A DNA stretch of 64,000 bases from Acidobacteriota bacterium (GCA_965263035.1 OZ253580.1:2368001-2432000); one strand, 5' to 3'; numbered from the stretch's first letter, positions 1 to 64,000 are shown. Numbers and translations are program-made. Notes: generated by a model from the letters alone, not told the origin.

Positions 1-854
1 TAGCCGCCGGGCACGACCACGTGCCGGCCCGACGACCCCGCGGTGCAGACGTAGCGATTGTACCAGTCGTCGAAACTGTGTCCGAACTGGAAAGTCTGGG
101 TGGTGAGCTCCAGCTCGCGGCTCACCGGATCGAACCGGAAGTCGCGATCGTAGACGGAGATGGGCTCGGCCTCCGGCTGATCTCCCGGCCGGATGTAGCC
201 TCCGTCGCCGCCCGTGGAAGCGTAGATCTTGTGGTCCACACCCCAGATCAGGTTGTTCACCATCTGTTGCTCGTTGGTGACTCCGAACCCGGTGAAGACG
301 GTTTCCTGGACATCGGCCCTGCCGTCGCCGTCGGTGTCCTTCATGTAGTAGATGTGAGGGGGAGCCGAGACGTAGACCCCCTGCTTCCAGACGGCCACTC
401 CCGTGGGCCAGATCAGCCCCTCGGCAAAGACGTGGCTCACGTCGAAGCGGCCGTCTCCGTCCCGATCCTCCAACAACCGGACTCGTCCCCGGGGCCCCGC
501 GCCCTCTCCCGGCTGATAGGGGTAGTGCCTCAACTCGGCCACGTACATGCGCCCGCTCTCGTCGAACGCTGCGGCCACCGGTTCGTTCACCATGGGCTCG
601 TGGGCCACCAGTTCCAACCGGAAACCGTCCGCCGTCTCGAACGTCTTGAGGGCCTCGGCCGGCTCCGTGGGAGGAACCCTCTGCAGATACTCCTTGAGGG
701 CGGCCTCGTCCCGGGAGATGTCCACGATCCTCTTGTAATGCTCCTCGGGAGTCTCCACCGGTTCGGGACCGCAGGCAACCATCAGCGTCAGGCAGAGGAT
801 GGTTGGGACCCGACGGACGAGGGATTGGCTCTCTCTTCTCATGCGCGTCATCAT
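1..854 (-). CDS. PVC-type membrane-bound dehydrogenase-domain (heme-binding CxxCH family) lipoprotein, runs off the window's left edge
   Basis: Manual minus-strand translation (absent from the ORF track because it has no stop in the window): MMTRMRRES...LCLTLMVAC (lipobox), then FRLELVAHEPMV-EPVAAAFDESGRMYVAE, LLEDRDGDGRFD, KDTDGDGRAD, NNLIWGVDHKIY, QFGHSFDDWYNRY. Confidence 0.8.
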   Translation of the reverse strand, partial: MMTRMRRESQSLVRRVPTILCLTLMVACGPEPVETPEEHYKRIVDISRDEAALKEYLQRVPPTEPAEALKTFETADGFRLELVAHEPMVNEPVAAAFDESGRMYVAELRHYPYQPGEGAGPRGRVRLLEDRDGDGRFDVSHVFAEGLIWPTGVAVWKQGVYVSAPPHIYYMKDTDGDGRADVQETVFTGFGVTNEQQMVNNLIWGVDHKIYASTGGDGGYIRPGDQPEAEPISVYDRDFRFDPVSRELELTTQTFQFGHSFDDWYNRYVCTAGSSGRHVVVPGG

Positions 855-926
855 CCTTGAATGGGGTCCGAATTGAAAGCCTCGAGTCGCGGCCCGGGAA
901 GGTCCGCGACCGTTCGTCCGGCCGGG

Positions 927-1970
927 CTACCCATGACCGGTCACAGCGCTGGCGACTCTCCAGACCCCGTTCCTGTCGCAGGCAGCGTAGTAGATCCGGT
1001 AACGGTTCCCGTCGATCCGGATCAGGGACATGTCCTCGGCATGGACCGCATCCAGTCCGGGACCACCATAGCCGGCCCCCTCGACGATGCACGTCCGCCG
1101 CTCCCAGAGGAGGCCGTCCCGGGAGGTGGCGGTGTAGATCCGCGACCGGTAACCGGCCATGTCGGCAGCAATGGACGCAGCGGCGAAGTCCTGGCTTCGG
1201 CCACTCTCCACGGCATTGATTTCCTGGCTCGGATGACGCGGCACGGCGGCCCCGGGCGGGAGATCCTGCCACGCCGAGAAGACCATGACCCAATCCTCCC
1301 CGGCCCGCTCCGGCGGGATCACGTCAGCAGCCGTGATCCCGATCTCGTCCGTCTCCCCGCGCAGGTCCCGCAACCGAACTCCGGACTCCCACTCGAAGTC
1401 GAGGCCTTCGGAAGACGCGGCGCTCACCACGTCGTGGGACAGCCGCTCGCTGCGGCCGGGGCCCCCGGGGCCGTACTCGGACGCGCAGCAGTAGAGCCGG
1501 GCCCCACCCTCGGGAAGAGGCACGCAACGGGGTGAGCCGACGCCTCCTTCGGACCGGAGCCGGACCCCTTCGTACGTCCACTCCAGCAGGTCCCGGGAGA
1601 CGGCGCTGCAGATCACCGTCGGTTCCTGGGCAGGACCCCTCGCTTCGAAGTACATCCGCCAACAGCCGTCGCCGCACCGGGTCACGGAAGGAGCCAGCAC
1701 CCGCAATGACATGTGCGAAATATCAGGCCGGGGAGCCACTCGAATTCCCGGTTCGGGACAAAACCGAAGGCCGTCCGCAGAGACGGCGCTGAGGATGTAG
1801 CCCTGGCACTCCGGGAAGGGTTTCGCCGGCCCCACGGCCGTGTAGAAGAGACGGAAACCGCCGGCAGGAATGGCGACGACGCCGGGAGCCTGCACTTTGG
1901 ATGCGTCCAAGTCCCGAGCCCCCTCCACCCGGGGCCCCGGTTCTATCTGCCATGGATCCAGGATGCTCAT
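927..1970 (-). CDS. Five-bladed beta-propeller glycoside-hydrolase-like (GH32/43/130-like) protein
   Basis: Repeated blade motifs: FRLFYT..SAVSADGLRF, WRMYFE..SAVSRDLLEW, ATSRDGLLWE, YRIYYAA; RBS AGGAGGTG upstream. Confidence 0.65.
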   Translation of the reverse strand: MSILDPWQIEPGPRVEGARDLDASKVQAPGVVAIPAGGFRLFYTAVGPAKPFPECQGYILSAVSADGLRFCPEPGIRVAPRPDISHMSLRVLAPSVTRCGDGCWRMYFEARGPAQEPTVICSAVSRDLLEWTYEGVRLRSEGGVGSPRCVPLPEGGARLYCCASEYGPGGPGRSERLSHDVVSAASSEGLDFEWESGVRLRDLRGETDEIGITAADVIPPERAGEDWVMVFSAWQDLPPGAAVPRHPSQEINAVESGRSQDFAAASIAADMAGYRSRIYTATSRDGLLWERRTCIVEGAGYGGPGLDAVHAEDMSLIRIDGNRYRIYYAACDRNGVWRVASAVTGHG

Positions 1971-1980
1971 ATCTCACCTC

Positions 1981-2147
1981 CTAGGAGTCTGCGCGGTAGA
2001 AATGATCGTAGCGAGAAAGTGGGGAATCGAGGCCGGATTTTCTCGATTTTGAGATGCATAGTTGTTCTATTCGCCGAGAAATCGGGGAAATATGGACCGA
2101 TTCTACCGCTTTCGGAGTAGATCAATTTCTGCGGCGCAGGCTCCCAG
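1981..2147 (+). mobile_element. MITE family A, copy 1 (~165 bp)
   Basis: Imperfect terminal inverted repeats ctagGAGTCTGCGCGGTAGAAATGATC / GATCAATTTCTGCGGCGCAGGCTCccag; near-identical copies at 31822-31988 and 50632-50796. Confidence 0.85.
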
Positions 2148-2263
2148 TCGGAGAGTAAAGAGAAAAGAGGTGGTTTCGTTGCGACGATGGTGATGGGCTG
2201 TGCTCGCCGTGTTTGGAATCCGGGAGTTGTGAATTCTCAGATGCGGAGAAGTAGAATCCGGGA

Positions 2264-4138
2264 ATGAATCGACGTGAATTCGTGACATCAAGTGTCGTGG
2301 CCGCGGGAGGCTTGGCGACGCCGTCTTCCTGCGGCGGAGAGGAGAGGATGACAAGCCAACCCGAAGCATCGGAGATCATGGGGCCCGCGCGCCGGAACCT
2401 CCCTCTATACCTGGCCGATCTGAATCGCTGTCTCCCTTCCTCGGCACTGAGCCGCGAAGGCCGGCTCTTCGGCTGGCGCATGATCGACTACGAGACGGAG
2501 CACTTCGAGGGGGTCATGCTCCGGGCCGGACCCGAGACGGCGGCGGCCGCGGTCGAATACCCTCTGGAGCTGCGGGGTTGGCACGACGTCTATCTGGGAC
2601 TCTTCAATACCGCCTGGAGGCCCTACTTGGATCAGCGCCTCTGGGTGAAATTGGCGGAGGATCCGGCCTTCAGCTGTCTCTTCCTGCAGGCTCCCAGCGT
2701 CGACAAGGGTCAGGTGGTCCAGGACCTGTTCTGGAGGACCGCGGACCTGACGGGACAGAATCTGAGCTTCAAACAGGTCGCCACCGAGTTGATTCCCGCC
2801 GGGCACCCGTGCCGCAGCACCTGCGACACGGTCTGGGTCGCCTACATCAAATTGGTCCCCCTTGATGCCGACGAGGTCGAGGCACTTCAATCGGACCGGG
2901 AACAGACCGGGACCCGGCGTCTCTTTGCGACTCAGGACTGGGGTTCGGGATTCGCTTGGGATGCCGGGGAGGGGGCCATCCGCGACATGTTGGAGGCCTA
3001 CAGGCACACCGATTTCAGCCGGATCTACTGGGAGGGGGCCGCCGGCGACCTCTGCTCCTACTTCAGCCGTGTAGCGAGGACCTGGACTCCCGGGTTCGCC
3101 CAAATGGAAGACTATCCGGTTCCCGCCTACCGCCGGATCGTGGAGAACTTCACCGAGTACGAGCAGCGGGGGATCGATCCGTTCCGCGTCGCCATCGACT
3201 ATAGCCACGAACTGGGGCTCGAGTTCCACGCCAGCTACCGGTTCTGCGAGGGCATGGGACCGTTCCATTTCTCCCCGCCCTTCGACCCGATCAATCGGGG
3301 AGGATTCTACGACCGGCATCCCGAGCTCAGGGCGGTGCGCCGGGATGGGAGCCGGGCTCCCAGGATCTCGTTGAGCTATCCGGAAACCCGGGAGTTTCTG
3401 ATCTCTCTCTTTTTGGAGATGGCCGAGTATCCCGTCGACGGGATCTCCATCCTCTTCAATCGGCGGCCTCCCTACGTCGAATATGAACCGCCGCTGGTGG
3501 AAGGATTTCGGGAAGAGTACGGCCAGGATCCCCGGAAGATCGACGAGAAGGATCCCCGTTGGCTCCGCTACCGGGCGAGCGTCCTCACCGATTTCATGCG
3601 GGAGCTCCGGGAGAGACTGCAGCGGCAGGCCCGCAGCCAGGGACGCTCCCGGCCGGCGGCCCTGTCGGCCTGGGTCTTCGGCAGTGAAGAGGAAAATCTC
3701 TTCTATGCCATGGACGTGCCGGGATGGATCCGGGAGGGCCTCATCGACGGCATCGTCCCCTACACCTCGGCCCCAGGGCTCTACAGTTGGGAGTTGGCCT
3801 GGGAGAAGGCCGAGGACATCGAGTACTGGCTGTCACTGACACGCGGGACGGAATGCGAGCTGGCCCTCAACATCATGCCCAGGGCCTTGTCACCCGAGCA
3901 GTACCGGAGAAAATCCCACCAGTTGCTGAGGGCCGGAGTGCCCTATCTGGCCTTCTGGGACAGCTCCAAGACCTGGGCCGTCGACAAGATCGGTGAGGGT
4001 TCGTTTCAGCACCTGCGCCGGCTCGGCCACACCGAGGAGCTGGCCGCCTGGATCCGGGCCGGCGAGCCGAACCTGGTCCTCGCCTCGACGCCTCTGACCA
4101 AGGTGGGGGAGTGGGAGATGACCTTCATCGCGGAGTAG
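2264..4138 (+). CDS. Tat-exported glycosyl-hydrolase-like 10 (TIM-barrel) family protein
   Basis: MNRREFV twin-arginine signal; DPFRVAIDYSHELGLEFHASYR, HPELR, LSYPETRE, YPVDGISILF motifs typical of GHL10-type proteins. Confidence 0.6.
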   Translation: MNRREFVTSSVVAAGGLATPSSCGGEERMTSQPEASEIMGPARRNLPLYLADLNRCLPSSALSREGRLFGWRMIDYETEHFEGVMLRAGPETAAAAVEYPLELRGWHDVYLGLFNTAWRPYLDQRLWVKLAEDPAFSCLFLQAPSVDKGQVVQDLFWRTADLTGQNLSFKQVATELIPAGHPCRSTCDTVWVAYIKLVPLDADEVEALQSDREQTGTRRLFATQDWGSGFAWDAGEGAIRDMLEAYRHTDFSRIYWEGAAGDLCSYFSRVARTWTPGFAQMEDYPVPAYRRIVENFTEYEQRGIDPFRVAIDYSHELGLEFHASYRFCEGMGPFHFSPPFDPINRGGFYDRHPELRAVRRDGSRAPRISLSYPETREFLISLFLEMAEYPVDGISILFNRRPPYVEYEPPLVEGFREEYGQDPRKIDEKDPRWLRYRASVLTDFMRELRERLQRQARSQGRSRPAALSAWVFGSEEENLFYAMDVPGWIREGLIDGIVPYTSAPGLYSWELAWEKAEDIEYWLSLTRGTECELALNIMPRALSPEQYRRKSHQLLRAGVPYLAFWDSSKTWAVDKIGEGSFQHLRRLGHTEELAAWIRAGEPNLVLASTPLTKVGEWEMTFIAE

Positions 4139-4208
4139 GAGGGGCGATTTCCAATCGCCCACTCCTCGATGTCTCGATGGAATTCCGGCGGTTGGAAACC
4201 GCCACTCC
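4138..4208. repeat. REP-like palindrome doublet
   Basis: GGAGGGGCGATTTCCAATCGCCC ... GGCGGTTGGAAACCGCCACTCC, inverted pair between convergent genes. Confidence 0.75.
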
Positions 4209-4210
4209 TT

Positions 4211-5401
4211 TCACTGCGGCCGGATCAAGCCTTGTTCTTCCCAGGAAGTCAGCCTCTGCTGGAGTTCCTGGGAGGTCTTTTCGCCCGATTTGAGGGCGAT
4301 GAAGCTCCGGAACTCTCGCGCCGCGCCGGCGAAATCCTTTTTCTGGGCCAGAATGGCTCCATGGACGTAATGGCTACCCGCGAGGTACCTCTTGGAGCCG
4401 CTCTCGAGGACCACGGTGACTGACTTCAGGGCCCGGTCCAGGCGGCCCAGTTGCAGATTGGCGACGGCACCGAAGTAATGGGCCCGCGTGATGTGGGAAT
4501 TCAGACCGATGACGTGCTCGCAATAGCGCGCCACTTCCTCCCAGGATTCGTCCCGCACCGCCATCATGGCCAAATACATGTAGGGCCGCAGGTACTTGGG
4601 ATCGGCGGCGGCCGCCTTTTGGAAATGCTCCCGGGCCAGCTCGCGGTCCCGGAGAGCATGGTGGCAGCGGCCCAGGAGATACCAGGCGGCAGCAAACTTG
4701 GGGTAGAGTTCGATCGCCGTTTCCAGGTTCCGGATGGCCTTCTGAACGTCCCCCTGCTGCTTCTTCAGCTCCAGGTCGGCCTCCCGGTAATGCTTCTGCG
4801 CCTTCTTGGGGGCGGCCAAGGTGTTGAAGCTGACCGTCGATCCGCCGACCTGCTCCAGACGCCTCAGAAGGATCACTCCCACATCGGAGTCGTCCATGTA
4901 ACCGAGGACTCCCAGGGGGATCGAGTTGGCCTGAAAACCGTCCAGAGCCGTCCGGATCACGCAACCGCTGAGATCGAACCTCTGCCCCCCCCGCCGTTCC
5001 GTGGGAACCCGGGAAAAGGGGTCCCAGTTGCTGGAGCCGCTTCCGGAAACATTCGCGGCCTGTTGGCTACCCCCCAATTCGAAGCTGAAATGACCTTTCT
5101 CTCCGTAGGTGTAAGTCTGCTGCTGGACCGAGCCGCCGCAGGCCAGCTCGACGCTGAGGGACTCGGGGAGGGGATTCCCGTCCTCCAGGATCACCCGTCC
5201 CGCCAGCAGCAGCCGCTTCGGTACCTCGATGCGGTTATCTTCGAAGTGTCTACCGGTTAGTTCGACGTCCTGCGGCCGGTCGTCACTCCGACCCCCGAGA
5301 GGTCCCGGGCGGACGTTCTGGGCCCGAGAAACCTGGACCGAAAGCAGGAGCCCAGCCAGACTCGCCGCCAAACAGATTTGCGTTATCCGCTTCCCAAACA
5401 T
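4211..5401 (-). CDS. Secreted tetratricopeptide-repeat protein
   Basis: Signal peptide; TPR motifs (AIELYPKFAAAWYLLG, ADPKYLRPY); tandem paralog of the upstream gene. Confidence 0.8.
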   Translation of the reverse strand: MFGKRITQICLAASLAGLLLSVQVSRAQNVRPGPLGGRSDDRPQDVELTGRHFEDNRIEVPKRLLLAGRVILEDGNPLPESLSVELACGGSVQQQTYTYGEKGHFSFELGGSQQAANVSGSGSSNWDPFSRVPTERRGGQRFDLSGCVIRTALDGFQANSIPLGVLGYMDDSDVGVILLRRLEQVGGSTVSFNTLAAPKKAQKHYREADLELKKQQGDVQKAIRNLETAIELYPKFAAAWYLLGRCHHALRDRELAREHFQKAAAADPKYLRPYMYLAMMAVRDESWEEVARYCEHVIGLNSHITRAHYFGAVANLQLGRLDRALKSVTVVLESGSKRYLAGSHYVHGAILAQKKDFAGAAREFRSFIALKSGEKTSQELQQRLTSWEEQGLIRPQ

Positions 5402-5420
5402 GACGAAATGCCCCCGGCGC

Positions 5421-6680
5421 CTATTGGTCCTCTTGCTGGGACGGGGCCGGAGCGGGGTCGTGGGCCCGGATCAGACCCTGTTGCTCCCAGGCCACCAGAT
5501 TCTGCTTGATCGAAACGGCACCCTTACCTTCCGGGACAATCTTCAGATAGCTCCGGTATTGTTCGGCTGCCGACTCGAAGTCACCCTTTTGGGCCAGGAT
5601 GCTGCCCCGGATGAAGTGGCTTCCGGACAAGTACCTGGAATCCCGACTCTCCTGCACCTTGATGGCAGACGCTTCCGCCGCCTCCACCTGGCCCAACTGC
5701 AGACTGGCCACCGCGTGGTAGTACCGGCAACCCACCATGAACGGGTTCAGTTCCACCACCTTGCCGCACAGTTCGGCAACCCGCGGCCACGCGCCTGCCT
5801 GGACTTCCATATCCACCAGCGACAGATAGGGACGAATGTAGTTCTCCTCCGACTCAATGGAGGCTTCGAAAGCCTGACGCGCGCCCTGCACATCCTGGAG
5901 AGACATCCGGGTCATACCCAAGAGGTGCCAGGCGGCAGCGTACTTGGGATAGGCCTGGACCGCCTTCTCCAGCTCTTTCCGAACCTTCTCCATATTTTTC
6001 TTCTCTTTCCTCAACTCCTTTTCGGCCTTGGCATATGCCTTCTTGGCCTTCCTGGGCGCAGCCAGAGCGGTAAAGCTCACCGTGGACCCGCTGACCCCCT
6101 GCCGACGCTTGAGCACGATGGTGCCGATATCGGGACGGTCCAGCGCTCTCCGAAGTCCCAAATTGATCCGGTCCGAAACGAAGCCGGGTAGATTGGCCCT
6201 CACCTCGCACCCGGTCAGGTCCACCTGTTCTCCGCCGGCGGTATACTCGCCTCCCGGCACCCGGGCAAAGGGGTTCACGTTGTTGGTGTCGTTACGTGCG
6301 ACACTGGCATCCAGGAACGCGGCGGTCGGCCGCGGACTCAAGTCGAAGCTGAACTGGCCCCCCTGGAAGGTATGGACCTGCCGCCGCACCGACCCATGGC
6401 AGACCAATTCCACGAGAATTGACTCGGGGATGAGGCTCCCGTCCTCGGTCACCACCTTGCCGGCGAAGTACATCGGCCGGGCCATCCTCCGGTCTCGCAT
6501 GTCCCCGGCCCGCTCCCTCCAGACCTGCTCGGCCGGTCCGTCGGCGCCTCTGTCGCCGGGTTGCCGGCGGGGCCCTTCACGGTCCCCCCGGCCCACCGAA
6601 TCCTGTTGTCCGGCAAGATCCGACGCCGCCAGAGCGACAGCCAGTACAATGAAACTTGCAAGGAAAGATTTTCGACCCAT
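5421..6680 (-). CDS. Secreted tetratricopeptide-repeat protein (paralog of 4211-5401)
   Basis: Start chosen at MGRKSF, followed by a hydrophobic signal peptide; shares VELxCxGSV, DLxGC, GSTVSF..LAAPxKAxK and TPRs with its neighbour. Confidence 0.8.
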   Translation of the reverse strand: MGRKSFLASFIVLAVALAASDLAGQQDSVGRGDREGPRRQPGDRGADGPAEQVWRERAGDMRDRRMARPMYFAGKVVTEDGSLIPESILVELVCHGSVRRQVHTFQGGQFSFDLSPRPTAAFLDASVARNDTNNVNPFARVPGGEYTAGGEQVDLTGCEVRANLPGFVSDRINLGLRRALDRPDIGTIVLKRRQGVSGSTVSFTALAAPRKAKKAYAKAEKELRKEKKNMEKVRKELEKAVQAYPKYAAAWHLLGMTRMSLQDVQGARQAFEASIESEENYIRPYLSLVDMEVQAGAWPRVAELCGKVVELNPFMVGCRYYHAVASLQLGQVEAAEASAIKVQESRDSRYLSGSHFIRGSILAQKGDFESAAEQYRSYLKIVPEGKGAVSIKQNLVAWEQQGLIRAHDPAPAPSQQEDQ

Positions 6681-6853
6681 GAGGCCTCCTGGCACGGGTG
6701 ATTGCCCGGTTTTGTGTTCGGCCTTTTCGAAAGTTATACCACTTGGTCGAAAACCGGTCCATGCTGTCGAGCGCAGACACAAGGGGTGAGGGGACGCCGC
6801 AAATTTGCTAAGGTGACGCCTTTGGGAGATGGTTTCTCGACGAGTTCCGTGAC

Positions 6854-7420
6854 ATGACAAGGATTGATCTGGAGAGTGGGGAAATCCAATCGGCGGCGGG
6901 AATCGGACGGGTAGTGGACTCGATGCTGAAGGAGACGGAGGCCACTCCCGTCGTGATTGTTCCGGCCATGGGGACGACTCGGAAGCAGCTGCTGGAAGCC
7001 GGGCGGAAATCGGCGGCTCAGGACATGATCGTGGCGACGACGCTGGCCGAAGGACTTCGGACCTACCACATGCAGGTGGCCCGCCAATTGACGTCCGGGG
7101 AGAACTGGAACGAGACGCGTCGACGTCTGGGACTCCTATTCCAAGACGTGGCCGACTTGCTCAAAGGACTCCACCTGTTGGGAGAGATCAGCGCCAGGGC
7201 GGAATTGATTGCGTCCTTCTATGGCCAGGCCCTGGCGGCGACGATCCTGGCCCAGAGCTTGAAGGAGCGGAACCGGGAGGCGCGGGCGCTGGTGGAGAGA
7301 AGCCTGGTGATCGACCCGGACGAGTCGTCCCTGATGGAAGAGGTCGGCCTCTTGCTGGCGCAAGAGACGGTTCCGGTGTTGCCCCGAAGATTGGCCGGCA
7401 GATATTCCGGAGGTCCGTAG
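6854..7420 (+). CDS. Stand-alone, degenerate aspartokinase N-terminal-like protein
   Basis: SAAGIGRV, PVVIVPAMG, LFQDVADLLKGLHLLGEIS and VPVL match the N-half of LysC/ThrA by eye; KFGG motif and ACT domains absent. Confidence 0.6.
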   Translation: MTRIDLESGEIQSAAGIGRVVDSMLKETEATPVVIVPAMGTTRKQLLEAGRKSAAQDMIVATTLAEGLRTYHMQVARQLTSGENWNETRRRLGLLFQDVADLLKGLHLLGEISARAELIASFYGQALAATILAQSLKERNREARALVERSLVIDPDESSLMEEVGLLLAQETVPVLPRRLAGRYSGGP

Positions 7421-7507
7421 TGAACGTGCCGCGTCGCCCCTGAACGATCAGGAACGGGCGGCCAGGCAACCGGTGAAGGGCGAGGGTTAACGGAAGAAAG
7501 GTGGGAT

Positions 7508-8407
7508 ATGGGTCGCTTCCATGTCCGCTGGAGAGAACACATCGGAACGGCCGGGGCGATGCTCCTGGGAGTGTATTTCCTGGTCGCCGCCGTCTCCAAG
7601 GCGTGGAATCCCGACGACTTTGGCGCCTTGATCGACCAGGTCCGGCTCGAGGAGCTGGATTTCCTGTTCACGGCCACTCAGGTGGCGCTGATCGCATTGG
7701 CTCTGGAGGTTGGGTTGGGCACCGCGTTGCTCCTGGGAGTCCGGCATCTCGGTATCCTGCTGCCCACTACGGCCCTGGTCGTCTTCTTTCTCTTCCTCAA
7801 CGGACGCAACTACTGGCTCGTCTCCCAGGGACTGCGGGAACCGGGGAGCTGCGGTTGCTTCGGGTCCCTGATCGAGCGCACTGCCGCCGAGGCGTTCTGG
7901 CAGGATTTGCTGCTGATGGTTCCCCTGACCCTCCTTTGTTTCTGGAGGAGGCGCAAATCGGAAGGCATCCCCAAGAAGCGACTCGTCCTGGCGATGCTGG
8001 CGGCCCTGGCAGTCTCCCTCTGGGCCTACCGGAGCCCGGACATCGAATACATCGAGGCGGCCCACCGGCTCGGTTCACTGGCGGAGACCTCCCGGTTCGT
8101 GCCCAGTTCGAGCTACTCCCTCACCATCGACGGCCAACTCGAAGAACAGGCCCGGATCTACGAATCGGAGGGGGCCAGCGCCTTCCTCATTCAGGTCCCC
8201 CGCTTGGAGGCACCGCTCCTCATGGACCTTCGCAGCAGTACGGTTCGCAGAGTCGAGCCTGAGACGGTCCGGACCGTCTCGGGAAATGCCTTGGAACTGC
8301 TGGATTCTCCGCAGAAAAAGGAGGAGACGCCGTTCACCCCCGGCGGCGGCGGTGTCCGTTTCGAACTGGGGGGACAGACGTTCACACTGGGACCACCTGC
8401 CCGGTAG
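7508..8407 (+). CDS. MauE/DoxX family redox-associated membrane protein
   Basis: N-terminal TM helices, FLVAAVSKA, LEVGLG, conserved CGCFG motif. Confidence 0.8.
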   Translation: MGRFHVRWREHIGTAGAMLLGVYFLVAAVSKAWNPDDFGALIDQVRLEELDFLFTATQVALIALALEVGLGTALLLGVRHLGILLPTTALVVFFLFLNGRNYWLVSQGLREPGSCGCFGSLIERTAAEAFWQDLLLMVPLTLLCFWRRRKSEGIPKKRLVLAMLAALAVSLWAYRSPDIEYIEAAHRLGSLAETSRFVPSSSYSLTIDGQLEEQARIYESEGASAFLIQVPRLEAPLLMDLRSSTVRRVEPETVRTVSGNALELLDSPQKKEETPFTPGGGGVRFELGGQTFTLGPPAR

Positions 8408-8422
8408 AACCGCCGTTACGAT

Positions 8423-9151
8423 TCAGGACGAGGGCATGCGCCTGAGGGGCGGCCGGGCTTTGGCCAGCTTCAGCCACTCGAGCACGCGGATGACGGGCCA
8501 AGCGGGGTCGATCTCGCTCAGACGAAGGCTCAGCTTGGGTGACGAGGGAGCATGGTGATGGTTGTTGTGCAGCCCCTCACCTGCGGTGATCCAGGCCACC
8601 CAACGGATGTTGGTGGCGGTGTTGTGGAAGTTCTTGTAGCCCAGGACGTGGCAGGCGCCGTTGACCATGCCGTTGAGGAAGATGTAGACCACCGCCTGCA
8701 GCAGAAACGCCACGAACCCGGCCAGCGGACCCAATAGGACGCCCGCCGCCAGAACGCCCACGAACAGTCCCAGGTACCCGTGCCCGTGCAGGAAATCCTC
8801 GAACCGGTTGGTGCGGATGTCCCGGGTGTACCGGGTCACGGTCTCCCGGTTGGCCGCTTCCTTCTGGTAGAGGTAGGCGTTGGTCAGCAGGACCTTCCAG
8901 AGACCTTCCAACTGGGGACTATGGGGATCCCCGTGCTCGTCGGGAAACTGATGGTGTTTGCGGTGCACGGCGACCCACTCCCGCGGGGCGATGGCGGTGT
9001 GCAACCAGAGCCAGAACTGCATGGCCATGGCCACTACGGGATGCAGTTTGAGGGAATGGTGAGACATGTGCCGATGGAGGTAGATGGTGGTGCACAGATT
9101 TGAAATCTGGACTACGACGGCCACGTAAATGGCCCCATAGAGGAATATCAT
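8423..9151 (-). CDS. Fatty acid (acyl-CoA Delta9-type) desaturase
   Basis: His boxes HRHMSH, HRKHH, GDPHSP, GEGLHNNHH. Confidence 0.9.
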   Translation of the reverse strand: MIFLYGAIYVAVVVQISNLCTTIYLHRHMSHHSLKLHPVVAMAMQFWLWLHTAIAPREWVAVHRKHHQFPDEHGDPHSPQLEGLWKVLLTNAYLYQKEAANRETVTRYTRDIRTNRFEDFLHGHGYLGLFVGVLAAGVLLGPLAGFVAFLLQAVVYIFLNGMVNGACHVLGYKNFHNTATNIRWVAWITAGEGLHNNHHHAPSSPKLSLRLSEIDPAWPVIRVLEWLKLAKARPPLRRMPSS

Positions 9152-9489
9152 TCTCAGGTCCTTTCTTCGACCACGGAACTCAGGCGGCGCCTAGTGACGG
9201 GACGGGGAGACTCGAAACCGGAGGAACGGGTCTCCCAAGCAGAGGATATCGCTGACCGCCGAAGACTCATTTCCTGGAACTTCTCGCCGCTATTCAACCA
9301 GCCTTCAGCGACTCACTCCAACCGACTCGGAACAAGAAGATGCGGTGGAGAGTATATCACCTGGGACGATCAGTGAAAAACGAGCCTTAAGGGCTCTCCC
9401 GCCTCTCTATTCTCTTGGCTCTATTCTCTTGGCTCACCGGCGGTGAAACCCCCGTTCTCATATGCTATTCTCGCGCTTCGGGAGGATCT

Positions 9490-10493
9490 ATGGGGCGACC
9501 GGTCACTTTGTTTACAGGACAATGGGCGGACCTGGATTTCGACACCATGTGCCGGAAGGCCAAGGAGTTCGGTTACGACGGTCTGGAACTGGCCTGCTGG
9601 GGAGATCACTTCGAGATCAACCGGGCGCTGGAAGAGGACGCCTACTGCCGGAATCACCGGGAGACGCTGAACCGGTATGGACTCCAGTGCCACGCCATCA
9701 GCAATCATCTGGTGGACAGGCGGTCTGTGACAACATCGACGACCGGCACCAGGCCATCCTGCCCCCGTCGGTCTGGGGAGACGGCGACCCGGAGGGGGTT
9801 CGGGAAAGGGCTGCCCGGGAGATGGAGAACGCGGCCCGGGCCGCGGCCGAGTTCGGGGTCAAGATCGTCAACGGGTTTACGGGCAGCGGCATCTGGCACC
9901 TCCTCTACTCCTTTCCCCCCGTGGACCCTGCGACCATCGAGCAGGGCTTTCAGGACATGGCCCGCCGCTGGCTGCCCATCCTCCAGGTGTTCCAGGACTC
10001 CGGCGTGCGGTTCGCGCTGGAAGTGCATCCCACCGAGATCGCCTTCGACATCTCCAGCGCCGAGAGAACCTTGGACGCCGTCGGCGGTCACAAATCTTTT
10101 GGCTTCAACTTCGATCCCAGCCACTTGGGCTACCAGGGAGTCGACTATGTGGGATTCATCCGGACTTTCCGGGACCGGATCTTCCACGTCCACATGAAGG
10201 ACGCCTACTGGTCGCCGGTGCCGGCCCGGGCCGGTGTGTTCGGCGGGCATCTCCCCTTCGGACACCCGGACCGATGCTGGGACTTCCGGTCCCTGGGCCG
10301 GGGCAGCGTCCGTTTCGAAGAGGTGATCCGGGCCCTGAACGATATCGGCTACGACGGCCCGCTCTCGGTGGAATGGGAAGACCCGGGCATGGACCGGGAG
10401 CATGGAGCCACCGAGTCCGCCGCATTCGTCCGAGCCATCGACTTCAAGCCCTCCGGCGTGGCTTTCGACGCCGCCTTTTCCAAGGAGGACTGA
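9490..10493 (+). pseudogene. Sugar phosphate isomerase/epimerase (xylose-isomerase-like TIM barrel) with a single-base frameshift
   Basis: [15 protein letters not shown]...AISNHLV in one frame and GQAVCD...[27 protein letters not shown] in another; junction CTGGTGGACAG at ~9709-9719 lacks one G. Confidence 0.8.
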
Positions 10494-10543
10494 CCCCCTC
10501 TGGTCCCGGGGCCGAGACCCTGGCCAACCGAACCCGCCAGCCC

Positions 10544-11755
10544 ATGAACCGGCTCCTGCTTCTCCTGGTCCTCAACGTCACCCTGCTGCAGGCTGAGGAA
10601 TGGCCCCAATTTCGAGGTCCGGACGGACAGGGTCATTCCAGCCAAGAGAAACTGCCCCTGAACTGGTCCGAGACCGAGAATGTCCGCTGGAAAGTTCCGG
10701 TCCCCGGTTCCGGCTGGTCTTCCCCGGTGGTTCAGGCCGGCCGGATCTGGCTCACTTCCGCTCGGGATGAGGGACGGTCCCTTCGAGCCGTCTGCCTGGA
10801 CCTGGAGACCGGCAAGCTGCTTCACGACCTGGAGGTCTTCCGGCGGGAGAATCCGGGAAGCATCAACTCCAAGAACAGCTATGCGTCTCCCACCGCCTTG
10901 CTGGAAGGGGAACGGGTGTTCGTCCACTACGGCGCCAACGGCACAGCCGCGGTTTCGACCGACGGGAAGGTACTGTGGCGCAACCGGCTCCAGTACCAGC
11001 ATGGACACGGACCGGGAGGCTCCCCGGTGCTCTTCGAAGACCTGCTCATCGTCGCCTGCGACGGGACCGACGTTCAGTACCTGGCCGCGCTGGACAAGGA
11101 AGACGGTCAAATCCGCTGGAAGAGCGAGCGCCAGGGATACATGGCCTATTCCACCCCCTTGATCATCCAGGTGGGAGGCCAGGCCCAACTGGTCAGTCCG
11201 GGCGGACGCCAAGTCGGAGCCTACGCCCCCCGGAGCGGAGAGACGCTCTGGTGGATCACCCATGACGGGTTCTCAGGAGTCCCCCGCCCCGTCTTCGGGC
11301 ATGATCTGGTCTTCGTCATCTCCGGGTACAACCGTCCCGTCCTCTACGCCGTCCGCCCCGGGGGCAACGGAGACGTCACCGAGAGCCATACCGCCTGGAA
11401 GCTTTCCCGGGGAGCTCCCCTGAACCCGTCGCCGATCCTGGTGGGAGACGAACTCTACCTGGTCAGCGACGTGGGAGTGGCGACCTGCCTGGACGCCAAG
11501 ACCGGAAAGGTGCACTGGACGCAACGTCTGAGAGGACAGTTCTCCGCCTCTCCCCTCTACGGCGCCGAACGAATCTACTTCCTCAACGAGACGGGAGAAG
11601 CCTTCGTGGTCGCTCCCAGGACCGCCTTTCGGGAACTGGCGAGAAATCAGGTCGAGGGCCGGACCCTGGCCTCCATGGCGGTTGCGGGTGAGACGCTGCT
11701 GCTGAGAACCGACACCCACCTGTATCGGATCGAACAGACTTCGGAAGAGTATTAG
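10544..11755 (+). CDS. PQQ-binding-like beta-propeller protein (BamB-like)
   Basis: Signal peptide then WPQFRGPDGQG, NVRWK, GWSSPVV, YSTP, FSASP repeats. Confidence 0.85.
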   Translation: MNRLLLLLVLNVTLLQAEEWPQFRGPDGQGHSSQEKLPLNWSETENVRWKVPVPGSGWSSPVVQAGRIWLTSARDEGRSLRAVCLDLETGKLLHDLEVFRRENPGSINSKNSYASPTALLEGERVFVHYGANGTAAVSTDGKVLWRNRLQYQHGHGPGGSPVLFEDLLIVACDGTDVQYLAALDKEDGQIRWKSERQGYMAYSTPLIIQVGGQAQLVSPGGRQVGAYAPRSGETLWWITHDGFSGVPRPVFGHDLVFVISGYNRPVLYAVRPGGNGDVTESHTAWKLSRGAPLNPSPILVGDELYLVSDVGVATCLDAKTGKVHWTQRLRGQFSASPLYGAERIYFLNETGEAFVVAPRTAFRELARNQVEGRTLASMAVAGETLLLRTDTHLYRIEQTSEEY

Positions 11756-11760
11756 TCCCT

Positions 11761-11890
11761 GGAGCGGCGGTTTCCAGCCGCCGTGGAGAGGCGGTTTCCA
11801 ACCGCCGACTCGCGCGGAGCGGGGTTTAGGGCGATGGAAATCGCCCTCCGAGTTGCCAATTCCAAGAGGGCGATTGGAAATCGCCCCTCC
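11761..11890. repeat. Cluster of four REP-like palindromes
   Basis: GGAGCGGCGGTTTCCAGCCGCC, GGAGAGGCGGTTTCCAACCGCC, GGGCGATGGAAATCGCCCTCC, GGGCGATTGGAAATCGCCCCTCC between convergent genes. Confidence 0.8.
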
Positions 11891-14725
11891 TCACCGCGCC
11901 TGCAGCTCGACTGCCGAAAGGATCGGCCAGACGCCGCCGGCCGGAGAGGTGAAGACGGCCCGGTACTGGGCCCAGCGGCGGGTTCCGTCCAGGCCCGCGA
12001 TCTCGCTCCCTGAAATCCGGTAGAAGGAACCGGTGCCGGAGGGTCCGGTCCAGTCGGCGGACTCCAGGCCGTCGCGGCTGGAAGCGGTCCGGATCTGGAA
12101 TTGGAGACGGGCGCCGTGGGGCTCCTCACCTTCCCAGACCAGGCGGACGCCGCCGGACCCGGGCAACTCCAGGGGCGGAGAGACGTACTTCTCCTCCAAA
12201 CGCCGCGTGTAGAGGTCCCCCGGATCGGTCATCTGGCTGTAGTGGGGACCGAAGCTGGGGATCTCGGTCTTCCGGTCCCGGTGGAATCCTTCCGGACCGT
12301 TCCAGTAGATGTAGGTGTTGATGCTGTGATCACCGTCCTTCATGTGATTGTGGACCACGATCTCGGGATAGCCGTCCCGGTTCAGGTCCACCGTCTGGAT
12401 GGCGGAGGAAGAATAGGCGGGAAGATCGGTCCGGTTGGTCCGGCTGTAGGTGCCCCCCTCGCCGCCCCAGTAGATGAACACCGGCAGGGTGCGGGTGCGG
12501 CCGGACATGTAGTTGGACATCACCAGGTCCAGGTGTCCGTCCCGGTTCAGGTCGGCGATGCCGCACTCGATGGGCGAGTGACCCTCCAGTTCCACCTTGC
12601 CCTCCAGAGTGGGCACCCCTTCGGGGGTCCCCCAGAGTAGGTAGCTGTTGCCGGTATATTTCCGGGTCTCGGGATCGAAACTTCCCACCAGCATGAAATC
12701 CAGGTTCCCGTCCGAGTTCAGGTCGGCCAACTCCACGTTGCCGGCAGGCAGGACCCGGCTCCAGCTCCGCTCCGGCGAGTAGCCGTCCCGGTCCCCCCAG
12801 AAGATCTGGTAGATACCGTACCAGCTTCCGGGAAAGAGCAGATCCAGATGGCCGTCGTGATTCAGATCCGCCACCCGGTTGTTGCTGCACCTCTGGTTCT
12901 TCAGTGGGAGCGAGGTCCGGCGGGCGTCGGCGTAGCCCTCTTCCCCTCCCCAGTAGATGGTCCCCAGCTTCTGACCCCGTCCATGGGTGAAGACCAACTC
13001 CAGGAAACCGTCCCGGTTCAGGTCGGCCGCGCTCACCCCATGAGCGTTGGCGACGGCCAACTCCTGCCGGTTCCCGGGGGAGTAACCCTCCGGGCTTCCC
13101 CAGTAGACCCAGCTGTATTCGGCATAGGAGTTGGTCAGGACCAGATCGTTGAAACCGTCGTCGTCGAGGTCAGCCACGGCGACGGCATAGGCTCCGAGTC
13201 CCGGCAGGGCCGTCCGGGAGGCGGTGGAATAGTAGTGATGGGGGTTGCCCCAGTAGATGTTGTTCAAGACCTTGCCGGGGTGGGTGCCGCTCCACCGATT
13301 CACCAACACCACCTCCAGGTGGCCGTCCTGGTTCAGGTCGGCCACGTTGACGCTGTTGCCGCCGAACCCCTGCAGGTCGGTCCGCATGTAGGGCGCGAAC
13401 CCGGTGGGGCTTCCCCAGTAGACGTAGGAGGGCACGTCGACGGTCGTGCCGTCGTGGGAGTTGGCGAAGACCAGGTCGGGATGGCCGTCCTGGTTCAGGT
13501 CGCCCGAGGCCACGTCGGCCGGGGCCAGAGTCGGAAGCTGCGACCGCCGTTGCACCGAAAAGCCCTCGGGTCCGCCCCAGTAGACGTAGGACTCGGGTAG
13601 CGGCTCCTGGTTCGAGGAGTTGGACACGGCCAGATCCAGGTATCCGTTTCCGTCCAGATCGGCAATCTCGGAGCCGGTGGGAGCGATGGCCGGAAGGGTC
13701 TGGCTGCGGGACGGAACCGGTCCGTCCTTCCCACCGAAGAACAGGAGGAGGCTGCCGTCCTGGGCTCCCTCGCCCGAAGTGGTGACCACGACGTCGTCGT
13801 ATCCGTCGCGGTCCAGATCCCCGGATCCGACGCTGCCGGGAGCAGCCGTTTCCGTTGCCCAGGACCGGTCCGCCGTGTAGACGCCCTTCCGGCCCAGAAA
13901 GACCTGGACCCCCTTGGCCTGGGGGCTGTTGTTGACGAAGATCAGGTCGGGGTCCCCGTCCCCGTTCACGTCGCCGCTGGCCACGTCCCGGGCGCCGCGG
14001 GTGGCGACCAGTCCCGGACGGTCGGGATCGAAGCCGTTGGCGCTGCCCCAGTAGATGTAGGAGGAGAGGTCCACCTTGGGCGAGATCTTCTCCGCTCCCG
14101 CCTCCACCCCCTGATTGGCGAAGACCAGGTCCGGATACCCGTCGGAGTTCAAATCGCGGGCCACCACACCCGCCGCCCACCGAGTGGGCAGTTCGGTGCG
14201 TCCAACGCGAGAATATCCGTCCCGGCTCCCCCAGTAGACGTAAGCCGTGCGGACGCCCGGGTAGTTGTGGATGTAGTTGCAGAAGACCAGATCGGGGAAT
14301 CCGTCCCGGTTCAGATCCGCAACCGCCGACCGGCCGCCGCCGAAGGAGGGGAGCCGAGTGACCTGATCGCTCCCGTCCATCAAGCCGTAGACCACCTGCG
14401 CCAGAGGCCGTTCTCTCCAGAGTTCCGGAAGCAGGGAGCGAGGACCCTCCGGGCTGCCCCAGTAGACCAGAGCGTCCACGACGCTCATGTTGTCGTGGGT
14501 GTTGCTCAGGACCAGGTCCACGTATCCGTCCCGGTTCAAATCCCACTGATTGATGACCTGGACGGTCCCCTTTTTGGAAACGTAGAGGTTCGCGCCTGCG
14601 TTCCCCAAGGTCCCCTCGCTGAAATCCTCGAAATCAGCATGCCGGATGTTGCCGTCTTTGGGGTAAGACACACCCATGAACCCCAACCAAAGCACTCCCA
14701 ACACTGCAAGCCGTCGTTTCAGCAT
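11891..14725 (-). CDS. Secreted FG-GAP/VCBS repeat protein
   Basis: About 14 DLNxDGxxDLV Ca-binding repeats, each followed by YxYWG; signal peptide. Confidence 0.9.
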   Translation of the reverse strand: MLKRRLAVLGVLWLGFMGVSYPKDGNIRHADFEDFSEGTLGNAGANLYVSKKGTVQVINQWDLNRDGYVDLVLSNTHDNMSVVDALVYWGSPEGPRSLLPELWRERPLAQVVYGLMDGSDQVTRLPSFGGGRSAVADLNRDGFPDLVFCNYIHNYPGVRTAYVYWGSRDGYSRVGRTELPTRWAAGVVARDLNSDGYPDLVFANQGVEAGAEKISPKVDLSSYIYWGSANGFDPDRPGLVATRGARDVASGDVNGDGDPDLIFVNNSPQAKGVQVFLGRKGVYTADRSWATETAAPGSVGSGDLDRDGYDDVVVTTSGEGAQDGSLLLFFGGKDGPVPSRSQTLPAIAPTGSEIADLDGNGYLDLAVSNSSNQEPLPESYVYWGGPEGFSVQRRSQLPTLAPADVASGDLNQDGHPDLVFANSHDGTTVDVPSYVYWGSPTGFAPYMRTDLQGFGGNSVNVADLNQDGHLEVVLVNRWSGTHPGKVLNNIYWGNPHHYYSTASRTALPGLGAYAVAVADLDDDGFNDLVLTNSYAEYSWVYWGSPEGYSPGNRQELAVANAHGVSAADLNRDGFLELVFTHGRGQKLGTIYWGGEEGYADARRTSLPLKNQRCSNNRVADLNHDGHLDLLFPGSWYGIYQIFWGDRDGYSPERSWSRVLPAGNVELADLNSDGNLDFMLVGSFDPETRKYTGNSYLLWGTPEGVPTLEGKVELEGHSPIECGIADLNRDGHLDLVMSNYMSGRTRTLPVFIYWGGEGGTYSRTNRTDLPAYSSSAIQTVDLNRDGYPEIVVHNHMKDGDHSINTYIYWNGPEGFHRDRKTEIPSFGPHYSQMTDPGDLYTRRLEEKYVSPPLELPGSGGVRLVWEGEEPHGARLQFQIRTASSRDGLESADWTGPSGTGSFYRISGSEIAGLDGTRRWAQYRAVFTSPAGGVWPILSAVELQAR

Positions 14726-14744
14726 GTCGATCTCCGCCTCTCTG

Positions 14745-15335
14745 CTATTTCCTGGCCAGGTCCGCGATGAAGCAACCCACGGCCCGGGTTTCCGGTTCCG
14801 CGACCGGTTCCCCTTGAAGCACGGATTCCAGGGCCAGCTTCAGATCGCGGCGATTGGGTTGGGCTCTGGCCTTTCCGAAATCGGGATACCGGTCGTCGAT
14901 GCGTCCCCGGTAGACGAGTCGTCCATCGGAGTCGAAGACGGCCGCTTCCGGAGTGACCCGGGCGCCGGTGAGGCGGACCAGATCGTGGTGGGAATCACGA
15001 AGGATCTCGCCCGGAACTTGATATTCCTCCGCGTGCCGCTCGATGGACTCGGCCGCTTCCTGCGGATCCACGTAGACCAGCCAGAATCGCACCCCTCGGG
15101 GCGAGAACGTCTCATGCAGCCGCCGCAGTTCGGGTGCATACCGATTGGCGATGGGACAGTCGCTGCGCATGAAGAGGAAGACGCTGGCCGGGTCGCTGGC
15201 CGCGAGCGGGTCCACGCGCTCCCCCGAAAGGTTCACCAGGTTCAATCCCGAGGGGCTCGAACCGCAGCCCCAAAAGATCAATAGGCTCAGGGCCCAGGCC
15301 GGTACGGGAGACCGGCAGCGTCCGAGGAACTTCAC
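14745..15335 (-). CDS. Redoxin (AhpC/TSA-like) lipoprotein
   Basis: Lipobox FWGC; DCPIANRYAPEL, TPEAAVF, YRGRIDD, AVGC motifs. Confidence 0.85.
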   Translation of the reverse strand: MKFLGRCRSPVPAWALSLLIFWGCGSSPSGLNLVNLSGERVDPLAASDPASVFLFMRSDCPIANRYAPELRRLHETFSPRGVRFWLVYVDPQEAAESIERHAEEYQVPGEILRDSHHDLVRLTGARVTPEAAVFDSDGRLVYRGRIDDRYPDFGKARAQPNRRDLKLALESVLQGEPVAEPETRAVGCFIADLARK

Positions 15336-15372
15336 GCCTTAATTTTTACATTATGCGCCCCCGGACGCGAAC

Positions 15373-15590
15373 AGGAAGCAAGGAGCAAAGAGGAAAGAGC
15401 AAAGAGGAAAGCGAGAAGAGTGAAGAAAGGCGCGTAGTTTACGCGTAGCGGGCACCTCTACCGAAAACGATCTGGTTAAGGATTCTGGAGCCAGATTGGT
15501 TCGAAGGCTTGTTTCTTTTATGAATCCTCCGGAGCCCAGCCGGTGAGGGAGCTTTCCTCTTTCCTCTTTCCTCTTTCCTCTTTCCTCATC
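15373..15590 (+). repeat. Unclassified element B, copy 1: ~130-bp core flanked by inverted heptamer arms
   Basis: Core 15429-15552 nearly identical to the reverse complement of 40849-40962 and similar to 56354-56472; (AGGAAAG)n-like arm on the left, (CTTTCCT)n arm on the right. Confidence 0.8.
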
Positions 15591-15607
15591 TTGCTAGACT
15601 GGCAGAG

Positions 15608-17227
15608 ATGATCGCGACGATGCTGCTTCTTCTCTCGGGCGGCGTTCACTTCGCGGAGGTGAGCCGTGAGGCGGGGCTGAACTTTCGGCACCGGGGCGGC
15701 GGCAGCGCCAAGGACCATATCTTGGAGACCGTGGGCAGCGGCGTCGGTTGGATCGACTTCGACCAGGACGGCTGGCTCGATCTGTATTCCGTCAACGGCG
15801 GCCTCTGGGAGGAGCTGGGAAGCGGGAAGCGCAGCATCTCCAACGCTCTCTACCGCAACCAGAGGGACGGCAGTTTCCGTCTGGTGACGCCCGAGGCGGG
15901 CGTGGAGGGGCGCCATTGGGGCATGGGAGTGACCGTCGCCGACTACGACAACGACGGTTGGCCCGATCTCTACGTCTGCAACTACGGGCCCAACGTCCTG
16001 TACCGGAACAACGGCGACGGCACCTTCCGGGACGTGACCCGGGAAGCGGGGGTGGGAGATCCGTCCTGGAGCTCCAGTGCCGCCTTCGCCGACGCGAACG
16101 GGGACGGGTGGCTGGACCTGTACGTGGCCAACTACGTGGAATTCGACCACGAGAAACCGCCGGCCCCATCTCCCGACTGTCAATACCGGGGGGTCCAGGT
16201 CCACTGCGGGCCGGTGGGTCTTCCGGCGGCCCGGGACAGCTTCTACCTGAGCAACGGAGACGGCACTTTCCGGCCGGCTACCGAAGCGGCCGGAATGGAT
16301 GCACCGGCCTCCTACGGGATGGGTGCGGTCTGGTGCGACTACGACGGGGACGGCGACAGCGATCTCTACGTGGCCAACGATTCCATGGCCAACTTCCTCT
16401 TCCGGAACCGGGGGGACGGAACCTTCGAAGAGTGGGGACTGGCGTCCGCCGTGGCCTTCAACGAGGACGGACAAGCCCAGGCCGGCATGGGGGTGACCGT
16501 CGGCGACTACGACCGGGACGGACGCTTCGACCTGTACGTGACCAATTTCTCGGCGGACTACAACACCCTGTACCGGAACCTGGGAGGGGACCTCTTCCGG
16601 GACGTGACCCGTGCCACCGGATTGAGCCTGCCCAGTCTTCGCTTCCTGGGGTGGAGCACCCACTTCTTCGACTACGACAACGACGGCTGGGAGGACCTCT
16701 TCGTGGCCAACGGGCACGTCTTCCCGCAGGTGGACACACGGCCCGTGGGGACCCGCTTCCGGCAGCGGAGCCTCCTCTTCCGGAATCTGGGCAACGGCCG
16801 CTTCCGGGAGCTGGCCTCGGACGGGGCACTGGGGCTCTCCCAGGCTTATTCCAGCCGCGGGGCCGCATTTGCCGATTTCGACAACGACGGGGACGTGGAC
16901 GTGGTCGTCTCCAACATGGACGGAGGGCTTTCTCTCTACCGCAACGACGGAAGCAAGGGGCATTGGCTGCGCTTGCGGCTGGAGGGGAAGGAGTCGAACC
17001 GGGGAGCCGTGGGAACCCGGGTTACGCTCACCGCCGGGGGCGGCACCCAGATCCGGGAGGTGCGAGCCGGCTCGGGCTACCAGTCGTCGGACGACCCGCG
17101 GCTTCACTTCGGGTTGGGCGCGACGACCGAGGTCCAGCGGGTCGAGGTGCGTTGGAGCCGGGGACGGCGGCAGGTTTTGGAGAATCTGACGGCGGATCGG
17201 GAATACGTGGTCAAGGAGGGGGAATGA
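15608..17227 (+). CDS. CRTAC1 family (FG-GAP + ASPIC/UnbV) protein
   Basis: DYDNDGWPDL repeats, N.LYRNNGDGTF, C-terminal SNRGAVGTRV..GSGYQS..LHFGLG. Confidence 0.9.
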   Translation: MIATMLLLLSGGVHFAEVSREAGLNFRHRGGGSAKDHILETVGSGVGWIDFDQDGWLDLYSVNGGLWEELGSGKRSISNALYRNQRDGSFRLVTPEAGVEGRHWGMGVTVADYDNDGWPDLYVCNYGPNVLYRNNGDGTFRDVTREAGVGDPSWSSSAAFADANGDGWLDLYVANYVEFDHEKPPAPSPDCQYRGVQVHCGPVGLPAARDSFYLSNGDGTFRPATEAAGMDAPASYGMGAVWCDYDGDGDSDLYVANDSMANFLFRNRGDGTFEEWGLASAVAFNEDGQAQAGMGVTVGDYDRDGRFDLYVTNFSADYNTLYRNLGGDLFRDVTRATGLSLPSLRFLGWSTHFFDYDNDGWEDLFVANGHVFPQVDTRPVGTRFRQRSLLFRNLGNGRFRELASDGALGLSQAYSSRGAAFADFDNDGDVDVVVSNMDGGLSLYRNDGSKGHWLRLRLEGKESNRGAVGTRVTLTAGGGTQIREVRAGSGYQSSDDPRLHFGLGATTEVQRVEVRWSRGRRQVLENLTADREYVVKEGE

Positions 17228-17321
17228 CTCCTTCGGAGGAGTCTTAAATTGAAGAATGGGGGACAAGGATGTCCCCCCTCCCGGCGTGGCGACTTTCACC
17301 GGGGACTGCTAACCTTTTGTC

Positions 17322-18434
17322 ATGAGACTTGACGAGAATTCCGGCCGGATCAGCCGGCGCAGGTGGTTCGGGTACGCCTCCGCGTTGTTGCTGACGCGAT
17401 CGGTCCGGGGCCAGGCCCAATCGACTCAGGGCACTCCGCTGGAGGACGATCGAGTCTCTTTGAGCTCCATGGCGGACGTGGAGGGAACGCTGACGCCCAC
17501 CGACCGGTTCTTCGTCCGGAGCCACCATTCACAGCCCCGCTTGTCACTGAAGACCTGGCGGCTGCGGGTGGAAGGAGCCGTTGCCAACCCACTGGAGTTG
17601 TCCTTCCCGGACCTGGTGGAGACCTCCACCAAGTCTCTGGAGGGGCTCCTGGAATGCGCGGGAAACCGGACAGGCCTGGTGAGCAACGGTCTCTGGGAGG
17701 GGGTCCCCCTCTCCGACCTGATCCGGCAGGCCCAGCCCAAGGAGGGGGCCAAGAGGGTCCTGCTCCAGGGAGCGGACAAGGGGTCCCTGATGCCCGACAT
17801 GCCCGAGTCTCCCTACTCCCGGATCCTGCCTCTGGAGAAATGCCTGGCTCCCGAGACCCTGGTGGCCTTCAAGCTCAACGGGCAGTTCCTGCCCCGGCGC
17901 AACGGCTTTCCGGCCCGGGCCTTCATTCCGGGCTGGTACGGCATGGACTCGGTCAAATGGTTGATGCGGGTCCGCGTCCTGGACGGCTTCGACTGGCCTC
18001 CGGACTACTATTCCAGCGGCATGGACCTGCTCTACCAGAGGTACGTCAAGTTGGGGACCCGGGAAGAGATCACCGGCCGGGTCTCGGAGATCCAGGTGAA
18101 TTCAGGGTTCTCGTTTCCGCCCCCGGGGGCCAACCTGGCGCCCGGCCGTTACCCGGTGCGGGGTTTCGCCTGGGCCGGTCCCCACCGGGTGGGGGCCGTC
18201 GAGGTCAGTTCGGACCGGGGCAGAAGCTGGAGCCCGGCCCGGCTGGAGGGCGAATCCCGCCCCTTTACCTGGGTCCGGTGGAGCTATGACTGGACGGCGC
18301 CCAAGGGAGAACATCTGCTGCTGGCCCGGGCCCGGGACCACCAGGGACGCCGGCAGCCGATTCGCCGGGACACCAACAGAACCGACGGGTACGAACTCAA
18401 CTGGTACCCCTCCGTCCAATGCAACGTGCTCTGA
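17322..18434 (+). CDS. Tat-exported sulfite-oxidase-family molybdoenzyme
   Basis: SRRRWF signal; FFVRSH, LECAGN (Mo-ligand Cys), NGFPAR..PGWYG..SVKWL, dimerisation domain VEVSSDRGRSW. Confidence 0.85.
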   Translation: MRLDENSGRISRRRWFGYASALLLTRSVRGQAQSTQGTPLEDDRVSLSSMADVEGTLTPTDRFFVRSHHSQPRLSLKTWRLRVEGAVANPLELSFPDLVETSTKSLEGLLECAGNRTGLVSNGLWEGVPLSDLIRQAQPKEGAKRVLLQGADKGSLMPDMPESPYSRILPLEKCLAPETLVAFKLNGQFLPRRNGFPARAFIPGWYGMDSVKWLMRVRVLDGFDWPPDYYSSGMDLLYQRYVKLGTREEITGRVSEIQVNSGFSFPPPGANLAPGRYPVRGFAWAGPHRVGAVEVSSDRGRSWSPARLEGESRPFTWVRWSYDWTAPKGEHLLLARARDHQGRRQPIRRDTNRTDGYELNWYPSVQCNVL

Positions 18435-19804
18435 TCCTCATCGCGGCGGCCCTTGCCGTTGGAATCCCGTCACTCTGTCCGGCGGCGCTTCTCGCGTCGG
18501 CACCGGCGCCTGTCCAGGACGCTCCCCTCCTCTCCGACCTGGAGGGCCCCCAGAGCCGTCACGCCCTGGCACGATTGCAACAGTTCTTCCGGACCCTGTC
18601 CGACGCGAAGGTACCCGCCGTCCTGCACGAAGTGCTGTCGGAAACGACGGTCGCGGCGGCGCACGCCATGATCCTGGAGGAGCACCACCGCCGAAAGCTC
18701 CACGCCCAGGGCCGGGCGACCTTGGAGGCGCTGAGCAAGGAGCACCCGACGCGGGCCATCTATGCGATAGACCTGGTGCAGTTGGCGGTCCTGGAAGGAG
18801 ATCCGGAGAGAGCCAAGACGGACCTGCGGTCGGCCGCGGCCCGTTTCCCCCATGACACCGAGCTGCACGCCAGCCTGGGGCTCTGGTTGTACGGCCGGCA
18901 GTTGACCGATCTTGCCCTGGCCGAACTGCTCCGTGCCCAACGGTCCGGCTTGAACGACCCGCAGACGAACCTGGTCCTGGCCAGCCTTCTGGCCCGCGCC
19001 GGAGCGTTGGAGGACGCCATCGACACCGCCGGTTCCATCGCCTTCACACCCGGCCTGGATCCGGTAATCCGGGGAGAAGCGGCGGCTCTGGCCGGCAAGA
19101 GCCACGCCATTCTGCGCAACGAGGCCAAGGCGGTGGAGTTTCTGGAGCGGGCCATCCAACTTTCTCCCCAGGTCGAGGACTACTACCTCTCCATGGCCAG
19201 CGCTCACCAGCAAGCCGACAATCCGGCGGCGGCCGTCCAGGCACTGAGACGCGGGTGGGACCGGCTTCCCGGGGCGCCCGGGATCGGACAGGCCCTGAGC
19301 CGTCAGTTGCTGGCCGCCGGCGACGCCGAGGAAGCGGTCCGCGTGCTGGTGCTGTTGACCTCTCGGCAGCCGAACCACGGGGATGCGCTCCGTCTGCTGG
19401 CCCAGGCCTACCGGTCCGCGGGAGACGCGGCCAAGGCGTCCCAGACTTGGCGGAGACTGATCCGGCAGCAGCCCCGTTACCCCATGGCCAACATCTTCCT
19501 GGCCCAGGCCCTGGCCGAGGAGGGGGCTCCCCCCGGTCAGATCCTGGCCGCTCTGGACAGGGCGGAGCAGATCTCCCCCCAAGACGCGGACCTCTATTAC
19601 CTGAGGGGAAGGATCTTCAACTCCCTGGGACGCCATCAGGACGCCGTGGCCCAACTCCAACGGGCCATCCGGCTCCAACCCAACTTCTCGGGAGCCTACT
19701 ACCAACTGGGTCTGGCCTACCAACAGTTGGGGCAGCCGGAACTGGCCCAAGAGCAGTTCCGGCGCAGGTCCCACCTGGAGGAGGGGACGGGCCGGACCCG
19801 GTGA
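18419..19804 (+). CDS. Secreted TPR protein
   Basis: Signal peptide; repeated AIxLxP / AYYQLGLAY TPR motifs; overlaps the upstream gene end. Confidence 0.75.
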   Translation: MQRALILIAAALAVGIPSLCPAALLASAPAPVQDAPLLSDLEGPQSRHALARLQQFFRTLSDAKVPAVLHEVLSETTVAAAHAMILEEHHRRKLHAQGRATLEALSKEHPTRAIYAIDLVQLAVLEGDPERAKTDLRSAAARFPHDTELHASLGLWLYGRQLTDLALAELLRAQRSGLNDPQTNLVLASLLARAGALEDAIDTAGSIAFTPGLDPVIRGEAAALAGKSHAILRNEAKAVEFLERAIQLSPQVEDYYLSMASAHQQADNPAAAVQALRRGWDRLPGAPGIGQALSRQLLAAGDAEEAVRVLVLLTSRQPNHGDALRLLAQAYRSAGDAAKASQTWRRLIRQQPRYPMANIFLAQALAEEGAPPGQILAALDRAEQISPQDADLYYLRGRIFNSLGRHQDAVAQLQRAIRLQPNFSGAYYQLGLAYQQLGQPELAQEQFRRRSHLEEGTGRTR

Positions 19805-21298
19805 CTACTTGAACTGGAACGAGTAGAGCTTGGCGTTCTTGAAGTGGATCCTCAGCTTGACGGGTCTGTCCTTCAGACCACTGAGGTCGCTCTTTCCCTT
19901 CCAGGACGCGACGTGGGCCAGGCCCGTGGTGGTGATGGGGTCCGCGTCGTCGAACCCGTAACCCTCGATTGCGTGGTGGTCGGCCCCGATGATCTCCACC
20001 CGGACCTCGCAGGGGCCGGCTCCCCACTGCCGCAACGCCGACCGGACGTTGAGATGGAGGCGATCCCCGGTGAAGGTGAAGGAGCGGGTCACGACCTCGC
20101 TGAAGGGATAGCGTTGGCGCTCGTGCCCGTGCACCCCGTCCAGGGAGACGAAGCCGTCCGGCGGCGTCACGGCCAGACCCACGGCCCCCAGGGCCTTGTC
20201 CCCCAAGTGGTGCAGACTCTCGGGGGAACGCCAGTTCACTCCGGTGTAGTAGTTGAGCAGACGCCCCTCGTGGACCTTGGGGTCCTGGGCATAGACCACG
20301 GCCGAGTCGAAGCTGCCGTTGGGTCCGGGCGGTATGAAGGGCTCCCGGTAGTCCCGATTGTAGTGGATGCCGTCCCGGCTGAAGACGGCCTGGGGCAGGA
20401 TGCTGGTGTTGGTGGTCCGGAAGTTCCAGAGCATTCCCACGTACATCCCCTCATAGACAGTGAGGGCCATGTGATAGAACTGGAGGTCCGGGTAGTCCTG
20501 CTCGTCCGGGAGGATGATGGTCTCGGGCTGGCTCCAGTGAATCATGTCGGGACTCTCGGCGCGGCCGATGAGCCGCTTTCCCAGGGGACAACGAAGATGA
20601 GCGCAGTTCTCCATGTGCACGGCGTAGGTCTGCCGGATGGGGTCCCAACCCATGAAGCCGGTGGGTCCCCAGCGCCCCACCCGGGGTGCGGTGTCGATGA
20701 TGGGGTTGTTCTCGTAGGGCGTCCACTGGAAGCCATCGGGTGAGTAGTAGAGGTCGAACTGCATTCCCGGTGTCCCGGTGGTCCCCGTGCGCTCGAGCCC
20801 CTTGTAGCGCTTGGCCGGATCCTTCTCGTGCCGGTCCTTGAAGAAATAGGGCCGGAACTGCTCCCGGGGGAGGATGTTGTTCTCACGGGAGCCCTGGAAC
20901 TCCACCTTTCCCAAGTTGGGCTTCTCCCAATGGAAACCGTCCTTGGAAATGGCGATGCAGAGCTTCCCGTCGCCTGCTTCGACGATGAACTCTCCCTGGC
21001 CCTGACTGGCCTTGTAGGAATTCCCGCTGTACCACATCCGGAAGAGGCCCTCTTCCTCTTCGTAGATCACCTTGCTGACCCGGACGTCGTTGCCTTCCCA
21101 GGGCTTCTCGGGACGAATGATGGGATTGTGGTCGACTTTCCGAGCGGGATTCAGGACCTGCCGCGTGGCCAGCATGCTCTCGATCAGATAGTCGTCGATG
21201 AAAAACTGCTTTTGGGACCCGATGTGGATCAGGCCCGCCTGGACCTGGACCGCCAGGAACCATCCGCAGACTGCCGTGGTACCGATTCTGGAGTACAT
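19805..21298 (-). CDS. Secreted beta-propeller glycoside-hydrolase-like (GH32-like) protein
   Basis: QFFIDDYLIE, PEKPWEG, FRMWY, SKDGFHWEKPNLG, SPDGFQW, SRDGIHY, C-terminal DGFVSL..LYSFQF. Confidence 0.65.
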   Translation of the reverse strand: MYSRIGTTAVCGWFLAVQVQAGLIHIGSQKQFFIDDYLIESMLATRQVLNPARKVDHNPIIRPEKPWEGNDVRVSKVIYEEEEGLFRMWYSGNSYKASQGQGEFIVEAGDGKLCIAISKDGFHWEKPNLGKVEFQGSRENNILPREQFRPYFFKDRHEKDPAKRYKGLERTGTTGTPGMQFDLYYSPDGFQWTPYENNPIIDTAPRVGRWGPTGFMGWDPIRQTYAVHMENCAHLRCPLGKRLIGRAESPDMIHWSQPETIILPDEQDYPDLQFYHMALTVYEGMYVGMLWNFRTTNTSILPQAVFSRDGIHYNRDYREPFIPPGPNGSFDSAVVYAQDPKVHEGRLLNYYTGVNWRSPESLHHLGDKALGAVGLAVTPPDGFVSLDGVHGHERQRYPFSEVVTRSFTFTGDRLHLNVRSALRQWGAGPCEVRVEIIGADHHAIEGYGFDDADPITTTGLAHVASWKGKSDLSGLKDRPVKLRIHFKNAKLYSFQFK

Positions 21299-21304
21299 GT
21301 GATC

Positions 21305-22978
21305 TCAATCCCTTCCGCCCGGATAGTCCCAAGCCCCGGGAGCCCAGAACGTGGGGATGTGTTCCTCTTCCTTGGTGATGGTCTCGATCAGCGCCGGTCT
21401 TCCCTGACGGGTCACCTCCAGGGCCTTCCGGATGGCGGGAGCCAGACCGTCGGGCGTGTCCACCCGCTCGGCGTGGGCCCCCAGCCCGCGGGCGACCCGG
21501 GCGTACTCGCCGGTGAACGCGTTGCTGCCCCAATGCTTGGTGGCATAGGGCATGTGACTGGAATAGTGGGTCATCACGCCGTTGTTCAGGACGATGTGGA
21601 GGGTCCCGATCCGGTTTCGGGCCGCCGTCTCCAGGTCCATGCCCGCCATCCCGAAGGCGGCGTCCCCCATGATGTGGATCACGTCCTTCTCGGGAGCCGC
21701 CATCTTGGCTCCCAGGGCCAGGCCCAGGCCATAGCCCAGCTGGGTGGACTTGCCCCATCCGATATAGCCGCGCGGGGTGACCGCGGGCCAGAAGGGCACC
21801 AGCTGGTCCCGGGGAAAGCCGGAATCGTGGGTCGCGATGGTGTTGGCCGGATCCACGGCCCGGATCACCTCCCGGAAGACGCGGTAGGGACTGATGGGGA
21901 CCTCGTCCGATTCGAAATGGGGGCGCCACTCGGCCACGAAGTCCGCCCTGACCCGGGCGATCTCCGCCGCGACGCCCTGCTCGTCCGCCCGTCCGCCGCG
22001 TCCGATCTGGCGCCGGACCTCCTGAATGATCTGCCGTAGCACCACCTTGGCGTCGCCGATGGCGCCGTAGTCGACACGATGATCCTTGTTCAGGTCTTCG
22101 GGGCAGTTGGTCAGCTGGGCCAGCGGGACGCCCACGGGAACCGGGCCGTTGAAGACCGAATGGGTGAAGCTGGTGCCGGCGCCCAGGATGAAGTCGGTCT
22201 TCCGGAGAAAGTGGTCGACCATCCGCGTGCTGGTGTGACCCGCCGTTCCCAGGGCCAGGGGATGGTTCTCGGGAAAGGCGCTCTTCCCGGCCAGAGAAGT
22301 GAGCACCGGAATGTGGATCAGCTCCGCCAGCTCCACCAGCTCGGGCGTGGCTTCGGCGTAGAGAGAGCCTTGCCCGGCGTTGACGACGGGACAGTCGGCG
22401 GCCAACATGGCCCGGACCAGATCCCGGACCTCATCCGGGTCTGCCGCCGCGCGGTGCTTCCGAACGGGCGTGTAGTTCAGCTCTCCCGGGTACTCCTCGG
22501 TCCCCACGTCGTCGGGAATCTCCAACAGGACGGGACCGGGACGGCCATGCTTGAGCAGGCTGAAGGCGTAACCCAACATCTCGGGGATCCGCTCGACCAT
22601 ATTGCAGTTACGAGTGTACTTGGTGACCCCGTGATACTGATCGCAGGAGGCGAAGTCGGGGTGGACCTGCATCCGCCTCCGGGGAGCCCCTCCCGGAAAG
22701 AGGAGGATGGGAACCGAATCGGCGAAGGCCTGGGCGACGCCGCCATAGGCGTTCTCGGCTCCGGGACCCCTCTGCATGGTGAACACGCCGATCTGGTTCC
22801 CGTTGCGGACACGGCTGAAACCGTCGGCCATGTTGACACCGGCTCGTTCCTGCCGGGAGAGGATGGGGCGGATGCCCTCCTTGGCCACGGCGTCGATGAG
22901 CTTCTGTTCGGGGAAGGCGGCGATCCATTCCACCCCTTCCAGCTTCAAGATCCGCGCGATCACGGAGTTACCGTTCAT
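21305..22978 (-). CDS. Thiamine-pyrophosphate-requiring enzyme (acetolactate-synthase-like)
   Basis: RQERAGVNMADGFSR, GPGAEN, GRPGPVLLEIP, GDAAFGM...LNN TPP-binding motif. Confidence 0.85.
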   Translation of the reverse strand: MNGNSVIARILKLEGVEWIAAFPEQKLIDAVAKEGIRPILSRQERAGVNMADGFSRVRNGNQIGVFTMQRGPGAENAYGGVAQAFADSVPILLFPGGAPRRRMQVHPDFASCDQYHGVTKYTRNCNMVERIPEMLGYAFSLLKHGRPGPVLLEIPDDVGTEEYPGELNYTPVRKHRAAADPDEVRDLVRAMLAADCPVVNAGQGSLYAEATPELVELAELIHIPVLTSLAGKSAFPENHPLALGTAGHTSTRMVDHFLRKTDFILGAGTSFTHSVFNGPVPVGVPLAQLTNCPEDLNKDHRVDYGAIGDAKVVLRQIIQEVRRQIGRGGRADEQGVAAEIARVRADFVAEWRPHFESDEVPISPYRVFREVIRAVDPANTIATHDSGFPRDQLVPFWPAVTPRGYIGWGKSTQLGYGLGLALGAKMAAPEKDVIHIMGDAAFGMAGMDLETAARNRIGTLHIVLNNGVMTHYSSHMPYATKHWGSNAFTGEYARVARGLGAHAERVDTPDGLAPAIRKALEVTRQGRPALIETITKEEEHIPTFWAPGAWDYPGGRD

Positions 22979-23843
22979 TGACTGTCTCCTTCTCTGCTTG
23001 TGATGCCTGCCGCAGAAGCCACTGAGAGGCCCGACGGTAGGCCCCTTCCGGGACCCGGTGGCCATCCGCGAACTCCACACGGAATTCAAGTCGGGAGCCG
23101 GTTTTCCGGGAGACCGCAGCCCGAGACACGGCCAGCGCCAACTCTATCGCCCGCTGGGTGCTCACCCGCTCGTCCCGGTCACCGATGATGATCCAGAGAT
23201 CCCGGGCCGCCAACGCTTCGGCTTTTTCCACCAAGGCGAGAGACCGGGTCAAGGGATCTCCCTCCAGACCCTGAAACTCGCGCAGTGCCGCGAGATCGGT
23301 GACGGGAGCCAGGGCGGCCGCCGAACCGACCCTTGAATCGGCTGCGGCCAGATGCAGTGCCGCGAATCCCCCGCGGGAGGTGCCCGACGCCAGGACCCGC
23401 CGGGGGTCGGCCAGCCCTTCTTCGACAAGCGCATCCAGCACCTCGCGCGCCCGGTTGGTGAAGTCGGCCATGGGATCGTCGCCCTGCCGAACACGATGAC
23501 TCCAACCCTTGAGTCCCGCCGGCTCCCCGGGCCGGACGTCTCGACCGTGGGTGGGCAGGTCGAGGGAAACACATAGGAATCCGTGCTCCCTCAACAGCGA
23601 GCAACAGCGGCTGTAGATGGGATGGGTCAGACTGTCTTGCAGTGTACCGGCAAAGACGAAGAGTGTCGGGGAAGGACCACCGGGACCGCCTCCCAGATGG
23701 CCGTAACGGACGCCCCCGCCGGTTTCGGCCAGAATGGGTGCTTCGGAGGTTGTTGACGGGCGTTGATTCAGAGACCCCTGGGAGCCGAGCATGAGAGTCG
23801 TGAAAGAAATCGAAGTGATCAGCAGCGCGGCCCCAACCCGCAT
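22968..23843 (-). CDS. Alpha/beta hydrolase (peptidase S9/dienelactone-hydrolase-like), secreted
   Basis: GTSRGG nucleophile elbow, D in GDRDERV, H in DGH; signal peptide from MRVGAALL. Confidence 0.7.
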   Translation of the reverse strand: MRVGAALLITSISFTTLMLGSQGSLNQRPSTTSEAPILAETGGGVRYGHLGGGPGGPSPTLFVFAGTLQDSLTHPIYSRCCSLLREHGFLCVSLDLPTHGRDVRPGEPAGLKGWSHRVRQGDDPMADFTNRAREVLDALVEEGLADPRRVLASGTSRGGFAALHLAAADSRVGSAAALAPVTDLAALREFQGLEGDPLTRSLALVEKAEALAARDLWIIIGDRDERVSTQRAIELALAVSRAAVSRKTGSRLEFRVEFADGHRVPEGAYRRASQWLLRQASQAEKETVNER

Positions 23844-24159
23844 GAAGTGTCCCCAGTGGCCAAGGATGGACGCTTCAGGATGAAAACGCGCCACTCCGGC
23901 GCCGCACCCATCGGGGTCATTATCGGAGGGTCCGCCGGGGGGGTCAACCGTTGGGAGGAGGACGTGACCTGTTCTCCAAGGTGTCCGGGCAGAGGGGAGC
24001 AGAAGGGGTTGGCGCAAGAATGCGGTCAACGGAGTCCAATTCCGGTGGAAGGGACGGATAAGAGCAGCCAGATCCACCGGAGGGGGACTGTCGAGCCTCC
24101 CGCCTTCTCAAGATTCGGGGGTTGAAAACCCCCGTTCCCATGAAACGGCTAAATTCTCT

Positions 24160-24264
24160 TCACGCGGCAAATAGCTTCACATGAATCATAGCTGTCGCGG
24201 CTGCGATTACCATGCCTGCTGCGAGGGCCCCAAGAACCGCAGACTTCGCGGGCAGTTGCTGCAT
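24160..24264 (-). CDS. Possible 34-aa single-TM small protein
   Basis: GGAG RBS 6 nt before ATG; MQQLPAKSAVLGALAAGMVIAAATAMIHVKLFAA*; too short for the ORF track. Confidence 0.3.
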   Translation of the reverse strand: MQQLPAKSAVLGALAAGMVIAAATAMIHVKLFAA

Positions 24265-24296
24265 CGCCGTCTCCGGGACAGCAGGGACGCACCGGA

Positions 24297-24590
24297 TCAA
24301 TCAGCTTTGATGCCCATGCCCGTGAAAGTGCAATGGATCATGGAGCCGACATCCCCGGTGGGATCATCGATGAGAACGACCTTGTATGAACGCTCGTCCC
24401 AAGCACAATACATGGATGCCGGGAGCCCGTCCAATCGATTCCAGGACCGAAAGAAACCAATGGTCACCTTCCAGACACTCTTCTCGTTGTCGAACACCAC
24501 CTCTTCGACACCCACGTGGCTGATATCTTCCCCGGCAAAGAACTCAGCAACGCAGTGCCGTGCCTTTTCCACCGCTTCTCTAACGTGCAT
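24297..24590 (-). CDS. Hypothetical small protein
   Basis: GAGGAGG RBS; VGVEEVVFD..WKVTIGF.RSW..RSYKVVLID pattern; lower GC than flanks. Confidence 0.6.
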   Translation of the reverse strand: MHVREAVEKARHCVAEFFAGEDISHVGVEEVVFDNEKSVWKVTIGFFRSWNRLDGLPASMYCAWDERSYKVVLIDDPTGDVGSMIHCTFTGMGIKAD

Positions 24591-24741
24591 TCGGACCTCC
24601 TCTTCCATGACGCTCACACTGTCCGCTCCGGCTCCGATGAGACCTGCCCTTACTTCAACGCCGCCAATTTGAAAACTGCTAGCCTGAAATTCTCACCTGT
24701 GGCCCATCTCCGAGGCGGCGTAGTAGACTGGTTGCCGGGAA

Positions 24742-27240
24742 ATGCGGTCCATAGATGCCCTGAATTCCATTTATCCCCCGGAGCGGGTCCTTTCGGGACC
24801 GGCCCAGCTGGCTCCCTATGAATCGGACGCGCTGACGGCGTTTCGGGAGCGGCCACTGGCGGTGGTCCTGGCCGAGTCCCAGGACGAGGTGATCGAGACG
24901 GTTCGCCTCTGCCACCGGGAGAACCTGCCCTTCGTGGCGCGAGGGAGCGGCACCAGCCTCTCCGGAGGATCGCTCCCGATCCGGGAGGGCATCATCATCG
25001 GGCTCAACCGCCTCAACCGGGTCCTGGAGTTGGACCCGGCCGAGCGGTGCGCCGTGGTGGAGCCGGGGGTCATCAACCTGGACCTGACCGCGTTGGGCGC
25101 TCCCCACGGGCTCTACTACGCTCCCGATCCGTCGAGCCAGTCCATCTGCACCATCGGCGGGAACGTGGCCTTCAACTCCGGAGGCGCCCACTGCCTGCGC
25201 CACGGCATGACCAGCAACCATGTCCTGGGTCTGAAGGCGGTGCTGCCCGACGGCGCGGTGGTGGAGCTGGGGAGCAAGAGCCTGGAGGGGGTGGGACCGG
25301 ACCTCACCGGGTTCTTCGTGGGTTCGGAGGGGCTCTTCGGCATCGCTCTGGAGATCACGGTTCGTCTCATCCCGAAGCCGGAGTCGTACAAGACGATTCT
25401 GGCAGCCTACCGGAGCCTGGAGGCCGCCGGGGACGCCGTCACCCAGGTCGTGGCCACGGGACTCCTCCCGGGCGCCATGGAGATCATGGACCATCTGGCC
25501 ATCAAGGCGGCCGAAGCCGCAGTCCACGCGGGCTACCCGCAAACGGCCACAGCCCTTCTCATCGTGGAACTGGAAGGGGAAGCCGCCGAGGTGGAGGCCG
25601 AGTTCCAACTCTTGGAGCCGGTGATCCGGGCTTCGGGCGCCTTCGAGATCCGCGTCGCCCGCGACGAGGGAGAGCGACTCCGGATCTGGAAGGGACGCAA
25701 GAGCGCGTTCTCGGCGGTGGGAAGGCTCAGTCCCGACTTCATCGTCCAGGACGGGGTGGTTCCCCGCAAGCAACTGGGTTCGGCGCTGGCCGAGATCCAG
25801 GCGCTGGCGCGGAAGCATGGGATCCGGGTGGCCAATGTCTTTCACGCCGGAGACGGAAATCTCCATCCCCTGATCCTGTTCGACGGCACCGAGGCGGGCG
25901 CCCTGGAGAAGGCGGAGGAATTGGCCGGAGATATCCTGCAGATGTGCATCCGCAGGGGGGGCTCCATCACCGGAGAGCACGGCGTGGGCATGGAGAAGCG
26001 CGAGTACCTGGCCCGCATGTTCGCGCCCACCGACATGGAGGTCATGAAGCGGCTGCGGCGATCCATCGACCCGCTGGAGATCGCCAATCGGCGCAAGATG
26101 TTCCCTGACGAGAACGGGCACGGGCGTGTCCCGCCCCCGGAGATCATCCGTTCGGGCAACGGCGCGCGGACGACCCTGAGACCCGGGTCGTTCCAGGAAG
26201 TGCAGCAGGCGGTCGCGAATCACGCTCACATCCGCCCGCGCGGCGGCGGTACCAAGCCGGCTCTTTCCCAGCCGCCCGAGGGGGTGGCCTCTCTGGACCT
26301 GAGAGGCTTGTCCGGCATCGTGGAGTACGAGCCGGAAGAGTACACCTTCACGGCTCTGGCGGGCACGCCAGTGGCCGATGTCCAGGAGAGATTGGCGCGC
26401 GAGGGGCAGTACCTGCCCTTCGATCCGGTGTTGGTCCAGGCAGGAGCCACCCTCGGAGGGACGGTGGCGGCCGGGACCGGCGGTTCGGGACGGTATCGCT
26501 ACGGCGGCATCCGCGACTTTCTCCTGGGAATCCGCTTCGTCAGCGGCCGAGCCGAGCTGGTGCGAGGCGGCAGCCGCGTGGTCAAGAACGCGGCCGGCTT
26601 CGATATTCCCAAGCTCATGGTCGGCAGCCTGGGAAGGTTGGGAGTCCTGGTGGAAATGACTTTCAAGGTCTTCCCCCTTGCCCAACGCTGGCTGACCCTG
26701 GAAGCGCCGCTGCCGGACCTCTACCAAGCTCTGGAGACCATCCACCGTCTGCGAGCCGCTCCCCTGGACCTTGCGGCCGTGGACCTGGAGCCTCCGGGGC
26801 GACTTCTGGTTCGGGTCGGAGGTCGAATCGAGTCGGTCGGTGCTCGCCTGGACCGGGTTCGGGAGTTGGTGGGGCAGGGCGTGGTACTGCAGGGGCAGGA
26901 GGAGCAGGACCACTGGGATGCGGTCCGGGAATTTGAATGGGTCCCGGCCGATTGGAGCCTGATGAAAGTCCCCATGACCACGAGCCACATCGCCGATTTG
27001 GAAGAGATTCTGAGCTCCATCCCGTCCCGCACGCGCTACTGTGCCGGCGGGAGTTTGGCTTGGCTGGCCTGGTCCGGGCCATTGGATCCGGTGGACTTGG
27101 CATTGGCCCGTTTAAACCTCACCGGTCTCGTGGTCCGGGGAAACGGAAACGTGGCACACCCGGGCCGAACACAGGACCAGATCTTCTCCAAGAGAATCCA
27201 GAACGCCCTGGATCCGGAAGGGCGTTTCTCGGAGGAATAG
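24742..27240 (+). CDS. glcD: Glycolate oxidase GlcD-GlcE fusion (two FAD-linked oxidase domains)
   Basis: [34 protein letters not shown] (GlcD), then [29 protein letters not shown] (GlcE) in one ORF. Confidence 0.85.
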
Positions 27241-28502
27241 TGCAACACAGCATCGACGTCGAACGATACGGGCCACAGGGCGAAGCCATGGCCCACCAGG
27301 TGAAGACGTGCGTGCACTGCGGCTTCTGCCTGCCCGTCTGTCCGACATACAAGGACCTGGGGCAGGAGATGGACTCTCCCCGCGGCCGCATCCTGCTCAT
27401 GAAGGAGATGCTGGAGGGGAGCCTCGAAATCGAGGAAGGCCTCCCCTACGTCGACAAGTGCCTGGGCTGCATGGCCTGCGTCACGGCCTGCCCCTCGGGG
27501 GTCGAATACGGGGAATTGCTCACTCCCTTCCGGTCGTTGGCCCGCGACCGGGTCAAGGGGACGCTACTGGATCGTCTTACTCGTCTCAGTTTTCGACTGC
27601 TGCTGCCCTTCCCTCGACGGTTCCGAGCTGCCGCATATCTGGGCCGTCTGGCTCGCCCGTTCGCCGGGATGCTTCCGGACCGGATGGCCTCCATGTTGGA
27701 GTTGCTGCCCCGGACCCTGCCAGCTTCCCCTCCGCTTCCGTCCGTCTACCCGGCCCAAGGGAGGCGCCGGGCTCGCGTCGCCTTGTTGTCGGGTTGCGTG
27801 CAACAGGTGCTGTCGCCGGCGATCAACTGGGCCACGCTAAGGGTTCTGGCTCGAAACGGTGTGGAGGTGACGGTACCCGCCCAACAGGGATGCTGCGGAG
27901 CCTTGGCACTGCACAACGGCGACGACGACCAGGCCAGACGCCTGGCGGCCCGCAATTTCGACGCCTTACCTGATGATGTGGACGCCATCATCACCAACGC
28001 CGCCGGTTGCGGTTCCGGGATCAAGGAGTACCCGCTTCTGTTCCGGGGCAATAGCCTGGAAGAAGAGGCCCGGCGCTTTGCGGCTCGCGTCCAGGACGTC
28101 AGCGTATTCCTCTACGAGCTCGGCTTGGAATGCGATCCTCCGCCCCTGCCGTCCGCGATGAAGGTCGCCTACCACGACGCCTGCCACCTGGCGCACGCCC
28201 AGGGCATCCGGACGGCTCCCCGGAAACTGCTGGAAAGGATTCCGAACCTGAACCTGATGGAGCTTATGGACGGAGAGACCTGCTGCGGCTCGGCTGGCAC
28301 CTATAATCTGCAACAGCCGGAGATCGCAAACCGTCTGGGGGCGAACAAGGCGGCAGTCGTCGAGCGGTTGAAGCCGGACGCCGTGGCCGCCGGCAACGTC
28401 GGTTGTCTGATGCAGATCGAGAGCCACCTGAGACGGCGGAACAGTAAGCTACCTGTGCTGCATACGGTCGAACTGCTGGATCGAGCTTACGAGTCGGTCT
28501 GA
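27240..28502 (+). CDS. glcF: Glycolate oxidase iron-sulfur subunit
   Basis: CVHCGFCLPVCP, SPRGRI, CLGCMACVTACPSGV, CCG domains, YHDACHLAH; GTG start overlaps the glcDE stop. Confidence 0.9.
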   Translation: MQHSIDVERYGPQGEAMAHQVKTCVHCGFCLPVCPTYKDLGQEMDSPRGRILLMKEMLEGSLEIEEGLPYVDKCLGCMACVTACPSGVEYGELLTPFRSLARDRVKGTLLDRLTRLSFRLLLPFPRRFRAAAYLGRLARPFAGMLPDRMASMLELLPRTLPASPPLPSVYPAQGRRRARVALLSGCVQQVLSPAINWATLRVLARNGVEVTVPAQQGCCGALALHNGDDDQARRLAARNFDALPDDVDAIITNAAGCGSGIKEYPLLFRGNSLEEEARRFAARVQDVSVFLYELGLECDPPPLPSAMKVAYHDACHLAHAQGIRTAPRKLLERIPNLNLMELMDGETCCGSAGTYNLQQPEIANRLGANKAAVVERLKPDAVAAGNVGCLMQIESHLRRRNSKLPVLHTVELLDRAYESV

Positions 28503-28568
28503 CTCAACGGCCGCATCGGACCCTGATACGGCCAGAGTGGCTGATTGTCGGAGGGAAAGGAATAAATG

Positions 28569-28823
28569 TCACGCTACGGTGCCGCGTCCGGTCCCGACGA
28601 AGAACTCCCGCAGCACGTCGAGAGTCCCCTCGATCCGGCCCATGCGGTCCCGAAGGTCGCTGTTCTGCGACTCCAAGCCGTCGATTCTCGCGGCCAAGCG
28701 AGACTCCATCCGATCCATCCGGGACTCGACCTCCGCGCGCGGGTTTCGAATCGTGCGGGCCGTGAAAAGGAACCCCAAGATGACGATGGCAGGGGTGAAC
28801 CACTGGGTAAGTTCACTCAGCAT
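28569..28823 (-). CDS. Small TM + coiled-coil protein
   Basis: RBS GAGGA; MLSELTQWFTPAIVILGFLF...RMDRMESRL..LRDRMGRIEGTLDVL. Confidence 0.65.
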   Translation of the reverse strand: MLSELTQWFTPAIVILGFLFTARTIRNPRAEVESRMDRMESRLAARIDGLESQNSDLRDRMGRIEGTLDVLREFFVGTGRGTVA

Positions 28824-28873
28824 AGGTTCCTCGTTCTGCAAAGCATATGGGGCTTATAGACATTACTTGACGA

Positions 28874-29605
28874 CTACCGTTCCGGTGCCACGCTCGGCCT
28901 ATCGGCCCACGTTTCGGCACCCAGGGCAACAACCCCGGCCCTGAGAATGTTCAGGGCCGCGTTCTCGTCCCTGTCCATCCTGAGTCCGCAGGCTGCGCAA
29001 GCGTACCGTTCGCTTCGCCCGGGCGGGTTCCTGGCCCCACACCGGTGGCAGTCCTGCGACGTGTATTTCGGGTCCACTTCTACGAACTCCCGCCCGGCCC
29101 ACTCTGCCTTGTACTGGAGTTGATTGCGCAAAAGCCCCCAGGATTGGGTGAGGATCTCCCGATTCAGGCCCTTCTTCTTGAGGCCCTTGGTGGTCATCCC
29201 CCTGACGTTCAGTTTCTCGACGGCGATGAGTCCGTGAGAACGGACTATCCGAGACGTGGCCCGGTGGCACACATTCCGGTTCCTGACCCGCTCGCGGTAG
29301 CGTAGCCGGGCCAGTTGCCGGACCCGCTTCTTTCGGCGGTTCGATCCCCGCTTGCACCGGGCCACCCTTCACTGCTGACGCTTGATCTCCGGCCAGTCGC
29401 GGCGGTTCCGTTCGATTCGTTCCCCGGTGGACAAGACGGCCCGTTTGCGGACTCCAAGGTCGATCCCCACCGCAGAGTCACAACGGGGCAACGGTTCCTT
29501 CTCGACCTCGTAGACCAGATCCACGCAGACCCGGTTGGGCTTGCGGACGATCCGCAGGGCCTTCAACGGGCAGCCGGCCGGCAATGGACGGGACGGAAAC
29601 GCCAG
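28874..29605 (-). pseudogene. tnpB: IS200/IS605 TnpB remnant, 5'-truncated with an internal stop
   Basis: RuvC motifs GIDLG, IAVEKL, DRDENAALNI; Zn finger TSQDCHRC..CAAC; in-frame TGA at 29366-29368; N-terminal region missing. Confidence 0.9.
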
Positions 29606-29616
29606 AACAACGAATG

Positions 29617-29636
29617 GGGGACAGTCACTTTCTTCC
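29617..29636 (+). repeat. 20-bp island site 1 (GGGGACAGTCACTTTCTTCC)
   Basis: Identical to 30239-30258; 17/20 match to 32084-32103. Confidence 0.85.
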
Positions 29637-29695
29637 GTCGTCTCGCTCCAAACGAGTCCGTATTAAGGAAAAGACAAGGGAGTCGAGCTAACTGG

Positions 29696-29902
29696 TTACA
29701 CGCTCGCTTTGGGTTGGTGCACGAAGGCGAAATCCCGGATGTTGGCACGCTCCACAGCATGCTCAATTGTCATCGCGACCAAGTTTTCATTCTCGTCCAG
29801 ATCCAAGTAGATGTTCTCAGACACCTCTCGCGTCTCGACGATCCGCTCCGACGTAAACTCAATAAGAGCAGTGTCGGTATCTTCAAAGTAATTGATCTTC
29901 AT
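29696..29902 (-). CDS. DUF2283-type small protein (putative antitoxin)
   Basis: MKINYFEDTDTALIEF..VETREVSENIYLDLD..NLVAMTIEHA. Confidence 0.8.
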   Translation of the reverse strand: MKINYFEDTDTALIEFTSERIVETREVSENIYLDLDENENLVAMTIEHAVERANIRDFAFVHQPKASV

Positions 29903-30000
29903 TCCCTTGGATCGCGGATGGCAGCGAGAATCCTTTCATCCCGAATCTCTCGTCGATCCAGTCGCCTTCGACTGTGGTCGAAGTAGCGAGTGGTTCTCAT
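29899..30000 (-). pseudogene. Internally deleted toxin-like partner of DUF2283
   Basis: MRTTRYFDHSRRRLDRREIRDERILAAIRDPRE* (33 aa) with ATGA overlap onto the DUF2283 start; resembles from memory the N-terminus of longer partner toxins. Confidence 0.55.
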
Positions 30001-30238
30001 TAGGACCTACATTCCAAACCAACCAACCGCGCTGATTCCGTAATTTGCAGAGAAGCCTATAAGGCACCAAATTCGAGACACGTTTCATTTCCTCGCACGC
30101 CCGCTCCCCATACCCCCAGCTGAACTGCCCTCGCCTCCCCCGCCTCGTAAGATACCGGTCGCCGCATCCACGTACGGATTGTACCCCACCGAGAACACAC
30201 TCGTTCTCGGTGCCGCCTCCGCTCGTTGTCAATGAAAA

Positions 30239-30258
30239 GGGGACAGTCACTTTCTTCC
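30239..30258 (+). repeat. 20-bp island site 2
   Basis: Perfect direct repeat of 29617-29636. Confidence 0.85.
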
Positions 30259-30307
30259 TCTTGGTATCATCCAAAGGCGCTAACCCAACACGCAGAGGAG
30301 TAATGTC

Positions 30308-31531
30308 ATGACAAGCTACGTCATTCTGAAAGATGCCAATGCGGGACGGCGGCGAAGCTGGTTCGAAGGTCCGCAGAGCGTTGGCGGAGTGCCGTCTTAC
30401 GGTGGGATGCCGACGATGTCCGGGGACATGCCGCCCGAACCGGAAGTGAGCGTGGAAAATCTGGACCCACAAGACCTGCGGGAAGCGACGGGTGACCCAG
30501 GGATTCTGGATTTGGCGCGGACCATGCCGACACGCTTGATAGCACCGATGGCCTCGGACACAGTGGCGACGAAGGGGCCGACTTGGGGAATTCAGGCCGT
30601 CGGGGCTGACAAGAGCCCCGCCGATGGCCGAGACGTTCTGGCCTGCGTTCTGGACACCGGTATTGACGCCGATCATCCCGCCTTTGCGGGGGTGGATCTG
30701 GTACAGCAGGACTTCACCGGAACGGGCAATGGAGATGTGCAGGGCCACGGCACTCATTGTGCGGGCACGGTGTTCGGACGCGACCTAAAGGGTACGCGTA
30801 TCGGCGTGGCGCCGGGAGTGAGCCGAGCACTGATCGGGAAGGTGTTGGACGATCAGGGAGATGGCGAATCGGACAGGCTGTTCAACGCAATATTGTGGGC
30901 GTCGTCCTTGAATGCAAGGGTTCTCTCAATGTCACTCGGCTTCGATTTTCCCGGGCTGAGCATGAAGCTGGTCAAAAGAGGCTACCCGGTGGATCTGGCG
31001 ACCTCCATCGCGCTGGAGGGATACAGGGCCAATCTGCGGCTATTTGACAACCTGATGGATTTGATTGCCAGTCGGGCAGCATTCAATGGCGGCATGGTCA
31101 TCGTTGCGGCCTCGGGAAACGAGAGCAAGCGCCAGAAAAATCCGAAGTACGAGGTCAGCGCATCGGTACCGGCAGCAGCCAAGGGAATTGTATCGGTGGG
31201 AGCACTCGGGGAAGCCGGCGACGGGTTGAACGTCGCGGATTTTTCCAACACCAACCCTATGCTCAGCGCCCCCGGGGTCAATGTGGTGTCGGCGAAAGCC
31301 GGAGGCGGACTGGTAGCGCTTCAAGGGACTTCCATGGCCTGTCCCCATGCGGCCGGTGTCGCGACTCTGTGGTGGCAGAGCCTGAAGGAGGGCGCCAGCA
31401 TACCGGCAACCGCGAGCGCGGTGGTGACCCGCATGCGTGCAACCTGCCGGACCGATGTATTCCTTGCCGGCGTCGACATGCTGGACCGCGGCGACGGGCT
31501 GGTCCAGGCACCGTTCGCATCCGGTGCCTGA
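30308..31531 (+). CDS. S8 subtilisin-like serine peptidase, no signal peptide
   Basis: Catalytic triad motifs VLDTG, HGTH, GTSMA; oxyanion AASGN; RBS AGAGGAG. Confidence 0.92.
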   Translation: MTSYVILKDANAGRRRSWFEGPQSVGGVPSYGGMPTMSGDMPPEPEVSVENLDPQDLREATGDPGILDLARTMPTRLIAPMASDTVATKGPTWGIQAVGADKSPADGRDVLACVLDTGIDADHPAFAGVDLVQQDFTGTGNGDVQGHGTHCAGTVFGRDLKGTRIGVAPGVSRALIGKVLDDQGDGESDRLFNAILWASSLNARVLSMSLGFDFPGLSMKLVKRGYPVDLATSIALEGYRANLRLFDNLMDLIASRAAFNGGMVIVAASGNESKRQKNPKYEVSASVPAAAKGIVSVGALGEAGDGLNVADFSNTNPMLSAPGVNVVSAKAGGGLVALQGTSMACPHAAGVATLWWQSLKEGASIPATASAVVTRMRATCRTDVFLAGVDMLDRGDGLVQAPFASGA

Positions 31532-31691
31532 GCGTACACCCGTGTAAGCTCTGCTCCAGAGACGGGTAATCATTTAAATGATGGGTGTAAGGCCAGCCGT
31601 TACATTGAGGCTGGTGATCGTCGAGTCACGTCGTCCCGATGCGCGTCCGGCACCGCCGAATGTTAAATCGCCACCTGTTCCAGGGAATTTC

Positions 31692-31820
31692 ACGCACGAA
31701 GTAGGCGCAAATCTATTTGCGTCACGAAGCAGGGACGGTGGTTGCGAGGCGACCCGAAACCGGTCAAGTGGCGCATCATGCGCTCCAGATTGAAACCACA
31801 CAGGTGCACCAGTAATCGCT
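31692..31820 (-). pseudogene. Transposase C-terminal scrap (IS1182/IS5-like DDE)
   Basis: Minus-strand translation RLLVHLCGFNLERMMRHLTGFGSPR resembles a recalled DDE transposase C-terminal motif (KRLLVH.xGFNLGLLMR..G.GTPR); cut by MITE A copy 2. Confidence 0.5.
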
Positions 31821-31821
31821 C

Positions 31822-31988
31822 CTGGGAGCCTGCGCGGCAGAAATTGATCTACTGCGAAAGCGGTAGAATCGGTCCATATTTCCCCGATTTCTCGGCAAAT
31901 AGAACAACTATGCACCTCAATATCGAGAAAATCTGGCCTCGATTCCCCGCTTTCTCGCTACGATCATTCCTACCGCGCAGACTCCTAG
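31822..31988 (-). mobile_element. MITE family A, copy 2 (inverted)
   Basis: Reverse complement of 1981-2147 with a few substitutions. Confidence 0.85.
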
Positions 31989-32083
31989 GCGTTGGGATCG
32001 CTTCGGATCCAGACCCGGCGCGATCTTCTTCTTGCAGGCCATCAACTGGGCTAGTTCACTCGGCATGGCTTCCTCGTGAGAAG

Positions 32084-32103
32084 GGGGACTGTCACCTTTT
32101 TCC
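32084..32103 (+). repeat. 20-bp island site 3 (GGGGACTGTCACCTTTTTCC)
   Basis: 17/20 identical to sites 1 and 2, same orientation. Confidence 0.7.
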
Positions 32104-32180
32104 GCGTCCGGCAACCTCAAAAGACTGGAGAGGACGTCGATTTCCCGATCTGCGAGCTCCGGGCATTCGCATGATCGAAG

Positions 32181-32363
32181 TCAACGAGTGGGTCCTGGGC
32201 TGACTCCAATCCGATTCCCCAGACTCCCCTTGATATGGCCCATATCGATCTCTACGTTACGGAGTCTTTCATCAATTTTTTGAATTCTCTGGTCAATACT
32301 ACTGAGATACCATCCGCCCGCACCCAGCAAAAGAAGAAGTACAACCCGGAAAATCCAGTTCAC
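32181..32363 (-). CDS. Small TM + coiled-coil protein
   Basis: GTG start after GGGGGA; MNWIFRVVLLLLLGAGGWYL-SSIDQRIQKIDERLRNVEIDMGHIKGSL. Confidence 0.55.
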   Translation of the reverse strand: MNWIFRVVLLLLLGAGGWYLSSIDQRIQKIDERLRNVEIDMGHIKGSLGNRIGVSPGPTR

Positions 32364-32454
32364 ACTCAATCCCCCATTGGTTTCCCGGTGAGAAGAAAAA
32401 TGTATCTTACCTGAGTCCGGATCCTTCAGGAGTTTAGAATTCACCGCTGTCCCC

Positions 32455-32661
32455 CTACTCCCCGTTCCGCAATATTGGAGCGGCCTTGGTGATTCCTTCG
32501 AAGAGCCCCTCCAATCGCGACATCCGCTCGCGCAGGTCTGCGATGTCCTCACGAATATCCGAAATGTCACTCCGCATGGCACGTTGACCGGGAACGAGGG
32601 CGCCGGCGAGCGCAATCGTCGCCACGATGATCCCGATGATCCCGATGAGTTACGAACTCAT
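32455..32661 (-). pseudogene. Small TM + coiled-coil protein with a premature TAA at codon 4
   Basis: RBS AGGAGG; MSS*LIGIIGIIVATIALAGALVPGQRAMRSDISDIREDIADLRERMSRLEGLFEGI...; C-terminal motif shared with 28569-28823. Confidence 0.6.
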
Positions 32662-32878
32662 GAATCCTTCCTCCTACGGTTCGCCCTCATCGGGTGAAGG
32701 TATCGGCAGACTATCACGCCCATGTCTACTGGGAATACTTGGGCGGTGCCGGTCTCCCGGCCACAGTCCCGGCAGGTTTCCTTGCGGCCTGCTCCGAGTA
32801 TGGAGATCGTCCCCTCAATTGATTCGGTCCCTCTATGACTGTAACGCGTCAGCCACGGAATCTGCGTTGACTCCGGCC

Positions 32879-32912
32879 AAAAAAAAGGGCCAGCCCGAAG
32901 GCTGGCCCTTTT
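32879..32912 (-). terminator. Rho-independent terminator of the TonB-dependent receptor gene (probably bidirectional)
   Basis: AAAAAAAAGGGCCAGCC-CGAA-GGCTGGCCCTTTT: perfect GC stem with a T8 tail on the minus strand. Confidence 0.9.
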
Positions 32913-32937
32913 GAAACGCTCGATTGCGCTTGGATCG

Positions 32938-35900
32938 CTAGAACGAGAAGCGGAATCCAATCTGAATCTGCCGCGCTGTCGCTGCCGAGGTCACCCGGCC
33001 AACACCACCACTGGCATGGTTGCCGTTGGGCGCGTTGAAGACCGCGTGGTTGAAGGCGTTGAAGAAGTCCGCCCGGACGTCGAAGACCTTGTCTTCTCCG
33101 AAGGCGAAATTCTTGTGCAGCGAGAGGTCCACGATGGGAACTCCGTCGTAGCGCAGCGGATAGGGAGCACCGTTACCCAGGGACCGCCTTGCCGCTTCGT
33201 GACAGAAGTTGGCCCCGCCGCAGAGCGACGTGTCCATGATCCGCTGCCCCGGCACGTTCGGGTTCTCGATGCCAGGTGCCGTGAAGGCACTGGTGTCATA
33301 CCACCGCTCCACCGTGGCTCCGCCGCCCAAGGCCCCGTCCTTTATCCGGTCGGTGTACCGGCGTGAACGGCCGCCCTGGTTCCACAGATCGGTGCTGTAG
33401 TAGACCCGGAAGGGGGCTCCCGTAGTGAGAGTGGTGATGCTGGTGAGCTCCCAACCGCCCAGCAGGGACTTGGTGACCCCGCCGGCGTTCCGGAAGAAAG
33501 GCAGCTCCCAGATGCCGGACATGTAGTAGGTGCTGGAGCGGTCGTGCTGCATGGGCGCCCGCAGGGCGTGGCGCTCGTAGTCACGCGACCCGGACCAGTC
33601 TCCCCAGTTGCCGTTGTAGTTCATGGCCATGGCCTTGGACCAGGTGTAACCCATGGAAAGGGCGATACCGTCGCGGAAGCGCCGCTCCAACTTGGTCTGC
33701 AGGGAGTTGTAGTTCATGCTCCCGTGCGGCCGCAGCATGGTGTTGGGAATGACCTGGGGATAAGGCCGCCGGGCCAACTGCCCATTCCATTCACGACCGA
33801 CCTCGCCACGAGTCTCGGCCGGAATCCACTCGCGAGGCCCGGCAGTGATGGGGTCGCTGGTCAAGGTCGTGGTGCCGCCTCCGATCAGAGGCACGACGTA
33901 CCCTTCGGGCATGGCCACGTTGAAGGGGCTGATCTCACGAATGTGGCGCCCCTGGTTGCCCACGTAACCGATTTCCCACTTGGTCCCCTGGAACAACTCG
34001 TGCTGAATCATGAGGTTGTAGGAATAGACTTGGCCTTCCTGCCAATCCAATTCGGAGAAGTAGCAGGTGCGGTAGTTGCTGTTGACCCGAATGCCATCCG
34101 CGTTGACCGCACCCGTATCCCGGGGCAGGTCGAGCCGTATGCCGCTGATGAGGGAGGGGACTGCCTCTCCTCGTACGGCCGGCAGGTTGATGACGCCGAC
34201 GTTGGGCCGCATGACCCGGGCGCGGAGAATTCCGAACTCCTGGTCATAGGTCAGGCCCGCACCGGCGCGGAGTACCGTCCGGTTGGTCCCGAACATGCGC
34301 CAGGCCAGACCCAACCGAGGAGCAAAGTAGCGCCACTTGGCCTTGTAACAACCGTGGTGAGGCAGGTTGGCGAAGGGAACGGCGATTCCGACGGCACCCT
34401 GCCACTGGGCGATGTCGAAATCCTTGGGCATCATCTCTACCGGATCGATCCGGTTGGTGGCCTGGGTGTAGTCGTAGCTACAGTAGTAGTAGTCCTTGGT
34501 GTACGACCCGTTGGGGTGTCCCTCGTAAAAGGGCGGCCGCGGCTGCTCCCAGCGAAGGCCGATGTTCAGGGTCAGGTTCGGACCCACCTTCCAGTCGTCG
34601 TTGATGAACCAATTGTAATGGCTCTGGTTGAAGTGGCCCGTGTTCTCGCCGATGCCCAGCACGTTGCCGAAGACCGAGGAGGGCGTTCCCAGCATGAAAT
34701 CGGCCCAGCCCTCGCCCTCGGAAACGCCCGCGAAGGTTCCGTCGGGGTTGTACTGGAGTTGGCCCGTGCCGAACCCGTTGAAGCTGTCCCCACCGGCCGC
34801 ATAGGGCGGAATCCAATAGTAGTGGACATCCAGGTTCCGGACATGCTCGACGCCGAACTTCAGGTAGTGGTCTCCCTTCCTCCAGGAGGCCGTGTACTTG
34901 AAGCCCAGGCCCCAGTCCGCAAGCGGCGATTCGGTGGCGCCGCCCCAACCGGTGTAGCCGGAAGGGCTCAGGCGGGGCATGTTGGCGCCGCCGCGGTTGC
35001 CGTTGGGCAGATACACTTCCCAGTTGTGGCCGTCGTCGAAGCCCAGCTCCCGCGGCCAGTTGGTGTCCTCGATGGGCCGTGAGATGAGCCAGGTGAACTT
35101 CCAGATGGACTGGGTGTACTCGGTCACCAGGTTGGAACCGATGGGGTTCACCCAACTGATGCCGATCTGGTAGCCGCGGGACCGGTCCTGGAACTGGCGG
35201 TAGATGCCGTCCTGGTTGGCGCCGGGGACCCCCCAACGCCCGGTATGGGTAAAGGCGGGGGACCGCTGCCAACTGTAACGGCCGAAGATGGTGTCGTCGT
35301 TGCCGAACTGGTGGTCGACGCGGAACGAGTACTTGTCGATCTTGGTGTTGGTCGCCCGGGGATAGGCGTAGTTGCTGGTGAGCTCACCCGCCTGGTTGGG
35401 TGCCGGAGGGGGCATCAACTCCATCACCTTCTTGTAGACGGCCCCCTGCATGTTGGCCGGGATCTGGTTGTTGGGGAACGGAGCCCGCACGCCGGTTGCG
35501 TCTGCCTGGCTTCCGGTGAAGTCAAACGGATTGTAGAGCTGAGGGATGACCCCCTTGGCGCCCGAACCCGAGAAGTTGCCCTGGGTGATGGCCGTGGAAG
35601 GCGCGGTAGCGAAGCCGGCCGTTTGCAGGTTGTCAATGAACTTCTCGTAATGGGCGTGGAAGAAGGTCTTGTCCTTGAGGACGGGACCACCGATGGAGCC
35701 GCCGCCGATGTGGTAGTCCACTGGCAGCTTCTTCAGCCCCGACCGGTTCTGGAAGAAGTTGGCCGCATCCAGAGTCTCATCCCGGAAGTAGTACCAGGCA
35801 TGGCCGTGGAACTCGTTGCTCCCGCTCTTGGAGAGCATGGTGATGACCGCCCCGCCCACGCGGCCGTACTCGGCCGAGTAGTTGTTGGTGATGACCTTGA

Positions 35901-36585
35901 ACTCCTGCACCGTCTCCGGAGTCGGCTGCACCGTGGGCCGCTGCGTGATGTAGCCCATGTTGTTGGAGCCGTCCAACTGGATCTGGTTGGAGTGCGAATA
36001 CAGGCCGTTGAAGGTGGGATAGCCGCCGCCGTAGGCGTAGAGGGCCGTGTAGCCGACCTCCTGCCGCTCCTGGGTCCCACCCGTGGTCAGGTAGGCCAGC
36101 TTCACCATGTCGCGGCCCGCAAGAGGAAGATCCAGGATCTTCTTCTCTTCGATGACCGCCGCCACCTCGGCATTGTCGGTGTCGATGATGGTGGACTGTC
36201 CGGTGACCGTCACCTGCTCGGAGATTTCGCCGGGGGACATGGTGAGATCGATGCGGGATACCGTCTGAACCTCCAGACGGACCCCCAGGGAGCGGGCCGT
36301 CTTGAAGCCGGGCAACTCCGCCGAGATGTCATAGAAACCGGGGATCAACTTGTCGATGACGTAGTCACCGCGGTCGTTGGTCACCGCCATGTGCGGCACG
36401 TTGGTCGCCGTGGCCGTGGCCGTGACTTCCACCCCGGGCACCACCGCTCCGGTCTGGTCCTTGACGGTACCCAGCAACCGGGAAAAGGTGGCAGCCTGTC
36501 CGTAGGCCAGCGGCGCCGCAAGCGCATGAACGACGAACACCAAGGCTGCCGTCGCCAGCCATAGAGACTTGTTCTTGTAGCTCAT
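32938..36585 (-). CDS. TonB-dependent receptor, Oar-like with carboxypeptidase-regulatory-like N-terminal domain
   Basis: GTVKDQTGAVVPG, EFKVITNNYSAEYG, KSGSNEFHG, NDDWKV..LTLNIGLRWE, APRLGLAW, C-terminal RQIQIGFRFSF; RBS AGGAGG. Confidence 0.92.
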   Translation of the reverse strand: MSYKNKSLWLATAALVFVVHALAAPLAYGQAATFSRLLGTVKDQTGAVVPGVEVTATATATNVPHMAVTNDRGDYVIDKLIPGFYDISAELPGFKTARSLGVRLEVQTVSRIDLTMSPGEISEQVTVTGQSTIIDTDNAEVAAVIEEKKILDLPLAGRDMVKLAYLTTGGTQERQEVGYTALYAYGGGYPTFNGLYSHSNQIQLDGSNNMGYITQRPTVQPTPETVQEFKVITNNYSAEYGRVGGAVITMLSKSGSNEFHGHAWYYFRDETLDAANFFQNRSGLKKLPVDYHIGGGSIGGPVLKDKTFFHAHYEKFIDNLQTAGFATAPSTAITQGNFSGSGAKGVIPQLYNPFDFTGSQADATGVRAPFPNNQIPANMQGAVYKKVMELMPPPAPNQAGELTSNYAYPRATNTKIDKYSFRVDHQFGNDDTIFGRYSWQRSPAFTHTGRWGVPGANQDGIYRQFQDRSRGYQIGISWVNPIGSNLVTEYTQSIWKFTWLISRPIEDTNWPRELGFDDGHNWEVYLPNGNRGGANMPRLSPSGYTGWGGATESPLADWGLGFKYTASWRKGDHYLKFGVEHVRNLDVHYYWIPPYAAGGDSFNGFGTGQLQYNPDGTFAGVSEGEGWADFMLGTPSSVFGNVLGIGENTGHFNQSHYNWFINDDWKVGPNLTLNIGLRWEQPRPPFYEGHPNGSYTKDYYYCSYDYTQATNRIDPVEMMPKDFDIAQWQGAVGIAVPFANLPHHGCYKAKWRYFAPRLGLAWRMFGTNRTVLRAGAGLTYDQEFGILRARVMRPNVGVINLPAVRGEAVPSLISGIRLDLPRDTGAVNADGIRVNSNYRTCYFSELDWQEGQVYSYNLMIQHELFQGTKWEIGYVGNQGRHIREISPFNVAMPEGYVVPLIGGGTTTLTSDPITAGPREWIPAETRGEVGREWNGQLARRPYPQVIPNTMLRPHGSMNYNSLQTKLERRFRDGIALSMGYTWSKAMAMNYNGNWGDWSGSRDYERHALRAPMQHDRSSTYYMSGIWELPFFRNAGGVTKSLLGGWELTSITTLTTGAPFRVYYSTDLWNQGGRSRRYTDRIKDGALGGGATVERWYDTSAFTAPGIENPNVPGQRIMDTSLCGGANFCHEAARRSLGNGAPYPLRYDGVPIVDLSLHKNFAFGEDKVFDVRADFFNAFNHAVFNAPNGNHASGGVGRVTSAATARQIQIGFRFSF

Positions 36586-37055
36586 TCCGTCTTTCCTCCT
36601 GAAAGCTAGCAAGCCTAAAACTTTCCGGCCAATTTGGCCGTCCTTACAATTAAGGAACAAATATTCCGCGTCAATACGTCCGGGCACTTGTAGCCGATCC
36701 GTTTCGGCGCGTCAACAAAAAATTTTTGCCCTGGCCCGGGAACTAGGCCCCTGGCGATGGGCTGAATCCGCTCCACGGACTCGCCGTCAGGCTAAGCATG
36801 TTAGGTGCCAATACCCGGAAATCACTGGTTAACATATTGAAGTAATGATACTTAGACCCTATTCATGGCATCCAGATCAACTCCAAAACTCCAATGATTT
36901 GGACTGATGCAAGGGCCGCCAGCCAAAAAACTGAACCCTAGCCGGCCGAGGCGGACGAGGCCTGAACACTCGGGGCAACGATTCAGCACCCCCTCGAGAC
37001 ATCCCTACCCAAAGTCGTGCCGACGGCTCCCCTCTCACTCCTCGCTCCTCACTCG

Positions 37056-39470
37056 TCACTCCTCATCTTCGACGTAGGCGCGGCGTCGACCGTACAGGTC
37101 CAGCCGCTCCTGCAACAAGCGGCCCAAAGGGTTTCCGGGATGGGCGGCGACCAGCCGGATCGCCTTGCGGGCCGCGGCGACGGCTTGATCGAAGTCCCCC
37201 GCGGCGGCATAGGCTGCCGCCAGGACGTCCAGCATCCGCGGATCCTGCTCCCGTGTCATCCGGACCGCCCTGCGGCCGAGTTGGATCGCCTCGTGCGGGC
37301 GCCGCCTGGAAGGCTCGGGGTGAGTCGCCAGGATCCAGGCCAGGGCGGCCTGGGGAGCGGGCCATCCCGGCTGGCGGCGGATCGCCTCCTCCAAGTAGCG
37401 ACCGGCCTCGTCGAAGCGACCGGCCATCCGGAGAGCCAGACCCAGGTTGCCCAGCACCTCCACCGAGTCCGGCTTCAACTCCACCGCCTTGCGAAAATGC
37501 GCCAAGGCCTCTTCCATGCGGCCTCCTGCCGCCAACAGGTTCCCCAGGTTGTTCCGGGCGTCGAAGCTGTTCGGATCGAGCCGCAGGGCACTTTGGAACT
37601 GCTCGACCGCTTCCGGCATTCGGTTCCGGGCGGCCAGAGCGCGCCCGAGGCCGGTGTGGAGCTCCACCGACGCCGGTCCCTTCTCCAAGGCCCGGCGGAA
37701 GTGGGTCGCCGCCTCCTTGAAGTTCCCCTGTTCCGCCAGGGCGGCGGCCAGGTTCCGGTGCGTCTCCATGGCATCGGGGTCGATCCGGAGCGCCTGCCGG
37801 AAATGCCGGATCGCCTCCACGCGGCGCCCGGTGGACTGGAGGGCCACAGCCAGATTGTTGTGCGCCCGGGCCTGCCGCGGCTTCAGGTCCAGCGTCTTCC
37901 GGTACCAGGTCACGGCCTCGCCGGGCCGTTTCATCTGGTCGAGGGCATGACCCAGGTTGAAGTAGTAGGCCCAGAACCGGGGACTGAGGCGGATGGCCTC
38001 CTGCCACTCGCCGACGGCCTTGGACAATTCTCCCAGCCGGATGTAGCGATGGGCCAGCGTGTCACGGAAACCCGGGTCCTCGGGATGGTCCCGAACCAGC
38101 TTCTCGTAGCCCTCCACGTCGGCCAGCAGCTCCCGATGGGCGTGGTCGCGGACCAGTTGTTCCAGTCCCTTCCCGTCGGTGGCCAGGACCTGCAGCCAGA
38201 GGTCTCCCATCTCGTCCGAAGATTGGGGTCCGTAGACGACTCTCCGGGGCGGACTGTGTGGATTCCGCAGGTTGTCCGCCGAGTTGTCGTAGGTGTACTC
38301 CATTTCCAGAGTGGTGCCGGCCGGCAACGAGATGGGGGAAGAGTAGCGGTACTCGTCCTGCCAGTTGAAATCCCAGTCCTGGATATGGACCAGCCACCGG
38401 AGACGCCCGTCGGGCAGCCTCGCCGTGCCCTTCATCTCCCGGGCCAGATAGTGGGCATGAGGATAGACGCTCAGGAGCCGGGCATCCACGGGGAGGCGAT
38501 AGGCGTCGCGGATCGTATAGTTGGCGTCCCCGGCCTCGATGTCGATCACCTTGGAGCCCAGACGGAGCATGTAGGGCGTCTTGGTCGGCGGTTTCCGGGC
38601 GAAGAAAAGCCCCAGAGAGGACTGAATCGGCTCGGGCTTGCCCGTGGGCAGCATATGGAGCTGAAACACCACGTCGGTGCCGGGGTCGAGGCGCCAGGCC
38701 ATGTCGGCGGACCTCAGAAAGGGACCTTTGCCCGGCGTCCAACCCTCGAAGTGGCCGCCGGGACTGGTGGCCTGATTGTAGAGCATGCCATCGTATCCCG
38801 GCTCCGGATCCTTGGCCTCGTGAGCGCGGGAGGTCCCGGTGGAGTCCACCAGGATCACGACGTGGTGGACGATGGGGGCGTTGCCCGGCCGAAACTCAAC
38901 GCCTCTCACGTAACGGGTGCGGTCGACGGGACTGGGGATCACGAAGTTTCGGACCACGTCGGGACCGTCGGCCGGGAGGGTGTAGACCTGCGGCATCCGG
39001 ATGACCAGGTCGGGCTCGCCCAGTTGCCAGCCCTGGGGCCACTCGGGGGGAGCGGGAAGGTCCGTCGGGTCTCCTTCCAGCAGCTCTCCTCGCAGCCAAT
39101 TCTGGAGCAGGTCCAGTTCCCGGACGGTGAGCCGCCGGTTCCCGACGAAGCGGCCCTTTCCCGTCTCGGGCAGCCAGGGCGGCATGTAGCGGGTGCCCGT
39201 GACGACCTCGATCTGGCTCGCCCGCGTCTTCACCTCCTCATAGGTCAGGAGGCTGAAGGGGGCCACCTGCCCGGGCCGGTGGCAGGGTGCACAGCGCTTG
39301 TAGACGATGGGGGCGACGTCCCGGTTGAAGGTGACGGGTCCGGCGGGCACCTGGGTTGTTTCGGGGGGACTGCAGGCCGGTGAGACGGCCGTCAGGATCA
39401 ACCCGGCCAGTAGAGCCGGGAGCCGGGTGGATTCTGGATGTCGTCCAGGACGGGGAAGCCGCATATCCAT
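37056..39470 (-). CDS. Lipoprotein with c-type heme + copper type II monooxygenase-like domain + TPR repeats
   Basis: SPAC lipobox; CAPCH; IVHHV; PHAHYLA; WDFNWQ; DEMG; about 9 TPRs. Confidence 0.75.
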   Translation of the reverse strand: MDMRLPRPGRHPESTRLPALLAGLILTAVSPACSPPETTQVPAGPVTFNRDVAPIVYKRCAPCHRPGQVAPFSLLTYEEVKTRASQIEVVTGTRYMPPWLPETGKGRFVGNRRLTVRELDLLQNWLRGELLEGDPTDLPAPPEWPQGWQLGEPDLVIRMPQVYTLPADGPDVVRNFVIPSPVDRTRYVRGVEFRPGNAPIVHHVVILVDSTGTSRAHEAKDPEPGYDGMLYNQATSPGGHFEGWTPGKGPFLRSADMAWRLDPGTDVVFQLHMLPTGKPEPIQSSLGLFFARKPPTKTPYMLRLGSKVIDIEAGDANYTIRDAYRLPVDARLLSVYPHAHYLAREMKGTARLPDGRLRWLVHIQDWDFNWQDEYRYSSPISLPAGTTLEMEYTYDNSADNLRNPHSPPRRVVYGPQSSDEMGDLWLQVLATDGKGLEQLVRDHAHRELLADVEGYEKLVRDHPEDPGFRDTLAHRYIRLGELSKAVGEWQEAIRLSPRFWAYYFNLGHALDQMKRPGEAVTWYRKTLDLKPRQARAHNNLAVALQSTGRRVEAIRHFRQALRIDPDAMETHRNLAAALAEQGNFKEAATHFRRALEKGPASVELHTGLGRALAARNRMPEAVEQFQSALRLDPNSFDARNNLGNLLAAGGRMEEALAHFRKAVELKPDSVEVLGNLGLALRMAGRFDEAGRYLEEAIRRQPGWPAPQAALAWILATHPEPSRRRPHEAIQLGRRAVRMTREQDPRMLDVLAAAYAAAGDFDQAVAAARKAIRLVAAHPGNPLGRLLQERLDLYGRRRAYVEDEE

Positions 39471-39571
39471 GGGTCAGTTTACTATCAGGCTGCCGCGGCT
39501 TTCACGAGACTTGCAAGGGGGGGGACTTCCAGCCCCCGTAACACCCCGGAAGCGGCGACTCGAAGTTGCCG

Positions 39572-40801
39572 CTACGTGGCTTCTCGCTCATGCAGGTGGA
39601 GCCAGACATTGGAAATCAATCCCAGCACGCCGAGGAGGGAGGAGATGCCGAAGACCCACGAACCCAGACCGGATCGGCTGAAGAGCCAGGCGCCCACCAG
39701 GGGCGCTGCCAGACCCCGGAAGCCGGTGAGGGCCACGTGGACGGTATTGTACAGGACCACCTGCCGGGGACGGGCGAAGTAGAGCGACCCGGTGGTCCAG
39801 ACGATCTGGTTCCCGCTGCTGGTCACCCCCTGGATCAGGCTGCCCACCAGGAAGGGCCAGACCAGCAGGTGGAGCCCCCCGAAACAGTAGAGGGCGTTGA
39901 CGGCGGCCATGAAGCAACTGAAGACGGCGCGCCCCTGCATGGGATTCACCCGGTCCAGGAAGCGGCCCCACAGAGGAGAGGAGAGGGGCTGGAGGACCTG
40001 GGGCAGGACCGCCACGGCCAATCCCATCGCCCACACCGGTGCGTCGAGGGATTCCCGCATGACCTCGGCCACCAGCACCATGGACATGAAGTTCCCCCAA
40101 CCCGTGGAGAAGAAGGCGGCCTGGTACAAGAGGAAGCTCCGGTCCGAAAGAAGGACCTTGAGTCCGTCCCTCAGCGCAGTGGAGTACCGGATGGAACCGT
40201 CGGACAGGGACTCCGCCCGGGCCGGGATCCGGATCTTGCCGTAACACCAGGCGGAGCCGATCAGGAGCACTCCGACCACAACGTAGACGAGCCCGTAGAG
40301 AGCGTTTCCGGCATCGATGAGCCAAGTCCCCGCCACGGTGGCCAATCCGCCCGCGACGAACGCGATTCCCTTGAGCGAGCCCACGGCCAGAGACCGGTGG
40401 GAGTCCGGGTAGAAGATCCGATAGAGGCTCATCTCCGTGAGGCGAGTGGGTACGGCCATCAGGTAGGCCAGGCTCACCAGGAGGACGAATGCCGTTGCGC
40501 CGGATACCAGGGCCACGCCGGCCAGGGCCACGCCGGCCGCCATGTTGGGCCAGACCACCAGGCGTTGGAGACCGGCCAGGCGGCCCAAATAGGCCCATCC
40601 GGGAGCCAGCAGCCCCGACATGCCCCAGATGCATCCCAGCACCGTCAATTGCCAGAGCTCTCCGTCCAGAACGGTCTTGAGGACGACCCAACTCAGCGGC
40701 AGCAGGGCGACGAAAGCTCCCCGCCCGATGCTGTAGAGGCTCTCGTAGTAGAGAGCCGGACGGCTGCGGTAGGGGACGGTCCGGAGGTAGCGCCGGAGCA
40801 T
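39572..40801 (-). CDS. MFS transporter
   Basis: About 12 hydrophobic segments; WGRFLDRV motif-A-like. Confidence 0.75.
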   Translation of the reverse strand: MLRRYLRTVPYRSRPALYYESLYSIGRGAFVALLPLSWVVLKTVLDGELWQLTVLGCIWGMSGLLAPGWAYLGRLAGLQRLVVWPNMAAGVALAGVALVSGATAFVLLVSLAYLMAVPTRLTEMSLYRIFYPDSHRSLAVGSLKGIAFVAGGLATVAGTWLIDAGNALYGLVYVVVGVLLIGSAWCYGKIRIPARAESLSDGSIRYSTALRDGLKVLLSDRSFLLYQAAFFSTGWGNFMSMVLVAEVMRESLDAPVWAMGLAVAVLPQVLQPLSSPLWGRFLDRVNPMQGRAVFSCFMAAVNALYCFGGLHLLVWPFLVGSLIQGVTSSGNQIVWTTGSLYFARPRQVVLYNTVHVALTGFRGLAAPLVGAWLFSRSGLGSWVFGISSLLGVLGLISNVWLHLHEREAT

Positions 40802-40814
40802 GAACCGGAGAATA

Positions 40815-40978
40815 CAGGAAAGAGGAAAGAGGCAAGAGAAAATAGGAAAGCTCCCTCACCGGCCGGGCTCCGGAGGATTCATGGAAGAAACAAGCCTTCG
40901 AACCAATCTGGCTCCAGAATCCTTAACCAGATCGTTTTCGGTAGAGGTGCCCGCTACGCGCCTTTCCTCCACTCTTCT
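40815..40978 (-). repeat. Unclassified element B, copy 2
   Basis: Reverse complement of the copy 1 core with 3 substitutions and an 11-bp loss between CGCGTAG repeats; heptamer arms present. Confidence 0.8.
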
Positions 40979-40987
40979 AAGAAACAA

Positions 40988-41057
40988 GGAGGGGCGACTT
41001 CCAGTCGCCCATTCCTCCATGCTCCACCGGAGTTCGGCGGTTGGAAACCGCCGCTCC
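40988..41057. repeat. REP-like palindrome doublet
   Basis: GGAGGGGCGACTTCCAGTCGCCC ... GGCGGTTGGAAACCGCCGCTCC; same layout as 4138-4208. Confidence 0.75.
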
Positions 41058-41160
41058 TACCCTTTTTCTGCTGGGTGTCCGCCGGACCGGGCCGGTGGGG
41101 GAGCTTTTCTCTTTCCTCGGGTCTTTCCGGGGAGGATCTTAGTCGATAGGATTAGGTGGC

Positions 41161-42363
41161 ATGAGAAGAGGCCTTTTCATCGCATGTTCAGTGTTGATCT
41201 TGACGGTTTCGGTTGCGGTCTCGGCAGAGCGGCACAAAGTCGTGGCTCCGCCGGGGACGGGGATGGGACTGCCCTTCAGTCCGGCAATCGAGGCGGACGG
41301 ATTTCTCTATCTGTCCGGCGCCTTGGGAAATACGCCGGGGACCCGCGAGGTCAAGGGAGCTATCCAGGTTCAGACTCGCCAGACCCTGGAGAATCTGGGA
41401 GCCGTGCTGAAGGCGGCGGGCATGAGCTTCGCCGACGTGGTCAGCGCCAACGTGTTCCTTTCGGACACCCGTCTCTTTCGATCGTTCAACGAAGTCTACC
41501 GGGAGTATTTTCCCGAGAATCCGCCGGCGCGGGCCACCGTGGAAGGGGCCATCGTCTTCCCCAAGGCGGTGGTGGAGATCTCCCTGGTGGCCGCGCGGCC
41601 CGAACGGGGGAAGACCATCGTCACGCCGAGCGGATGGAAGCGGCCGGGTTCCCCATACAGTTGGGGAGTGCTGGCCGGGGACACCCTGTTCGTCTCGGGC
41701 ATCATCAGCAGCGATCCCGTCACCGGGGAGTCCAGGTCCGGCGACACCGCGGCCCAGACCCGCACCGTGCTGGAGAACGTCGGAGCCATCCTGCGGGAGG
41801 CCGGCATGGACTATGGGGACGTGGTCTCCTCCAAGGTCTTTCTGGCGGATTCCCGCGATTTTTCCGAAATGAACCGGGTCTACCGCTCCTTCTTCCCCAA
41901 GGCCCCCCCGGCCCGGGCCACCAGCCAGGCCAGACTCATGCATAAGGATTGGAAGGTGGAGATCCAGTGCGCCGCCGTTCGGGGAGGCTCCCGGCAGGTG
42001 GTGGCCGCGGCGGGCGAACCCCTTCCGGCCAGTCCCTATTCGCCGGGAATCCGAGTCGGGGGCCGGCTCTACCTGGCGGGCATGGTGGGCCGGGGAAAGA
42101 CCGGTTGGGCGGATGGGATCGAGGCCCAGACCCGGCAAACCCTGGAGAATCTCCGTGCAGTCCTGACCCAGGCGGGACTGGAGTTCGGCCACGTGGTGGA
42201 AGCCAACGTGTATCTGTCCGACATCCGCTACTACGGCCAGATGAATCAGGTCTACAAGACGGTCTTCCCCGGAGCGCCGCCAGCCCGGGCCACCTTCGGC
42301 TCGGTACTGATGTCTCCCGACGCCCTGGTGGAGATCATGATGACGGCACACAAGACGCCGTAG
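41161..42363 (+). CDS. Secreted triple-domain RidA (YjgF/YER057c/UK114) protein
   Basis: Signal peptide; three repeats of PxS..LxLSG..QTRxxLEN..PPARAT..VEI. Confidence 0.85.
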   Translation: MRRGLFIACSVLILTVSVAVSAERHKVVAPPGTGMGLPFSPAIEADGFLYLSGALGNTPGTREVKGAIQVQTRQTLENLGAVLKAAGMSFADVVSANVFLSDTRLFRSFNEVYREYFPENPPARATVEGAIVFPKAVVEISLVAARPERGKTIVTPSGWKRPGSPYSWGVLAGDTLFVSGIISSDPVTGESRSGDTAAQTRTVLENVGAILREAGMDYGDVVSSKVFLADSRDFSEMNRVYRSFFPKAPPARATSQARLMHKDWKVEIQCAAVRGGSRQVVAAAGEPLPASPYSPGIRVGGRLYLAGMVGRGKTGWADGIEAQTRQTLENLRAVLTQAGLEFGHVVEANVYLSDIRYYGQMNQVYKTVFPGAPPARATFGSVLMSPDALVEIMMTAHKTP

Positions 42364-42420
42364 GGGACTTCGCTGGAGGGCGTCCAAGCGAAGCGAAACT
42401 CACGTCTCGCGAGGTGACAG

Positions 42421-43038
42421 GTGCAAGCGACCATCCTCTCCTTCTCCGGCAAGCAGGATCTTCTGGAAGGCTTGGTGGACGCCGGCGCCATCCTGTTGGG
42501 AGCCGAAGTGGAGCGCCGCTATGGCTTGCGGACTCCCGTCTTCATCGATCTCCGAACCGCCCTCTACACCGATCTGGCCCTCTTCTCCCTCCTGGGATCC
42601 AGTTTCGCCCGGATCCTGGAGCGATGGTCGACCCCCGGGACGCCCCAACAGGTGATCGGAGTCCCTGACACCGGCATCCCTTTAGCCACGGCGGCCTCCC
42701 TGGCCAGTTTCCGGAAAGGCCGGGAGCCCTTCATTACCCTCTCGGTGTTGCGAAAGCAGGCCCGGATCTACCCTGGCGAGATCGTCTCCGAGTTCGTCGG
42801 CAGGTCCGACCCGAGCCGGGAGGCCAACCTGATCGACGACGTCGTCGCCTCGGGAGGCAGCCTCCGGAGAGCAGTGACACGACTGAAGGAATCCGAGATC
42901 GCAGTCGGGCGCATCGTGGTCTGCGTCGACCGGGAGCAGGGGGGCGTCGACGCTCTGGCCGACCTGGGGATTCCAATCTACGCCCTGTTCAATCTCGCGG
43001 AGATCGGAGCCTTTTGTAAGGAGCGGAAGCTGATCTGA
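42421..43038 (+). CDS. pyrE: Orotate phosphoribosyltransferase-like protein
   Basis: TPVFIDLR, GVPDTGIPLAT, LIDDVVASGGS PRPP loop, VDREQGG. Confidence 0.65.
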   Translation: MQATILSFSGKQDLLEGLVDAGAILLGAEVERRYGLRTPVFIDLRTALYTDLALFSLLGSSFARILERWSTPGTPQQVIGVPDTGIPLATAASLASFRKGREPFITLSVLRKQARIYPGEIVSEFVGRSDPSREANLIDDVVASGGSLRRAVTRLKESEIAVGRIVVCVDREQGGVDALADLGIPIYALFNLAEIGAFCKERKLI

Positions 43039-43140
43039 CGAACAGAATCGAATGCTTGTCCTTCAACCGCTCAGTCCATGATTCAGCCCTATTTGCCGGC
43101 GCGTGGCAAGAACCCCCAGGACCTGCCGGCTACAACGAAC

Positions 43141-43782
43141 TCATTCCGTTTTCCGTTGAAGGCGCTTCCAGTCGGCGGGTGTGTTCACGTTGAGGAAACC
43201 CTCATCCGGCAGATTCCATTCGACGGCAGACAGGACGTGAATCCGCAAATCTTTCGATTCCAACACGGAGTCGACCCGACGGGCGCCGGCTTCCAGGAAG
43301 CTTCGGATCGGGTCCACGGCAATGCGGGAATAGTAGGCGCACAGGGGATGGAGCCCGCCCTTGGAGTCCCGGGGAACCACCACGTCGAAATCGCAGCCGA
43401 CCTTGGCCAGAACCCGGTAGAGCCGGGGGGAGACCAAGGGCGTGTCGCAGGGAATGAAATAGTTGTCCCGGGAACGGGATGCGGTCAATGCGGTGAATAC
43501 CGCCGCCAGGGGACCCGCCCCGGAAACCCGGTCCACCAGCACGGGCAGGCCCAAGCTCCGGAACCGCTCTCGGGAGTCGGCCACGATCCTGACGGGCAGG
43601 CCCACCGACTCCAGACAGCGCCGCGAGACCTCGATCAGGGAGGATCCCCGGTAGCGCAGGAAGGCCTTGTCCCGCCCCAGCCGCCCGCTCTTCCCGCCGG
43701 CCAGGATGAATCCCTCACCGTCCAGGGGGAACTCAGGCAATTCCAGATCGGTCGATCGGCTTATCCTGGAGTCACCGGCCAT
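43141..43782 (-). CDS. mobA: Molybdenum cofactor guanylyltransferase
   Basis: ILAGGKSGRLGRDKA, GPLAA, PCDTP, HPLCAYY, FLNVNTPAD. Confidence 0.88.
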   Translation of the reverse strand: MAGDSRISRSTDLELPEFPLDGEGFILAGGKSGRLGRDKAFLRYRGSSLIEVSRRCLESVGLPVRIVADSRERFRSLGLPVLVDRVSGAGPLAAVFTALTASRSRDNYFIPCDTPLVSPRLYRVLAKVGCDFDVVVPRDSKGGLHPLCAYYSRIAVDPIRSFLEAGARRVDSVLESKDLRIHVLSAVEWNLPDEGFLNVNTPADWKRLQRKTE

Positions 43783-43863
43783 GGGAGAATCACCAAATTG
43801 AATTGCCGGCCACGGCGCAACGCAGAACTATCACCACCGGCTGTTAGGATATTGCACCAATTC

Positions 43864-45120
43864 ATGCGCCGATACTCCCACTGTAGTGCCATCTTCATGT
43901 TCCTCGCCTTGACCGGCGCGGCCCTGACCACCGTTTACGGCGAACTCCTGTTGAGGCCGGTCGATCCCCGGGAAGTAGGAGTCTCCCCGCAGAGACTCGA
44001 GAAGCTGGACACGATCACACTGGAGCACATTGAAAAGAAGCAGTTTCCGGGCGCGGTCATTCTCGTTGCCCGAAAAGGGGGCATCGTCTACCGGAAGGCC
44101 TTCGGCGATCGAACCGTCTCCCCGAGCCGCTCGCCCATGGAAGTGGAGACCATCTTCGACATCGCCTCCCTGACCAAGATCGTTCCCACGGCCGCCTCCA
44201 TCATGATCCTGGTGGAGGAAGGCCGCCTCTCCCTTTCCGAACCGGTCTCCAAGCACCTCAACCGATTTTCCCAATATGGCAAGCATCGGGTCACCGCGCG
44301 CCAGCTCCTGACCCATTACTCGGGACTGCGTCCCAGTCTGGATCTGAAGACTAAATGGTCCGGGTATGAGACGGCCGTGGCCCGAGCCTGCCGGGAGCGA
44401 TTGGCGACCCGGCCGGGAGCGCGTTTCAGATACAGCGACATCAACTACGTGGTTCTCGGCGAGCTGGTGAGGGTCATCTCGGGAGACCATCTGGACGCGT
44501 TCTCGCGGAAACGGGTCTTCGAGCCGCTGGGAATGAAGGACACCTCCTTCATTCCAGGGAAACGGATGAATTCCAGGATCGCTCCCACGGAACGGCATGA
44601 GGGAAAGCTCCTTCACGGCAGGGTCCACGACCCGACCGCTGCCCGCATGGGAGGGTGCGCCGGACATGCCGGGGTCTTCTCCACCGCCGACGATCTGGCC
44701 CGTTACGGGCAGATGATCCTTAACGGCGGCGTCTACGACGGCAGGCGAATCCTTTCTCCGCTCGCGGTCCTGCAAATGACCTCGCCCCAGTCTCCAACCG
44801 GAAAGGCGGTGCTGCGCGGCCTGGGATTCGACATCCACAGCCGATTCCATGCTCCCCGCGGCGACCTCTTCCCCGTGGGATCCTTCGGCCACAGCGGCTT
44901 CACTGGATGTTCCCTGTGGATCGACCCCTACACGGAGACGTTGGTGGTGATCATGACCAGCCGGCTCCATCCCAACGGGCGCGGCGACGCGGTGCCTTTC
45001 CGCAAGCGGGTAGCTTCAATCGTGGGCGCCTCGATTGTCGACCGGGTCCCGATTCAAGCCATCCGATCAACCCTCTGGAGCGGGCCCGCCACGTCCTCAG
45101 CCGTCAGCCGAACTCGCTGA
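43864..45120 (+). CDS. Serine hydrolase, beta-lactamase class C-like
   Basis: FDIASLTK (SxxK), LLTHYSGL, YSDINY, VHDPTA, GHAGVFS, GHSGFTG. Confidence 0.88.
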   Translation: MRRYSHCSAIFMFLALTGAALTTVYGELLLRPVDPREVGVSPQRLEKLDTITLEHIEKKQFPGAVILVARKGGIVYRKAFGDRTVSPSRSPMEVETIFDIASLTKIVPTAASIMILVEEGRLSLSEPVSKHLNRFSQYGKHRVTARQLLTHYSGLRPSLDLKTKWSGYETAVARACRERLATRPGARFRYSDINYVVLGELVRVISGDHLDAFSRKRVFEPLGMKDTSFIPGKRMNSRIAPTERHEGKLLHGRVHDPTAARMGGCAGHAGVFSTADDLARYGQMILNGGVYDGRRILSPLAVLQMTSPQSPTGKAVLRGLGFDIHSRFHAPRGDLFPVGSFGHSGFTGCSLWIDPYTETLVVIMTSRLHPNGRGDAVPFRKRVASIVGASIVDRVPIQAIRSTLWSGPATSSAVSRTR

Positions 45121-46741
45121 ATCCTCGGGGAATCCGGACGTCGATCAAGGTGGTCCGATCGGATCCGACGGCCTCCTCCAGGGCCGGCAGCAGTTCCGCC
45201 AGAGTGTCCACCCGCGCTCCGGCGATGCCGTAACCTTCTGCAATCTTCACGAAATCGGGGTTGACCAGATCGGTTCCCAGGTACCTGCCGCCGTAACTGT
45301 TCTTCTGCATCCACTTCAAGACACCCCAGGCCTCGTCGTTGAAGAGGACGACGGTCAGGTTCAATCCATATTGGACGGAGGTGGCCAACTCGGCCATGCA
45401 GTACTGGAACCCGCCGTCCCCCGAAAAGCAGACCACGGGGGTTCCCGGATTGGCCGCCTTGGCGCCCAGGGCGGCCGGGAAGGAGAAACCGATGCCGACC
45501 CAGCCGTAGGGGTTCAGGAAGGTGCGGGGCGAATAGACCTGGAAGGCACGGCTGGCGCGGCTGGCGGGGACGGTCGTGTCCCAAGTGGTGATGGTCTCCC
45601 GGGGCAGCACACTCCGGATGGCTTCCATGGCCCGAGTCTCGGCCGGCCACTCGCGCCGGAGCTCGGTGTGGATACTCCGTTTGAGGCTCCGGATCTCCTC
45701 CCGGTAGCCGGTTCCGGTGGAGAGGTCCTGCCCCTGGATCCGCTCCAGGATCTGACCCGCCACGGCGCCGCCGTCGGCCAGAACACCCAGGCTGACGGGA
45801 TAGTTCCGTCCCAGGTAGTCCGGGTCCAAAACCACCTGCACCAGTTGTTCCGGGAATCGGATCCCGAGCTGCACCGTGCTGCGATGGATGAGGCCGGACC
45901 CCAAAGCCAGCACCAGGTCACACTCCGGGATGAAATCGTGCACCGGGTTCCGGGCCCAGATCCGCTGTCCCAGGCAGGTGCCCAGGGAGAGGGGGTGGTC
46001 CTCCGGGAACGCGTCCTTGGCGCCGTCTCCAGTGACGACCGGGGCCCCCAGAGCCTCGGCCAGGAGGATCAGCGTCCCGTGGGCGCCGGAATGGGACAGC
46101 TCCTCACCGGCCCAGATCAGGGGCCGCTCGGCCCGCCGCAGGGCGGTCAGGATCTGCTCCAGTTCCTCCTCGCCGGTTCCCGGCGGTTCGGGGAGAGGCG
46201 GAAGGTCACCGCCCGGGCTGCAGGGAGCTCCCAGAAGATCGGTGGGGAACTGGAGGACTGCGGGGCGCCGGCGCCCTGAGGACAGTGCCGCGAAAGCCTC
46301 GTCCACGGCCGGGGCCAGGGTCTGGGCATCCTCCACGCGGCGAGCGTGGCCGGTCACCGAGCGGAGCATCCGGAACTGCTGCTTGGGTTCATGGATCAGG
46401 CCCAGACCTGTTTCCCGCTCACCTCGCCCGACGGTGGTGGTCAAATGCAACACGGGAGAACTGGAGTGATATGCCTCTCCCACCGAGTGCATGGAGTTGG
46501 CCGCACCGGGCCCCGTGCTGGTGACCAGAATGCCGGGCCGGCCGCTGGAGCGGGCGTACCCGTCGGCCATGAAACCGCACGCCAGCTCCGAGCGGCCCCC
46601 AATGTGGCGCACCCGATCCTGATAGCGGTGGAGGGCGTCGAAGATATTCAGGTTATGGATGGAGATGATGCCGAATAGGAGGTCCACCTTGTGGTGCGCC
46701 AAACGCTCCACAAGTACCTCGCCGCCGGTCCTGTTGGCCAT
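45104..46741 (-). CDS. Thiamine-pyrophosphate-binding protein (acetolactate-synthase-like)
   Basis: SELACGFMADGYAR, TGPGAAN, GDGGFQY...FND. Confidence 0.85.
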   Translation of the reverse strand: MANRTGGEVLVERLAHHKVDLLFGIISIHNLNIFDALHRYQDRVRHIGGRSELACGFMADGYARSSGRPGILVTSTGPGAANSMHSVGEAYHSSSPVLHLTTTVGRGERETGLGLIHEPKQQFRMLRSVTGHARRVEDAQTLAPAVDEAFAALSSGRRRPAVLQFPTDLLGAPCSPGGDLPPLPEPPGTGEEELEQILTALRRAERPLIWAGEELSHSGAHGTLILLAEALGAPVVTGDGAKDAFPEDHPLSLGTCLGQRIWARNPVHDFIPECDLVLALGSGLIHRSTVQLGIRFPEQLVQVVLDPDYLGRNYPVSLGVLADGGAVAGQILERIQGQDLSTGTGYREEIRSLKRSIHTELRREWPAETRAMEAIRSVLPRETITTWDTTVPASRASRAFQVYSPRTFLNPYGWVGIGFSFPAALGAKAANPGTPVVCFSGDGGFQYCMAELATSVQYGLNLTVVLFNDEAWGVLKWMQKNSYGGRYLGTDLVNPDFVKIAEGYGIAGARVDTLAELLPALEEAVGSDRTTLIDVRIPRGFSEFG

Positions 46742-46873
46742 CTCAGGTGTCCGAACTCACGGGTCGGTGAAAGAAGCCGCCACCGCCGCCGACCGGCCGC
46801 GAATCGCGGCGGAGGGTGTTTTCCCCGGGGTTCGGGCAACGGGATGCGAAGCGGGCGACCACAGGGGTCGCCC

Positions 46874-47932
46874 CTATTCCTCGGACTGGCGCTCGGGGCG
46901 AAGCTCCCGGACCACCTTGCCGATCCGCCACATCTCCGACTCCTCGACCTCCTTCAGCTCCCGGGTGAGACCCTCCCGGTAGTCGGCGGCACGATTGGCG
47001 GCCAGAACCCGGCGAGTTTCGTCCCCGCGAGCCACCTTGTCGTAGAGTTCCTCGAAGAGCGGGACGTTGGCGTCCCGAAAGCGCTTGAACCAATCCAGAG
47101 CGCCCCGTTGGGCCGTGGTGGAGCAGTTGGCGTACATCCAGTCCATCCCGTTCTCGGCGATGAGGGGATAGAGGCTCTGGGTGGCCTCCTCCACGGTCTC
47201 GTTGAAGGCCTCCTGGGGACTGTGGCCTCGAGCCCGCAGGACCTCGTACTGAGCCAGCCAGAGTCCGTAGATGGCTCCCATCAGGACCCCCCGCTCACCC
47301 GTCAGGTCGCTGTAGACCTCCTTCTTGAAGTCGGTCTCGAAAAGGAACCCGGACCCGATGGCGATTCCCAGAGCCAGACAGCGCTCCCGGGCGCGGCCCG
47401 TATAGTCCTGCTCCACGGCGTAGCTGGCATTGATCCCCCGGCCCTCGAGGAAGAGCCGCCTCACGGTGGTCCCGGAGCCTTTGGGCGCCACCAGGATGAC
47501 GTCGATGTCGGGCGGCGGAACCACTCCGGTCTGGTCGTTGTAGGTGAGGGCGAAGCCGTGGGAAAAGCAGAGGGCGTCGCCCGGCTTGAAGTGGGGCTTG
47601 ATATTGGCCCACTGCTGTCCCTGGCCGGCGTCGCTCAACAGGTACATGACCAGCGTGGACCGCTCCACCACCTCGGTGATGTCCTCGATCAGGTTGACGC
47701 CCGGCACCCAGCCGTCCTCGACCGCCTTCTCCCAGCCATTGCCGCCGCGGCGCTGCCCGACGATCACCTCGATCCCGTTGTCTCGGCAATTCAGGGACTG
47801 GCCATGGCCTTGAGGACCGTATCCGATAACGCCGACGCGCTCGCGACCCAGGATCTCCCGGACCTTTTCCATGGGGTAGTCGCTGCGTTCGATCACGTCC
47901 TCGACATAGTCGCCGATCTGGATTCTTCTCAT
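46874..47932 (-). CDS. ilvC: Ketol-acid reductoisomerase
   Basis: IGYGPQG, LLSDAGQ, FSHGF, VAPKGSG, SDLTGERGVLMG, NCSTTAQRGALDW. Confidence 0.95.
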   Translation of the reverse strand: MRRIQIGDYVEDVIERSDYPMEKVREILGRERVGVIGYGPQGHGQSLNCRDNGIEVIVGQRRGGNGWEKAVEDGWVPGVNLIEDITEVVERSTLVMYLLSDAGQGQQWANIKPHFKPGDALCFSHGFALTYNDQTGVVPPPDIDVILVAPKGSGTTVRRLFLEGRGINASYAVEQDYTGRARERCLALGIAIGSGFLFETDFKKEVYSDLTGERGVLMGAIYGLWLAQYEVLRARGHSPQEAFNETVEEATQSLYPLIAENGMDWMYANCSTTAQRGALDWFKRFRDANVPLFEELYDKVARGDETRRVLAANRAADYREGLTRELKEVEESEMWRIGKVVRELRPERQSEE

Positions 47933-48064
47933 GATTCCCTCTTTTCGGAAGATTCGATATCCTTCGCTTGCTCAGCAGGATGACGGAGCGAGTTTATACC
48001 AGATCCTGCGAAGCCGGCTCAACAAACCCGGGACCAGGATCCCGCGGACGGCCAAGGAGAGTTC

Positions 48065-48415
48065 ATGGAGATCAGACAGGTTTGGGACCTGACCCGGTTT
48101 CGTCCCGAGAAAATGCAAAAGGTCAACCTCTTCGAGAGCCCCCGGATGTTCTGCGACATCTACTGCCTCGAGCCGGGCCAGGAGCAGAAGGTTCACGCCC
48201 ACCACGGGAACGACAAGATCTACCATGTGCTGAAGGGGCGCGGCCGCTTCACCGTGGGCGAGGAAACCCGTACCCTGGAGGAAGGTGAGACCACCTGGGC
48301 CCCGTCCGGGGAGCCCCACGGCGTGCTCAACCACTCGGCGGAGCCGCTGGTCTGCCTGGTCTTCATGGCGCCTCACCCCAAACCGGACCGATTCAGCCCG
48401 GCGGGTGAAGATTGA
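48065..48415 (+). CDS. Cupin domain protein
   Basis: PGQEQKVHAH..KIYHVLKG..G; PHGVLN; MAPHP. Confidence 0.85.
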   Translation: MEIRQVWDLTRFRPEKMQKVNLFESPRMFCDIYCLEPGQEQKVHAHHGNDKIYHVLKGRGRFTVGEETRTLEEGETTWAPSGEPHGVLNHSAEPLVCLVFMAPHPKPDRFSPAGED

Positions 48416-48418
48416 GAA

Positions 48419-49903
48419 ATGCTCTGCCGATCCCTGCCCCTTTCCTCTGACCCCGCGGCGCTGTACGCCCGGCTGGGCCGGACCTGCGGCCCCTGGGTGG
48501 TTCTGGACAGCGGATGGGATCCGGGAGGCGCCAGCGTCGGCCGCCTCTCCCGGTTCTGCATCTGCGCCACCGATCCCTTCGCCGTTCTTACCGCCCGCGG
48601 AGGCCGGGCGGTCCTGACCTGGAAAGACGGGTACTGCGAACGTGGATCGACCCTTTCCCTCCTCCGGGACGTTCTGAGACGCTTCCGGCTCCCGCACGCG
48701 AATTGGCCGACCCCCTTTCCGGCGGGGGCCATGGGATACGTCGGTTATGAGCTCGGGGCGCTCATGGAGCCGGCTTTCGGTGCACTATCGGGATCGGACG
48801 AAGAGACGGACCTGCCCGATCTCTGGCTGGGTTTGTTCGATTCCGCCGTGACCATCGACCTGGAGCGGGAACGGATCCTGCTCACGGCCACCGGCCAGCC
48901 CGATGCCGGCGCCCGAGCCCGCCAACGGGAGGAAACCCGGATTCGTGAGCTGACCGCGGCAGTCGAATCCGCGGGAACCGACCCGATGGAACTCCTCAGT
49001 CCAGGACCGCCGGCACCCGCCGCCGGGAACGGCTTCGATTCGAACTTCACTCCCGCCGCGTTCGCCGGAGCCGTCAACCGGATCAAGGAATTCATCTCCG
49101 CAGGAGACATCTACCAGGCCAACCTCTCCCAACGCTTCCGGACACGATACGAGGGGGATCCCTTCCGGCTCTTCCTGGGACTTCGGCACACGTCCCCCGC
49201 TCCCTTCTCCGCCTTCCTGGACGGTGGAGACTTCACCGTGGTCAGCATGTCCCCGGAACGCTTCCTTCACCTGGACCCGGAGACGCGCCGGGTCGAGACC
49301 CGTCCCATCAAGGGCACTCGTCCACGCGGGAGAACCGAGGCCGAGGACCGTTTCCTGGCCCGAGAGCTCGTCCAGAGCGAGAAGGACCGGGCCGAGCACA
49401 TTATGATCGTGGACTTGGAGCGGAACGATCTGGGAAGGGTGGCCCAAGTGGGCACGGTCCAGGTCCGAGAGCTGTCGCTGCTGGAAACCTTTCCCACGCT
49501 GTTTCACCTGACCTCGACGGTGGAGGGGGTCCTGGCTCCCGGCCACGACCGTGTAGACCTCCTGAAGGCCACCTTCCCCGGAGGCTCCATCACCGGAGCT
49601 CCCAAGATCCGGGCCATGCAGGTGATCGACGAGTTGGAAACCGTTCGGCGGGGGATCTACACCGGGTCCCTTGGGTACCTCAGCTTCAGCGGCGGAATGG
49701 ATCTGAATATCGCCATTCGCACGATCGTTCTCCAAGCGGGCCGGGCGGAGTTTCACGTGGGGGCCGGAATCGTCGCCGACAGCGATCCGGAAGGGGAATA
49801 CCAGGAGACGCTGCTCAAGGGCCGGTCCCTGCGGGAGGCGCTGGGAAATGTCGAGGCGCCGTGGAAGAGCGGCTTTCCAGTCGCCCCCAGCAGCCCGTGG
49901 TAA
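48419..49903 (+). CDS. pabB: Aminodeoxychorismate synthase component I
   Basis: GYVGYE, GDIYQANL, SPERF, PIKGT (PabB-diagnostic), MIVDLERNDL, FPGGSITGAPK. Confidence 0.88.
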   Translation: MLCRSLPLSSDPAALYARLGRTCGPWVVLDSGWDPGGASVGRLSRFCICATDPFAVLTARGGRAVLTWKDGYCERGSTLSLLRDVLRRFRLPHANWPTPFPAGAMGYVGYELGALMEPAFGALSGSDEETDLPDLWLGLFDSAVTIDLERERILLTATGQPDAGARARQREETRIRELTAAVESAGTDPMELLSPGPPAPAAGNGFDSNFTPAAFAGAVNRIKEFISAGDIYQANLSQRFRTRYEGDPFRLFLGLRHTSPAPFSAFLDGGDFTVVSMSPERFLHLDPETRRVETRPIKGTRPRGRTEAEDRFLARELVQSEKDRAEHIMIVDLERNDLGRVAQVGTVQVRELSLLETFPTLFHLTSTVEGVLAPGHDRVDLLKATFPGGSITGAPKIRAMQVIDELETVRRGIYTGSLGYLSFSGGMDLNIAIRTIVLQAGRAEFHVGAGIVADSDPEGEYQETLLKGRSLREALGNVEAPWKSGFPVAPSSPW

Positions 49904-49947
49904 AAGTCGTCACTGCATTCGACCGTCCCTGCATCGTGCGCGGACTG
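49891..49947 (-). mobile_element. 57-bp mini-derivative of MITE family C
   Basis: CAGCCCGTGGTAAAAGTC...CGCGGACTG equals the reverse complement of the right third of 55117-55274 and 58257-58416; flanks CCAG/CTAG. Confidence 0.75.
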
Positions 49948-50067
49948 CTAGGAAAGGCGACTTTTAGCCGCCTTCTTTTTTGGTCGCCCGCTTCCGTAGA
50001 TTGCCCCTCGCTCCTAGGAGAAAGTCGGGGGAAGTCCAGCCACGCTTGCTGGCAGATCCGATTTTTT

Positions 50068-50076
50068 TGTTAGAAT
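50068..50076 (+). promoter_or_regulatory. Putative extended -10 promoter for tRNA-His
   Basis: TGtTAGAAT followed by a GC-rich discriminator (GGCGTGCC), about 55 nt upstream of the tRNA. Confidence 0.5.
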
Positions 50077-50129
50077 GGCGTGCCTTCCGCCCGGGGACTT
50101 CAAACCAGGGCGTGACATTTCGCATATGT

Positions 50130-50207
50130 GGTGGGCGTAGCTCAGTCAGGTAGAGCACAGGGTTGTGGCCCCTGTGGCCGTGGGTTCGAGTCCCATCGCC
50201 CACCCCA
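50130..50207 (+). tRNA. tRNA-His (GTG)
   Basis: G-1 + GTGGGCG/CGCCCAC acceptor stem, C73, encoded CCA; D-arm GCTC/GAGC; anticodon arm CAGGG-TTGTGGC-CCCTG; TTCGAGT T-loop. Confidence 0.97.
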
Positions 50208-50321
50208 TTCCCTGAGAAATCACAAATTCCTAATCCCAATTCCCAAACCGAAGAGGGGGACTTGGAGGGGTCCAGGCGACTGGAAGTCGCCGCTCCGCCG
50301 CCGCTCCTGGGCTCCGGGAGT

Positions 50322-50585
50322 TCAGGAGTGACTCGGGGGATCGCCCGAATTGTCCTGTTGACGTTTGAGCGACTCGGTCAAAAGATCCCGGATCTGGATC
50401 AGCAAAGCGAGAACTCCGCAGACTGCGATTGCCGTCGCGACTCCGGTCAGCAGACCCACGAAGACTCCCGACGCCCTCGAAACCCCGCCTACCAGGCCCA
50501 GGAAAACGAGCAGGATCGCAAGTGCGCCATTGAGCGAACCGATGGATTCAGCTAAGAAAAGGTTGATTTGCTGGATTAAATTCAT
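50322..50585 (-). CDS. Small two-TM membrane protein
   Basis: Hydrophobic segments ending in LALLIQIRDLL. Confidence 0.6.
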   Translation of the reverse strand: MNLIQQINLFLAESIGSLNGALAILLVFLGLVGGVSRASGVFVGLLTGVATAIAVCGVLALLIQIRDLLTESLKRQQDNSGDPPSHS

Positions 50586-50631
50586 GACCGGCAATATAGC
50601 AAGAAGAGAAGTGAGGAACGAGGCGTGAGAG

Positions 50632-50796
50632 CTAGGAGTCTGCGCGGTAGAAATGATCGTAGCGAGAAAGTGGGGAATCGAGGCCGGATTTTCTCGATTG
50701 TGAGGTGCATAGTTGTTCTATTCGCCGAGAAATCGGGGAAATATGGACCGATTCTACCGCTGTCGCAGTAGATCAATTTCTGCGGCGCAGGCTCCT
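50632..50796 (+). mobile_element. MITE family A, copy 3
   Basis: Near-identical to 1981-2147; lies 5 bp past the Eis gene stop. Confidence 0.85.
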
Positions 50797-50801
50797 CCGG
50801 C

Positions 50802-52001
50802 TCAAAAGTGCTCGCTGCACCAGGGAGGGACGTCGACCCGGAACATGGCGTCCGCTTCGCTGAGTTTCTTCGAGTTGCGGGTATGAACCCGGCCCGCGCG
50901 GGACAGGGTGCGGAAGCTCACGCCGCCGAGGTAGGCGGCGCCCAGCTCGTTGGCCGTCAGTTCCAGGTCCGGCTGGCGTGTGGTCGGACGGCAGGTGGCT
51001 CCGTCCGGCCCTCCTTCCAGCTCGAAGCGGCCCCGGTTCCAAGGACAGCTTGCGTCCTCCAACTCCAAGACCAATCTGCCCGATGAAGCGTACCGGCGAG
51101 CGGAAAGAGCCGCCGGAGCGTCCACCAGCCGAAGCCAGAGAGAGTCGCAGGGAGAGCGCTTCAGGTGACGCGGGTCCGCCAGCATCCAGAGCAGGGGGTC
51201 CTGCAGGGGGCGGTGGCGAGCTCGGATGGTGGTCATCAGGTCCACTCCGAAGCAGAACTGCCAAAGCGCTCTCTGAGCCCGCGAGTTGAGGCCGCACAGT
51301 TCCTCCACCGCGACAGTTTGATCCCGGTGCCGGATCCGGTAGAAAACGTAGCCTTCCACGCTGGATCCGTCTCGATACGCGGCGTGGATCAACCGGGTTG
51401 CATCCCGGCAGCCCCGATCCTGGGGGTCGCCCAGCGCCAGTTCCCAGCGCGCGGCTCTACGATGGACGGTCCCCACCCGCCGGGACAGGGACTCCTCATG
51501 AATCCGGGGAAAGAGATCCAAGGCCTCGGACCGGGAGACGAAATCCACCCGTCCCGCCCCGGAGTCACTGGGAATCAGCTGCGTCCGCAGCCGGTCTATG
51601 GCCCAAGATTCGTGGAACGTGGCCATCCCGTATCCGAAGCGCCCGTAAATGATGCTCTCGGAGGCGTAGAGACCGGTGAGAGGATCCCCTCGTTCATGCA
51701 TGTCCCGGAGCTGGCGGTTCATCATCCGGGTCATGATCCCCCGCCGCCGATGCGTGGGCTGGACCGTCACCCCGGCCAGCGCCGCCATGGGGAGCCAGCC
51801 GCCCGGGACCCGCATCCGGAAGGAGTGGACGTTGATGGTGCCGACGATCCGCCCCGAGTCGTACGCGGCCAGTGAACGGTCCAATTCCACCGGAGTGCGG
51901 AGGATCTGAGATTCCGGGATGCTGAACCCGAAACCGCTGACCTTGGCGCGGATCCAGGCGGGATAGTCGTCGGCGGTGACGTTCCTCAATTCGATGCTCA
52001 T
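50802..52001 (-). CDS. Eis-family GNAT N-acetyltransferase
   Basis: VTVQPTHRRRGIM, LYASESIIYGRFGYGMA, LWLRLVDAPAALSARRY, CPWNRG, LGAAYLGG, C-terminal PWCSEHF. Confidence 0.9.
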   Translation of the reverse strand: MSIELRNVTADDYPAWIRAKVSGFGFSIPESQILRTPVELDRSLAAYDSGRIVGTINVHSFRMRVPGGWLPMAALAGVTVQPTHRRRGIMTRMMNRQLRDMHERGDPLTGLYASESIIYGRFGYGMATFHESWAIDRLRTQLIPSDSGAGRVDFVSRSEALDLFPRIHEESLSRRVGTVHRRAARWELALGDPQDRGCRDATRLIHAAYRDGSSVEGYVFYRIRHRDQTVAVEELCGLNSRAQRALWQFCFGVDLMTTIRARHRPLQDPLLWMLADPRHLKRSPCDSLWLRLVDAPAALSARRYASSGRLVLELEDASCPWNRGRFELEGGPDGATCRPTTRQPDLELTANELGAAYLGGVSFRTLSRAGRVHTRNSKKLSEADAMFRVDVPPWCSEHF

Positions 52002-54214
52002 TCCGACTCCGGCATGAGTTTCACTTCGACCCCGAACCGGCCGAATCGATTCTGATCTCCCTCCAACTCGAAGGTCAGGATCTTCTCGGGGCGAGACCTG
52101 CAGACCAGGACCCGCGTCCAATCCCGGACCCGAACGGTGACTCGATAGTCCCGCTCGGGAAGGACGTTGTAAAGGCAGAGGCCGTGGCGGCGAATCAACT
52201 GCAGATCCAGGGTGACCGTGGAGTCGGCGGCGGCGTAGACGGCGTTCAAGATCTGAAGCCCCTTGGAGTTGGCGTTCAGAAGCAGCGGACAGTCCGGGGG
52301 CGGCGGCCCCAACCGGAGGGTCACCTGGTCTCCGGGGTCCAGGGGAGGCGGCGTGAAGTAGTGTCCATCCACGATGTGAATGTAGTTCAGACCGGCTGCC
52401 GAGACCCCTTCCACGGGAACGTCGGTTTCCACCATGAAGCCTTCCAGGCGCCGGCTGGCGGGGTTGGCCAGGGTCACGCTCTCGGGCGAGTTCGCACGGA
52501 AGCGGAAGGACTCATAGTCGTTCATGCTCTCGTACAGCATCTTCTCGCTGGCCAGCCAGAAGCCGAGACGCTCGGCGCGAGTGATGGCGTAGATCAGGTA
52601 GTCCAGGGTTCCTCGCCCCTGGTTGACGCTGGCGTCGGCGCTGAAGAGAGGATGGTATTGCAGCGTGTAGACTCCGTTGTCCAACCAGTAGGGGTCTTTT
52701 TCACCTTCGCCCGAACCCAGTTCGAACTCCCAGGGAGGCTTTCGCGTGGTGGCTTCCTGAGCCGGGGAGGGGGCTTTCCCATGCCGGCCCGAGTAGATGA
52801 GGTCCACCAGGCGGTAGTCGCAGTCGTATTCGTGGGTCCGATCCCAACCCCGCAGGGCCTGGTGCTTCTCCACGCTGGTCATGACCGGGTGATAGGGGAA
52901 CCAGAAACCGGAGCTGGCCACGGTGTAGCCGCCGTCGGTCTGGTAGGCGTGCTCGCCATACTCCCACATGTTGTAGAAGCAGAAAGTGCAGGTTCCCAAG
53001 ACATGGGGGACGCGCTCGTACAGGTAATCCATGGCGTCCAGGGTCTCCGGGTGGGCGTGGGAGCCGCCGTGCCGTCCGCAGGTGTACACTCGTATTCCCA
53101 GACGCTCCTCCGAAATCCGAACGTGGTCGTAGAGCCCCTTTCCCACCAGATAGGTGGGGGGACCGCCGTCCTGGCTGTCGTTGTGAAGCCCCGCCTCCAG
53201 GAACTCGTACTTGCCGACCTCGCGAACCCAGAGCCGGGACTGCTCCTCGGTGGCGGAATCGGCTGCAATGACCGGGTCCAGAATGTCCCAGCTGGCCGGC
53301 ACCAGGTTGGCCGCTTCGTACTCCAGCATGGCGAGGTCGGCCGAATTGTCCACGTCGTGCCGCAGGGAGAGGACGCCCCGGTAGCTGCCGAACGCGCGCA
53401 GCCGGGAGGAGGGCAGTCCCTGGTTCCGTTCCTTCAGGAGCCGGGCCAGGAAGTAGACCAGCGTGTCTCCCCAGTGGACCGGATTGTTCCAGTTCCGGAT
53501 CTCGTCCACGTAAAGGTGAGCCTGCAGCACCCCGCCCAGAAATTCGAAGACCTGATTGGCCACGTAGAGGGTGTTGCCGGCGAGGACGATCCCGGCGCCC
53601 AACCGGTTTCGGGTGGCGGTCGAGGCGTTCCGGAGGTCTCCCGTGATCTCGTAGAGACCGGCTGGCACTTCTGCGCCGGCGGCGGCCTCGACTCGATGAA
53701 CGGCCGCGCCGCGAGCACCCGAGACGTAGAGATCATCCCAGGTGGACGTGTCGCCGAACGGGGAGCCGGCGGTCCAACCCCAGCCGCTGTATCCCTGAGG
53801 CCGCTCCAGCCGGGATCGCTCCAGACCCAGGAGCGAGTCGGGGAGATTGGTCCTGCCCGTGACCATGAGGAAGAAGTCCGGGTCCCGGAGCCGCTCCCGG
53901 ATCCGGGCAACGGTGCTCTCCTCCAGGCGGGCGGCATTGGGAACCACGAGAGTCTGATACTCCCGGATCGAATCCCGCAGCTCCTCCTCGTTGACGGTAT
54001 CGTGCTTCAAGTTCAGCCGGTTGAGGAACGCGGAGCCGGCGTTCGGCGCCAGATAGGCGTACTCCCCCTTGAGCCAGCGGGCCCGCTCGCCCCAGGCATC
54101 GGTGAACTCGTAGATCTGGTCACGCGCCAGGGCCTCCTGGACGTAGAGCTGCCGCGAGCTCTCGCTCTTGAGCAGGGCGATGTTCTGGTGCAGGTTCGGT
54201 GGCATGTCGGTCAC
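51998..54214 (-). CDS. Hypothetical protein with a polysaccharide-deacetylase-like central domain
   Basis: 738-aa ORF with host-like codon usage; LSLRHDVD, EAGLHND, LQYHP metal-site-like motifs; ATGA overlap with the Eis gene. Confidence 0.6.
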   Translation of the reverse strand: MTDMPPNLHQNIALLKSESSRQLYVQEALARDQIYEFTDAWGERARWLKGEYAYLAPNAGSAFLNRLNLKHDTVNEEELRDSIREYQTLVVPNAARLEESTVARIRERLRDPDFFLMVTGRTNLPDSLLGLERSRLERPQGYSGWGWTAGSPFGDTSTWDDLYVSGARGAAVHRVEAAAGAEVPAGLYEITGDLRNASTATRNRLGAGIVLAGNTLYVANQVFEFLGGVLQAHLYVDEIRNWNNPVHWGDTLVYFLARLLKERNQGLPSSRLRAFGSYRGVLSLRHDVDNSADLAMLEYEAANLVPASWDILDPVIAADSATEEQSRLWVREVGKYEFLEAGLHNDSQDGGPPTYLVGKGLYDHVRISEERLGIRVYTCGRHGGSHAHPETLDAMDYLYERVPHVLGTCTFCFYNMWEYGEHAYQTDGGYTVASSGFWFPYHPVMTSVEKHQALRGWDRTHEYDCDYRLVDLIYSGRHGKAPSPAQEATTRKPPWEFELGSGEGEKDPYWLDNGVYTLQYHPLFSADASVNQGRGTLDYLIYAITRAERLGFWLASEKMLYESMNDYESFRFRANSPESVTLANPASRRLEGFMVETDVPVEGVSAAGLNYIHIVDGHYFTPPPLDPGDQVTLRLGPPPPDCPLLLNANSKGLQILNAVYAAADSTVTLDLQLIRRHGLCLYNVLPERDYRVTVRVRDWTRVLVCRSRPEKILTFELEGDQNRFGRFGVEVKLMPESE

Positions 54215-54248
54215 TCCTGATCGCAGCTCCCGGCGAGGGAGGGTTTTT

Positions 54249-55103
54249 TCAGATTTTCAGCCGCGGGTCCAGGGCGTCCCGGAACCCGTCCCCGAGAAAA
54301 TTTACGCTCAACAGGCTCACGAAAATCAAGAGACCCGGGAAGATGGCCAACCAGGGGGCGACCTTCAGGTAATGCTGGGCGTTGAGCAGCATGTTGCCCC
54401 AACTGGGAAGGGGAGGCTGGATGCCCAGCCCCAGGTAGCTGAGGCTGGACTCGGCCAGGATGGCGTAGCCCAGGTTGAGGGTGGCGTAGACGATGATGGG
54501 GGCCATGGTGTTGGGCAGGATGTGCCGCAGAATGATTCTCCAGTGGGGACTCCCCACCACCCGGGCCGAGTCCACGAACTGCATTTCCCGCAGCGAGAGG
54601 AAGGAGCCGCGAACGATGCGCGCCAGGCTCATCCACCCGAAGATCACCAGGATGCCGACGATCTCCCAGACGGTCCCCTTCCCCAGGCGGGAAAGGATCA
54701 GGAGCAGGGGCAGGCTGGGAATGGAGAGCATGAGGTCGGTGAAACGCATCAGCAGGGTGTCGATGAAGCCTCCATAGTATCCCGAGACGGCGCCGATGAG
54801 GATGCCGGCCAGGGCGCTCAGAAGGGCTGCCGAGAGACCCACGAAGAGGGAGACGCGCCCTCCCTGCAGCAGCCGCGTCAGGACGTCGCGGCCCAGCTCG
54901 TCCGTCCCCAGCCAGTGGGACGCGGAGGGAGGTTGCAGATGCTGCTGCAGATTGACCCGGCTGTAGCTGTGAGGCGAGAGCCAGGGTCCCAGCAGCGAGG
55001 CCAGGGCGATGACTCCCAGGAGGCTCAACGAGACCATGGCCAGGCGATGCCGGCGGAGCCTCTGCCAGGCGGTGACGCCCGATCGGGTTCGAGACGGTTC
55101 CAT
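54249..55103 (-). CDS. oppC: Peptide ABC transporter permease (OppC/DppC)
   Basis: HWLGTDELGRDV, ARIVRG..EMQFVDSAR, RHILPN, GDGFRDALDP. Confidence 0.9.
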   Translation of the reverse strand: MEPSRTRSGVTAWQRLRRHRLAMVSLSLLGVIALASLLGPWLSPHSYSRVNLQQHLQPPSASHWLGTDELGRDVLTRLLQGGRVSLFVGLSAALLSALAGILIGAVSGYYGGFIDTLLMRFTDLMLSIPSLPLLLILSRLGKGTVWEIVGILVIFGWMSLARIVRGSFLSLREMQFVDSARVVGSPHWRIILRHILPNTMAPIIVYATLNLGYAILAESSLSYLGLGIQPPLPSWGNMLLNAQHYLKVAPWLAIFPGLLIFVSLLSVNFLGDGFRDALDPRLKI

Positions 55104-55116
55104 GGTCGGCGGTTAC

Positions 55117-55274
55117 CAGTCCGTGGTGAAAGTCCCGCGAGCACCGAGACCGTTCCTGCGCCCGCCGGACAAGGCGCGATGAGGGAGCATACCCGGAGTA
55201 TGTGACCGAGTCGCAACGCAGTCCGCCGGGATGCAGGGACGGTCGAATGCCGTGACGACTTTTACCACGGGCTG
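55117..55274 (+). mobile_element. MITE family C, copy 1 (158 bp) with 4-bp TSD TTAC
   Basis: TIRs CAGTCCGTGGTGAAAGTC / GACTTTTACCACGGGCTG; TTAC on both sides (55113-55116 and 55275-55278). Confidence 0.9.
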
Positions 55275-56231
55275 TTACTCCATTCGGATCCTGGGGTCCA
55301 GAAAGGCGTAGGCCACTTCGGCCAGGAGATTGAACAGGGCCACCAGCACCCCGAAGATGAGGAAGATGGCCATGGCCAGGTAGTAGTCGTTGTTCATCAG
55401 GGAATCGAAGATCAACCTCCCCATGCCGGGCCAGGAGAAGACGATCTCGGTCACCACCGCTCCGCCGATCAGGGCGGGAATGGTCAGGGCGATCAGGGTC
55501 ACGATGGGAATCAGCGCGTTCCGGAGGGCGTGGCGCAACCAGATCATCCTTCCCGGAAGACCCTTGGCCCGGGCCGTCAGAATGTAGTCCTGGCGGATCA
55601 CCTCCAGCAGGCTGGAGCGCATGTAGCGCATCCAGCTGGCGGTGCTGAAGAAGCTCAGCACCAGAACCGGGGCGACGTAGTACCGGGCCTGCCCCCAGAA
55701 GCCCAGACCCGGCTCGATGGAGGGATGCCCTCCCGGCGGCAGCCAGCCGAGAACCACCGAGAAGAGGAGAATCACCAGAATCCCGGACCAGAACACGGGA
55801 AAGGAGATCCCCACGAAGGCGACCAGCGAGAGCAGATAATCCACCAGGGAATATTGGCGCAGAGCGCTGTAGACCCCGATGGGAATGGCGATGAGGATGC
55901 TCACCAGGAGGCTGAGGCCGGTCAGGGCCAGGGTGTTGGCCAGACGTTGGGGAAGAATACTGGTAATGGGACGATGGTAGAGACGGGAGTAGCCCAGGTT
56001 CCCCTGAACCACCTGTGACAACCAGCGGAAGTATTGGACATAAATCGGATCGTCCAGGCCATAGACCTCCCTCAACCGCTGCACTTCCTCCGGAGTCACG
56101 TTGGGATTGGACAGCACCAGCATGTCCATGGGGTCCCCGGGCACCAGTTGCATCAAGCTGAAGACGACGACGGTCACGAAGAAGACCACCGGAATGGTCT
56201 GCGCCGCCCGCTTCAGCAAGTGTCGATACAT
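55275..56231 (-). CDS. oppB: Peptide ABC transporter permease (OppB/DppB)
   Basis: PGDP, GLDDPIYVQY, QDYILTARAKGL, HALRNALIP, LDPRI. Confidence 0.9.
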   Translation of the reverse strand: MYRHLLKRAAQTIPVVFFVTVVVFSLMQLVPGDPMDMLVLSNPNVTPEEVQRLREVYGLDDPIYVQYFRWLSQVVQGNLGYSRLYHRPITSILPQRLANTLALTGLSLLVSILIAIPIGVYSALRQYSLVDYLLSLVAFVGISFPVFWSGILVILLFSVVLGWLPPGGHPSIEPGLGFWGQARYYVAPVLVLSFFSTASWMRYMRSSLLEVIRQDYILTARAKGLPGRMIWLRHALRNALIPIVTLIALTIPALIGGAVVTEIVFSWPGMGRLIFDSLMNNDYYLAMAIFLIFGVLVALFNLLAEVAYAFLDPRIRME

Positions 56232-58186
56232 CAATCGGCTCCGTCGGGAAATCCCAAATCCCACACCGAAGAGCGAGGAGAGCCGACCCACGACCCAACC
56301 GGATCACCCCCAGAGGAAAGCTCTTCTGAGAAACAGAGGAAAGAGTGAAGATAGGCGCGTAGTTTACGAGTAGCCGGCACCTCAACCGAAATGATCTCTT
56401 CGGGGAAGATGCCGGATTGTTTCGAAGCCTTGTTTCTCCCACGAATCCACCGGGTGCCAGCCGGTGAGGGGGTTTTACTCTTTACGCTTTTCTTTTTTCT
56501 CTTTCCTTCCAACTTCCAGGCTTCGACTCCCCAGCCCAGAAAGAGATCCGGATACGGAGTGTACCCCTCCAGCCTCCGATCCATGCTCACGACCCGGACG
56601 TGCCAGTACAGGGGGAGCGTGGGCAGTTCCCGGACCCAGACTTCCTGTTGCCGGCGCAGCAGGCCATACCGCTGCTCGTCGTCGATGGTGCCCAGCGCCT
56701 GCCGGATCAGATCCTTGTTCTCCTGGACCGCGTCCCAAGGCGACCCTTCCGTCAACTGATCCAGGTTGGTGCCCTTGGGCCACCAGAGCCCGTAGGCCGA
56801 CACCGTGGCTTCGGGCTGGACCACCCAGCGCCAGATGGCCGCGCCACCCGGCGCCAGATTCTGCTTCTGCAGCGTATCCGGGAAGAGCAGCCGTGCCGAC
56901 TGGGGCCGGATCTCCACCTCGATCCCCAACTCCTGCCACAGAGCCTGAACCACCGACGCCACCTGCAACCGGGTCCGGTCCCCCGCCACCGTGATCAGGG
57001 TCAGGCGCATGGGCTCTCCCCGCGCGTTTCGGAGCGGCCCTTCCCCTTCCCGGGACCAACCGGCCTGCTCCAGGAGTCGCCGCGCCCGTTCCGGATCATA
57101 GCGATACTTTTCCAAGTGCGGGTTGTGGGCCGGATGACCGGGATGGACCCAGGAGTGGGCCGGCGGCTGCTTGCCCCGAAAGATCGCCTGGTTGATGCCG
57201 GCCCGGTCGATGGCCAGGAGGAGGGCCCGCCGCACCCTGAGGTCGTCGAAAGGCGGATGGTTGATCTGCACTGTGACATGTTCCAGCCAGGCCACTCCCA
57301 CGTATCGGATCCCGATTCCGGGACTCTCCTCCAATTCCCGGGCCTGCTCCAGCGTGAGCCAACCGTCGGTGAGATGGACCTGCCGGGTGGAGACGGCGAT
57401 GGCCAGGGCGTTGAGATCGGGAATCACCCGCACCAGGATCCGCTCCAGGCGGGGCGGCGGGCCCAAATTGTAGGCCGGGTTGCGGACCAGCAGGATATGG
57501 CTGCCCGAGACCCATTCCCGGACCTGGAAGGGGCCGTTGGCCCGCGGATACACGCTGACCCTCTCGTCGGCCAGGAAACGGTCCCAGTAGGCCCCTCCTT
57601 CGGAACGGTACTGCTCCCAGATGGGACGGTAGTAGTGCTCGGGGATGAGACGCAGCCGGACGTCCGCGTTCCCGAAGGGCCAGAGCGTCTTGTAGACGAC
57701 CCGGAGCGTGTGGGAGTCCAGGGCTTCCACGTCGCCGATGGGCTCCAGGTAGGACGCCCCGTGAGGGTACTGCCCGTCACTCATGAGCTCCCAGGCGAAC
57801 GCGGCGTCGCGGGCGGTGATCTCGGTTCCGTCGGCCCACTGCAGCCCCCGCCGCAGATGGAAGGTGGTCTCCATCACCCCGTTTTCGTGGTCTACCTTCC
57901 AGAGACCGTTCTCCAGGCTGGGCAGCTCCGTACAGAGCACGCAATAGGGTTTTCGCTGGGAATCGATCAAAAGCAGCGGACGCCAGATGAAGGAGCCGAC
58001 GTCGCCCGAGACCATCAGGTTTCCCACGATTCCGAAGAGAGCGTCCGGTTCCTGGGAGACCCCGATCACCAAGGTCTTGTCGGGGTCCGAAATGGGGAGA
58101 TCCGCTTGGCCGCCGCAACCCGGGACGGCCAGACAGGCGAAGGCCGTCAGGAACCAAATACGCAAGGACAGCGGCAACGTCGACAT
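56231..58186 (-). CDS. oppA: Peptide ABC transporter substrate-binding lipoprotein with a ~90-aa repeat-derived C-terminal extension
   Basis: Lipobox VPGC; QEPD, WADGTEITARD, NGPF, VRRALLLAIDR, ELPTLPLY; after WGVEAWKLE it reads through element B copy 3. Confidence 0.85.
   Translation of the reverse strand: MSTLPLSLRIWFLTAFACLAVPGCGGQADLPISDPDKTLVIGVSQEPDALFGIVGNLMVSGDVGSFIWRPLLLIDSQRKPYCVLCTELPSLENGLWKVDHENGVMETTFHLRRGLQWADGTEITARDAAFAWELMSDGQYPHGASYLEPIGDVEALDSHTLRVVYKTLWPFGNADVRLRLIPEHYYRPIWEQYRSEGGAYWDRFLADERVSVYPRANGPFQVREWVSGSHILLVRNPAYNLGPPPRLERILVRVIPDLNALAIAVSTRQVHLTDGWLTLEQARELEESPGIGIRYVGVAWLEHVTVQINHPPFDDLRVRRALLLAIDRAGINQAIFRGKQPPAHSWVHPGHPAHNPHLEKYRYDPERARRLLEQAGWSREGEGPLRNARGEPMRLTLITVAGDRTRLQVASVVQALWQELGIEVEIRPQSARLLFPDTLQKQNLAPGGAAIWRWVVQPEATVSAYGLWWPKGTNLDQLTEGSPWDAVQENKDLIRQALGTIDDEQRYGLLRRQQEVWVRELPTLPLYWHVRVVSMDRRLEGYTPYPDLFLGWGVEAWKLEGKRKKKSVKSKTPSPAGTRWIRGRNKASKQSGIFPEEIISVEVPATRKLRAYLHSFLCFSEELSSGGDPVGSWVGSPRSSVWDLGFPDGAD
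56334..56510 (+). repeat. Unclassified element B, copy 3 (diverged)
   Basis: AAGAGTGAAGATAGGCGCGTAGTTTACGAGTAGCCGGCACCTC...TTCGAAGCCTTGTTTCT...CCAGCCGGTGAGGG with purine/pyrimidine heptamer arms. Confidence 0.75.
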
Positions 58187-58256
58187 CTGCAGTTCCTGAC
58201 TCCCGTCTTGCCCGAGCGGGCCTCGCGGCGGTATATTGGCCGCCTCCATGGCCGGG

Positions 58257-58416
58257 CAGTCCGTGGTGAAAGTCCCGCGAGCACCGAGACTGTTCCTGCG
58301 CCCGCCGGACCAGGCGCAACGGAGGGAGCATACCGAGAGTATGTGACCGACTCGCAACGCAGTCCGCGCACGATGCAGGGACGGTCGAATGCCGTGAGGA
58401 CTTTTGCCACGGGCTG
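58257..58416 (+). mobile_element. MITE family C, copy 2 (160 bp), no matching TSD
   Basis: Highly similar to 55117-55274; flanks CGGG/CCAT. Confidence 0.88.
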
Positions 58417-58463
58417 CCATGGTCAACCGTCCCGCGTAGACGCGCGGCTGGGGATCCGCACCT

Positions 58464-59450
58464 GTGACTCACCTGCTGGAAGTAAAACGGTTGAGTGCTC
58501 GCTACTACACCCCCGGCGGCGTGGTTCGAGCCGTCGACTCCATCTCCTACTCTCTGGATCAGGGAGAGACCCTGGGGCTGGTGGGCGAGAGCGGCTGCGG
58601 CAAGAGCGCCAGCGCCCTGTGCCTGCTCAGACTGCTGCCCGACCCTCCGGGCAAGATCGTGGGAGGCGAGATCCTCTTCGACGGACGAGACCTGCTGAAG
58701 CTCAGCCACCAGGAGATGCGCAAGGTCCGCTGGTCCGAGATCGCCATGGTCTTTCAGGACCCGCTGGCTTCCCTCAACCCCGTCCTGACCATAGGCTTCC
58801 AGATCCAGGAGGTATTGCGGTTGCACGAGGGGATGACCTACCGGCAGTCCCGGGACCGGGCCCGTGAGCTTCTGGCCCTCGTGGGAATCCCCGACCCGAA
58901 GAGCCGGCTGGACCAGTACCCGCACGAGTTCTCCGGAGGCATGCGGCAGCGGGCCATGATCGCCATGGCCCTGGCCTGCAACCCCCGGCTTCTGATCGCG
59001 GACGAACCGACGACCGCGCTGGACGTGACCCTCCAGGCCCAGATCGTGGATCTGGTCAAGGAACTTCAGCAGCAGTTGGGGATGGCGGTGATCTGGATCA
59101 GCCACGACCTGGGAGTGATCGCCCGGCTGGCCCAGCGGGTGATGGTCATGTACGCCGGCGCCATCGTGGAGGAGGCCGAGGTCCGAGCCCTCTACTATAC
59201 TCCCCGTCATCCCTATACCAGGGGTTTGCTCCAGGCCACTCCCCACGCCGGAGCCGGGAGGGAGCGTCTGGTTTCCATTCCCGGCCAGCCGCCAGACCTG
59301 ATCGAAGAGCTTCCGGGCTGTCCCTTCGCTCCGCGGTGCGAGCACACCGTGGAACGGTGCCGGCAGGAGGTCCCCGTTCTGGAGCCGGTGGGGCCGGCTC
59401 ACTGGGTGTCCTGCTGCCGGAAGGACGAGTTGGCGGGAGGTGCCGGTTGA
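58464..59450 (+). CDS. oppD: Peptide ABC transporter ATP-binding protein
   Basis: [36 protein letters not shown]-terminal Cys cluster. Confidence 0.92.
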
Positions 59451-60433
59451 CTGTCCCGGACGCGCCGGAGCTGGTGCGGGTGGAAGGACTCAAGCAGTAC
59501 TATCCAGTGAACCGGGGCGTCCTGTTCCGGCGCCAGGTGGGTGCGGTGCGCGCCGTCGACGGCATCTCTTTCCTCATTCGTAAAGGAGAGACACTGGGGC
59601 TGGTGGGAGAGAGCGGTTGCGGCAAGTCCAGCACCGGGCGGGCCATCCTGCAACTGCAGCGTCCCACCGCCGGACGGGTTTTCCTGGACGGCGTGGAGCT
59701 GACCGAACTCAAAGGCCGGGCCCTGAGGCGCATGCGCCGCCGGATGCAGATGATTTTTCAGGATCCGTACGCCTCTCTGAACCCCCGGATGACGGCGGGA
59801 CAGATCCTGTCCGAACCGCTGGAGATCCATCAGCTGGCCCGGGGCCGCCGAAAAGAGAGGGTGCGGGAGCTCCTGGAGCTGGTGGGACTCAACCGCGGCT
59901 ACGCCGACCGCTATCCTCACGAGTTCTCCGGCGGCCAGCGCCAGAGGATCGGCATCGCCCGGGCCCTGGCCCTGCAGCCCGACTTCATTATCTGCGACGA
60001 GCCGGTTTCGTCTCTGGACGTCTCGATTCAGGCGCAGGTCATCAATCTTCTGGGGGATCTTCAGGAGCGGTTCGGTCTGACCTACCTGTTCATCGCCCAC
60101 GACCTGAGCATGGTCCGGCACATCAGCGACCGGGTCGCGGTCATGTATCTGGGCCGGATCGTCGAGCTGGCTGACCGGGATGACCTCTACGAGAGCCCTC
60201 TGCACCCCTACACGCAGGCTCTCATCTCGGCGGTTCCCCTGCCCGATCCCGACCTGGAAACCCGGCGCAGCAGGATCGTCCTGAAGGGAGATCCGCCCGA
60301 CCCGGCAGACCCGCCGGCCGGCTGCAACTTCTGCACCCGCTGCCCGGTTGCCATCGATCGATGCCACCATGAGGACCCCCCGCTCCAGGAGGTTCGACCG
60401 GGCCACTGGGCAGCCTGTCATTTGGTTGCATGA
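59447..60433 (+). CDS. oppF: Peptide ABC transporter ATP-binding protein
   Basis: [48 protein letters not shown]; TTG start overlapping the oppD stop. Confidence 0.92.
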
Positions 60434-60458
60434 ACGTTCCATCAAGGAGACAAACGTC

Positions 60459-61064
60459 ATGAAGAAACCGATTGGTCTTGCAATTGTTCTGTTTTCGGCC
60501 TCCGTTTCCGTTCCCGGGGTGACCCAAACGTCACAGGCGGAGACGGACGCCATCGCCAGCATCCAGGAGAAAGGGGGGCTGGTGCTGGAAGTCGCCCAGA
60601 ATGACCCCAGCCTCGACATCGCCTTCCATCTGGCCTCGAAACCGGCAGAGGACGGAGACCTGGCGCCCCTGGAGCAGCTCACGAACGTGGTCAGCCTGAA
60701 CCTTCGCAAAACGGCCATCACCGATGCCGGCCTGGCCCACTTGAAGGGACTCAAAACTCTCCAGCGCCTCCACCTGGAGAAGACCGCAATCGCCGACGCC
60801 GGCCTGGAGCAGCTCAAGGACCTCACCAACCTGGTCTACCTGAACCTGTACGAGACGGCAGTCAGTGACGCGGGCCTCCAGCACCTGAAGGGCCTCTCCA
60901 AACTCCGTAAGCTGTTCGTCTGGAAGACCAAGGTGACCCAGGCGGGGGTGGACGGCTTGCGCAAGTCACTGCCCGAGCTGGAAGTGGTCCTGGGCCAGGA
61001 ACTCGCTCCCGATCCTCCCGAGAAGGCGACCGACAAGAAAGAAGAGAAGAAGAAGGCCGACTGA
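60459..61064 (+). CDS. Secreted leucine-rich-repeat protein
   Basis: RBS AAGGAG; signal peptide; four LxxLxLxxTxIxDAGLxxL 24-aa repeats. Confidence 0.85.
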   Translation: MKKPIGLAIVLFSASVSVPGVTQTSQAETDAIASIQEKGGLVLEVAQNDPSLDIAFHLASKPAEDGDLAPLEQLTNVVSLNLRKTAITDAGLAHLKGLKTLQRLHLEKTAIADAGLEQLKDLTNLVYLNLYETAVSDAGLQHLKGLSKLRKLFVWKTKVTQAGVDGLRKSLPELEVVLGQELAPDPPEKATDKKEEKKKAD

Positions 61065-61077
61065 GATCCGCCGTGGA

Positions 61078-61842
61078 TCAGACGCAGCCGGGATACTCCC
61101 GGCCCCTCAGCAGCCGATAGTTCGGTGCGGGCTTCGACGGGTTCGTCCACCTGGAGCGGGCGGTCATGTAGTGCACGGCGAAACCGCGTCTGGAGTGGTT
61201 CGTCCGGTTGGGCCGCGAGCTGTGCAGCAGCAGGCTGTGATGGAATGAGCAGCTCCCGGCCGGCATGACCATGGGCACCTGGGACTCCAGGTCCATGGCG
61301 CTCGCCGGAACCCGCTTGTCGATGCGGTCTCCGATCTGCCAGGGCTCGCCGTGGTCGACGACTCCCCCGAGGTGGCTGCCCGGAATCACCCACATGCCCC
61401 CGTTGGCCACGGTGACGTCATCCAGCGCCGACCAACAGGTGACCAGCGCCATGGGCTCGATGGTGAAATAGGCCGAATCCTGGTGGTAGGGCTTCTCGAC
61501 GCCACCAGGCGGCTTCATGAAGAGCTGGCTCTCGAAGAGCTTCACGTCGGGGCCGGTCAGGTCCTCCACCATGTCCAGAATGGCGTCGTTCCTGGCGTGG
61601 CGGAGAAAGACGGGATCGTTCTCGGCGCAATGGTCCAGCTTGCGAATCGTCTCGACGGAACGGCGGCCGTTGGCCGTGGGTTCCAACTCCAGATTCCCCT
61701 CAGGAAAAGGAACTCGTCCCTCGGCGATGTCCGCCGTTCGCTGTTTTAGCCGCTCCACGTCGTCCGGGGGGATGACGTTTTCCACGATCAGATAGCCCTG
61801 GGTTCGATACTGAGCGACTTGGGCTTCGGTCAGTTTCTTCAT
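61078..61842 (-). CDS. Phytanoyl-CoA dioxygenase family Fe/2OG oxygenase
   Basis: YRTQGYL, KPP, HQD, NGGMWVIPGSH, FHHSLLLHSS..N..RR. Confidence 0.9.
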   Translation of the reverse strand: MKKLTEAQVAQYRTQGYLIVENVIPPDDVERLKQRTADIAEGRVPFPEGNLELEPTANGRRSVETIRKLDHCAENDPVFLRHARNDAILDMVEDLTGPDVKLFESQLFMKPPGGVEKPYHQDSAYFTIEPMALVTCWSALDDVTVANGGMWVIPGSHLGGVVDHGEPWQIGDRIDKRVPASAMDLESQVPMVMPAGSCSFHHSLLLHSSRPNRTNHSRRGFAVHYMTARSRWTNPSKPAPNYRLLRGREYPGCV

Positions 61843-61886
61843 GTCCGGAAGTATAGCAATGGGAAGGAAAGAGGAAAAAGGAACAA

Positions 61887-62741
61887 CTACATAAAGCTGT
61901 AGCCGTGGACTACGGAGACGACGATGGAGAGGATGGTGAGGAAGATGCAGACGGCAGCAGCGGCCAAGTGATTCAGCCGCTCGGGTTGCATGGGGTCCAG
62001 CCAGCGAGCCAACAGGTAGCCCCCCAGAAATCCTCCCGCATGAGCCCAGTTGTCGACTGCCGGGAAGATGAATCCGAAGATCCCCATGATAATGGCGTAT
62101 CCTCGGGCCTGCCGGCTGATGTGACTGCCGATGCCGCGGCGGCCGGAGTAGACCAGTGCTCCCAGGAGACCGAATATGGGTGCGGAGGCGCCAACGGAGA
62201 ACATGGCCCCCCTGAGTGGTCCGGGCAGGAAGGGAAGATACATGCCGATCAGAGTGCTCAAGCCGAAGCCGGCCACGGTCGCTGCGGTGTAGATGAGGAC
62301 CATGCGGCCGGCGCCGTAGATCTCGGCGGTGACCGGCGCCAACTGGCGAACCCACATCAGGTTGAAACCGATGTGGAGCAGGCCGCCGTGGAGCCAACCG
62401 GCGCTGAGCACGGTCCACCAGCGATCGTACTGGAACACGGGAACGGCGCCGCTGGCTCCGAACAGGAACAGGCCGGTCTGGCTGGGAGACAACAGGGAGA
62501 ACATTCCTCTGCTCCCGGTCCCCGGGGAGCCCACGATCAGGGAGGCAATGTACAAGAAGATGCAACCCACCATCACCAGGCGAAGAAAACCCAGGTCATC
62601 GCCCAGGATCCGCACCAGGGGAGCAAATCCCCAGAGACCCGGGTTCTTGCTGCCGCACTCGTAGCACTCGGCGTCGTTGACTCCCACCAACCGGCCGCAT
62701 GAGCGGCACACCACCGAGCCGGCCCTCTGTCGTCTCAACAA
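61887..62741 (-). CDS. Rhomboid intramembrane serine protease with N-terminal zinc ribbon
   Basis: CRSC..CYEC; WLHGGLLHIGFN; GASA catalytic Ser; DNWAHAGG catalytic His. Confidence 0.9.
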   Translation of the reverse strand: MLRRQRAGSVVCRSCGRLVGVNDAECYECGSKNPGLWGFAPLVRILGDDLGFLRLVMVGCIFLYIASLIVGSPGTGSRGMFSLLSPSQTGLFLFGASGAVPVFQYDRWWTVLSAGWLHGGLLHIGFNLMWVRQLAPVTAEIYGAGRMVLIYTAATVAGFGLSTLIGMYLPFLPGPLRGAMFSVGASAPIFGLLGALVYSGRRGIGSHISRQARGYAIIMGIFGFIFPAVDNWAHAGGFLGGYLLARWLDPMQPERLNHLAAAAVCIFLTILSIVVSVVHGYSFM

Positions 62742-62798
62742 GGTCTTCTTTCCTCTCCGGACCTCAGCGGGAGGTTCCGTGCCTAGTGTACCAGCAAG

Positions 62799-62838
62799 CG
62801 GGCACCCACAAGGGGGGACCCACAAGGGGGGACCCTAC
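62799..62838. repeat. GTAG-type REP-like palindrome (degenerate)
   Basis: GGGCACCCACAAGGG...GGGACCCACAAGGGGGGACCCTAC; related to GGGCGACCACAGGGGTCGCCCCTA at 46853-46876. Confidence 0.55.
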
Positions 62839-63914
62839 TGCCGGAGAGCGACTTGGAATCGGTCCGGATCGAAGGAATCGGAATGCGCACGGTCCAGGAA
62901 TTTTCTGGCGGCGCGGCGGCCGACCTCCCAGCTCACTCCCATTCCATGGCCGCCCAGGGCGGCGACCCAGAAGAAATTCTCCAGAGTGGGGTCCCAGCCG
63001 ATGACGAAGGAGGTATCGGTGGCCTGGGTTCGAAAGCAGGACCAGACTCGTTCCTGAACGGAGTCCCTGAGGTCAGGCAGCTTGGACCAGCAGAGCCGGG
63101 CCAGCTCCTCGGTCAGGTCCGCATCCACAGTCGGTTCCAGGCTCTCGGTCTCGCCCTCGTCACAGACGCTGATGAGGAGTCCGTCCGACTCGGGCCTGAA
63201 ATAAAAATTGTCCGCCAAATTCCAGACGATGGGCCAATGTGGATTCACTCCGGGGACTCGCCCCAGGACGAAGAGGTGGCGCTTCAAGGGACGCATGGGG
63301 ACCCGCGAGGCGCCCGCGAGGCGACTGACCCGGGGCGCCCAGCCGCCGGCGGCGTTGACCAGGCGGTGGGCCGTGATTTCGCCCTGTGTGGTGTCGAGTC
63401 GGAACGGCCCCGTCCCCCGGCAGGCCCGCAGACGGCAGTCGAAGAGGAAGGAGACACCCCGATCCCGGCTTCCGGTGAGATAGAGCTGGAGCAGAGCGGA
63501 AATGTCCATGATGCCGTCCCCCGGTGTCCAGAGGGCGGCGCCGAAATCGTGGCGGTCCAGCAACGGGACTTTCCGGCGGGCTTCCTGCGGATTCAAGAGG
63601 TAGGATTCGATCCGGTCCGGCTCCCGCATGGCCTCCAACCGGTCCGGCGATGCCAGAAGTAACGACCCGACCTGACGAAAGCCCAGCTCCGACTCGTACT
63701 GGCCGTATGCCCGGCGACTGGCGGCGGCGGCCCGGCGAATGTCCTCCCGCACCTCGTGCTGCCGCACCATGGCGGCATTCCGGCCCGAGGCGTGGAATCC
63801 GGGCACCGATTCCTGATCGATCACCAGGATCGAGCCCGAGAACGACCGGCTCAGGTGAAACGCGGTGGAGGCGCCGGCAAAACCCGCGCCCACGATGAGG
63901 ACGTCGACCTTCAT
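62835..63914 (-). CDS. FAD-dependent oxidoreductase (DAO/sarcosine oxidase family)
   Basis: IVGAGFAG, ASGRNAAM, VNAAGGWA, YFRPE, LGGHGM. Confidence 0.9.
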   Translation of the reverse strand: MKVDVLIVGAGFAGASTAFHLSRSFSGSILVIDQESVPGFHASGRNAAMVRQHEVREDIRRAAAASRRAYGQYESELGFRQVGSLLLASPDRLEAMREPDRIESYLLNPQEARRKVPLLDRHDFGAALWTPGDGIMDISALLQLYLTGSRDRGVSFLFDCRLRACRGTGPFRLDTTQGEITAHRLVNAAGGWAPRVSRLAGASRVPMRPLKRHLFVLGRVPGVNPHWPIVWNLADNFYFRPESDGLLISVCDEGETESLEPTVDADLTEELARLCWSKLPDLRDSVQERVWSCFRTQATDTSFVIGWDPTLENFFWVAALGGHGMGVSWEVGRRAARKFLDRAHSDSFDPDRFQVALRQ

Positions 63915-64000
63915 CCGGGAAACCGTATCGGTTCCGGTGGGGCGAATTCAACAGGAACGGCGGTTTCCAACCGCCGACCAGGGGGGACAGGGGGGACGGC

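Follow-up and report, generated by a model that had tools for sequence, protein, structure and literature searches.

Y1 HUH genes bracketed by terminal inverted repeats that carry GGGGWSAS have been described under the names TIRYT and TIRtron (PMC3733652, PMC6006769), and the account of TIRYTs in PMC3733652 includes an Acidobacteria-specific enzyme group as well as repeats that can be moderately abundant families, present singly, as dimers or in clusters. In its treatment of TnpA-Y1 subclasses 2.1 and 2.3, PMC6006769 reports that its authors found no REP-like repeats for either, and places subclass 2.3 mainly in Chromatiales and Alteromonadales. Long Y1 HUH proteins of these kinds (TIRYT, subclass 2.1/2.3) are common and have no known activity, and a literature search for HUH-based cassette arrays found nothing relevant. 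We consider here the locus between glcF and a TBDR gene in a 64,000-nt stretch (the window) of an Acidobacteriota genome (G000), where the chances appear evenly balanced that solo end-repeats of a RAYT/TIRYT-type Y1 HUH family serve as preferred junctions between gene modules.

An earlier note on this DNA had reported three like-oriented 20-bp sites delimiting unrelated cargo, and this description was borne out. The 20-mer GGGGACAGTCACTTTCTTCC occurs exactly at 29617-29636 and 30239-30258, and the third site, GGGGACTGTCACCTTTTTCC at 32084-32103, matches these in 17 of 20 positions; all three 20-mers have one orientation (+ strand) and the window holds no further copy, the number expected by chance being 0 (100 shuffles). 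The shorter pattern GGGGACWGTCACY is weaker evidence, with three occurrences against a mean of 0.69 expected and 3 of 100 shuffles reaching three. The dyad GGGGAC-W-GTCAC, also claimed, is present within a longer near-palindrome, but shuffled sequences fold at least as well as the three window copies. On the - strand site 1 reads GGAAGAAAGTGACTGTCCCC and then the arm CATTCGTT, and its left flank, gccagaacaacgaat, is common to three other genomes (G002, G003 and G007). The GGGGWSAS consensus fits sites 1 and 2, while site 3 (GGGGACTG) departs from it at one position.

Table 1. Features of the glcF-TBDR locus; positions are those of the window.
Feature	Position	Strand	Basis or remark
P1, 84-aa coiled-coil/membrane peptide gene	28569..28823	-	Start codon near a further site in relatives
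TnpB (IS605-family) remnant	28850..29600	-	Internal stop; coding match 28874-29584
Site 1, solo end-repeat	29606..29636	-	nhmmer 21.0 bits; tip GGGG at 29617
Site 1-site 2 module	29637..30231	-	DUF2283 gene and weak DUF4258-like fragment
DUF2283 gene	29696-29902	-	57.9 bits
35-aa frame, DUF4258-like	29902-30006	-	Weak match, E 0.021
Site 2, solo end-repeat	30232..30258	-	nhmmer 26.7 bits; 20-mer identical to site 1
S8 subtilase module	30259..31570	+	Gene 30308-31531, Peptidase_S8 122.6 bits
MITE, 165-168 bp	31822..31988 (about)	.	~180 copies in genome
Site 3, solo end-repeat	32076..32103	-	nhmmer 17.0 bits; 17/20 to sites 1/2
Module right of site 3	32104..32680	-	Small peptide ORFs 32184-32381 and 32455-32625

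Domain and repeat matches confirmed a cargo of TnpB remnant, DUF2283, Peptidase_S8, MITE and small peptides (Table 1). The TnpB remnant (Cas12f1-like_TNB, 90 bits, and OrfB_IS605) corresponds to no more than the 3'-terminal 750 bp of an IS present in many copies, the match ending at ~29599; its truncation near site 1 stands, but at a distance of 17 nt and not the ~10 first given. At the glcF locus it is unique to G000, where it replaces the 'm0-x' segment of relatives, in which the P1 start codon lies 16 nt from an extra site, 'm0', lost in G000. The MITE at this locus is likewise inserted in G000 only and adjoins a 45-bp P1-like gene-start fragment (32041-32085). The decayed toxin proposed between sites 1 and 2 is plausible but thin, because the 35-aa frame matches DUF4258 weakly. 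The small coiled-coil/membrane peptide ORFs gave no significant family match, and those right of site 3 are partly conserved among relatives. P1-type peptide genes were discarded as obligatory partners of the motif: peptide-query matches outside the locus never fell at nhmmer motif positions. GC content, said to be lower in the cargo, was 0.51-0.56 at 29600-30400 and 31600-32600 and 0.57-0.64 over S8; the flanking glcDEF genes gave 0.62-0.70 and the TBDR gene 0.61-0.67.

Across the 6.2-Mb genome the sites form a family of ~25 bp, (G)AGAAGGTGACTGTCCCCTTCTC, with 86 copies (nhmmer, E<=1), of which 66 do not lie in called genes; by a crude caller, 86% of this genome is coding. The invariant core of the site is 12 nt, and the strand-swapped reading of the core GGGGACAGTC(AC) is GAGAAGGTGACTGTCCCCTTCTC. 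Even spreading of the motif had been named as evidence against a capture role; the spread is in fact uneven, 74 of the 86 copies having a neighbour within 8 kb (mean 17, maximum 36 in 1000 random trials). The clusters correspond to about a dozen variable regions with TA, defence-like, IS and assorted enzyme genes, and neighbouring copies are co-oriented in 52 of 58 pairs (p=3e-10). No replichore bias in the orientation of copies was detected (19/23 and 28/16), which counts against the mechanism proposed below because a replication-coupled single-strand process might predict one. An early impression of covarying arms was refuted by counting: no stem covariation was found, pairing being 72.4% against 71.9% in shuffles, with 155 of 500 shuffles as high. 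Consensus copies fold to -5.3 kcal/mol at best, and GTAG stands before the stem in some copies only, such as those of the array at 1.94-1.96 Mb. A within-genome search for duplicated inter-site segments was mostly swamped by MITE and IS copies; it returned a few segments beginning right after a site, one 6-kb segmental duplication (array 1.95-1.96 Mb) and, within these bounds, no cassette that was cleanly repeated in another array.

An enzyme serving the sites in trans had been envisaged, and a motif-flanked Y1/RAYT-like gene is indeed present in four copies elsewhere in the genome, with the motif inverted, and co-occurs with the motif across genomes. The gene encodes a 311-aa Y1 HUH protein and has inverted termini with the core GGGGACAG; the four diverged copies in G000 are about 89% identical and all lie away from the window. 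GGGGACAGTCT is found 100-175 bp upstream of all four and the inverted AGACTGTCCC 170-300 bp downstream of three, so that cognate inverted repeats flank the gene as in RAYTs, and homology among paralogues ends at these repeats. The core GGGGACAG also stands upstream of distant homologues (39-57% identity) in four of the five other genera examined.

By its motifs and its modelled fold the protein is a member of the Y1 HUH superfamily (TnpA-Y1). It scores 36.2 bits with Pfam Y1_Tnp (cut-off 23) and carries N63-H64-F-H66 and Y163-V-E-L-N167, of which N63-H64-x-H66 and Y163-x-E-L-N167 are invariant in 17 homologues. The AF2 model has a core pLDDT of 83-96, and with it Foldseek placed TnpA-REP of E. 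coli first (4er8_A; E 4.9e-5, TMt 0.64), followed at ranks 2 to about 25 by IS200/IS608/ISDra2 transposases; searches of PDB by sequence alone, with the single protein or a 17-sequence profile, gave no match. The NCBIfam model of REP-associated tyrosine transposases (NF047646) is covered over positions 3-145 of 146 (E 3.6e-14), but the score of 52.9 bits falls below the equivalog cut-off of 80 that defines curated RAYTs; homologues bear the JGI name 'REP element-mobilizing transposase RayT'. RAYTs are expected to be single-copy per repeat family and vertically inherited, whereas four copies occur here and 2-12 in relatives (72-90% identity), and a likely horizontal transfer to G023 (80% identity) also tells against vertical inheritance. 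Two TIRYT/TIRtron traits are present: the inverted termini, GGGGACAG, bear GGGGWSAS, and the terminal repeat is also the genomic repeat family.

The distribution of the motif follows that of the enzyme. All eight genomes of the genus carry 11-67 copies and G023, from another family, carries 56, against 0-2 in the other 31 searched, and the enzyme at >=72% identity is confined to those motif-carrying genomes. Taken together, the sites very probably belong to the repeat family of this Y1 enzyme. In G023 the enzyme is 80% identical, compared with 46-54% in the sister genus; its gene has three repeats upstream and six downstream, 49 of the 56 motif copies lie within 69 kb around it, and most copies stand in gene-less stacks between housekeeping genes, resembling BIME clusters. 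From these sequence comparisons, it looks like enzyme and repeats moved horizontally between families.

The locus was then compared with its counterparts in seven relatives, where gain, loss and reordering often end on the sites, as had been proposed for the glcF-TBDR breakpoints, but most block ends lie elsewhere. G000 has site 1, the DUF2283 module and site 2 where G006 has a lone site directly before S8, and the outer flanks match; in G002 and G003 a single full site is followed after ~55 bp by an apparent degenerate second right arm, again with outer flanks matching G000. The DUF2283 module is absent in G002, G003, G004, G005 and G006, present in G007 and in another order in G001. Wherever S8 was found in the genus, namely in G000 and seven relatives, site 2 stands directly before the gene; in 7/7 of these relatives S8 homology begins at 30231-30251. 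Conservation at site 3 is on the right, where arm and flank are kept in G006 and G007, whereas three unrelated sequences occupy the left flank; in G000 the left arm and flank look like the beginning of a P1-type peptide gene. Cluster N holds an oxidoreductase cassette with sites on both sides in five of seven occurrences (left 6/7, right 6/7) and unrelated DNA beyond; the cassette occurs in duplicate in G007, and an insertion of 1.97 kb is found there in G000. Hybrid sites there have a left arm that goes with the left neighbour and a right arm that goes with the right one, and several cassettes are bounded by sites whose two arms travel with different neighbours. Homology-block ends lay <=30 nt from a site in 11/53 cases (4.5% expected) and 12/48 (7.3% expected), and in 20/48 in the relatives' own coordinates, counts that are not independent because the relatives are kin. 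Block ends at sites, ~21%, are a minority, at four to five times the chance level (three loci, across the genus), and ends away from sites numbered 42/53, 36/48 and, by hand count in cluster J, ~29/34. The stretch or part of it was present in nine public-run rows, of which contigs of X1, X2, X4 and X8 were examined: X4 and X8 also carry the G000 arrangement, and no circular or deleted site1-site2 form was seen in the contigs of these four runs, in which rare circles are invisible.

We lean slightly towards the sites being true recombination junctions and not bystanders; that the Y1 enzyme is the catalyst at them is a conjecture falling just short of an even prospect. In the explanation that we prefer, the enzyme genes lie at other genomic loci, every one set between inverted copies of the core, and solo REP-like sites build up head-to-tail between unrelated genes in about a dozen variable regions, where adjoining DNA would be inserted, deleted, duplicated or reordered at the sites. 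The enzyme may act in trans, nicking and rejoining DNA at the conserved core, and a segment between two co-oriented sites could be released together with one of them and taken up again at a different site, by analogy with the 'peel and paste' of IS608 and, formally, with attC cassettes. Counted against it were the many off-site block ends, modules kept at their home locus, the lack of covariation and a fold weak beside classical REP hairpins, and, for the enzyme, the score below the NF047646 cut-off, the multiple copies and the blank sequence searches of PDB. The earlier note's proposal of integron-like capture sites that do not use attC and are served in trans gains from the clustering, the breakpoints and the unlinked Y1/RAYT-like gene, but only ~1/5 of block ends fall at sites and no integron integrase was found. 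A bolder reading we put forward tentatively and with some doubt: an integrase-free integron-like system run by a Y1 HUH enzyme, in which the ~25-bp end-repeat would be the attC analogue and one-repeat circles would be re-inserted at other repeats, building long-lived TA/defence/enzyme cassette arrays at a dozen loci, while enzyme and sites could transfer together to another family.

The sites could instead be passive REP-like repeats that the Y1 enzyme or its ancestor dispersed, with rearrangements as by-products of RecA-dependent or illegitimate recombination and strain exchange. Homology of ~25 bp in intergenic position would make frequent end-points, and the share of block ends at sites in G000 coordinates (~21%) and the gene-less stacks of G023 agree with this; glcF 3' ends duplicated in G001, G004 and G007 reveal other rearrangement routes at the same locus, and within the genus the S8 and DUF2283 modules are found at the glcF locus only, therefore no movement between arrays is seen for them. 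Passive spreading nonetheless accounts poorly for the near-uniform co-orientation within arrays, for junctions inside the ~25-bp site and not across spacers of several hundred bp, for arms travelling with different neighbours, and for mobile-gene remnants (TnpB, an Xer-like gene) cut 14-17 nt from a site tip, and we consider it unlikely.

A role as tyrosine recombinase core site, with the Y1 gene merely carrying the sites, appears improbable. The consensus does have an arm-spacer-arm layout, with 7-bp inverted arms (GAGAAGG/CCTTCTC) and an asymmetric 9-bp spacer, which would correspond to core sites used by an Xer-like or other integrase in the manner of dif-type modules; the centre is the most conserved part of the site, as expected of a crossover region, and an Xer-like recombinase gene abuts array N. 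The motif, however, follows the Y1 clade and no recombinase examined. The Xer-like gene, the sole one touching an array, was rejected as cognate enzyme: it is truncated at a site (aa ~323 of 334), belongs to a multi-copy family and was not found in the motif-carrying G023 or G008, and the earlier suggestion of an XerC-like enzyme finds no backing in it.

Still less credible is a regulatory role at the DNA or RNA level, in which accessory genes would have in common an operator, part of a promoter, a terminator or a processing hairpin. An RBS and start codon follow several copies at a distance of 15-40 nt, as at P1-type peptide genes, and motif-attached modules in G023 have promoter-like TATA-rich ends before a gene; against this, flanking genes are randomly oriented relative to the sites (18/18/18/12, n=66), Rfam gave five weak matches below gathering scores and none on a site, the weak fold shows no covariation, and a transposase-like gene has this core as its inverted termini. 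The classical integron or CALIN with divergent attC sites can be set aside almost entirely. Co-oriented sites do separate small genes that look promoterless and are often of the TA type, but the system is no integron, since the search for an integron integrase found none (best TIGR02249 match 78.7 bits against a cut-off of 265; array-adjacent recombinase 53.1 bits), and the ~25-bp site, read directly, is without the GTTRRRY/RYYYAAC boxes that make up the attC consensus.

If Y1-served junctions of the integron-like kind are real, they would give a role to the large function-less TIRYT and 2.1/2.3-like Y1 branch; if the part of the repeats at junctions is passive, this is an ordinary new repeat family. 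The genus offers a clear enzyme-site pair, with ~90 natural substrates in each genome and, at several loci, alleles that naturally represent the states 'before' and 'after'; there was also, probably, a recent transfer to another family, where the copies are still gathered around the enzyme gene. What these enzymes cut and join becomes testable, as does whether REP-like repeats organise gene gain and loss beyond decorating intergenic DNA.

Compared with known systems, the arrays recall integrons and attC sites (CALINs) in having one short site per module, co-orientation, TA- and GNAT-rich cargo, hybrid junction sites and arrays that are orthologous, long-lived and subject to gain and loss, and differ from them in lacking IntI, attC boxes and attC-length structure and in the mixed gene orientation within modules. 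With IS200/IS605 elements, as IS608 is presented in PMC5027513, they share a Y1 HUH enzyme and the proposed cleavage beside a recognised end, with a circle re-inserting at a short target. Whereas that group has a short TnpA, distinct LE and RE hairpins and near-identical copies, here the protein is 311 aa long, one inverted-repeat type stands at both termini, a mobile segment would have one and the same site, directly repeated, as both 'ends' and the enzyme gene outside it, replichore bias is lacking and the copies are not near-identical IS copies.

Likeness to REP/RAYT systems (REPtrons, REPINs; 4ER8; PMC3116915, PMC3337134, PMC3479197), to the extent these sources set them out, lies in the predicted fold, the HUH and Tyr motifs, the extragenic repeats and a gene bracketed by its own short inverted repeat. 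Typical RAYTs are, however, single-copy, while the present enzyme is multi-copy and below the NCBIfam equivalog cut-off; and where REPs and REPINs are GTAG-tagged imperfect hairpins in inverted doublets, these repeats have a weak hairpin without covariation, GTAG in a subset only and direct pairs (52/58), with ~90 copies in a dozen loci and not hundreds dispersed. TnpA-Y1 subclasses 2.1 and 2.3, as characterised in PMC6006769 (Quentin et al. 2018), are approached in length (311 aa against medians of 238 and 325), in the NH[YF]H HuH and Y-V-E/D-L-N tyrosine motifs and, for subclass 2.3, in the HuH-to-Tyr spacing (~100 aa, median 110) and in several diverged copies per genome; by these descriptions, the present enzyme differs in its evident cognate repeat family and in a tyrosine motif ending N-A, not N-P. 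Going by the outline in PMC3733652, the element type is already known as TIRYT/TIRtron repeats, the shared traits being a Y1 HUH gene and, on either side of it, inverted repeats with GGGGWSAS, here in the core GGGGACAG; to the TIRYTs described there, this genus adds co-oriented arrays separating genes, the junction and hybrid-arm evidence, the apparent co-transfer of enzyme and repeats, and 4-12 diverged enzyme copies per genome.

The 20-mer GGGGACAGTCACTTTCTTCC is found at three co-oriented sites in the locus between glcF and the TonB-dependent receptor (TBDR) gene (sites 1, 2 and 3, listed in the table), and no further copy occurs in the 64-kb window, none being expected from 100 shuffles, which bears out the description in the earlier note of three same-orientation 20-bp sites absent from the rest of the window. 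The degenerate 13-nt core taken alone is less striking, with three occurrences in the window and 3 of 100 shuffles attaining that number. The cargo had been listed essentially correctly, a 35-aa frame showing a weak resemblance to DUF4258 (E 0.021), and its GC content, proposed to lie below that of the flanking genes, does so in two gene-poor stretches (0.51-0.56 vs. 0.61-0.70 in glcDEF and the TBDR gene). The small coiled-coil/membrane peptide genes of the window form a family that has about ten weaker relatives in other parts of the genome, and several of them carry a motif site 15-20 nt ahead of the RBS. Immediately downstream of the TBDR gene, four weak Rfam matches of sRNA/terminator type, all under gathering scores, pile onto a hairpin and T-run that is probably merely an intrinsic terminator.

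Positions of the features discussed (window, position in the 64-kb stretch; kb, Mb and seven-digit values, contig of the genome bearing the window; L-numbers, extracted loci)
Feature	Position	Remarks
Site 1	window 29617 (+)	exact
Site 2	window 30239 (+)	exact
Site 3	window 32084 (+)	17/20 match
Site sequence form		GAGAAGGTGACTGTCCCCTTCTC; gene-flanking variant separate
TnpB remnant		Cas12f1-like_TNB + OrfB_IS605; internal stop
DUF2283 gene	between sites 1 and 2	
S8 subtilase gene	after site 2	
Small peptide ORFs		no family assigned
Small coiled-coil/membrane peptide genes	window 28569-28823 (P1), 31917-32066, 32184-32381, 32455-32625	
MITE	window 31822-31988	165-168 bp; about 180 copies in genome
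Rfam-matched hairpin + T-run	window 32872-32986 (-)	
TBDR gene	window 32938-36687	
Tandem TBDR copies in relatives	L037, L038, L041-L043	
Partial glcF 3' copies	L042 (G001) 3278-3435; L043 (G004) 3252-3783; L038 (G007) 2400-2459	
Array N	5.548-5.559 Mb	
Segmental duplication	1,952.9-1,954.2 and 1,959.0-1,961.1 kb (L003, L004)	98.9% identity
Symmetric site version	4,601,026-4,601,054 (L012:5019-5059)	GAGAGAGAAGGTGAC-W-GTCACCTTCTCTCTC
Y1 paralogues	800.9, 1561.6, 1832.1, 5961.2 kb	last = 5,961,192-5,962,127
Xer-like copies	5,547,290-5,548,477 (L016:7290-8477); 2,087,369; 5,656,001; 3,683,196	84-92% identical, plus fragments
G023 gene-less module stacks	L021 3200-4850; L022 2640-4820	module order variable

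In the genome bearing the window (G000, a single contig of 6,198,070 bp with 62% GC, of which the window spans 2,368,001-2,432,000), the core GGGGACWGTCAC occurs 46 times and a profile search returned 105 matches without overlap, of which 86 reach E<=1. The repeat, with other-strand consensus (G)AGAGAAG-GTGACTGTCCCC-TTCTC, is a near-palindrome whose centre is invariant and asymmetric, and in variants GTGAC is replaced by GTAAC or ATAGAC. A perfectly symmetric version of about 27 bp, lacking the usual asymmetric centre, was matched on both strands at one position. Sixty-six of the 86 copies lie outside called genes (a crude caller marked 86% of the genome as coding), and the family is clustered rather than evenly spread, as 74 copies have a neighbour within 8 kb, vs. 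a random mean of 17 and maximum of 36 in 1000 trials. Neighbouring copies share their orientation in 52 of 58 pairs (p=3e-10), while orientation with respect to flanking genes is random (18/18/18/12 for 66 copies) and no replichore bias of orientation was detected in G000 (19/23 and 28/16). Selection for a hairpin finds no support in the palindrome: pairing reaches 72.4% in 68 distinct copies vs. 71.9% in shuffles, the folding energy of consensus copies is only -5.3 kcal/mol, and shuffles fold at least as well as the three window copies. This lack of hairpin support and the lack of replichore bias both speak against the simplest single-strand hairpin model.

When the glcF-TBDR locus was compared with seven relatives of the same genus, the S8 gene was directly preceded by a site in every genome holding it, with a conserved right flank and a left flank that varies between genomes, and S8 homology begins at window 30231-30251 in all seven. 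A single site stands in G006 in place of site 1, the 622-bp DUF2283 module and site 2, with matching outer flanks; G002 and G003, whose outer flanks also match, have a full site followed about 55 bp later, ahead of S8, by an apparent second right arm in degenerate form. The order of the S8 and DUF2283 modules is reversed in G001, and neither module occurs elsewhere in the genus. Site 3 has a right flank common to G000, G006 and G007 and three unrelated left flanks. Only in G000 does the locus hold the MITE and the TnpB remnant, the TnpB piece standing in for a segment of the relatives that starts with a further site just after P1, an 84-aa peptide gene. In three relatives the intact glcF gene is followed 1-2 kb downstream by a second, partial copy of its 3' end, 60-186 bp long or, counting the P1 gene next to it, about 530 bp in G004, an arrangement suggesting that tandem insertions or duplications have taken place here independently of the motif. 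The TBDR gene is single in G000, G002 and G003 and present as two tandem copies in G006, G007, G005, G001 and G004, about 87% identical to each other's counterpart.

Array N, another cluster of the repeat, has an orthologous array in all eight relatives and was examined closely in five. Its oxidoreductase cassette has a site on the left in 6/7 occurrences, on the right in 6/7 and on both sides in 5/7, with unrelated DNA beyond the sites, each of whose arms, left or right, keeps to the neighbour on its own side. This cassette is duplicated in G007, and directly adjoins a TumE-type toxin-antitoxin cassette in G006, G002, G003, G007 and G004, where G000 has a 1.97-kb insertion; a block 96% identical between G006 and G007 starts exactly at a site. 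Breakpoints at the glcF-TBDR locus had been predicted to fall on the sites, which is partly the case: 11 of 53 ends of homology blocks are no more than 30 nt from a site tip vs. 4.5% expected, but most lie elsewhere. The corresponding figures are 12/48 vs. 7.3% for array N (20/48 in the relatives' coordinates, the other counts being in those of G000) and, by hand count, about 5/34 vs. about 4% for array J, a further cluster with several clear boundaries away from sites; all these counts overstate independence, since the relatives are kin. Array cargo comprises Phd/PIN, MazE, ParE, HigBA, TumE, Fic and GmrSD genes, an AAA_21 ATPase, Schlafen/AlbA, Mrr_N, GNATs, P450s and radical SAM, as well as pieces of TnpB, IS110, rve and DDE elements. 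Within the array at 1.94-1.96 Mb, about 1-2 kb including two sites and a GNAT gene is present as a segmental duplication, next to one rve and one recombinase fragment.

As to the enzyme, no integron integrase was found in G000. The sole recombinase touching an array is a Xer-like gene of 334 aa, cut at about residue 323 by a site junction; being truncated at a site, a member of a multi-copy family and not found in G023 (a genome of another family) or G008, it is cargo and was ruled out as catalyst, the family probably being part of another mobile element.

Four paralogous genes in G000 (proteins about 89% identical) were reached through weak Pfam Y1_Tnp matches; a Y1/RAYT gene flanked by the motif was one of the kinds that the earlier note had proposed to look for. 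All four have GGGGACAGTCT(A/G)TTTTTCC 100-175 bp upstream, three have an inverted AGACTGTCCCTTTC 170-300 bp downstream, and paralogue homology stops at these repeats. The protein, with a true length of 311 aa, scores 36 bits against Y1_Tnp and matches the NCBIfam REP-associated tyrosine transposase model over its whole length at 52.9 bits, under the 80-bit cut-off; N-H-x-H and Y-x-E-L-N motifs are invariant among its homologues, several of which are named "REP element-mobilizing transposase RayT" by JGI. By sequence alone it had no matches in the PDB; the best solved match to its predicted fold is 4er8_A (E. coli TnpA-REP with a REP hairpin, E 4.9e-5), followed by IS200, IS608 and ISDra2 transposases. 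Upstream repeats of the GGGGACAG type also accompany distant homologues (39-57% identity) in four of the five other genera examined.

Enzyme and motif co-occur. Among 41 genomes, the 15-mer GACTGTCCCCTTYTC has 41 copies in G000, 11-67 in each of the eight other genomes of the genus and 56 in G023, as compared to 0-1 in six sister-genus genomes, 0-2 in the remainder and 0-1 for the reversed control; Y1 homologues of at least 72% identity were found only in motif-rich genomes (the genus and G023). G023 encodes two identical copies with 80% identity, while the sister genus reaches at most 46-54%, which points to joint horizontal transfer of enzyme and sites. In G023, a 69-kb stretch around the enzyme gene, amid housekeeping genes, holds 49 of the 56 motif copies, mostly as stacks of gene-less 133-bp and 202-bp modules with the motif at the start of each, and one ParE/Phd pair lies between co-oriented copies. 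The 133-bp module has a TATA-rich promoter-like end right before a gene.

Of the candidates, only the Y1 enzyme is both bracketed by the site and distributed like it across genomes, and we infer that it acts on the solo sites. The sites are very probably end-repeats of a RAYT/TIRYT-type element family, and the balance leans slightly toward their being preferred, non-exclusive junctions of gene modules; the Y1 enzyme would be a plausible, if tentative, agent. The original proposal of cassette recombination or capture sites without attC, served in trans by an unlinked HUH or tyrosine recombinase, is partly supported, with the unlinked Y1 HUH gene as candidate. The enzyme-site system is directly testable.

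The terms TIRYT and TIRtron are scarce in the literature searched, which held nothing relevant on HUH-based cassette arrays. Di Nocera et al. (2013; PMC3733652) described as TIRtrons Y1 genes that lie between inverted repeats with GGGGWSAS in common, and reported an enzyme group specific to Acidobacteria and repeat families arranged singly, as dimers or in clusters; the core GGGGACAG fits that consensus. According to Quentin et al. (2018; PMC6006769), TIRYT largely corresponds to subclass 2.1, while subclass 2.3 comprises proteins of about 325 aa that occur in several divergent copies per genome and have widely spaced HuH and Tyr motifs; these authors found REP-like repeats for neither subclass. 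Compared with these systems, the following appear to be new: gene-separating arrays of co-oriented solo repeats, junctions with hybrid arms, the co-transfer of enzyme and sites, and a repeat family assigned to an enzyme of 2.1/2.3-like type.
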